DNA of 29,803 nt from an uncultured Deinococcales bacterium. Lineage in GTDB: Bacteria; Deinococcota; Deinococci; Deinococcales; JAAFIG01. The stretch covers positions 9,715-39,517 of the forward strand of contig CAXTKV010000018.1 of NCBI GenBank assembly GCA_964244895.1, given 5' to 3'. Positions 1-29,803 of this stretch are shown here, one piece after another (positions within the stretch are counted from its first letter, which is position 1; the number at the start of each line of letters is the position of its first letter). The translations under genes were made by a program, and so were the position numbers. The notes below the pieces were generated by a model. The model saw nothing but the letters and a program-made list of their open reading frames with translations. It was not told where the DNA came from and did not search any database.

Positions 1-78
1 CACGCTCGAGTTCGATGCTCGCTCACGCTCGAGTTCGATGCTCGCTCACGCTCGAGTTCGATGCTCGCTCACGCTCGA
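1..78. repeat. 23-nt tandem repeat (CACGCTCGAGTTCGATGCTCGCT) x3.4, overlapping the efp stop; may continue left of the window
   Basis: Exact copies at 1-23, 24-46 and 47-69, plus a partial copy at 70-78. Confidence 0.9.
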
Positions 79-626
79 CCCAAATAATCGCCCGTGCGCG
101 TGTCCACCTTGACCTTCTCGCCCTGAGCCACGAACAACGGCACCGTGATGACCGCGCCCGTCTCGAGGGTAGCGGGCTTGCCGCTGCTGGAGACGGTATC
201 GCCCTTCAGACCGGGGTCGGTCTGGGTGATCTCGAGCACCAGGAAGTTCGGCAGGGTGATCTTGAGGGGCTTTTCCTTGTAGAACTGAACTTCGACTTCC
301 GTGTTCTCCTTCAAAAAGCGCGCCGCGTCCCCGGCCAGCACGGTCGGCAGGCTGGACTGGTCGTAGGTCTGCATGTCCATGAAGATGAAATCCTGGCCGT
401 CCTTGTAGAGGTACTGCATCGTGCGGCCCTCGACGAAGATGTCCTGGAGCTTTTCCGTGGCGCTGAACGACCGGTCCACGATCGAGCCCGTCTCGAGGTT
501 GCGGAATTTGGCCACGACCTTCGCGCCGCCGCGACCGATCTTCTGGTGCAGGTAATCGATGGTTTCCCACAGGCCGTTTTCCATCTCGACCTTGGTTCCG
601 CTTCGCAATTCCGTCACGCTGATCAT
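69..626 (-). CDS. efp: Elongation factor P (185 aa)
   Basis: MISVTELRSG...HQKIGRGGAKV...KPATLETGA..VPLFV..GEKVKVDTRTGDYLGRA; AGGAGG SD before the ATG at 626. Confidence 0.97.
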   Translation of the reverse strand: MISVTELRSGTKVEMENGLWETIDYLHQKIGRGGAKVVAKFRNLETGSIVDRSFSATEKLQDIFVEGRTMQYLYKDGQDFIFMDMQTYDQSSLPTVLAGDAARFLKENTEVEVQFYKEKPLKITLPNFLVLEITQTDPGLKGDTVSSSGKPATLETGAVITVPLFVAQGEKVKVDTRTGDYLGRA

Positions 627-723
627 CTTGTGTCCTCCTGCCGGACGCGAAACTCGGGATTCAGTCCCGAGCCGCGTCCGAACGCGCGTTCCCTGAGTCA
701 TTCGAGGGAACGAAACCCGGCGT

Positions 724-732
724 ATTGTAGCA
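724..732 (-). promoter_or_regulatory. Putative extended -10 element (TGcTACAAT) for efp
   Basis: Matches TGnTAnnnT about 100 nt upstream of the efp start. Confidence 0.5.
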
Positions 733-771
733 AGCCCGGACGGGCCGCGCACCGTCGCCCTTCAGATAATC

Positions 772-821
772 GGAACACCGTCCAGCACGCGAATACAAGA
801 ATGCGTGCTGGACGGTGTTCC
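772..821. repeat. Palindromic REP-like intergenic element, reference copy
   Basis: GGAACACCGTCCAGCACGC-12 nt-GCGTGCTGGACGGTGTTCC, a perfect 19-bp inverted repeat that recurs throughout the window. Confidence 0.9.
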
Positions 822-830
822 TGAAATCGC

Positions 831-2627
831 TCAGCGCGAGCCGTCCGGCTTGTACTTGGCGATGAATCCCTCGCGACCGCCCGCACCCGTCAGGCCGTCG
901 AAGGGTCTGCCCTCGGTGTAACCCGACATCACGACGCTCGCGCCGTTGTCCGCGACGGTCGCGGCGAAGCTGACATCGGTGCTGGCGGTTCCAATCTGTT
1001 TGATCCACTGGCGCGCGCCGTTGGCATCGAACTTCGTCAGGAACGCGTCCGTGCTGCCCGCGCCGGTGTTGTCGGGCAGGCTGCCGTCGGTCTGCCCGGA
1101 GACGTAAGCGTTGCCGTTCGCATCCACCGCGATTCCGCTGGCCACGTCATCCGCGCCCGAGCCGAATTGGGAAAGCCAGGTTCGCGCACCGCTGGCGGAG
1201 TATTTGGCGACGAACGCATCGCCGGGATCGCTGTTGGTGATGGTCAAACTCATGTCCATCTGTCCCGCCACGAAGATGTTGCCGCTGGCATCCACCGCGA
1301 TGGCTTTGATCTCGTCAGGGTTGCTCGAGCCGAATTGCTTGACCCAGTTCTGGGCTCCGCTCGGGGCGTACTGCGCGATAAACGCGTCTTTCAGGCCGCT
1401 CGAGCTGCCGGACAGCGCACCTTCGGTCGAACCGCCGATGTCCGCGTTGCCGCTCGCATCCACCGCGATGCCGTAAGCCGTGTCGTTGCCGATCGCGCCG
1501 AGTTGCTTCGTCCAGAGGCGCGCACCGCTGGATGGGTTGAGCCTGGTCACGAAGGCGTCCGCGTTGCCCGGATCGGGGTTGGTCGCGCCCGAGAAACTCG
1601 CGTCCGTATCGCCGACCACGAAAACGTTCCCGCCCGCGCCGATGGCCACGCCGAAGGCGTTCTCGTAGCCTCCCGTGCCGAACTGGCTGACCCATTGCCG
1701 CGCGCCGCTCGCGTTGTACTTCGCGATGAAGGCATCGTCGTTGCCCGCGCTCGAGGCGCTCGGTAGCGCCCCAGCGGTGGTTCCGACCACGTAGACGTTG
1801 CCGCTCGCATCGACGGCCACGCCGTAAGCCAGATCGTCCTTGCTCGAGCCGAGCTGTTTCAGCCAGACCTGCGAGCCGCCCGCATCGTATTTGGCCACGA
1901 ACGCATCGAAGCCGCCCGCGCCCGAAAAGCGGGTGGTGGTGAACCCGGCCACGTAAACGTTGTTGCTTTCGTCGGTGGCGCTGCTGGTAATCGCGTCATC
2001 GTCCTTGGTGCCGACCAGTCTCGAGCCCGCCCAGGGAACGACCTCGATGGTGACTGAACCCTGAAAGTTTGGATTGTTGACGCTGGTGGCGGTGATCGTG
2101 TACGTCCCGGTCTGACTGGACGTGAAGCTGGTGGCGTTGCCCGGCGTGGAGGGCGTGAAAGATGTCCCCGCGCTCGGGCTGACGCTCCAGGTCACGGTTC
2201 CACCGATGTCCTTGACGCTGGCGGTCAGGCTCGAAGGCTGGTTCGGGTTGATGGTGGTCGGGTCAGCATTCACCAGCACGTCCGGTACGATCACGGTCAC
2301 GATCAGGCTGGCGCGTTTGGTCGGGTCGGCCTGACTGCTGGCACTCAGGGTGTAGGCGTTGGCCGCTTTGGGCTTGAAGGTGGCTTTCGTGCCGCTCCAG
2401 ACCAGGGAACCGTCGTCCGGGCTGAGGCTCCAGCTGACCGCCGGGTTGAACGCGCCCGTTCCCGTAACGGTCGCGGTCAGGGTCGCGGACTGGTTGATCT
2501 GCATCGTTAAGAGCCCCGACGCGGCGGCTGGCACGCTCACGAGGCTCACGCCCGAGATGGTCGGCGCGGGCGTACAGGCCCACAACAACAGGCACAGGAA
2601 GCTCAGGGCGATCGGTGTTCGTTTCAT
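831..2627 (-). CDS. Lipoprotein with N-terminal Ig-like domains and C-terminal SBBP beta-propeller repeats
   Basis: Lipobox LWAC; about 7 repeats of (I/V)AVDASGN(V/A)YV.G.T....DAF(V/I)AKY..SG...W..Q.G. Confidence 0.85.
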
Positions 2628-2904
2628 CTGATGGCACCCTTAATCTCGAAGAGGATTTTGAGTCAGGCTCTGGTCAGGATGCTAGGCGCGCTCGATTAAT
2701 GAGGCATTTACGAGGGCTGCTGCCGATGTCCTGGACGGTGTTCTCGGTGCCTGGTTCTGAAAAACCTCGAGCCGGATTCGGGGCGTCGAAACTCGAGTCT
2801 GGCCCGAGCATCTGCCAACCCGAGAATCCGACGGGCCGCACACGTGCCGCTCAGGTGAGGAAAAACGGGTTGGGCGCGCGGGGGTTCTCGAGCCCGGTTT
2901 CGTC

Positions 2905-2913
2905 TGCTATACT
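2905..2913 (+). promoter_or_regulatory. Putative extended -10 element (TGcTATACT) for rpmF-fabH
   Basis: Near-consensus TGnTATAAT about 100 nt upstream of rpmF. Confidence 0.55.
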
Positions 2914-3013
2914 CCGCAGGCTGTCGCGGTTTCATTCCGAGATGACTCGGGCAAACCGCGCGAAAACGCAACCTGTGCGCCGGGCTTCCCGGCCCAAGCC
3001 CGGAGGAAAGACC

Positions 3014-3202
3014 ATGGCCAAGCATCCAGTCCCCAAAAAGAAGACCTCGAAAGCCAAGCGCGACATGCGCCGTTCGCACCACGCGCTGGTGCTGCCGAAC
3101 CTGACCAAGTGCAGCAATTGCGGCTCGCAGAAGCTGCAGCACCAGGTCTGCCCGACGTGCGGCTACTACGACGGTCGCCAAGTCCTGACGATCAACGCCT
3201 AA
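3014..3202 (+). CDS. rpmF: 50S ribosomal protein L32 (62 aa, Zn-ribbon form)
   Basis: [22 protein letters not shown]...CSNC...[15 protein letters not shown]. Confidence 0.97.
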
Positions 3203-3206
3203 ATTT

Positions 3207-4214
3207 ATGGCCGCGCCGGTTTTTCCCGCCGCCGTGGGCCTCACCGCGCTCGGCACGTATGTCCCCAGCAAGGTCGTGACCAATCACGACCTTGTTTCCG
3301 ATTACGGCGTGGACACGAGCGACGAATGGATCGTCAGCCGCACCGGCATCCGCGAGCGCCACATCAGCGCCGACGACGAATTCGTGTCCAACATGGCCTT
3401 CAAGGCCGTCCAGAACCTGATTGATCGCCACGGCAAAAGCGTGCTGGACGGCGTGGACATGGTGATCGTGGCCACCAACACGCCGGACGCCCTTTTCCCA
3501 TCGACCGCCGCGCTGGTGCAATCCGAATTCGGGCTTTCAGCGGGCGGTTTCGACCTGCTGGCCGCCTGTCCCGGCTGGGTTTACGCCCTCTCGAGCGCGT
3601 ACAGCTACGTCAAGGCGGGCGTCTGCAAGAAAGTGCTGACCATCGGCTCGGAGACGCTTTCCAAGATCGTGGACTGGAACGACCGCACCACCTGCGTGCT
3701 GTTCGGTGACGCCGCCAGCGCGGGCATCGTCGAGGCCGTGCCGGACGGGTACGGCTTCAAATCCTTCGTGCTGGGCGCGGACGGCTCGGGCGGCAAGTAC
3801 CTGTTCTTCAAGGGCTGCGCCCCGAAACTGCCCGACGGCACCAGCCTCGAGACCAGAGGGCTGTTCCAGAACGGACGCGAGGTCTACAAGTTCGCCACGC
3901 GCGTCATGGAAACCGCCAGCATCGAGGCGCTGGAAAAAGCCGGAATGTCCCCGGACGACATCACGCTCTTCATTCCCCATCAGGCCAACCAACGCATCGT
4001 GGACGCCGGACGCGACCGCCTGGGCCTGCCCGAATCGCGCGTCATGTCCAACCTGGCGCGCTACGGCAACACCTCCACCGCCAGCATCGGTTTGGCGCTG
4101 CGCGAGGCGGCGGACACGCACCGCATCAAGGACGGCGATGATTTGCTGCTGGTCGCGTTCGGCGGCGGCCTGACCTGGGCCTCGAGCGTGATGCGCTGGT
4201 ACGACAAGAAATAA
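3207..4214 (+). CDS. fabH: 3-oxoacyl-ACP synthase III
   Basis: [15 protein letters not shown], catalytic AAC, HQAN and GNTS motifs, FGGGLTW. Confidence 0.95.
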
Positions 4215-4237
4215 CGCGATTCACGCGTCGTTCTGCG

Positions 4238-4269
4238 ATCCGGTCGTCAGACGACCGGATTTCTTGTTT
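4238..4269 (+). terminator. Putative intrinsic terminator after fabH
   Basis: ATCCGGTCGT-CAG-ACGACCGGAT stem followed by TTCTTGTTT. Confidence 0.65.
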
Positions 4270-4313
4270 CAGGCGCGGTACTCGCGTCACTCGAGCGGGG
4301 ACGCGAACTCCAG

Positions 4314-4371
4314 GAAGACCGTCCCAGACGATGATCTCGTCACCCGAGAAATCGCGTGCTGGACGGTCTTC
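4314..4371. repeat. REP-like element copy with a compensatory change (AGACC/GGTCT)
   Basis: GAAGACCGTCC...CGTGCTGGACGGTCTTC. Confidence 0.75.
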
Positions 4372-4525
4372 TCTGGCTTGTCATTGGATTCCCGATCATT
4401 TCTCGCAGACGTGCTCTCACCGACTGAACCGCGCGCAACGCAGTGATAGAATCCGCGCACGAAAACCAGCGCCCAGCGCGTTCCGCTACCCAAGCGAAAC
4501 CCCTACCGGGCCGAAGGAGACGCGC

Positions 4526-5671
4526 GTGACCGAAGTGGCACAACCCATCATCTACAAGGGTCTCGAGGACGTGCTGTTCACCGAGACCAAACTGACCTTC
4601 ATCGACGGCGACAAAGGCATCCTGAAGCACCTCGGGATTCCGATTCAGGAACTGGCCGAAAAAAGTACCTTCGAGGAAGTCAGCTTCGCGCTTCTCAACG
4701 CCCGACTGCCCAAACGCGATGAACTCGACGCCTTCGACGCCGCCCTGAAAGCCCGCCGCGCCGTGCCAGAGGCGCTCCTGGACGCGATCAAGCGTTATCC
4801 GAAGGGCGCGCACCCGATGCAAATCCTGCGCACCGCCGTCTCAGAGTTGGGACTCCACGACGACCACGGCGAGGACACCAGTGAAGCCCACAAACTCGAG
4901 ATCGCGCACCAGTTGATCGCTCGATTTTCTACCGTGATCGCCGCAATTTACCGCGTCGGGCAGGGCAAAGAACCCGTCGCGCCCCGCGACGACCTGACGC
5001 ACGCCGCGAACTTCTTGTACATGATGCACGGCGAGGAACCCAGCGCCGAACAAGCCCGATTGTTCGACATCGCCCTGATCCTGCACGCCGACCACGGCAT
5101 GAACGCCAGCACCTTCACCGCGATTGCCACCGCCAGCACGCTGTCTGACATGTACAGCGCCATGACCGCCGCCATCGGCGCGCTCAAAGGCCCATTGCAC
5201 GGCGGCGCGAACGAAGCCGTCATGACCATGCTCGACGAGATCGGCACGCCCGACAAAGCTGCGCAATTCATCACCGATAAACTGGATCGCAAGGAAAAAA
5301 TCATGGGCGTCGGCCACCGCGTCTACAAATACTTCGACCCCCGATCCCGCGTGCTGAAAGAATACGCGCATCACGTCGCCGACCTGCACGGCAAATCCCA
5401 CTACTTCCAGATCCTCGAGATTGTGGAAAAAACGGTGATCGACCGGTTGTCCGCCAAGGGCATCTACCCGAACGTGGATTTCTACAGCGGCGTCGTGTAC
5501 AGCGACCTGGGCATTCCCAAATCGTTCTTCACCCCGATTTTTGCTCTGGCCCGCATTTCCGGCTGGATGGCCAGCGTTCTGGAGTACACGCGCAACAACA
5601 GGATTCTGCGCCCCGACGCGTTGTACACGGGTGCGACGGACGCGCATTGGATTCCGGTAGAGGAACGATAA
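4526..5671 (+). CDS. gltA: Citrate synthase (short citrate/2-methylcitrate synthase type, 381 aa)
   Basis: [31 protein letters not shown] and YPNVDFYSG motifs; AAGGAG SD before GTG 4526; a prpC assignment cannot be excluded. Confidence 0.9.
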
Positions 5672-5703
5672 TTTGCGACAGACATTTTTGAAGGAGCTAA
5701 ATT

Positions 5704-6246
5704 ATGACGGTTGTGAACCTTCGATCATTTCTCCAGTCGAATCTTGATGTTTTATTTGTCGGGCTCAACCCACCAGAACAGTCAAACGCTAATGGTCACT
5801 ACTTCTCAGGTAAAGGGTCAAGATTTTTTGACCTTTTGCAAAAAAGCGGACTAATCACAAAAGCAGTATCTAAGGCAAATGCTGATGAGATTGTCTTCGG
5901 TTCAACATCCGTGAATTATAAAAACAAAAGCTTTGGTGTAATTGACCTCGCTGATAATACCGTTCAAACTTATAGTGGGAAGGTAGAGCCAAATAAAAAA
6001 CACGTCGATGCGCTTTTGCAGCAAATACTAGAACTCGAGCCTCGCTTTACTTGCATCATTCACTATAAGGTTCGAAACGCAATAAAGAAGCACGTCCGCC
6101 TTTCGAGTCCTCTCACCTACGGGATTTGCGGAACGGTACTGCCAGACAGCGTATCTTCAGTCGTTATGAATTATTTCCCAAATGGAAACAACATTCCAGA
6201 TGAAACAAAATTACAGATATTCCGAGATCTTCGAAATGCGTTGTAA
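5704..6246 (+). CDS. Uracil-DNA glycosylase superfamily protein (MUG/TDG-like), AT-rich
   Basis: VLFVGLNP...GHYFS....RFFDLL..SGL resembles the MUG GINPG motif region; AAGGAG SD. Confidence 0.7.
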   Translation: MTVVNLRSFLQSNLDVLFVGLNPPEQSNANGHYFSGKGSRFFDLLQKSGLITKAVSKANADEIVFGSTSVNYKNKSFGVIDLADNTVQTYSGKVEPNKKHVDALLQQILELEPRFTCIIHYKVRNAIKKHVRLSSPLTYGICGTVLPDSVSSVVMNYFPNGNNIPDETKLQIFRDLRNAL

Positions 6247-6275
6247 TCCCGAGAGTTAAAGTACGCCATCCCACC

Positions 6276-6653
6276 ATGCCCATCGATCCCGATCTTTATT
6301 CAACACCCGTCGCAGAGCATCAATTTGGTTGCTCGAGATGTGACACATCGGCTGGTGTCATCCAGCTTTTCGGCCCGTAGGATCGCGCAAAGATTGTCCG
6401 CACCAGTTTCATGAGCACCCTCACGACCTGGGTTGATGCGGCAGCATTCGATGATCTTCGCCGCGCCATCGTCGCGGGGGATATCAACGCGATCTATGGG
6501 CACGATCTCGAGTTCGCGTCGTTCTACTGCCCGCAATGCGATGCGTGTTTTTGCGGGTCGCACTGGCGGCACTGGGAAGTTTTCGATGATGGTTTCCACG
6601 ATTGCATTCGCGGCGTCTGCCCGGAGGGTCACGAACGAATGCTCGAGGATTGA
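6276..6653 (+). pseudogene. Cys/His-rich putative Zn-binding protein interrupted by an in-frame TAG at 6378-6380
   Basis: MPIDPDLYSTPVAEHQFGCSRCDTSAGVIQLFGP*DRAKIVRTSF continues in frame into ORF 6411-6653 (CPQC..CFC..H, CPEGH). Confidence 0.55.
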
Positions 6654-6738
6654 TCCAAAGAATACCGTCTTGCACGTAGTCTTGGCGTCTGACACTCTCG
6701 AGACCTATAATTTCAAGCCAGCCGATTACAGGAGATCA

Positions 6739-7107
6739 ATGTTTCGTGTTCTTATTGCGGTTCTGGCAGTCGTTGTATCCGCATTTTCAGTGAACGCACA
6801 AGCAAGTTCTCCGGTATCGTGCCGGGTTGTGCGTGGGCAATTGTTCTTGACGAACGGCACGCCGTCCGTGCGGATCGCGGTCACCGGGACGCGACGAATT
6901 CTGGGCGTGATCCAACAGGATCAAACGATAAACCAACTGCCTGTGTCGCCCGCTCTTTTAAAGCGTTTACTGAACCAAAAGCCCAACGAAGATTTGGCCA
7001 TCTACGGTGATTTCAACGTCTGTGCGATCACCAAAAGCGTTCCGGGTGTGATGCAGATGGTCAGGGTGAAAAGCGCTTCTGGTCTCGTCGTCAAGCCGCG
7101 CACCTGA
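6739..7107 (+). CDS. Secreted hypothetical protein (122 aa)
   Basis: AGGAG SD; signal peptide MFRVLIAVLAVVVSAFSVNAQA. Confidence 0.7.
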   Translation: MFRVLIAVLAVVVSAFSVNAQASSPVSCRVVRGQLFLTNGTPSVRIAVTGTRRILGVIQQDQTINQLPVSPALLKRLLNQKPNEDLAIYGDFNVCAITKSVPGVMQMVRVKSASGLVVKPRT

Positions 7108-7147
7108 CGCGTCGGGATGATGTTTGGCTGTCCTGCGAGTCTCGAAC

Positions 7148-7193
7148 AACACCGTTCTGCACGTCATCTCGAGACTGCGTGCTGGACGGTGTT
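7148..7193. repeat. REP-like element copy between convergent genes
   Basis: AACACCGTTCTGCACG...CGTGCTGGACGGTGTT. Confidence 0.8.
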
Positions 7194-7199
7194 CTTCAA

Positions 7200-8042
7200 T
7201 CACTGACCGAACGAAACCCATTTGATGATTCGCCCCAATGTGCGGCTCTGGTACGCGATCCGGAGCCATTGCTGACCGTCCACGTCGCGCAGCTCGAGAA
7301 TGCGAACGGCGTCGTTGCGGACGATGTACCGGCTGGTTTTCGCATCCTCTTGCGGGGCGTCGTGCAGGTACGCGCGGTTCACGGGAACGTAGCGCAACGG
7401 CGCGGTCTCGAGCCGGGGGTCATCGCTGATGCTGGAACGCAAAGGCTCGCCGTTCGGGTTGAAGACGCTGACGTTGTACACCAGGTACTGGTCGGTGTTG
7501 AAGCCGTCCAGGATGACCATTTCGGCGCTGCGGTAGATGTAGGGTTTGCCGTTCAGGAAGCGGTAATCGGTGAAATCGTACTTCGGACCGCTCTTGCAGT
7601 CGGTTTCGATGGTGCGCGTGGCGGCGCGCAGTTCCGGGTTGCAGAGTTCGGAACCGCCGGGGAAATCGAGCGCCACGAATCTGTCGCTTCGGGGCTGGAA
7701 GGTGTACAGGACGTAAAAGTAGTTCACGCCGCCGTAGCCGATGCCGTCCGGCACGGCGATGTCCGCGTAACCGTCGAAGTTGAAATCGTCCACCAGCACG
7801 TTGCCGCGTTGGGTGTCGTCCATCGTAGTCAACTCGAGGAATTGCGTCCGGTTGCGCACGCGCACTTCGAGTTGTTTCGCGTCCGGCGCGAGGTGCAGGT
7901 AAATCGTTTCTCGTCCGTTGGCGGTCAGTGGCGCGTTGGCGGCGAAGGGTTTCTCGAGGCCGAAGGCTCGCGGTGACGGTGCGGCCAGCGTCAAGCCGAG
8001 CGTTGCGATACCGAGCGCGATCCAGACGGTTTTGCGGTTCAT
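7200..8042 (-). CDS. Secreted protein, XAC2610-like, with a C-terminal SH3b-like domain
   Basis: Signal peptide; DDFNFDGYADI Ca-binding-type motif; C-terminal AYLHDAP...YIVRNDAVRIL...WLRIAY. Confidence 0.55.
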   Translation of the reverse strand: MNRKTVWIALGIATLGLTLAAPSPRAFGLEKPFAANAPLTANGRETIYLHLAPDAKQLEVRVRNRTQFLELTTMDDTQRGNVLVDDFNFDGYADIAVPDGIGYGGVNYFYVLYTFQPRSDRFVALDFPGGSELCNPELRAATRTIETDCKSGPKYDFTDYRFLNGKPYIYRSAEMVILDGFNTDQYLVYNVSVFNPNGEPLRSSISDDPRLETAPLRYVPVNRAYLHDAPQEDAKTSRYIVRNDAVRILELRDVDGQQWLRIAYQSRTLGRIIKWVSFGQ

Positions 8043-8095
8043 GCCCAGAGTCTAGCGCCGACGCGATGAGCCGACGCTCAGGTGAAGACTCGAGA

Positions 8096-8141
8096 AGCAC
8101 CGTCCAGCACGTATCCTCGAGAATGCGTGCGAGACGGTGTT
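8096..8141. repeat. REP-like element copy
   Basis: AGCACCGTCCAGCACG...CGTGCGAGACGGTGTT. Confidence 0.8.
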
Positions 8142-8155
8142 CTTTGCCTTGAAGT

Positions 8156-8235
8156 CCTCACCTATGAAAATAGGTGAGGTGTCGTCCGCCCGGTTTTGGC
8201 GGATGACGGAGGGGTCGCCGCGCAACCCCTCCGTC
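8156..8235 (-). terminator. Hairpin cluster downstream of the lipoprotein gene (possible terminator or RNA stabiliser)
   Basis: CCTCACCTAT-GAAA-ATAGGTGAGG (8156-8179) and GACGGAGGGGT...ACCCCTCCGTC (8205-8235); no clear U-tract. Confidence 0.4.
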
Positions 8236-8250
8236 TCGCGGGCTTCAGCT

Positions 8251-9180
8251 TCAGTACAGGATGTCGCCGTTGTACTTCGCCGTCCACGCATCGCAGCCGG
8301 TGGCGGTCAACTCGAAGACGTTGTTCTTGCTGCCGCCGATGTTGGATTGATCCTGCGATTGAATCGTGCCGCGATCCACGGCGCGCGGGCAGGAACCCCC
8401 GAAGTGCAGGTCGGTGGATGACAGCGTGAAGCTCGAGAGGCGCTTGTTGGCGTCGGTGTACGCGACTTGTCCATCGAAGTTGATGGTGCCCGCGTCGAAT
8501 CGCTGGGCGTTGCCGTCGTTGTCTGGGGCGTATTTGGCGCTCAGGGTGTAGCTGAATTCGTTTCTGGTGGTGTCGGGTTGGAAGGTCACGCGTTGGTCGG
8601 TGGTGATGTTGTAGCCGTTCACGCCGATGGTCGCGGCGGCGTTCCATTTGGCGATGAAGCTGAAGCTCGAGACTTCGTTCGTGTTGGTGTTGGTGAAGAT
8701 GAATTCGTATTTGATCTCGCCGTTGGTGGTGTAGCCGCTGGTGGCGTCGTTGTCGTTGGCGTCTGCGGAACTGACGGCGCCGTTGGCTTTGAAGGTAAAG
8801 CCCGCGCCGACGGTGACGGTGCAGGCGTAGGTGTAGCTGAAATTGGCGGGAACCTTGTCGCCGTCGGCGTCGGTGGGTGTCGTGCTGGGGCCGCAGTTGC
8901 CGGTGGTGGCTTGCGGACTGATGCGGGCGGATTGCTGGGCGCGGCCAGCCAGCGGCGAGTCGAACAGGGCGGCCACGCTCGGGCCAGCCTGGAGGCCGCT
9001 GGTGACGACGTTCGAGCCGCCCTGACGGATGCTGTTGGCCAGGCCGTTCATGGCGAGCGGCGCGATGGTTTTGAGGTTCTTGGCGTCTTCGCGGCTCATG
9101 GTGCTGGTGGTCGGCGTGGTGTTGCACGCGGCCAGAACGAGCGCGAGCAGGGCTGCTGGAAGGATCGTGTTTGCGTTCAT
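8251..9180 (-). CDS. Hypothetical lipoprotein (309 aa)
   Basis: GGAGG SD; MNANTILPAALLALVLAAC lipobox; Thr/Asn-rich beta-type sequence with several Cys. Confidence 0.8.
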   Translation of the reverse strand: MNANTILPAALLALVLAACNTTPTTSTMSREDAKNLKTIAPLAMNGLANSIRQGGSNVVTSGLQAGPSVAALFDSPLAGRAQQSARISPQATTGNCGPSTTPTDADGDKVPANFSYTYACTVTVGAGFTFKANGAVSSADANDNDATSGYTTNGEIKYEFIFTNTNTNEVSSFSFIAKWNAAATIGVNGYNITTDQRVTFQPDTTRNEFSYTLSAKYAPDNDGNAQRFDAGTINFDGQVAYTDANKRLSSFTLSSTDLHFGGSCPRAVDRGTIQSQDQSNIGGSKNNVFELTATGCDAWTAKYNGDILY

Positions 9181-9297
9181 TTGGGTTCCTCCGTGGGCGT
9201 CTGTGACGGTTTTTTCGGGGACGCTCGGGGTGAGTATGGGTGCGGGTCTGGTCGAATGGACACGCGGTTTCTCGACCTGAAAAAGTTCACGGAGACC

Positions 9298-9343
9298 AAC
9301 ACCGTCCGGCACGCATGCCGCGAATTGTGTGCTGGTCGGTGTT
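9298..9343. repeat. REP-like element copy
   Basis: AACACCGTCCGGCACG...TGTGCTGGTCGGTGTT. Confidence 0.75.
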
Positions 9344-9520
9344 CTCGCGCGTGATCCTGGAATCTCGAGCGTGTCGGTGCGGCTCGAGGCTCAACGAAAG
9401 CTCAAGGTCTTTCTCATGAGCGCGGGCCGATGAAAATCTGGGTTTCGAGCATTCGCACCATCGTGCTGGATGGTGGCGTTTCGCGGTCGAGGTCGGGTTG
9501 GAACGAATAAGCTAAATCGC

Positions 9521-10192
9521 ATGGACGCGGAAGATTTCAAACCGCACACGACCGTGACCGAACCGCAGGCGGCGGCGTACCTGGCCAACCCGCACCGGGC
9601 CATGTACCTGTACCCGTTCATCGGGCGAGAACGCACCGCCAGCGATGTGGCCAGAACCTACAGGATCAGCGTCAAGACGCTCTTGTACCAGATCAACCGC
9701 TTGATCGAACTGGGCTTGCTGCGCGTCACGCGGCTCGAGCCGCGCCGGGGCAGCCCGATCAAGCATTACCGCGCGGTGGCGGACGCGTTTTTCGTGCCGC
9801 ACGAGGCGACCGACAACGAAACCCTGGAAATGATGGTCAACCAGTGGTCGCAATCCTTGCAACCGTTGTACCTGAGGTCTTTCGTGCACGCGCTGGGTCG
9901 CGTCTCGCCGGGCTGGGGCGTGCGGATCAGCCGCGATGGGCTGGGCTTGCTGCGAATCTCGCCCGCCGTGCGCCCGGAGGAGGACTGGAACACCTTCGAG
10001 CCGGACGCGCCATTGCTGATGGAAGGCTGGTCAACCGACCTGCACCTGGACTTCGCGGATGCCAAAGCCCTGCAGCTTGAGCTGGCCGAGATGTATTTCA
10101 AATACGCCGCCAAAAAGGGCGCGCAGCGTTACATCGTGCGGATCGCCGCCGCGCCGATGCCGGAAAACGACGAATTGCCGCCCGCCTGGTGA
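9521..10192 (+). CDS. Winged-helix (ArsR-like HTH) domain protein
   Basis: LANP.R...L.PFIG.E.TASDVA.......LLYQI.RL..LGLL.V......GSPIKHYRA; TAAGCT 7 nt before the ATG (leaderless pattern). Confidence 0.75.
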   Translation: MDAEDFKPHTTVTEPQAAAYLANPHRAMYLYPFIGRERTASDVARTYRISVKTLLYQINRLIELGLLRVTRLEPRRGSPIKHYRAVADAFFVPHEATDNETLEMMVNQWSQSLQPLYLRSFVHALGRVSPGWGVRISRDGLGLLRISPAVRPEEDWNTFEPDAPLLMEGWSTDLHLDFADAKALQLELAEMYFKYAAKKGAQRYIVRIAAAPMPENDELPPAW

Positions 10193-10204
10193 TGCTTCCC
10201 CTAG

Positions 10205-10252
10205 AAACACCGTGCTGGACGCATCCTTGAACTTGCGTGCTGGACGGTCTTC
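10205..10252. repeat. REP-like element copy
   Basis: AACACCGTGCTGGACGC...GCGTGCTGGACGGTCTT. Confidence 0.75.
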
Positions 10253-10321
10253 TCGAGTCATCACGCCCTGTTTGAAACCGGTGCGGCGAAGCGAACCCGG
10301 TAGCGTGCGATACTTCGCCGC

Positions 10322-11338
10322 ATGAAACGCGTCTCCATCGGATTGATCGGCGGCGGCACGGTCGGCGCGAACGTGCTGACCCTGCTGCACCGCCGCGAGC
10401 GGTTGTTCAACGCCCTCGGTTACGACCTGAACCTGCTGCCGGTCGTGGTGCGCGACCTGGGCAAACGCCGAGCGCACGAGCACCCGAACGCCAGCTTCAC
10501 CACGGACGCGGGCGTGCTGGAAAACGCCGACGTGATCCTCGAGATGATCGGTGGTACGGATCGCACGCTGGAACGCCTGCTGCCGCACCTGAGCGCCGGA
10601 AAACCCGTGATCACCGCCAACAAAGCCATGCTGGCCGAGTGCTGGGCGGCGCTCAAGGATTTTGCCGTCAACGGCCAGTTGTACTACGAGGCCAGCGTCA
10701 TGGCGGGCACGCCCGTGATCGGGCCGTTGACGGGCACGCTGCGATCCAGCAACCCGCTGGAATTGCACGCGATCCTGTCCGGGACGTGCAATTACATCCT
10801 GACCCGCATGGAAGCGGGCGCGCGTTACGAGGACGCTTTGCTGGAAGCCCAGGCCAGAGGTTACGCCGAAGACCCGCCGACCCTGGACATCAGCGGCACC
10901 GACGCAGCCCACAAGCTTTGCGTGCTGGCGCGCGTGACCGTCGACCCCGACTTTAGCTGGTCGTCGCTCGAGGTGCGCGGCATCGACGGACTGGACGGCG
11001 CACGCGTTTCAGAGGCCGTCAGCCAGGGCAAACGCGTCAAACTGATCGGCAGCATCACCCCGGAAAATGGCGGCTGGCGCGCCCGCGTGCGCTCCGTCGT
11101 GCTGCCCGGCGATCACCCGCTCGCGCAGAGCGATTCCAGCCGCAACGCGATGGTCTTCAACGGTGACGCCAGCGGCGTGGTGATCGTCCAGGGCGGTGGC
11201 GCGGGCGGTCTGGTCACGGCCAGCGCGATGGTCGGTGACCTGATCGACCACCTGGCGGGCGTGACCGGTCACGAACCCCGCCCGGAGGCCGCACCCGTGC
11301 CGAGCGAGCATCAGGCTGAAATCTTCGAGGAAATCTGA
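10322..11338 (+). CDS. hom: Homoserine dehydrogenase (short form, no ACT domain)
   Basis: IGGGTVG, VITANK, YEASVMAGTP, GTCNYIL, GYAE.PP.LDI.G.DAAHKL and GAGG..TASA motifs. Confidence 0.93.
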   Translation: MKRVSIGLIGGGTVGANVLTLLHRRERLFNALGYDLNLLPVVVRDLGKRRAHEHPNASFTTDAGVLENADVILEMIGGTDRTLERLLPHLSAGKPVITANKAMLAECWAALKDFAVNGQLYYEASVMAGTPVIGPLTGTLRSSNPLELHAILSGTCNYILTRMEAGARYEDALLEAQARGYAEDPPTLDISGTDAAHKLCVLARVTVDPDFSWSSLEVRGIDGLDGARVSEAVSQGKRVKLIGSITPENGGWRARVRSVVLPGDHPLAQSDSSRNAMVFNGDASGVVIVQGGGAGGLVTASAMVGDLIDHLAGVTGHEPRPEAAPVPSEHQAEIFEEI

Positions 11339-11345
11339 GGCTCGA

Positions 11346-11403
11346 GAAGGCCGTCCTGCACGGCGTCCTCGAGCGTTCAGGATTCGCGTGCCAGACGGCG
11401 TTC
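11346..11403. repeat. REP-like element copy (degenerate)
   Basis: GAAGGCCGTCCTGCACG...GCGTGCCAGACGGCGTTC. Confidence 0.6.
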
Positions 11404-11428
11404 CCGAGATTCAAACATGCTCGAACGT

Positions 11429-11536
11429 GTAAGGGTGCAAGGTATAGCGCCCTTCTCGACGCGCACAGTGAGGGGTAGGGACAAGCCCTACCCCTACAAA
11501 ATCATGTCCTGTAGGGGCAACCTTCATGGTTGCCCT
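11429..11536. repeat. Cluster of GTAG-family REP hairpins
   Basis: GTAAGGGTGC..GCGCCCTT (11429-11454); GTAGGGGTAGGG..CCCTACCCCT on the minus strand (11471-11497); GTAGGGGCAACC-TTCAT-GGTTGCCCT (11511-11536). Confidence 0.7.
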
Positions 11537-11577
11537 CGCGTGAACCCGTTCTCAAGACTGACTTTCGCTGGAAGTTG

Positions 11578-11616
11578 ATTCTTGAGCAGACTGTCCTATA
11601 CGGTCTGCTCAAGAAT
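11578..11616. terminator. 14-bp inverted repeat between convergent hom and rbsK
   Basis: ATTCTTGAGCAGAC...GTCTGCTCAAGAAT. Confidence 0.5.
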
Positions 11617-11663
11617 GAAGAATCTGCGTACTAGACGGTGCTTCGTGCGCCTCGGCTTGAGCC

Positions 11664-12647
11664 TCAGACGGGTACTGGAGCCCCGTCCGGTGGGGGCGCG
11701 CCCTGCACCTCATTGCGCGTGGCGAAGGACGTTTGCGTGCCCGCGCGGGTCACGCTGACGGCGGCGGCGGCGTTGGCGAAGTTGATCGCGGCGGGCATTT
11801 TCGTGCCGCTCACGATGCTCGAGACGAGCGCCCCGATGAACGCGTCGCCCGCGCCGGTGGAATCGAAGGCTTTGACGGTGGCGCTCGGGTGATGCACCGC
11901 CCAGCCGGGCGTGACGCGCATCGCGCCGCGAGACCCGAGGGTCACGATGACCTCTTTGGTGCCCTTGACGATCAAAGATTGCGCGGCGCTCTTGACTTCC
12001 TGCAGGCTGCCGACGGGCATTCCGGTCAGCAGGTTCAACTCGGATTCGTTGGGCAGCACCAGGTCGGACAGTTCCAGCAGCCCGTCGATCAGCGCGGCGG
12101 CAGGTGCGGGGTTCAGGATCGTCATGACGCCCGCGTCTCGGGCGATCTCGAAGGCGGCGCGCACGGTTTCCTGGCGGATCTCGAGCTGGCAAACGACGGC
12201 TCTGGCGTGCTTGATCAGGTCTCGGGCGGGTTCGAGGTCGGTCGGGACGAGTTCCGCGTTCGCGCCGGACACGATCACGATGAAGTTGCGGCCCTCGCCG
12301 TCCACGAAGATCGGCGCGACGCCGCTCGGCACGTCCGGCAGCAATCGCACGTAGCGCGCATCGATGTTCTGATGGCTGAAATTGTCCATCGTCTGATGCC
12401 CGAATCCGTCGTCGCCCAACCTGGCGACCATCGCGACCCTCGAACCCAACCGCGACGCGGCGACCGCCTGGTTCGCGCCCTTACCGCCGAAACCCTGTTT
12501 GAAATCCGTGCCCTCGATCGTTTCACCGACCGCCGGGAAGCGCGGCGTGTAGGTGATCAGGTCGACGTTGCACGATCCGACCACGACGATATCGGCTGGA
12601 ATGTCCGTCTCCAGGATCGGCGAGTCATCCATCTCGTCCAGGCTCAT
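11664..12647 (-). CDS. rbsK: Ribokinase (PfkB family)
   Basis: VVGSCNVDL, GGKGANQAVA, QLEI, LNPAPA, PNESE and DSTGAGDAF motifs. Confidence 0.92.
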   Translation of the reverse strand: MSLDEMDDSPILETDIPADIVVVGSCNVDLITYTPRFPAVGETIEGTDFKQGFGGKGANQAVAASRLGSRVAMVARLGDDGFGHQTMDNFSHQNIDARYVRLLPDVPSGVAPIFVDGEGRNFIVIVSGANAELVPTDLEPARDLIKHARAVVCQLEIRQETVRAAFEIARDAGVMTILNPAPAAALIDGLLELSDLVLPNESELNLLTGMPVGSLQEVKSAAQSLIVKGTKEVIVTLGSRGAMRVTPGWAVHHPSATVKAFDSTGAGDAFIGALVSSIVSGTKMPAAINFANAAAAVSVTRAGTQTSFATRNEVQGAPPPDGAPVPV

Positions 12648-12818
12648 CTTTTGGCCTCTGTGTCGGCGCGTTCACGGTGCGGAGTGTCGGTTCGGTTCAC
12701 GCGGTGTTCCTCCAGGTTTTCTGTTAAGTCCTCACTGTAACGCACCCGGTAAGGCGCTCAGAGGTCAGAAGTCGGGGCTCAGAGGTGAAGTTCGAGGGCA
12801 AACCGCCGGAGGATTTCA

Positions 12819-12876
12819 GGAACACCGTCCAGGACAGCGTTCTCGAGAATATCAAAACGCCGTCAGGCACGGTGCT
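12819..12876. repeat. Two compact, degenerate copies of the REP-like element
   Basis: GGAACACCGTCCAGGACAGCGTTC and AACGCCGTCAGGCACGGTGCT. Confidence 0.6.
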
Positions 12877-12949
12877 GTCCCGAGCCGAACGCGCCATCCC
12901 CCGAGTCCAGCACCGGGTTCGCCTTTCCCTCTGACTGTTAAACTGCTGC

Positions 12950-13444
12950 ATGGACGGAAAAACCGTGTTGCTCGAGCAACTCAAGAACCACTCCCAGGCC
13001 TTCTTGAAAGGGCTCGAGGGCGTGCCGGACGAACTGTTCAGCCTGGAACCTCCGGCGGGTGGCCACAGCGTGGCCTGGCACGCGCTGCACATCGCGGACT
13101 GGCAGCGGATCATGATCCCGCCCGGACTGGAAAGCGTCGATCCCGACGCGAGATTCGCTTACCTCGGCTGGGAGGACCGCGACTGGTCGAAGGCCGTGCT
13201 GGGCCCGAGTCCCGCCGCGCACACCGACCCGAAAGCCCGGATTCTCGAGTACCTCAGCCTGGAATTCGAGCGCGGCCAGACTGACATCCTGAACGCCAGT
13301 GACGCGCAACTTCAGGCCAGGATCACCACCCCGATGGGTGAACGCGCTATTCAGACGATGCTGACCGGGCAGGTGCGGCACATCGCGTACCACTGGGGTC
13401 AGGCGATGCTGGTCAGATCGCAACTCGCGCACGCGACCCTCTGA
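12950..13444 (+). CDS. DinB family protein
   Basis: HSVAWHALHIA and HIAYHWGQ His-triad motifs. Confidence 0.85.
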   Translation: MDGKTVLLEQLKNHSQAFLKGLEGVPDELFSLEPPAGGHSVAWHALHIADWQRIMIPPGLESVDPDARFAYLGWEDRDWSKAVLGPSPAAHTDPKARILEYLSLEFERGQTDILNASDAQLQARITTPMGERAIQTMLTGQVRHIAYHWGQAMLVRSQLAHATL

Positions 13445-13525
13445 GCGATCCTCGTCGCTCGAGAGCCCAGTTTTCAAAGACGGTTTTGCACCCCCAAAAA
13501 CCCACCCGCGACCCATACTGGAGGC

Positions 13526-13975
13526 ATGAAACGAGTCGCCCTGGCCGTCACCATCGCCGCCCTCAGCCTGACCGCACCCGCCCGCGCCCAGACGGTCGCG
13601 GAACTCCTGACCGTCGCCGCGATCAGCGCCACGCTCGATTCCAACGTGCGCTTGCCCTCCGGTGCGTTCTTCGTCACCAACCCCAAATACGCCGCGCAGT
13701 ACGCTGCGCAACTCCAGGACGCGTCGTCCTGGACGAACTACAGCCTCTACGTCGCCAAGGGCATCGCCACCAAGCTGGCCGACAATTACGTGGCCGACCT
13801 CAAGACCAGCTTCGCGGTCGCCGGGTACTTCGAGACGGCCTCCGCCAGCCAGACCGTCGGGGCTGAAGTCCGTTCGCGCTCCGAGTACGCCAACGATGCC
13901 AACGGCAAAACCTTGCTGCTGTACGTCGTCAAACGCGCGGACGGCGTGTATTTCCTGGTCGGCCAGAAGAAGTAG
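13526..13975 (+). CDS. Secreted hypothetical protein
   Basis: Signal peptide MKRVALAVTIAALSLTAPARA; host-like codon usage. Confidence 0.75.
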   Translation: MKRVALAVTIAALSLTAPARAQTVAELLTVAAISATLDSNVRLPSGAFFVTNPKYAAQYAAQLQDASSWTNYSLYVAKGIATKLADNYVADLKTSFAVAGYFETASASQTVGAEVRSRSEYANDANGKTLLLYVVKRADGVYFLVGQKK

Positions 13976-14027
13976 AGCTGCTTAAAAAGTCAGAAAAATT
14001 CGAGCTACCGACGCGCGAGCACCGCAG

Positions 14028-14075
14028 GAACACCGTCCAGCACGCATTGCTTGAATCGTGCGCTGGACGGTGTTC
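14028..14075. repeat. REP-like element copy
   Basis: GAACACCGTCCAGCACGC...GTGCGCTGGACGGTGTTC. Confidence 0.85.
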
Positions 14076-14190
14076 TCGTATCGCTTCCAGGAGAGGAGAG
14101 AACAGCATTGATGCCCTCTGGGACGATGCTCCCGATGACTCCTGGCTTCTGACCCCTGACCCATTCCCTCGCTGGCGATACAATGCCTCG

Positions 14191-16080
14191 ATGCTGGCAG
14201 GATTGCAAAACTTGAGCAAGTTCTACGGTGGGCACGATGTCCTGGACAAGGTCAATTTTGCCGTCAACCAGGGCGAACGGGTCGCGCTGGTCGGACGCAA
14301 CGGGGCGGGCAAGAGCACGGTGCTGAAACTCCTGTGCGGCCTCGAGGAACCCACTTCGGGCCGGGTGACGCTCGCGCCGGGTCTGTCCATCCGCTTGCTG
14401 GCGCAAGACCCAACTTTTCCGGAGGGCAGCACGATCGAGCGCGTGGTCGAGGGCGCGTTCACGGAACTGGACGCCCTGGAGCGCGAGATGAACGCCCTGG
14501 AATCCGACCTGGAAAACCCGGTCAGCCTGGAAAAGTACCACGAGCTCGAGGAGCATTACCGCCTGCGCGGCGGTTACGCCAAGAACGCGCGGCGCGACGC
14601 GGTGCTGGGCAGCCTGAAATTCATCGGGCGAGAACACGAATCCGTGGCGGGATTGTCCGGCGGTGAGCGCACGCGGCTGGCGCTGGCGCAGATTCTGGTG
14701 GCGCAACCCGAATTGTTGCTGCTGGACGAACCGACCAACCACCTGGATCTGACCATGCTGGAATGGCTGGAAGGCTTCTTGCGGTCTTACCCCGGCGCGA
14801 TCCTGGCGGTCAGCCACGACAGGGCTTTTCTGGATTCGATCGCCACCAAAACCGCCTCGGTTTCACGGGGTGACGTGCGCGTCTACGACGGGAATTACTC
14901 GAGCTTCCGGGTCAAACGAGACGCAGAACTCGAGATTCAGACCGCGACCTGGAAGAACGAACAGCGCGAACTCGAGCGGCTGGAAGCCATGCACGAACAG
15001 ATGCGCATCTGGGGCGGGCGCAACGAAAAACTCGCGATCCGCGCCCGCTCGATGCAAAAACGCGTCGAACGCTTCGAGGCCGAGATGGTGGACGCCCCAC
15101 CACCCGACGAAAAAGTCGCGCGCGTGCATTTCAGCGCGCCCGAATCCGGCGAGATCGTGCTGCAAGCCGGGCACATCACCAAAAAGTACGGTTCCAGGAC
15201 GCTCTTTTCCGGCATCGACCTGACCGTGCGGCGCGGCGAGCGCATCGCGGTCATCGGGCAGAACGGCGCGGGCAAGACCACGCTGGTGCGCGCCCTGCTG
15301 GGCATGATCCCGTCCGACGATGCCAGGGCCTTCACGCGGCTGGGTTCGCGCGTCAAGCTGGGCTATTACGACCAGCAATTGCGCGGCGTGGACCCAACAA
15401 ACACGCTCTTCGAGGAAGTCAAGAGCTATCTGGAATCCGACCAGCAAGTGCACGATTTGCTGGGCGCGTACCTGTTCTCCTATGAAGCCCAGTACAAGAA
15501 GGTCGCGGCGCTGTCCGGCGGCGAACGCGCGCGGCTGGCGCTGTTGAAACTTTCGCTGGAGGATCACAACCTGCTCGTGCTGGACGAACCGACCAACCAC
15601 CTGGACATGGAGATGCTGGAATCGCTGGAAAAAGCCCTGCTGGCGTTCTCCGGCACGCTGATCATGATCTCGCACGACCGGCGCTTCATCGAAAACCTCT
15701 CCAACCAGATCTGGTTGCTGGAAGACGGACAGTTTTACAGCTACCCCGGCGGCTGGTCGTACTACCAAGAAAAACACCGCGCCGTGCGCGAGGCCAGGGA
15801 TGCGCTCGCCAACGCGTCGCAAGCGCCAGCGCCCAAAGAAATGCCCAAGCCGAAGGGCATCAACCCCTGGAAGCTCAAGCAGGAAGGCGTGACGCTCGAG
15901 GCGCGCATCTCGAGCCTCGAGACGGAGCTTCAGGCCGTCAACGCGGAACTGGCCGACCCGACCGCCGGCACGGATTTTGCGCGGTTGGGCAAGCGATCAA
16001 CGGAAATAGAAGCCGAGCTTCTTGAAGTCATGGCACGTTGGGAAGAGGCATCCAGCCTGCTCGAGGGTGTCGAACGCTGA
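14191..16080 (+). CDS. ABC-F family ATPase
   Basis: Two nucleotide-binding domains (GRNGAGKS and GQNGAGKT, LSGGE x2, LDEPTNHLD x2), no TM segments, C-terminal coiled coil; TACAAT 6 nt before ATG 14191. Confidence 0.92.
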   Translation: MLAGLQNLSKFYGGHDVLDKVNFAVNQGERVALVGRNGAGKSTVLKLLCGLEEPTSGRVTLAPGLSIRLLAQDPTFPEGSTIERVVEGAFTELDALEREMNALESDLENPVSLEKYHELEEHYRLRGGYAKNARRDAVLGSLKFIGREHESVAGLSGGERTRLALAQILVAQPELLLLDEPTNHLDLTMLEWLEGFLRSYPGAILAVSHDRAFLDSIATKTASVSRGDVRVYDGNYSSFRVKRDAELEIQTATWKNEQRELERLEAMHEQMRIWGGRNEKLAIRARSMQKRVERFEAEMVDAPPPDEKVARVHFSAPESGEIVLQAGHITKKYGSRTLFSGIDLTVRRGERIAVIGQNGAGKTTLVRALLGMIPSDDARAFTRLGSRVKLGYYDQQLRGVDPTNTLFEEVKSYLESDQQVHDLLGAYLFSYEAQYKKVAALSGGERARLALLKLSLEDHNLLVLDEPTNHLDMEMLESLEKALLAFSGTLIMISHDRRFIENLSNQIWLLEDGQFYSYPGGWSYYQEKHRAVREARDALANASQAPAPKEMPKPKGINPWKLKQEGVTLEARISSLETELQAVNAELADPTAGTDFARLGKRSTEIEAELLEVMARWEEASSLLEGVER

Positions 16081-16118
16081 GCTGAGGTCCGGCTGCAAAA
16101 TAGAGGAACGCAATCTCG

Positions 16119-16178
16119 GAAACCCCGTCTCACACGGTGTTCTCTGAATTTGAAAAAGCATTGTGCTGGACGGTGTTC
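16119..16178. repeat. REP-like element copy (compact unit plus half)
   Basis: AAACCCCGTCTCACACGGTGTTC...TGTGCTGGACGGTGTTC. Confidence 0.65.
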
Positions 16179-16248
16179 TTCGAGGATGATTCCTCCGCGA
16201 CTGGCAAGCTAAAATCAATTCGAGTCGTTCCACACAGCTCGGTCGTGT

Positions 16249-17619
16249 GTGCAAAACTCGCGCGACTGCCTGGAGACTGTTAATCTCGAAGGGCACAATC
16301 GCGGGAACCTTGACAGTTTTATGGTTGATATTTTTTCTCTTCGGGGGAATCTGTTTTGTGCGGCGCATCCCAGCCGCCTGGAAAACCTCAGGAAAGCGTA
16401 TCTGGCACAGGCGCAACAGCGTTTTTGTCTTTACGCGCTGGCGCTGACGGCCCTGTCCGTCTTTGTCAGCATGGGCTTCCAGACGCAGGCTGCGGCCATG
16501 CTCGGGACAACCGAGATTGCCATCCACAGAAATTGGGCGCTAATCCCCCAGATGGTGTTCGCCGTCTGGGTCGTTCAGAAACTACCCATTCGCAACCTCC
16601 CCAGGTGGCTCGCCATTTCGGGAGCGTTGTTGCTCGTGACCCTCTGGGCGAACCCCGATGGGACGAACACCCAGTCGTTTGTCCTGAGCACGATCGCAGG
16701 TAGCTTTCAGACCAGTCTGAGCTGGAAGCTCTGCGCCCGAACCTTCCCAAATTCCATGCAGGGACAAGGGGCACAAAACCTGTGCTGCCTGTCGGCGACC
16801 GCCATCGCGGGATCACTCGCGCTGAACCTTCACGGCTTCAGTCTGTACGTCGCTGTCAGCGCCATCGGTGTCGTGTTCGCCTGCTGCCTCGTGCAACCGT
16901 TCGAGTGCTTTCTCGAGATCCAGAACCCACAACGACAGGCTTGCCTGAAAAAGTGGGTTTCTTTGAAGAACCTTCTGAGGTTTCAAAAAGAGATGGATTA
17001 CCCCAAGGTTCGCGTCCTCTGGGCATCGGGCATCTCAATGCTTTATCCCGTCTCCATGGCGGTCAAAGGGCAAGCGGATGGGTACACGCTCGAGGTGGCG
17101 CGTCACCTCGGTGACGGCTATGCGAGCATCGAGTCGGGCGCTTCGGTTCTGGCGTGCCTCGCGTTCACCGTGCAACCTGCCACCTATACGGCAATCGCAA
17201 AGCGTGTCGGTGGCGAAGGAAGGCTCATGGCGGGTGCTGGTGTGATTGCCGCATTCACATACATCTTGAGCGGACTGGTGATCGCGAAGGGTTTTGCAGG
17301 TGGTTTGGGATGGGTCGCTCTGGCTTACGCGTTGCGAGCCATTGCGGGTGTGTGCTTCGAGATTTTCGAGCGCGGTTCGGAAGTCTTAAGCGATGAACTC
17401 GCCCACGGACGACGCAACGAGTTCGCGGCAGGAATGCTGGTCATGGTTCTGTACAGACCAGCGCAGTACGTCGCGAGCATCCCGATGTTGCTTCACTTCG
17501 ATCCGAGCGGCTGTTTCGTGGTCAGTGGGTTTTTCCTGCTCATCGCCACGATATTTTTAATCATGAAAGGCGAGCTCATCGGGCGAACCTTTCTCAATTA
17601 TGCCGGACCAAAGTTATAA
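16249..17619 (+). CDS. Multi-pass membrane protein, possibly a highly diverged MFS; start uncertain (alternative ATG at 16321)
   Basis: About 11-12 hydrophobic segments in two blocks split by a hydrophilic loop; atypical codon usage; many Cys. Confidence 0.5.
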   Translation: MQNSRDCLETVNLEGHNRGNLDSFMVDIFSLRGNLFCAAHPSRLENLRKAYLAQAQQRFCLYALALTALSVFVSMGFQTQAAAMLGTTEIAIHRNWALIPQMVFAVWVVQKLPIRNLPRWLAISGALLLVTLWANPDGTNTQSFVLSTIAGSFQTSLSWKLCARTFPNSMQGQGAQNLCCLSATAIAGSLALNLHGFSLYVAVSAIGVVFACCLVQPFECFLEIQNPQRQACLKKWVSLKNLLRFQKEMDYPKVRVLWASGISMLYPVSMAVKGQADGYTLEVARHLGDGYASIESGASVLACLAFTVQPATYTAIAKRVGGEGRLMAGAGVIAAFTYILSGLVIAKGFAGGLGWVALAYALRAIAGVCFEIFERGSEVLSDELAHGRRNEFAAGMLVMVLYRPAQYVASIPMLLHFDPSGCFVVSGFFLLIATIFLIMKGELIGRTFLNYAGPKL

Positions 17620-17694
17620 CCGCGAACGAGAATATTTGATTCTCGGGCAGAGCAGCCTTCAGTGGCTGCTCTTTTTTTCGTGTACAAACCCTGA

Positions 17695-17752
17695 GATACC
17701 GTCCCGCACGGCATTCTCGAGATCGGGGAAAACACCGTTCAGGACGGTCTTT
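17695..17752. repeat. Two compact copies of the REP-like element
   Basis: GATACCGTCCCGCACGGCATTC and AAACACCGTTCAGGACGGTCTTT. Confidence 0.6.
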
Positions 17753-18182
17753 ATCGTACGGCGTAAATTCCGTCCTGACGCACCTCGAGCTTGATCTTCT
17801 GCAGGGGTTCGCTGGCCGGGCCGCGCGTAACCCCGCCCGTCTGCGGGTCGAACAATGATCCGTGGCACGGGCAGCCCATCACGTCTCCGACGGGTTCGTT
17901 GACGGTGCAACCCAGGTGCGTGCAACGCCGCGAGAACGCCAGCAAATTCACGTCCTTGAGGCTGACGCCGTCCGGTTGCGGGCTGGCACTGCGCACGATG
18001 ATCGCGGGAATGCCGCCGACCTCGAAGGTTTTGAACGATCCCGGCTTGGGGAAATCGGTCAGCGCAGCAATTTTTTGTCCGGCTTTGTCGATTTTCTCGC
18101 TCGGGTTCGCGGCGGGTGCGCACCCGACCAGCACGGCTCCGCCCGTCAGGGACAGGGTTTTGATGGCGATGCGTCGGTTCAT
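17751..18182 (-). CDS. Rieske [2Fe-2S] protein, putative Tat lipoprotein
   Basis: CTHLGC and CPCHGS motifs; MNRRIAIK twin-Arg plus LVGC lipobox; GGAGGT SD. Confidence 0.88.
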   Translation of the reverse strand: MNRRIAIKTLSLTGGAVLVGCAPAANPSEKIDKAGQKIAALTDFPKPGSFKTFEVGGIPAIIVRSASPQPDGVSLKDVNLLAFSRRCTHLGCTVNEPVGDVMGCPCHGSLFDPQTGGVTRGPASEPLQKIKLEVRQDGIYAVR

Positions 18183-18286
18183 GATCCACCTCCGGCTCGA
18201 GCCTACAGCGCGATCAAGCGCAGGGGTGGATACCTTTGTCACGGTGTCCCTTCGCGCGACCCGCGTTCAGGCGATATCCTGCGCGG

Positions 18287-19285
18287 GTGATTCTGCTCGC
18301 CGACCTGGGTGCGTTGCACGCCAGAAACCCGATGTACAACGCCCAGACCGTCCTGGAAATCATGCGTTTCCTGGGTCGTGAACGCGTCATCCTGACCAAC
18401 TCGAGCGCCCAGGAGTGGTCGGATGGAAGCTGGCGGGATCTCGAGAACCCGCTCTATCACGCCCTTTACGACGACGAGATCGAACTCACACCCGTCGGTG
18501 AAGACTGGGCCTGGGCGCTGGCGGAACGCGATCAGATGCTGGAATTCCTGGGTCAGTACCCGCAGGGCAAGGCCAGAGTGCGCGAACTGGTTCCGCTGGA
18601 AAACGCGCTGCGCGAGGCGCTGTCCCGCCCGATGGACGCGAGCATGGTTCACAGTCCCGAACTGCTGCACACCGTGCGCGCGTACCACGATGCCGCCGCG
18701 CTGTTGCTCGAGGATGGCCCCGGAACAGCGCACCGTAAGCTCCGTCTGGAACGGCTCTCTGAGCGCCTTCAGGCCGCCGTCTGGGACGATGCCGTGGTGA
18801 TATCGCCGCTGGATGACCTGCCCGCGCTGCTGGAGCTTCCCGGCGCCATCCTGCCCGACCTGACGGGCTTCAAACCCGGCGAGGCCTCGCGCTTCCGGGC
18901 GGTCGTGGATCGCGCTTACCGCCTGGAGGAAACCGACGACCTGGACGCGCTGGTGCATCAACTCCTGGAACTGGATGGCCCGCCGGATTCCGCTTTGGGC
19001 CGCATCGCGCTCGAGGCCAGGTTCGCTGCTTCCGGCGTGTACCTGGCCGTGGGCGACCTGGAAAGCGCGCGCGACCTGCTGGAGGCCGTAGCCATGGGGC
19101 AGTTCGACGCGCCCGTCTACCTGCCCGGCTTCGTGCTGGCGCGCCTGGGTCAGGTGCGCGATTTGATGGGTGAACGCGATCGCGCCGTGCGCGCCTACCG
19201 CGCCGCTCTGGGCTTGTCGTGGTTGCCTCAGGAAGCCCGAGCGGTCGCGCAATCCGGTCTCGAGACGCCGTTCGTGATGCTCTGA
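18287..19285 (+). CDS. Hypothetical protein with C-terminal TPR repeats
   Basis: ARLGQVRDLMGERDRAVRAYRAAL is TPR-like; TATCCT 6 nt before GTG 18287. Confidence 0.75.
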   Translation: MILLADLGALHARNPMYNAQTVLEIMRFLGRERVILTNSSAQEWSDGSWRDLENPLYHALYDDEIELTPVGEDWAWALAERDQMLEFLGQYPQGKARVRELVPLENALREALSRPMDASMVHSPELLHTVRAYHDAAALLLEDGPGTAHRKLRLERLSERLQAAVWDDAVVISPLDDLPALLELPGAILPDLTGFKPGEASRFRAVVDRAYRLEETDDLDALVHQLLELDGPPDSALGRIALEARFAASGVYLAVGDLESARDLLEAVAMGQFDAPVYLPGFVLARLGQVRDLMGERDRAVRAYRAALGLSWLPQEARAVAQSGLETPFVML

Positions 19286-19294
19286 TCCTCAGGA

Positions 19295-19340
19295 AACACC
19301 GTCCAGCACGCGAGTCTGAATATGCGTGCTGGACGGTGTT
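19295..19340. repeat. REP-like element copy (perfect 17-bp arms)
   Basis: AACACCGTCCAGCACGC-12 nt-GCGTGCTGGACGGTGTT. Confidence 0.9.
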
Positions 19341-19363
19341 CTCGACGCAACTGGGAAAAAAGC

Positions 19364-19390
19364 TGTCACCCTGAACGCAGTGAAGGGTCT
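19364..19390 (+). repeat. CGTC/TGTC-family REP-like sequence
   Basis: TGTCACCCTGAACGCAGTGAAGGGTCT resembles the widespread TGTCATCCTGAGCG..GCGAAGGATCT repeat (reads CHPERSEGS). Confidence 0.6.
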
Positions 19391-19565
19391 TTCGCCGACA
19401 TGAACGCCGAGAATACCGTCCGACGCAACATTCCTTGTGCGTTGGGAACGACCGACCAGCGTTTCTCGAGTGACAGCGAAAGAATCGTCGTGCCTCCCAG
19501 AAAGACGACAGACCGGCGCTCGAGTCTCGCACCGCCGCTCGAGCGAAGCGTTTTATGCTGTACGC

Positions 19566-20057
19566 GTGAAGCTCGAGTACGCCCGCGTTCAACCCGAAGA
19601 ACTGAGCGCGTTTTCCGACGTGATCCAGGGTGTGTCGCGCTGGTTTCTGGAGCGCGGTCAACCGATGTGGCCGCTCGAGATGCTCACGCCCGAAGCCCTC
19701 CGGTTGGCGTACCCGGACGGCGAATTCTGGCTCGGAAGTATTCTGGGCGAAGCCGTCGCGACCTTCGTGCTGCTCGAGCACGACCCGTCGTTCTGGCCGG
19801 ACATCGCGCCGGACGAATCGGTCTTCATCCACAAGATCGCCGTGAATCGGCGTTTCAAGGGACACGCCCTGGGCGTGCAAGTCCTGGATTTTGCCAGGGA
19901 TCAGGCGCGATCGCGCGGCAAGCAGTTCCTGAGGTTGGATACGGACGTGCGCCGCGTCCCGGTGCGCGCCCTCTACGAAGGCTACGGTTTTAGCTGGGCT
20001 GGCGAGTGCCGCGTTTACGATTTCGATTGCGTGCTGTACGAACTTCTGGTGCGCTGA
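19566..20057 (+). CDS. GNAT family N-acetyltransferase
   Basis: FIHKIAVNRRFKGHALG (motif A), LRLDT, LYEGYGF; TATGCT 6 nt before the GTG. Confidence 0.85.
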   Translation: MKLEYARVQPEELSAFSDVIQGVSRWFLERGQPMWPLEMLTPEALRLAYPDGEFWLGSILGEAVATFVLLEHDPSFWPDIAPDESVFIHKIAVNRRFKGHALGVQVLDFARDQARSRGKQFLRLDTDVRRVPVRALYEGYGFSWAGECRVYDFDCVLYELLVR

Positions 20058-20092
20058 ATTTCACGCGTCTCGATGGGCAGGCCTGAGGTCGC

Positions 20093-20746
20093 CTACTCTC
20101 GTCGCTTGCCGTACCGAGACTCGAGTTCAGCCGCGATATCGGCCAGGTTGACGCCGACCTCGGCCATCGTGATCATCGTGTGGAACAGCAAATCGGCCAC
20201 CTCGAGCTGCAATTCCGGTCTGGAACCGTTCTTGGCAGCGATGATCACCTCGCCCGCTTCCTCGCCGATCTTCTTCAGAATCCGATCCAGGCCAGAGTGG
20301 TGCAATTTCGCCACGTAAGAACCCTCGGGCTGATTTTGAATCCGATCCAGGATCGTGGCGTAGACGCTGCCCAGCACGTCCCCGATATTCGAGCCGCCAT
20401 CTTCGCCCTCGAGCGTGTTGTGAAAGCAGGTCATCGCGCCCGTGTGGCAGGCTGGCCCGGTCTGCTCGACCGCGTACAGTACGGCGTCACCGTCGCAATC
20501 CAGGGTGATGGACTGAACGCGCTGGCTGTGACCGCTCTCCTCGCCTTTCTGCCAGAGCTTGTTTCTCGAGCGCGACCAGTACGTCGCCAGTTTCGTGTCC
20601 AGGGTTTTCTGGATGGCCTCGCGGTTGGCGTAGGCCAGCATCAGCACGCGCCCGGAACCGATTTCCTGCGCGATCACCGGCACCAGCCCGTGCGCGTCGA
20701 AGGTGATGGAATCCAGCGTGAACGGTGCGGTGATGTCGGCAGGCAT
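20093..20746 (-). CDS. hisIE: Bifunctional phosphoribosyl-AMP cyclohydrolase / phosphoribosyl-ATP pyrophosphatase
   Basis: [36 protein letters not shown] and EVADLLFH motifs; TGATG overlap with the hisF stop. Confidence 0.95.
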
Positions 20747-21558
20747 CAGCGCGCCCCCTCGAGACTCGCCGATTCGAGTTGCGCTGGCTCGAGTTCCAGC
20801 AGCCGCACGGGCACGCCGTGTGCATGAAGGTATTCCTTGACTTGCTGGACGCTGAACGTGCCGAAGTGAAAGACGCTCGCGGCCAGCGCCGCGTCCGCCC
20901 GACCCACGGTCAGAACCTCCAGGAAATCCTTCAGGCTGCCCGCGCCGCCGGAGGCGATCACGGGGATGTCCACTTCCGCTTTCACCGCCGCGCAGAGTTC
21001 CAGGTCGTAGCCGGCTTTCGTGCCATCGCCGTCGATGCTGTTCAGCACCAGTTCGCCCGCGCCGAGTTCCTGAGCCCGCACCGCCCATTCAATCGCGTCT
21101 AGTCCGGTCGGTTTGCGTCCACCGTTGATGTACGTCTCCCAACCGTTTCCGTTCGCGCGGCGTTTGACCTGCATGGACAGCACCACGCACTGCGCGCCGA
21201 AGTGATCGGATGCCTGACGGATCAGGTCGGGGTTGGCGACCGCGCCGGAATCCATGCTGATCTTGTCCGCGCCCGCCAGGTGCAAGCGCCTGCAATCCGC
21301 CAGCGTCCTGACGCCGCCGCCGATGGTCAAGGGCATGAAGACCTGCTCCGCGACCGCGTTGGCCCAGGCCATGTCGATCTCTCGCCCGTCGGAACTGGCC
21401 GTGATGTCGTAGAACACGAGTTCGTCCGCGCCCTCCAGGTCGTACTTGCGGGCGTAAAACAGTGGATCGCCGATCTCGCGCACGTTTTCGTACTGCACGC
21501 CGCGCGTGACGCGGCCCTTGTCCACGTCCAGGCACGGAATGATGCGTTTGGTAATCAC
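20746..21558 (-). CDS. hisF: Imidazole glycerol phosphate synthase subunit HisF
   Basis: [39 protein letters not shown] and ASGGAG motifs. Confidence 0.96.
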
Positions 21559-21603
21559 CCGGACATTGTACGGTCGTCGCGGCTCAGCGGTCAGAAATCA
21601 CGG

Positions 21604-21649
21604 GAACACCGTCCAGCACGAGTTTCAAAAATCGTGTACGAGACGGTGT
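21604..21649. repeat. REP-like element copy between divergent genes
   Basis: GAACACCGTCCAGCACG...TGTACGAGACGGTGT. Confidence 0.75.
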
Positions 21650-21696
21650 GCTCATCGGAACTCCCGTTTGCCAACCGGATCGGGTTAACCTTGCGC

Positions 21697-22245
21697 ATGC
21701 GGACGCGATGGCTGTTCAGTCTGATCGCGCTGGCGGGGGTGGCGATGTCAAATTCGAGTGAGCAGAGCCTGTTCGAGTTCAAACCCGGTGAACCCGAGTG
21801 GGCCGTGATCAACGATGGCGTGATGGGCGGCGTGTCCACCAGCGCGGTGCGCGTCGCGAACGGCGTCCTGGTGTTCTCCGGGCGCGTGCGCCTCGAGAAC
21901 AACGGCGGTTTCGCCTCCAACCGCTCGAGCGCTGGACGGTACGACCTGACGGGCTTCGATGGGATCGCGTTGCGCGCGCGCGGCGACGGCAAAAAGTACG
22001 GGTTGAACATCTCGACCGCCAGCGCGGGGCGCGTGCTGTACCGCGCCACATTTCAGACCAGCGAAAACGAGTGGACGGACATCAGGATTCCCTTCTCGAG
22101 CCTGGTTCCGACGCGCTTCGGCGACACGCTTTCCGGCCCAGCTTTCGACGCGAAAACCGTACAGAGTTTCGGTTTCATCATCGCCAACAAACGCGCCGAA
22201 GAATTCCGGCTCGAGGTGGACTGGATCAGGGCTTTCAGGAACTGA
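21697..22245 (+). CDS. CIA30 family protein with an N-terminal signal-like segment
   Basis: W..INDGVMGG.S, LENNGGFAS, RGDGKKY, IPFSS and F.LEVDWI motifs. Confidence 0.85.
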   Translation: MRTRWLFSLIALAGVAMSNSSEQSLFEFKPGEPEWAVINDGVMGGVSTSAVRVANGVLVFSGRVRLENNGGFASNRSSAGRYDLTGFDGIALRARGDGKKYGLNISTASAGRVLYRATFQTSENEWTDIRIPFSSLVPTRFGDTLSGPAFDAKTVQSFGFIIANKRAEEFRLEVDWIRAFRN

Positions 22246-22507
22246 GCGCTCGGCTTGGTTCGACCGGTTCCGGGCGTTCCAGGTCAGGCTTGCGAACCGC
22301 CAGTCACGGCTCGTTCGCCATGCCTTGATCGCGGCGCGACACTGGTCGTCGGGCGACACTGCGATGAACGCGCCGAGCGTTACCGAGGCGATTGTGCGCG
22401 TCCTCGAGCCACGACCGTATCGCACCAGACGAACTTCTGATCAATACGGGAATAGATTTCACTTCGGTCTGCACGATCTTTCGTCACGTTCTTTTCAGGA
22501 GGTACGC

Positions 22508-23074
22508 ATGAAACGTTTTCTTCCCATCGCCGCGTTATTCATCATCGCTGGCGCGCTGACATTTTCCAGCGCGCAAACCAGCGCCTTCAGCCTGAAATCC
22601 GCCGATATCGCACCCGGAGCCACGCTCAAGCTCGAGCAGGTTTTTAACAGCTTCGGTTGCACGGGCGGCAACGTTTCCCCCGCGCTCGAGTGGACGGGCG
22701 CACCCGCAGGCACGAAGAGCTTCGCGGTGATCCTGCACGACCCGGACGCGCCCACGGGCGTCGGCGGCTTCACGCACTGGATCGTGTACAACATTCCCGC
22801 GACCGCGACCGGCTTGCCCAAGGGCGCTGGAGCGGCGGACGGCAAGCTGCTGCCCGCCGGTGCGGTTCAGGCCACGACATCCTTCGGCGCGTCCGGTTAC
22901 GGCGGCCCGTGCCCGCCCGCCGGGGACAAGCCCCACCAGTACGTCTTCACGGTCTACGCGCTGGGTGTAGACAAGCTTCAACTGGACGCCAACGCGACCC
23001 AGGCGTTCGTTGGGTTCAACATCAACGGCAACGCGTTGGGCAAGGCCACGTTCACCGGTTTCTACGGTCGCTAA
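22508..23074 (+). CDS. YbhB/YbcL family (PEBP-like) secreted protein
   Basis: GCTGGNVSP.L.W, DPDAP, HW, YGGPCPP.GD.PH.Y.FTVYAL motifs; AGGAGGT SD; signal peptide. Confidence 0.92.
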   Translation: MKRFLPIAALFIIAGALTFSSAQTSAFSLKSADIAPGATLKLEQVFNSFGCTGGNVSPALEWTGAPAGTKSFAVILHDPDAPTGVGGFTHWIVYNIPATATGLPKGAGAADGKLLPAGAVQATTSFGASGYGGPCPPAGDKPHQYVFTVYALGVDKLQLDANATQAFVGFNINGNALGKATFTGFYGR

Positions 23075-23090
23075 ACTCGAGTAGGGTTCA

Positions 23091-23138
23091 GAACACCGTC
23101 CAGCGCGCATATTTGAAAACCCGTGCTGGACGGTGTGC
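23091..23138. repeat. REP-like element copy
   Basis: GAACACCGTCCAGCGCG...CGTGCTGGACGGTGT. Confidence 0.8.
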
Positions 23139-23291
23139 TCGTTTCGTTCGCTCGAGAGCGCGGTGCCCAATTTTTCGTACAGCTCGAGTGCGTCCGAAAT
23201 ATCCGTGACCCCGGTGCCGCTCGGGATGCGTCCAGCCCAGAGGAATGCTCGAGAAAAGCAGCTCGATTCTCGAGTATCCGCATATCCGAGC

Positions 23292-23335
23292 ACACCGTCC
23301 CAGACGCATTCCTCAATTCGCGTGCCAGACGGTGC
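23292..23335. repeat. REP-like element copy (degenerate)
   Basis: ACACCGTCCCAGACGC...GCGTGCCAGACGGTGC. Confidence 0.65.
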
Positions 23336-23573
23336 TCTTACTCGAGCCTCAGCGAACCCTGCACCTCGATGCGGCAGGTCTGCGGGTGGAAAATCTCAGG
23401 GTTCGACCATAGAAAGCCTGTACGCGCCGTCGCGCACCAGCTTGCCCACGTCTCGCGCCCAGGTCGCGGGGTCGCATGGCGTAAAGCAACCGCGCCTAAG
23501 AATCAAAGCAGGTAAACTCAGAACCATCGATGAATTCATCACCTCGTTCGAAAGCCTTCGCGTTCGTATTTGA

Positions 23574-26573
23574 ATGGTGGTCATGAAGCTCAGACGCGCC
23601 CGCTCGAGATCGACGGATTTTGCGGCAACCAGCGTTCCCAGGTTGTTGCGCTACCATCTCGAGCGTCCCCACCTGATCAACCGCATGGCCCTCAGCGAAG
23701 CGAGATTGGTCGCGTTGATCGCCCCGTCGGGCTACGGTAAAACCGCGCTGCTGGCAGAATTCGCTCGAGCCACCTTTCGTCGGGTGCTGTGGTTCAAGCT
23801 CGTACCGGAGCTGCGCGACCCCACGCGTTTGAGTCAGGCGGTACGATCGGAACTCGAGCATTTCGATTTGGGTTTTTCCTTTCCAGAACTTCAAGGATCA
23901 ACCGACCAGCCCGTCGCCGCGACCGATCTGGCCCGGCAACTTGACCAGGCCGAGGAAAACCTGAACTTCGTGTTCGACGGTCTTGATGACCTCGATTCGG
24001 CGGCTGTGGATTGGCTTCAAACCTTCGCCCTGGCGCTGGCGGAAGGCCATCGCGCGTTCGTGGCGGGTTACCAGGCCAACGGTTTGGCTCTGCCCCGGCT
24101 CAGCAGCGATGGACTCGCCGAGGTCATGGGGGCGAACGACCTGGCCTTTGCACCCGGTGAGATCGACGAGTACATGAAACAACGTGGACTCGAAGCCACG
24201 GATGCACAACAGGCGCTTGAAGGCTGGCCCGTCGCGGTCTCGCTGGCCGCTGCGACCACCGAATTCGAGCCGGGCGAACTGGTTTTTGAGGGACTCGGAC
24301 GCTTACCGCAAGCCGTTCGCTCGAGCCTTGCGGAGGCAACGGTACTCGAGATTTGGAACGAAGACACCGTGCGTCAATCCGGCGCGATCTTGCCATCCGG
24401 GTGGTTGCGCGAAGTCAAACGGGCTGGATTGCCAATAAGCCCGATTGGGCAAAGTGCGTTCAAACCGCATCGTTTGCTGCTGGAAACGCTCGAACTGGAA
24501 TTGCATTCGAACCCAGCGCGTTACGCTGAAATGCATACGGTCGCAGCCCGCCAAGCTGAAAAAGCGGGCGATGCAATCCAGGCATTGCAGCATTTTCAGA
24601 AAGCCGGTCTCGAGGAATCAGCTTTTCGGTTGCTCGAAACGACGGTGCATCAACTTGAGCTTCGTGGCGAATACAGAATGATCAGAAAAACCCTCGAATT
24701 GTTCGCCATAAAATCGCTATCTCCAGATTTGCGGGCCATGTTTGCGCGCGTACTGATCGAAACTGGAGATTCCGCTCGCGGCGAAGTGTTGTTGCTCGAA
24801 CTGCAAGCTCGGGGCGAGGCCAAAATGCAGGTTTTAAGTGGTCGAACCGAACTCGCGCTCTACCGACAGCGGCACGAGGAAGCGATGCGGCTCTCCGACG
24901 AGGGTATTGACTCTGCGCCGGACGAGGTTTGGCGGGTCAGGTTCAAGCGTTTTCAAGTGCGTTCACTGATTGAAAATGGTCAGGCGGATCAGGCTTTAAG
25001 CAGTGCGCTCGAATTGATTGCATGGGCTGAACGCGAAAACCGCCCCTACGATTTAAGTGGTGTTTTGATCAACGCCCAAGTCGCACTGATGCTCCTTGGA
25101 CGATTACAAGAAAGTGAACGGATGGCTTTTCGGGTGCTGCGTTTATCCGAAGCGATTGAAAAGTTCACCCTAACCGCGATGATATTGAACAACCTGGCGG
25201 ATCTTTACCGTCGTCAGGATCGTATGGTTGAAGCGGTCGACATGATTGATCGCGCCATTGTTTTGGCTGAAACCAAACAGATCCCGGCGCTCCCGTTTTT
25301 GCACGATACCCGTGCCGAACTGAGCTTTAAGCAATCGCGTTTCGAGGACGCCTTGGAGGATTTCCAGACGGCCTTACGCCACTGCGGTGGAAGATCCTTC
25401 GACGCACTGGCGCACAGCATCCGACTGCGATGCGCCGATGCCGCACGTCGCGTTGGGCGCACGGATTTGGTCAAGCATTCGCTGGCCCGCGTCCGGGAGG
25501 ATGCACCCGAACCGGGCTCGAGGTTGTACGGCATGTTTCAGTTTCAAGAAGGTCTGGGTGCCTTCGTCAGCGGTGATCTCGGAAGCGCCCGTCAGCATTT
25601 GGAACGGGTGCTGCCACCGGGTGCTGATGCCGAAGATCATCAGCGAGCGCTGGCATTCCTGGCCGAAATCGCACGCCTCAAGGGTTGTCTCAAACCATCC
25701 CAGATCGAAGCGTTGTTGCGCTCGCTCGAGTTGTACGGCAACGACAGCCTCTTGCGACTCGACGCCACCTACCTGGGTGGCTTGTACGCCGAGTGCGTGC
25801 GGCGGGGCTGGTGGCCGGAACGGTTTTCTCCGCACGCTGGTGAACTCCAAATCGCGACCAGCAGCGCCGAAGCTGGTCTCGAGCTTCGCTTGCAAAGTCT
25901 CGGAGCAGTTCAGGCCGTTATCAACGGCTCGAGCGCCCACATTCCGCTGGCCAAAGCCGCCGAATTGCTGGTCTTTCTGGCGCTTCACGGGCCTTGCACC
26001 CGCGACAGACTGATGGATGCGCTCTGGGATGGCTCCAACGAACAGCGCCACCTCGAGTACTTCAAGATTGCGGTGCGCCGCTTGCGGGCATCGTTCAGCG
26101 AGCACCCGAACCTGGATTTCAACCCGTTGGTGTTTGAGAAGGGTCTGTACAGCATCAACGAACGCTTCCGTGTGATCTTGGATGTCACCGCCATCGGCCA
26201 AGCGTTGATTGATGGTGACGAAGCCACGCTCGAGAGCGCCATTCTCGCGTGGAAAGGCGATTTTCTGCCTGGCGCTGAAACCGAATGGGTCTCAAATGCT
26301 CGCTTGCTTTTCCAAGATGAAGCGCTCGAGGCTGCGCTCGGCCTCGCCAAACGCCTGATCACCAACGAACCCCGTCGAGCACTGGAGTTGCACCGTGCCG
26401 CCGTGCGAATCAACGCCCTTCACGAGGGCGCACACGTGGCCTTGATTCAAGCGCTTCGCACCCTCGGGGATGGTACGGGCGCTCAGATCGCGTACCGCGC
26501 GTACACCCGAATGCTCGAGGTTGAGTTCTCTCAGAAACCGGATGCGGCCTTGCGGCATTCTTTCGGAGAATAA
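23574..26573 (+). CDS. Large transcriptional regulator: MalT-like P-loop, TPR array, C-terminal winged helix and BTAD (SARP-like)
   Basis: RPHL, APSGYGKT (Walker A), FVFDGLD, EGWPVA; TPR-like LNNLADLY and LHDTRAEL; ELLVFLALHGP.TRD.L.DALW; WKGDFLPG...EW; HEGAH..LI..L..LGD...A...Y. Start may be 23574 or 23583. Confidence 0.85.
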   Translation: MVVMKLRRARSRSTDFAATSVPRLLRYHLERPHLINRMALSEARLVALIAPSGYGKTALLAEFARATFRRVLWFKLVPELRDPTRLSQAVRSELEHFDLGFSFPELQGSTDQPVAATDLARQLDQAEENLNFVFDGLDDLDSAAVDWLQTFALALAEGHRAFVAGYQANGLALPRLSSDGLAEVMGANDLAFAPGEIDEYMKQRGLEATDAQQALEGWPVAVSLAAATTEFEPGELVFEGLGRLPQAVRSSLAEATVLEIWNEDTVRQSGAILPSGWLREVKRAGLPISPIGQSAFKPHRLLLETLELELHSNPARYAEMHTVAARQAEKAGDAIQALQHFQKAGLEESAFRLLETTVHQLELRGEYRMIRKTLELFAIKSLSPDLRAMFARVLIETGDSARGEVLLLELQARGEAKMQVLSGRTELALYRQRHEEAMRLSDEGIDSAPDEVWRVRFKRFQVRSLIENGQADQALSSALELIAWAERENRPYDLSGVLINAQVALMLLGRLQESERMAFRVLRLSEAIEKFTLTAMILNNLADLYRRQDRMVEAVDMIDRAIVLAETKQIPALPFLHDTRAELSFKQSRFEDALEDFQTALRHCGGRSFDALAHSIRLRCADAARRVGRTDLVKHSLARVREDAPEPGSRLYGMFQFQEGLGAFVSGDLGSARQHLERVLPPGADAEDHQRALAFLAEIARLKGCLKPSQIEALLRSLELYGNDSLLRLDATYLGGLYAECVRRGWWPERFSPHAGELQIATSSAEAGLELRLQSLGAVQAVINGSSAHIPLAKAAELLVFLALHGPCTRDRLMDALWDGSNEQRHLEYFKIAVRRLRASFSEHPNLDFNPLVFEKGLYSINERFRVILDVTAIGQALIDGDEATLESAILAWKGDFLPGAETEWVSNARLLFQDEALEAALGLAKRLITNEPRRALELHRAAVRINALHEGAHVALIQALRTLGDGTGAQIAYRAYTRMLEVEFSQKPDAALRHSFGE

Positions 26574-26624
26574 AGCGGTTTTAGTCGTCCTGAACGCTCT
26601 TTTTAACTTGGGCGCACATTAACT

Positions 26625-26708
26625 TACCCCGTTCTGGTTCCCTGATGGCTTGATCCCCAGGGAACCAGAACGGGGTATTCCCCGGTTGTTCCCCAGCCGG
26701 GGAATACC
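26625..26708 (+). promoter_or_regulatory. Two overlapping inverted repeats in the leader of the peptide array
   Basis: Perfect 20-bp stem 26625-26644/26658-26677 and 12-bp stem 26674-26685/26697-26708. Confidence 0.6.
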
Positions 26709-26787
26709 TTGTGTTTCAGAACCAGTACCGAACGGACACGCCGCAGAACCTCGAGCACCTTCGAGGCACGACATGAAGGAGGTGATC

Positions 26788-26829
26788 ATGAAGAAGATTC
26801 GTAAAGGTCGGAGTGCTTGGGCGGGCTAA
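26788..26829 (+). CDS. 13-aa peptide 1: MKKIRKGRSAWAG
   Basis: AAGGAGGTGA SD, ATG...TAA; one of 7 paralogues. Confidence 0.85.
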   Translation: MKKIRKGRSAWAG

Positions 26830-26861
26830 ACTCCTCTAAACAGCATAGAGAAGAGGGAATC

Positions 26862-26903
26862 ATGAAGAAAATCCGCAAAGGCCGGAGTGTTTGGTTAGGG
26901 TAA
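26862..26903 (+). CDS. 13-aa peptide 2: MKKIRKGRSVWLG
   Basis: AAGAGGG SD-like site, ATG...TAA; paralogue. Confidence 0.82.
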   Translation: MKKIRKGRSVWLG

Positions 26904-26916
26904 ATGAATTTTCGCG

Positions 26917-26962
26917 TAGTTTATCTCAACTGGTTTATTTATGAATCAGTTGAGATAAACTA
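26917..26962 (+). promoter_or_regulatory. 16-bp perfect inverted repeat inside the peptide array
   Basis: TAGTTTATCTCAACTG...CAGTTGAGATAAACTA, extendable inward with G-U pairs. Confidence 0.6.
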
Positions 26963-26985
26963 ACAGATTCTAAAAAGGAGCAATC

Positions 26986-27132
26986 GTGGTAAAAATCCTG
27001 AAAGTCATCGTTGTTCTCGGGTTCGCATTTTCCGCATCAAACTTTGTATCTGCGAGTCCTGCTGGTAATCCTAAGGCCGCTGTTGTTTCAAGCAATCCTA
27101 TCTATCAAGGTGCAGGTTCAGCCCGAAGGTAG
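26986..27132 (+). CDS. 48-aa secreted propeptide MVKILKVIVVLGFAFSASNFVSA|SPAGNPKAAVVSSNPIYQGAGSARR
   Basis: AAAGGAG SD 5 nt before the GTG; basic N-region, hydrophobic core and V-S-A signal peptidase I-like site. Confidence 0.7.
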   Translation: MVKILKVIVVLGFAFSASNFVSASPAGNPKAAVVSSNPIYQGAGSARR

Positions 27133-27223
27133 AAAATCAATCTCTATGCTCGAGAAAGTTTAAAAACTGCTGCACAGGTGGATTTTTGAATTCAACCTCG
27201 TTCAAAGATGAAAGGAGGAAACG

Positions 27224-27265
27224 ATGAAGAAGGTTCGAAAAGGCCGAGCTGTTTGGGCAGGTTAA
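27224..27265 (+). CDS. 13-aa peptide 3: MKKVRKGRAVWAG
   Basis: AAAGGAGG SD, ATG...TAA; paralogue. Confidence 0.85.
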   Translation: MKKVRKGRAVWAG

Positions 27266-27297
27266 AAGACATTATTTGATGTAGAAAGAAGGTGATT

Positions 27298-27339
27298 ATG
27301 AAGAAAATCCGTAAAGGTCAAAGGGCTTGGACTTCCTAA
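27298..27339 (+). CDS. 13-aa peptide 4: MKKIRKGQRAWTS
   Basis: AGAAGGTGA SD, ATG...TAA; paralogue. Confidence 0.83.
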   Translation: MKKIRKGQRAWTS

Positions 27340-27374
27340 ACAAATCTCGAGCAACTAGAGAGAGAAGGTGAAAC

Positions 27375-27416
27375 ATGAAGAAAATCCGTAAGGGACGCTC
27401 TGCTTGGGCAACGTAA
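27375..27416 (+). CDS. 13-aa peptide 5: MKKIRKGRSAWAT
   Basis: AGAAGGTGA SD, ATG...TAA; paralogue. Confidence 0.83.
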   Translation: MKKIRKGRSAWAT

Positions 27417-27450
27417 TCCAACCCTGATGTGAAATCGAGACAAGGACATT

Positions 27451-27492
27451 TTGAAGAAGATTCAGCGCGGAAAAGCTGCTTGGTCGGGCTAA
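27451..27492 (+). CDS. 13-aa peptide 6: MKKIQRGKAAWSG (TTG start)
   Basis: AAGGA SD, TTG...TAA; the most divergent paralogue. Confidence 0.72.
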   Translation: MKKIQRGKAAWSG

Positions 27493-27525
27493 ATATATTT
27501 CAGATGTAGCAAAAAGGAGGTGATC

Positions 27526-27567
27526 ATGAAGAAAATCCGTAAAGGACGCAGAGCCTGGTCAACGTAA
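27526..27567 (+). CDS. 13-aa peptide 7: MKKIRKGRRAWST
   Basis: AAGGAGGTGA SD, ATG...TAA; paralogue. Confidence 0.85.
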   Translation: MKKIRKGRRAWST

Positions 27568-27623
27568 GTTTTCAGTCGCTTCAATCCTGAACTTCATTTC
27601 GCACCACAAATCAGATCTACATC

Positions 27624-27658
27624 CTCCTGAGGCTGGGCGCAAACGCACACCTCAGGAG
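27624..27658 (+). promoter_or_regulatory. Hairpin between the peptide array and the MFS gene
   Basis: CTCCTGAGG...CCTCAGGAG outer stem with an inner GCG-CAAA-CGC; only a weak U-tract. Confidence 0.5.
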
Positions 27659-27678
27659 CGGTTTCACAGGGGATCACC

Positions 27679-28968
27679 ATGTCTGACACCACAACACCCG
27701 AAGCGGCCCTCAGTTCCCGCCAAGTTTTTGCCATGCGTGACTTCCGCTCGTTGTGGTTCGCGTACCTGATCTCCGAATTTGGTAACAGTCTGACCACGTT
27801 CGCGCTGGTCATTTTGGTGAACAACCTGACGGGATCGACGGCGTCGGTAGCAACTATGGCGCTCGCGGTGGTTCTCCCGCAAGTGGTTTTTGGACTGATC
27901 GCTGGCGTGTTCGTGGATCGTTGGAACACCAGACGGGTCATGATCGTCTCGGATCTTGTTCGGGGAATCCTGGTGCTCGGTTTTATTCCCGCGGTGCTCA
28001 GCCATCAACTCTGGATCATTTACGCGCTGGGTTTCGTGCAAGCCACCGTCGGTACGTTCTTTTCTCCGGCCAGATTGTCGTTCATGCCTTCGGTGGTTCC
28101 AGAAAACGGTTTGATGGCCGCCAACGCCATGACGGGCACGGCTCGAGTCGCCGCGACCCTGCTCGGTGGGGCTCTCGTGGGTGCCATGCTGGGTGTGGTC
28201 AACGCGTCATGGCCCATTTTTTTGATAGATGCCATCACGTTTTTGGCTTCGGCGTTGTTGGTCAACAGCATTCGTTCAAAAGTCAATTTGCCAGAAGAGA
28301 CGGAATCCGAAAGCATCTCCGGGTTCTTTCAAGAATTCAAAGCAGGCATGACCTATATCGCTCAATCGGCGAGCTTGACTGGACTCATCATTGCTGTTGG
28401 TGTTTCAGAAATTGGATTGGGGGCTACGCAAGTCCTGTACGCTCCTTTTTTCACCAAAGAACTGCATGTGCCCGCCGCTTGGCTTGGCCCAGAAGAAGCT
28501 GTGAGTGCTGTCGCCATGGCGTTTGGTGGCGTTTTGGTCGCTGTTCTAGCGGCCAAGTTCAAACCCCAGGTGCTGGCTCCGCTCGGCCTGCTGATTCTTG
28601 GTTTGGGGCTCGGCGCTGTTGCCGCAGTCACGAACCTGTGGTTGCTGATGGCCACGGCGCTCCTGACTGGAATTTTTATCAGCCCCATGCAATCGTCTTT
28701 CTCCACGATCTTTCAGCGTTCTTGCGCCCCGCAGTTGCGCGGTCGGGTCGGTTCAGCCATCACGACCGTCTTTAACACGGCCAGCCTGTTCTCGATTGTC
28801 GGGGCTGGCGTACTGGGTGATCTGCTCGGTTTGCGAACACTCTTTTTGGCCGTTGGAAGCATCACGGTGCTGGCGGGACTGATCGCTTGGGTGCTGTTCC
28901 GCCCGAGCAGCCTCGAGTTGGCGACCCAATCCAATTCTGCTGCCACGACGACACCAGCTTCAGCCTGA
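27679..28968 (+). CDS. MFS transporter (DHA3/MFS_3 exporter-like)
   Basis: RDFRSLW..YLIS.FG, motif A GVFVDRWNTRRVMIVSDLVRG, FFSPA, LRGRV; about 12 TM segments. Confidence 0.9.
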   Translation: MSDTTTPEAALSSRQVFAMRDFRSLWFAYLISEFGNSLTTFALVILVNNLTGSTASVATMALAVVLPQVVFGLIAGVFVDRWNTRRVMIVSDLVRGILVLGFIPAVLSHQLWIIYALGFVQATVGTFFSPARLSFMPSVVPENGLMAANAMTGTARVAATLLGGALVGAMLGVVNASWPIFLIDAITFLASALLVNSIRSKVNLPEETESESISGFFQEFKAGMTYIAQSASLTGLIIAVGVSEIGLGATQVLYAPFFTKELHVPAAWLGPEEAVSAVAMAFGGVLVAVLAAKFKPQVLAPLGLLILGLGLGAVAAVTNLWLLMATALLTGIFISPMQSSFSTIFQRSCAPQLRGRVGSAITTVFNTASLFSIVGAGVLGDLLGLRTLFLAVGSITVLAGLIAWVLFRPSSLELATQSNSAATTTPASA

Positions 28969-29077
28969 CGGAGATCGAGGTTGTACGAATATCGGGGGTT
29001 TCTCCGACGGTCTTCACGCCTATCGTTTCGGCATCGCATCACGTACCTTAACTCGTCGCCGCAAACTCGCTTCGATA

Positions 29078-29102
29078 AAAACACCGTCCAGTACGGTGTT
29101 TT
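29078..29102. repeat. Compact hairpin form of the REP-like element
   Basis: AAAACACCGT-CCAGT-ACGGTGTTTT. Confidence 0.7.
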
Positions 29103-29198
29103 CTTTAATCTTTCAATATCTGGTGCGGAGCGCGAGTCCTTCGCGCTCGAGCAAGGTTTATTGGTGCTCGGGTCTGGTGTGATGGGGGGGCTCGAGAG

Positions 29199-29232
29199 AA
29201 CGCGCGGTGAGGGTCGACGCTCACCGCGCGTT
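29199..29232. terminator. 13-bp inverted repeat between the convergent MFS and peptidase genes
   Basis: AACGCGCGGTGAG-8 nt-CTCACCGCGCGTT. Confidence 0.45.
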
Positions 29233-29324
29233 ACGGAGGGGTGAGCCAGCGAATGCTCGAGTGACTCGCCGTATTCGTTTTGCGCCCCGAACTTTCGATG
29301 GAACACTCAGGCGATGTCTTCATG

Positions 29325-29803
29325 TTAGATCATCAGTTCTCGTTTCAACCACCCAACCAAATCGCGTACGCCTTCACGGTCAAAACGCAACGGTGTTCCG
29401 GCGGCGGCGTACAGTTCGGGCAGACTGCGCGTGTACCCCAGCCCGAGCGCGGTTCGGTACGCTTCGAGCGTTTGGGTGGGTCGCTCGAGCGCGTTTTTCC
29501 AGAGTTGGACCGCGCCCAGTCCGGCCAGAATGTACTCGAACATGTAAAACGGGGCTTCAAAATGGTGCCCGATGGTCAACCAGCCTCCGGCCCTGATCGG
29601 CTCGAGGTCCGTCCAGTCCAGGCCAGGCGCGAAACGGTCTGAAAGTTCAAGCCATTTCTGGTGCAGTGCGTCGGTGGTGGGCGGAATCGTCTGGGTGTAC
29701 ACCCAGTGCTGGAAGGCATCGCTGGGCGCCAGTCTGGGCAGGTCCACCCCCAGTTGCTCGAGGGCGTCTTGGCGGGCGCGTCTGGCATCGATGCTCGAGT
29801 AAA
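29325..29803 (-). CDS. M3 family oligoendopeptidase (PepF/M3B-like), C-terminal part; gene begins beyond the window
   Basis: Frame open to the window edge; DAFQHWVY, W...HHFEAPFY.FEY.LA.LGA.QLW, Y..AL.LG.TRSLPELY.AAG; the HExxH motif would lie outside the window. Confidence 0.8.
   Translation of the reverse strand, partial: YSSIDARRARQDALEQLGVDLPRLAPSDAFQHWVYTQTIPPTTDALHQKWLELSDRFAPGLDWTDLEPIRAGGWLTIGHHFEAPFYMFEYILAGLGAVQLWKNALERPTQTLEAYRTALGLGYTRSLPELYAAAGTPLRFDREGVRDLVGWLKRELMI

Follow-up and report, generated by a model that had tools for sequence, protein, structure and literature searches.

A likely undescribed peptide cassette in relatives of Deinococcus: tandem 13-residue ORFs with a regulator, an MFS pump and an M3 peptidase

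What is the role of seven related 13-codon ORFs that lie between a large regulator gene and a transporter gene, with an oligopeptidase gene pointing toward them? We examined this in a 29,803-nt stretch of DNA (the window) from an uncultured Deinococcales bacterium whose genome (G000) is 5.1 Mb. A preliminary description had proposed a module that senses, produces, processes and exports peptides. Its gene calls were borne out: the regulator, eight small ORFs (seven of 13 codons and one of 48) and the MFS gene are co-oriented, and the M3 gene is convergent. The features of this four-part block are as follows.

23574–26573, plus strand: 999-aa regulator, NOD-TPR-SARP (Pfam and profile matches)
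26626–26676, plus strand: 19-bp hairpin between the regulator stop and the operator
26678–26693, plus strand: predicted operator TTCCC-N6-TTCCC, direct repeats with an 11-bp period (scan of homologue loci)
26705–26710, plus strand: predicted –10 hexamer TACCTT, 11 nt past the second repeat
26788–26829, plus strand: 13-mer 1, MKKIRKGRSAWAG, with a strong Shine-Dalgarno-like sequence upstream
26862–26903, plus strand: 13-mer 2, MKKIRKGRSVWLG
26917–26962, plus strand: 21-bp hairpin preceding the accessory ORF, fold z –5.92
26986–27132, plus strand: accessory 48-aa ORF, signal-peptide-like N-terminus as judged by eye
27224–27265, plus strand: 13-mer 3, MKKVRKGRAVWAG
27298–27339, plus strand: 13-mer 4, MKKIRKGQRAWTS
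27375–27416, plus strand: 13-mer 5, MKKIRKGRSAWAT
27451–27492, plus strand: 13-mer 6, (M)KKIQRGKAAWSG, the most diverged copy, with a TTG start and a weak ribosome site
27526–27567, plus strand: 13-mer 7, MKKIRKGRRAWST
27624–27658, plus strand: hairpin between the array and the MFS gene, z –1.58
27679–28968, plus strand: 429-aa MFS transporter, DHA3/H+-antiporter-like (MFS_1, 107.5 bits)
29078–29102, no strand assigned: short REP-like hairpin with A/T flanks, 24-nt form, scoring as terminator-like
29325–29803, minus strand: 3' end of an M3B oligoendopeptidase gene, TIGR02289-like, with an HECGH zinc motif and, as judged by eye, without a signal peptide
G000 contig C252, 4998–6167: 5' part of the M3 gene (protein P0009 aligns to both pieces, at 93% and 92%)

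The right edge of the window is a contig end, and the remaining M3 sequence is on C252; a single contig from one run (X2) spans C252 plus the array. The block is less GC-rich than its surroundings, as had been noted, with 55.8% in the block and 45.7% in the array compared with 62.7% in the left flank and the genome. GC3 is 0.64–0.73 in the module versus 0.77–0.82 in five housekeeping genes. The REP-like copy at 29078 had been placed outside the block; it actually lies inside, between the MFS and M3 stops, and is likely a terminator between these convergent genes.

The seven 13-mers are nearly identical and share the consensus MKK[IV]x[KR]GxxxWxx, in which K2, K3, G7 and the tryptophan W11 are invariant. 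Their net charge is +4 to +6 and they end in Gly, Ser or Thr; none has a terminal Asn or Cys and none has a secretion signal, so that only the accessory ORF looks secreted. The motif occurs seven times in the genome, each time in the array, and the reversed motif used as a control has no occurrence there. Comparison of the 10 ORFs from G000 and a second genus (G001) gives identities of 76, 77 and 54% at codon positions 1, 2 and 3 and a pN/pS of 0.38 (from uncorrected proportions and copies that are not independent), and the spacers from –30 to –15 are only 28% identical. This pattern therefore points to selection on the peptides. Copy 6 may be decaying. The accessory ORF has no Pfam, NCBIfam or usable Atlas match, is missing in G001 and on the X2 contig, and resembles the type of ORF placed after paralogous regulators. 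The hairpin before it falls within a 623-nt stretch that the X2 contig skips.

The cassette recurs in G001 with a regulator (55% identity), three 13-mers, an MFS transporter (63%) and a convergent M3 gene (55–61%), spread over contigs C663, C591 and C612, and with flanking genes that differ from those in G000. In G001 a 60-aa ORF lies between the array and the MFS gene. The X2 contig carries the end of the regulator, a shorter array, the start of the MFS gene and the C252 sequence. Direct observation covers these two genomes and one run; eight apparent shared contigs join database homologues of two or three parts, as inferred from matching sizes only. The idea that the four parts form one conserved module thus stands. 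The processing step does not stand in the same way, since support for a role of M3 in processing is no better than for one in destroying the peptides.

To what extent is the array tied to the regulator? Of 37 regulator homologues, 14 have a perfect copy of the predicted operator in the 300 nt downstream, compared with a mean of 0.01 in shuffles and none on the reverse strand. When the array loci are left out of the training of the matrix, this operator is the top site in the 5.1-Mb genome (25.9 versus 20.3 bits), and the same scan of G000 gave no second high-scoring operator. TAnnnT is present at the exact –10 offset in 12 of the 14 operator loci and in 0 of 14 at the eight neighbouring offsets. 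Neither a consensus sigma-70 –35 box nor a sigma-70 promoter was found here. Direct repeats of 11 bp at a fixed distance from a –10 box are what is expected of a SARP target. In the portion of the literature used here this distance is 8 bp (PMC10936776); in our case it is 11 nt when measured from the 5-nt core. The first gene is a signal-peptide ORF of 44–95 aa, in the slot of the array, in 10 of the 14 operator loci and a leaderless array in two, and these same two loci also have the MFS gene. Given the operator, the regulator is very likely the driver of the array, as had been supposed, and by analogy with established SARP biology the C-terminal SARP domain would activate the array promoter. 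No operator was found upstream of M3. The stretch 26574–26720 folds with a z of –6.75 and includes a second inverted repeat that covers the operator; the hairpin at 26626–26676 is possibly the 3' end of the regulator mRNA. The hairpin between array and MFS gene may set a high peptide-to-pump ratio, and G001 has a hairpin of other sequence at the same position (z –5.49).

The regulator consists of a MalT-like NOD/P-loop region (residues ~16–398), a TPR sensor (~400–750) and a SARP region (~773–997), with a wHTH (ODB) followed by a BTAD as in SARPs generally. Pfam matches are TPR, BTAD (32.2 bits, above cut-off), Trans_reg_C (weak) and AAA. Matches of the family profile include MalT (8bob, E 7e-32), AfsR (8jke, E 6e-15, covering the SARP domain) and NprR (4gpk, E 3e-8); the score against the MalT model is 54.6 bits with a cut-off of 537. 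The NprR and RapJ TPR matches are weaker than that to kinesin light chain, so the TPR similarity is generic. A cytoplasmic regulator with TPRs beside small peptide genes is also a feature of RRNPP(A) and LCP systems. Receptors of those systems are compact HTH-TPR or TPR-only proteins without NOD or BTAD, and a 999-aa NOD-TPR-wHTH-BTAD protein is not one of them. Nor is it an AfsR-type large SARP, where the order is SARP-NOD-TPR. The regulators of the window and of G001 fall into one clade together with P0014–P0016. Paralogues are 15–31% identical to the window regulator in the middle TPR segment and 29–59% in the wHTH. Within the array clade, pairs are 55–78% identical in the TPR segment, compared with a mean of 32% in other pairs that have 55–65% SARP identity (4 versus 16 pairs, not independent). 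Net charge of this segment is –3 to –9 in the array clade and –6 to –12 in paralogues, so the array clade is not more acidic.

Predicted membrane helices of the pump contain acidic residues (E33, E237 and E272/E273, from alignment). The pump scores 199.7 against TIGR00900, below the cut-off of 319.6, and falls outside the Mef macrolide pump models, with 48–71 bits for Mef(A/B/C/En2) versus cut-offs of 675–870. Some close homologues carry the JGI label 'DHA3, macrolide efflux'. Relatives at 56% (G009), 52% (G073) and 51% (G124) identity occur without an array, and the pump family is therefore not peptide-specific.

The peptidase is an M3B enzyme (PF01432, 134 bits, with HExxH as HECGH) whose nearest structures are 2h1j, 3ahm and 3sks. 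The best NCBIfam model is TIGR02289, yet the scores of 350 and 327 are below its cut-off of 442. It had been taken for a PepF-type enzyme, which was not supported: the two full-length cluster M3s score 67.5 and 57.1 bits against TIGR00181, where the cut-off is 490.55. It is also not a syntenic housekeeping pepF, the outcome that would have counted against the module, because the housekeeping copy is on C44 of G000 and the array-side M3s form a separate clade (SH-aLRT 100, quick tree). Among 19 family genomes only G000 and G001 have two such copies, and across 364 Deinococcota genomes the cluster clade is confined to these two, all others being at most 43% identical. Higher acidity is not a consistent feature of the cluster M3s.

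Taken together, gene content and order are shared by two genera, the peptides are under coding selection, the second M3 is specific to a clade, and a statistically strong predicted operator has SARP geometry. The cassette is likely an undescribed make-export-destroy peptide circuit in relatives of Deinococcus. The reading we prefer, with a probability of about 0.45, is that the 13-mers are leaderless pheromones that are exported by the MFS pump, sensed by the TPR region and quenched by M3. The regulator would switch on the array and the pump from the direct-repeat operator, the cationic peptides would leave the cell through the pump, and their sensing by the TPR region would give positive feedback. 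M3 would destroy them in the cytoplasm and so set a threshold, as a quencher rather than a maturase. All three steps, binding of the 13-mers by the TPR region, their transport by the MFS pump and their cleavage by M3, are proposed from sequence. Somewhat more tentatively, this may be a pheromone circuit of new design in Deinococcota, with a tandem 13-mer cocktail, a dedicated MFS, a STAND-TPR-SARP reader and its own M3 quencher; it would have originated when the 13-mers took the place of the Sec-exported propeptide of the wider regulator family.

Several observations fit signalling less well. Three to seven copies with strong ribosome sites look more like an effector needed in high dose than like a signal. 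Apart from the peptides and the pump, no output gene lies in the cassette, and G000 has a single high-scoring operator; at the paralogue loci, what the operator drives could be an output rather than a ligand. The generic nature of the TPR similarity, the array-less pump relatives, the charge of the TPR segment and of the cluster M3s and, for a co-regulated quencher, the lack of an operator upstream of M3 belong here too. An outer-membrane envelope is assumed, and the model leaves the crossing of it by a 1.5-kDa cation unexplained. Known LCPs are hydrophobic, not polycationic (PMC10518010).

The main rival, which is possible, is that the cationic 13-mers act as a mixture, without modification, in an antimicrobial or surface-active role, with MFS for export, M3 for self-protection and a regulator that answers another cue. 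The charge, the invariant Trp and a dose suggested by many strongly initiated copies with variable tails all suit this, and tandem leaderless effector arrays are known (aureocin A70, PSMs). The layout also recalls microcin C, with its MFS exporter MccC and protective peptidase MccF, in the part of that account used (PMC4010828). However, the peptides are short and offer little hydrophobic surface, the slot of the array is taken by single small secreted peptides in 10 paralogue loci, TPR conservation tracks peptide conservation, and the cassette has no membrane immunity gene. It is rather doubtful that the 13-mers are intracellular effectors which the pump and peptidase merely clear. For this one can cite AfsR (NOD, TPR, SARP), which in the excerpts used activates afsS, a gene for a 63-aa protein, from such a box (PMC10936776, PMC6988585), and the 13-mers, which have no export signal, carry enough basic charge for binding to nucleic acid. 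An exporter co-transcribed with an intracellular effector would be odd, though, the paralogue peptides have signal sequences and the domain order is unlike that of AfsR.

A bipartite design with four invariant residues would also suit RiPP precursors from which M3 removes the basic N-terminal part, modified by an enzyme encoded elsewhere; four P450 and four ThiF-domain matches are on other G000 contigs. A modifying gene, which it had been suggested could lie to the right of 29803, was not found there. The next 6.2 kb in G000 beyond M3 encode a U5-methyltransferase (rRNA/tRNA-type), an APC permease and a beta-helix protein, G001 has an M19 dipeptidase at the matching site, and domain searches of the flanks found no RiPP-modifying gene on either side in either genome. 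RiPPs are unlikely because of this, the more improbable with no second strong operator in G000 and no terminal Asn or Cys. Least probable is that the ORFs are ribosome-stalling leaders that induce a macrolide-type pump through a Lys/Arg-X-Lys/Arg arrest motif. This motif is in 10 of 10 peptides of G000 and G001, it is macrolide-sensitive and mef operons are attenuated, according to the text available (PMC12583479, PMC4335068), and the macrolide label of some pump homologues agrees. Yet W11 after the motif and the fixed length are conserved without being needed for stalling, and the Mef scores are far below cut-offs. In a simple folding model, masking of the last ORF by a ribosome has a small effect on accessibility of the MFS start, with opposite signs in the two genomes (from 0.56 down to 0.47 in G000, from 0.49 up to 0.58 in G001). 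The 60-aa ORF before the MFS gene in G001 also argues against stalling, which leaves the dedicated M3 and activator unexplained.

If the 13-mers act on the regulator, a MalT/AfsR-like STAND-SARP protein would have a named ligand, an MFS pump would be shown to export unmodified ribosomal peptides, and the same reading would gain support for the many paralogues in Deinococcota that are accompanied by secreted peptides. Should they prove antimicrobial, the locus would be a minimal system of leaderless, bacteriocin-like peptides in which a peptidase provides immunity. In either case about 7.5 kb offers a Deinococcota test case with predicted operator, 13-mers, candidate receptor, exporter and quencher.

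As a comparison, peptide signalling through cytoplasmic TPR receptors has been described for Bacillota in the part of the review used (PMC10075063). LCP/SIP systems with RopB-clan receptors likewise have an ultra-small ORF with no export signal beside a cytoplasmic TPR activator, but LCPs are mostly 8–10 aa, highly hydrophobic, from Bacillota and read by RRNPP receptors (PMC10518010). Here there are three to seven polycationic 13-mers, a NOD-TPR-SARP candidate receptor and a linked MFS and M3, and length and charge place the 13-mers outside the LCP class. RRNPP(A) pairs (NprR-NprX, Rap-Phr, ComR-ComS) share a TPR regulator beside peptide genes, and repeated pheromones are known; in the excerpts used, their propeptides have signal sequences and the repeats are within one propeptide (PMC10075063, PMC11343458), unlike the 13-mers, which are thus not classical propeptides. 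PepF, with a size window of 7–17 residues, shuts off XIP signalling, so an M3B enzyme can quench a signal; that PepF is unlinked and essential (PMC9173638), whereas the M3 here, in a Deinococcota host, is an additional, linked copy that falls outside the PepF model. Microcin C (mccABCDE-mccF) shares a short leaderless peptide, an MFS exporter and a separately transcribed peptidase, in the portion used of PMC4010828. It differs in its MccB adenylyltransferase, terminal Asn and S66 rather than M3 peptidase; contigs C18 and C252 have no ThiF match. AfsR-AfsS of Streptomyces coelicolor shares the large NOD/TPR/SARP regulator, 11-bp direct repeats near –10 and a small target gene, but in the text used AfsS is one intracellular protein with no pump or peptidase, and the SARP domain of AfsR is N-terminal (PMC10936776, PMC6988585). 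The C-terminal position in the window regulator follows the order of the STAND activator MalT, with an N-terminal NOD, a helical sensor and a C-terminal DNA-binding domain, except that MalT has a LuxR end and the window regulator ends in wHTH-BTAD.

The right end of the window holds four parts that very probably form one functional cassette: a NOD-TPR-SARP regulator, a 13-mer peptide array, a DHA3-like MFS transporter and a convergent M3 peptidase. This cassette is real, rare and conserved. The genome that contains it (G000) is 5.1 Mb and 91% complete, and the window forms the right end of its contig C18.

Features of the cassette in the window
23574-26573: regulator ORF, 999 aa
Between the regulator and MFS genes: seven 13-codon ORFs and one 48-codon ORF
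27679-28968: MFS gene, 429 aa
Opposite strand to the regulator, array and MFS: M3 peptidase, last 158 codons

The 13-mers follow the consensus MKK[IV][RQ][KR]G[RQK]x[AV]Wxx with a spacing of about 75 nt between copies, and the motif has no occurrence in G000 beyond the array. A strong ribosome-site-like sequence precedes every 13-mer except copy 6, which starts with TTG. The length and residues K2, K3, G7 and W11 do not vary among these seven copies and the three of G001, a second genus carrying the four parts. Identity at the three codon positions was 76, 77 and 54%, as opposed to 28% in the spacers, and pN/pS was 0.38 (copies are related and figures uncorrected). These data indicate that the 13-mer ORFs are peptide genes and not a DNA repeat. 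As the preliminary description proposed, GC content is lower in the block (55.8%) than in the left flank and the genome (62.7%); GC3 is 0.64-0.73 in the regulator, MFS and M3 genes, compared with 0.77-0.82 in five housekeeping genes. REP-like copies had been placed just outside the block at both ends. This holds for the copy at 23292, but the one at 29078, a short form with a terminator-like score, lies between the MFS and M3 stops. An Rfam search of positions 23000-29803 gave no matches.

The same REP-like palindromes (47-68 nt) occupy many intergenic spaces between 773 and 23338, and four core motifs of the family, several per element, gave 2454 matches genome-wide. Elsewhere in the window there is a tandem repeat at 1-92 (23-nt unit, about four copies) and a stretch of 45-50% GC at 5501-6500 with a 180-aa ORF (5704-6246) that presumably resembles a uracil-DNA glycosylase-fold protein. 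A 456-aa hydrophobic ORF of lower GC (16249-17619, plus strand) had no Pfam match at E 0.1, and a 349-aa ORF (18236-19285, minus strand) was also without a Pfam match.

A search with the M3 model located the 5' part of the peptidase gene at the end of another G000 contig, C252. The database protein P0009 matches both pieces, at 93% with the C252 part (residues 1-391) and 92% with the window part (408-565). In addition, a 16,623-bp contig from sequencing run X2 spans the array region and nearly all of C252 at adjoining coordinates, its two alignments being taken as one record on the basis of equal size and depth. In this contig 623 nt are missing, the 48-aa ORF among them, and about five 13-mer copies would be present, judging from joint lengths. 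Run X1 yielded short unrelated pieces only.

Regulator matches at E <= 1e-80 occurred in 39 of the 364 genomes of the phylum, and only that of G001 (55%) exceeded 38% identity to the window regulator (two candidates scored per genome). The G001 array has three 13-mers, MKKILKGKSAWSG once and MKKIRKGASAWAG twice, accompanied by the regulator, the MFS gene and a 60-aa ORF that belongs to no known family; the MFS end adjoins a convergent M3 on the contig that follows. The genes flanking the cassette differ between the two genomes. In G001 the left side carries a membrane-protein gene and one that by eye resembles mfd, and the right side an M19 dipeptidase gene. Comparison of G000, G001 and X2 indicates that the four parts are retained, whereas the number of 13-mer copies and the accessory ORFs differ. 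The dipeptidase was excluded from the module, because in G000 the orthologous gene (66%) lies on contig C208. The 60-aa ORF (L030:2756-2938) lies between array and MFS, ends in a Trp-containing tail, and has no Pfam match and no clear counterpart in G000. It did not align with the 48-aa ORF, and an Atlas search with both gave no usable match.

In eight cases, database proteins homologous to two or three of the parts were found on equal-sized contigs (262657, 116150, 93542, 15178, 5584, 4215, 24520 and 9147), which we infer to be further linked module parts. A strict 13-mer pattern matched only G000 among the 364 genomes, the G001 variants being missed by it. A second pattern found three stretches in the GTDB collection, namely the G001 array and two lone matches with no module gene near. 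A relaxed pattern gave 44 metagenome and 2 viral matches, every one single; because no regulator, MFS or M3 homologue lay near any of them, they were treated as chance. Scanning a metagenome collection with the MFS alignment gave 86 candidates, none of them confirmed.

The preliminary description would have been contradicted had the M3 gene been the housekeeping pepF. Among 19 family genomes, the M3 N-part was matched in 17 and the C-part in 18, and only G000 and G001 had two matches. The array-side M3s form a 14-row clade on a long branch (SH-aLRT 100; quick tree of 31 rows), and no other genome of the 364 exceeded 43% identity to them (three candidates scored in each). Their HExxH motif is kept, and they score best with TIGR02289 (350 and 327 bits, below the cut-off of 442) and score poorly with the PepF model. 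The second copy, the separate clade and the model scores together show that it is not; the housekeeping copy is on contig C44, with a small lipoprotein-like gene upstream as in several relatives (names by eye). The MFS is less cassette-specific than the M3, with matches in 16 of 364 genomes, including relatives at 51-56% without an array. No array lies upstream of the MFS homologues in the 12 loci (of 15) listed in full. Next to one 56% homologue, and divergently oriented from it, is a signal-peptide ORF (L048:9416-9664, genome G009, contig C5) that contains GRSGMWAD twice, has a basic C-terminus and bears a faint resemblance to the tail of the 13-mers. Distant homologues (36-44%; L051-L054, L058-L061) have no peptide array by the MFS and are preceded by a 207-216-aa HTH-like gene (labels by eye), several with a 350-aa gene after the MFS.

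Searches with a regulator profile built from 16 sequences matched the N-terminus to the MalT NOD (E 7e-32), the C-terminus to the AfsR SARP domain (6e-15) and the middle to TPR proteins (NprR, 3e-8; also kinesin light chain, 2e-11). A perfect TTCCC-N6-TTCCC lies downstream of 14 of 37 regulator homologues (shuffles, mean 0.01; reverse strand, 0), although the motif was drawn from these same 14 loci, of which six are near-orthologues from one genus, leaving about seven independent lineages. Two checks are less circular. At 12 of the 14 loci TAnnnT stands exactly 11 nt past the second repeat, and none of the 14 has it at any of the eight offsets around this one. When the array loci were left out of matrix training, the window site had the top score in the genome (25.9 versus 20.3 bits). 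SARPs bind 11-bp direct repeats directly upstream of the -10 box (PMC10936776). By analogy with this rule, the geometry strongly suggests that the regulator would activate the array and MFS through the predicted operator; the matrix scan found no TTCCC-type operator before the M3 or regulator genes. The first gene after the operator, judged by eye, is a 44-95-aa signal-peptide ORF at 10 loci, a leaderless array at 2 and a 126-aa ORF at 1; at 1 locus it is cut off. In G000 a 12-bp inverted repeat coincides in part with the operator and -10 box (26678-26713); G001 does not share it. At 11 paralogous loci (L003-L006, L009, L013, L070, L073, L078, L079 and L129) small signal-peptide ORFs containing poly-Pro, Cys pairs or WPPHWPW repeats come after the regulator, and all except L070 have a perfect operator.

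As the most economical account of these features together, we tentatively read the cassette as a pheromone circuit with the 13-mers as signal, at a probability of about 0.45. Each regulator of the family would be paired with a peptide gene, and in the array clade a Sec-exported propeptide would have been swapped for leaderless 13-mers, which would then need their own exporter, the MFS. Because these would be made mature in the cytoplasm, they would also need their own clearing enzyme, the M3. Precedents are known for TPR receptors that respond to leaderless pheromones (PMC10518010), for RRNPPA propeptides in which the pheromone is repeated (PMC11343458) and for an M3B enzyme that turns off XIP signalling, with PepF homologues taking 7-17 residues (PMC9173638). 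The middle TPR segment diverges fastest among paralogues and is conserved in the array clade (few, dependent pairs).

Against the pheromone reading, neither the TPR segment of the array clade nor the array-side M3s are more acidic than their paralogues, where charge complementarity was sought. No output gene is evident, nor is a route across the envelope, which we take to include an outer membrane. The many strong copies suggest dose. The 13-mers could instead be an effector cocktail, which we consider rather unlikely; the cassette layout recalls microcin C (PMC4010828). An intracellular role like that of AfsS (PMC6988585) is clearly less probable. It had been suggested that a modifying enzyme might sit right of 29803; none is present in the next 6.2 kb upstream of the M3, where a U5-methyltransferase, an APC permease and a beta-helix protein are encoded. 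The U5-methyltransferase was discarded as a module part since a different gene adjoins the M3 in G001. That the 13-mers are RiPP precursors with a remotely encoded enzyme is improbable. Least probable is a +X+ stalling leader; a simple folding model gave no consistent switch.

The cassette lies outside the RRNPP/LCP systems (cytoplasmic TPR-receptor peptide systems and leaderless communication peptides) by architecture and charge, and its regulator lies outside the AfsR type by domain order. It does not belong with PepF, microcin C or Mef. In a survey, RRNPP systems are placed in Bacillota (PMC10075063). No fitting published description was found in a literature collection of partial coverage. 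The cassette may work as an LCP circuit with a PepF-style shut-off, by analogy with those systems. Judged from its sequence, it is a new form of cytoplasmic-receptor peptide system with a putative function.

Follow-up and report, generated by a model that had tools for sequence, protein, structure and literature searches.

In an uncultured Deinococcales bacterium we found a tandem array of seven genes for peptides of only 13 residues, situated between a large regulator and an MFS transporter (Table 1). Judged by their codons, these are conserved micro-peptide genes under purifying selection, and they constitute a real, conserved and apparently undescribed family in a coherent regulated cassette. 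The window (the whole stretch of DNA analysed, 29,803 nucleotides) comes from a 5.1-Mb assembly that is 91% complete, hereafter G000. Our tentative reading, to which we assign a probability of about 0.45, is that the 13-mers would be unmodified exported signals, leaving the cell through the MFS transporter; the regulator's TPR domain would sense them and so close a positive loop.

Table 1. Features of the cassette and its surroundings, with positions in the window.
Feature	Position	Strand	Remarks
Regulator, 999 aa	23574..26573	+	N-terminal MalT-like AAA/STAND ATPase, TPR solenoid (TPR region, residues 310-759), C-terminal wHTH + BTAD
Perfect 20-bp inverted repeat	26625..26677		directly upstream of operator; not conserved in G001
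Predicted operator-promoter	26678..26710	+	33 bp; TTCCC direct repeats, 11-bp period; 11 nt; -10-like TACCTT (26705-26710)
13-aa peptide 1, MKKIRKGRSAWAG	26788..26829	+	strong SD
13-aa peptide 2, MKKIRKGRSVWLG	26862..26903	+	
22-bp hairpin	26917..26962		z -5.9; within insert missing from X1 strain
48-aa ORF	26986..27132	+	GTG start, SD; signal-peptide-like N-terminus
13-aa peptide 3, MKKVRKGRAVWAG	27224..27265	+	
13-aa peptide 4, MKKIRKGQRAWTS	27298..27339	+	
13-aa peptide 5, MKKIRKGRSAWAT	27375..27416	+	
13-aa peptide 6, MKKIQRGKAAWSG	27451..27492	+	TTG start, weak SD, most divergent copy
13-aa peptide 7, MKKIRKGRRAWST	27526..27567	+	strong SD
Hairpin between peptides and MFS	27624..27658	+	modest, z -1.6
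MFS transporter, 429 aa	27679..28968	+	DHA3/EntS/Mef-like; 62% identical to G001 orthologue
M3 oligoendopeptidase, 3' part	29325..29803	-	convergent; cut by contig end

The preliminary description had reported seven 42-nt ORFs, each with its own SD and a TAA stop. All seven are present and end in TAA, although copy 6 starts with TTG and its SD, at -4.9 kcal/mol, is weaker than any other (-6.9 to -17.8 kcal/mol in the remaining copies, with near-perfect SDs on copies 1 and 7). The array as such is likewise real, but between copies 2 and 3 it is broken by a 22-bp hairpin and by a 48-aa ORF that had passed unreported; elsewhere its repeat unit is 74–77 nt. The first 13-mer starts 215 nt past the stop codon of the regulator. 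None of 100 shuffled windows gave any match to the 13-mer ORF pattern, and this single locus holds the only ORFs of this kind in the G000 assembly. As originally described, M1, K2, K3, G7 and W11 are invariant in all seven peptides, each of which carries four to six Lys/Arg and neither acidic residues nor Cys. The peptides have a charge of +4 to +6, a GRAVY of -0.5 to -1.5 and an expected unmodified mass of 1.40–1.62 kDa, and all contain a Lys/Arg-X-Lys/Arg motif. They contain no hydrophobic h-region and, as judged from sequence, no Sec signal.

The synonymous-biased change proposed for the copies was borne out, with pS of 0.65 and pN of 0.24 over codons 2–13 of the seven copies. The N-terminal half is conserved (pN 0.10 for codons 2–7) and the C-terminal half variable (pN 0.38 for codons 8–13). 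Coding identity among copies is 71%, as compared with around 30% in the flanks; both this comparison and the pS and pN values derive from 21 non-independent copy pairs. Third codon positions hold 51% of the differences (permutation p 0.005). Because pS exceeds pN, the flanks have diverged and the differences are biased to third positions, selection acts on the peptide.

A homologous array, anticipated in the preliminary description, exists at an orthologous locus of a second genus, in genome G001; a DNA search of 61 relatives and a pattern search of 363 genomes from the order yielded no other array. The G001 assembly is 74% complete, and its array contig, which ends inside the MFS gene, contains in this order the regulator, three 13-mers (MKKILKGKSAWSG once and MKKIRKGASAWAG twice), a 60-aa ORF and, after a hairpin, the MFS. 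The regulators of both genomes are 55% identical and the transporters 62%, and one G001 13-mer shares 12 of its 13 residues with peptide 1; together, the two genomes contain nine distinct 13-mers. The 60-aa ORF (L028:2756-2938), 3' of the three 13-mers, ends in S-T-W-A-S, with Trp third from last; it is kept in one 90%-level relative (P0018), and we found no other homologue.

A contig from sequencing run X1, around 93% identical to G000 over the regulator, keeps the order regulator, array, MFS and peptidase; it skips the first hairpin and the 48-aa ORF, and 197 nt separate copy 2 from the last copy, from which we infer that the X1 strain would have about five 13-mer copies. Copy number thus varies, as the X1 contig reads as about five copies, G000 has seven and G001 three. 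The 48-aa ORF had no match in Pfam, NCBIfam or Atlas and no homologue was found; as G001 lacks it and the X1 contig skips it, we consider it accessory. Its SD and first codons (26975-27004) share 70% identity with the corresponding stretch of the 13-mers. The ORF may have arisen from a 13-mer copy, or the 13-mers from a signal peptide minus its hydrophobic core. Broader scans retrieved no array beyond G000, G001 and the X1 contig. Regulators 94, 83, 58, 55 and 52% identical are present in protein collections, and regulators P0002, P0003 and P0005 form one clade with those of G000 and G001 in a quick tree (SH-aLRT 100).

In Pfam comparisons the regulator matched BTAD above the cut-off, Trans_reg_C weakly, and TPRs; no Rgg family match was found in Pfam or NCBIfam. 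The best fold matches of the TPR model include NprR, MalT domain III and Rap-peptide complexes; with APC/C subunits and MalT domain III scoring equally well, these matches indicate a TPR solenoid only. The ligand of MalT domain III is a sugar. The regulator has the wHTH and BTAD of SARP-type activators, and the direct repeats with an 11-bp period upstream of the -10 constitute a predicted binding site; SARP operators are described as direct repeats just upstream of the -10 (PMC10972967, PMC11301090). The consensus TTCCC-N6-TTCCC-N11-TANNNT, 5' of the first peptide, is common to G000 and G001, both with TACCTT as the -10-like element, and the only convincing site in G000 is that at the peptide array, whose promoter is predicted to be activated by the regulator.

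The regulator family occurs in 77 of the 363 genomes of the order. The motif followed the regulator stop codon at 11 of 30 family loci and at none of 568 control windows; it was missing at the other 19 family regulators, and five of the motif loci correspond to one genus. Since the motif had been defined on these regulator loci themselves, it was re-tested across the order, where it matched 37 times, in 31 of the 363 genomes, versus nine times for the reversed pattern. Twenty of the 37 matches were at most 1 kb from a regulator match, a count that used 27 regulator rows, and outside the defining loci the figure was 10 of 27. At eight of the nine other motif-bearing regulator loci the first gene is, by eye, a signal-peptide-like ORF of 55–95 aa, the ninth being at a contig end. 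Further order-wide matches are also followed by signal-peptide-like small ORFs, and some precede longer exported proteins or unrelated genes. These sister-cassette peptides are proline-rich and non-cationic, a W-P-P-I-x-x-P tail recurs in eight that could be aligned, and the sister cassettes inspected lack an MFS gene. As regulator, motif and position match, the 13-mers fill the slot of the small exported peptide of the sister cassettes, without a Sec signal and with an MFS transporter.

Related loci provided other observations. The W-P-P-I-x-x-P family comprises signal-peptide-bearing ORFs of 50–94 aa beside regulators (L063, L109-L112, L115, L117, L152); it corresponds to no Pfam family, and two of the eight peptides show a weak PhrC_PhrF match (E 0.0019). 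At L114, L119, L132 and L135, away from the listed regulators, the motif is 6–9 nt from the start codon of an exported-looking protein, which suggests that these could be leaderless targets of related regulators. Additionally, a regulator of the same family as that of the array in genome G073 (contig C56; L192:996-11086, with its start also in L073, G125) precedes a RiPP-like cluster containing three tandem acidic precursor-like ORFs of 51–53 aa, an ABC pair, an M16C/PreP peptidase, a DUF6895 protein, an uncharacterised 456-aa protein and a second ABC-type pair.

The reading that we favour would work as follows. The wHTH-BTAD tail would bind the repeats with an 11-bp period and activate transcription in a SARP-like manner, and the many copies with strong SDs would provide the peptide supply. 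The hairpin between the peptides and the MFS, a predicted mRNA stabiliser or leaky terminator with a 16-bp counterpart at the equivalent position in G001 (z -4.3), would keep peptide mRNA above MFS mRNA. The transporter, presumably co-transcribed with the array, would export the 13-mers and so stand in for the Sec route of the sister-cassette peptides. The 13-mer, or its C-terminal G-x-x-A-W-x-x, would re-enter through an oligopeptide-type ABC importer (G000 has 22 matches to the family-5 binding proteins of such importers), and the TPR solenoid would bind the returned peptide, upon which the regulator would activate the array's own promoter. More gene copies would mean a higher dose, and the C-terminal variants a broader specificity. 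This signal loop is consistent with the layout common to two genera, in which the regulator is followed by the repeat promoter, the peptides, a hairpin and the MFS, and with the family-wide link between this regulator type, the promoter motif and a small peptide gene. Precedents are the leaderless signals of Firmicutes (PMC10518010) and those Rap systems in which several propeptide genes occur (PMC9765709). Conversely, with a single operator in G000, the loop would have no obvious output other than the peptides, the transporter and the accessory ORF; the strongest objection is that no second regulator target was found, which fits the peptides being themselves the product. Moreover, the TPR region (net charge of -4 and -5) is no more acidic than in paralogues (-1 to -15), despite the strongly cationic peptides.

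The main rival is that the 13-mers are themselves the output. They would then be unmodified cationic effectors with an antimicrobial action or an affinity for polyanions, for example LPS or nucleic acid; many strong-SD copies would supply them in bulk, the MFS transporter would export them and might also protect the producer, and the regulator would sense something else. We consider this rather unlikely, although several features of the locus speak for it: the operon is the only regulator target found, three to seven copies with strong SDs precede a hairpin, and the peptides combine their charge with Trp. In addition, a family regulator flanks a product-type multi-precursor cluster in G073, which also counts against a signal loop, and rows of similar ORFs are likewise seen in multi-peptide leaderless bacteriocins (PMC6131525). 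The latter, however, are described there as having 26–34 residues and positive GRAVY, as opposed to 13 residues and negative GRAVY, and the helical hydrophobic moment was not above that of shuffles in eight of the nine distinct peptides of G000 and G001. The 13-mers are thus short, hydrophilic and mostly not amphipathic, which counts against simple membrane killing. Besides, the locus contains neither a small membrane gene of the immunity type nor an ABC exporter, and the same slot in sister cassettes is occupied by proline-rich, non-cationic peptides.

It is improbable that the 13-mers act inside the cell, tuning some other target or, as feedback inhibitor or co-activator, the regulator; the cargo of the MFS would then be a small-molecule inducer or a toxin, and the pump the real output. 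Such a role would agree with their lack of a signal sequence, with the occurrence of close MFS relatives (51–56% identical) beside other regulators and without peptide genes, and with the fact that small molecules and protein inhibitors act on MalT-type sensors. Nevertheless, the signal-peptide-bearing peptides in the equivalent slot of sister cassettes point to an extracellular phase, and seven diverging copies would be unusual for a one-to-one clamp.

The preliminary description also divided each peptide into a basic leader and a variable Trp core, as in a RiPP or pheromone family, with unmodified peptides as the alternative; the last two options fit the context, but the RiPP option is weak, with no modifying enzyme linked to the array. 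Very short RiPP precursors whose enzyme, for instance a ComX-like Trp prenyltransferase, is encoded elsewhere or has been lost are quite improbable. The conserved N-terminal and variable C-terminal halves and the invariant Trp third from the C-terminus would suit such precursors; the ComX pheromone has its Trp near the third-last position. The 60-aa ORF of G001 shares the S-T-W-A-S ending, a C-terminal pattern, noticed after the fact, that none of the 4547 long frames in G000 has. On the other side, no enzyme was found in the G000 cassette, upstream of the neighbouring peptidase or under the operator. Our search covered six enzyme families in G000 (91% complete) and G001 (74%), the control of the LanB/PEARL search staying silent: G000 had no match to PqqD/RRE or YcaO and no ComQ-like gene, there being none beside the array either, whereas its three polyprenyl-synthase and ten radical-SAM matches read by eye as housekeeping and its four P450s are all unlinked to the array. 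Given that G000 shows neither a linked nor a co-regulated enzyme, the RiPP reading is less likely than that of unmodified peptides.

The M3 peptidase is treated here only as a neighbour of the cassette. Its 5' part likely lies on contig C252, where the neighbours, read by eye, are an RNA methyltransferase and a permease, so that it brings no modifying enzymes. G000 has two M3 (TIGR02289-like) oligoendopeptidases, this one (C18/C252) and another at C44:8519-10264, which are 40–45% identical. Elsewhere in the window there is a 456-aa hydrophobic ORF (16249-17619) without Pfam match, and a REP-like palindrome with around 1000 seed matches genome-wide has 13 in the window (e.g. 774-808, 14029-14063, 19295-19329, 23092 and 29080), none of them inside the regulator-peptide-MFS cassette.

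Lastly, it is highly improbable that the 13-mers are cis-acting leader peptides on which ribosome stalling opens the hairpin and induces a Mef-like pump: Lys/Arg-X-Lys/Arg is the kind of motif where macrolides arrest (PMC8298421, PMC12583479) and the MFS resembles Mef(A)/(C), weakly and far below the cut-off, but the last stop codon is 56 nt 5' of the hairpin, the last ORF pairs with the hairpin arms at -8.5 and -11.6 kcal/mol, weaker than the hairpin itself (-18.9), that region folds no better than shuffles, a 60-codon ORF intervenes in G001, and seven separately initiated copies with a conserved Trp would stay unexplained. Attenuator leader peptides are defined by an ORF overlapping a switchable structure through which the gene that follows is controlled, an arrangement that we did not find here.

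Comparisons with known peptide systems indicated both likenesses and differences. The LCPs of Firmicutes (RopB-SIP) are described as mostly 8–10 aa, highly hydrophobic and leaderless, with one case upstream of a transporter and with the RopB-clan receptor divergent in the cases described (PMC10518010). The 13-mers resemble them in being ultra-small ORFs with their own RBS, without signal or processing site, beside a TPR-type activator. They differ in their length, strong cationic charge, three to seven gene copies, MFS and occurrence in Deinococcota, and in a 999-aa STAND/BTAD regulator that runs in the same direction as the peptides and is not RopB-clan (Rgg-like); their negative GRAVY, set against the hydrophobic LCP signals, is a further point against the signal loop. 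RRNPP systems are delimited by a propeptide of 10–100 aa, adjacency, a Sec signal or SHP/PrgQ-like propeptide, and a receptor of 250–500 aa with TPRs (PMC10075063), and some Rap systems are reported to have several propeptide genes (PMC9765709). Our cassette has the small peptide, the adjacency and the TPRs, and lacks the Sec signal and a receptor of that size. As in the accounts of NprR-NprX, PlcR-PapR and Rap-Phr available to us, the peptide gene is directly 3' of a TPR regulator, and the TPR model resembles NprR and Rap; unlike them, the receptor is four times the minimal size and has ATPase and C-terminal SARP domains, and the peptides are Sec-free 13-mers outside Firmicutes.

With the large SARP/STAND activators, as far as described for AfsR-afsS and MalT, the regulator shares the wHTH-BTAD, ATPase and TPR modules, the repeats with an 11-bp period and a small-ORF target, although its domain order is reversed, with the ATPase first and the SARP module last, and the target is a multi-copy array plus an MFS. 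The multi-peptide leaderless bacteriocins aureocin A70, garvicin KS and cereucins, hydrophobic and made of three to four peptides of 26–34 aa in the source consulted (PMC6131525), are also tandem, similar, leaderless and cationic; our peptides are shorter, hydrophilic and up to seven in number. From ComX the cassette differs in having no adjoining ComQ-like gene, no membrane kinase and gene products of 13 aa. Membership in RRNPP, LCP, ComX and multi-peptide leaderless bacteriocins thus failed on defining features and, in keeping with the first impression that the family was not a recognised one, the 13-mers match no known peptide family by the defining features of those compared. We found no published account of such a cassette in a search made without the peptide letters (supplements could list such ORFs), and it is not described in the available text of the Deinococcus papers PMC4007540 and PMC6300522 or of the microprotein-array preprint PMC13640731.

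In all, the cassette probably works like peptide quorum sensing, outside any known family. It may represent a new cytoplasmic signalling class of Deinococcota, in which a receptor with STAND ATPase, TPR and SARP tail would read Sec-free polycationic 13-mers from an expanding and contracting array with dedicated MFS export, as a Sec-free branch of a wider, unpublished cassette family. If true, intracellular peptide signalling would reach outside Firmicutes, through a receptor that is built differently, and an MFS pump would stand in for Sec. Whatever their function, the 13-mer genes are, by the codon evidence presented here, among the shortest protein-coding genes conserved across genera; they are invisible to gene callers, and the promoter motif can guide the search for further small genes that lie hidden in this order.
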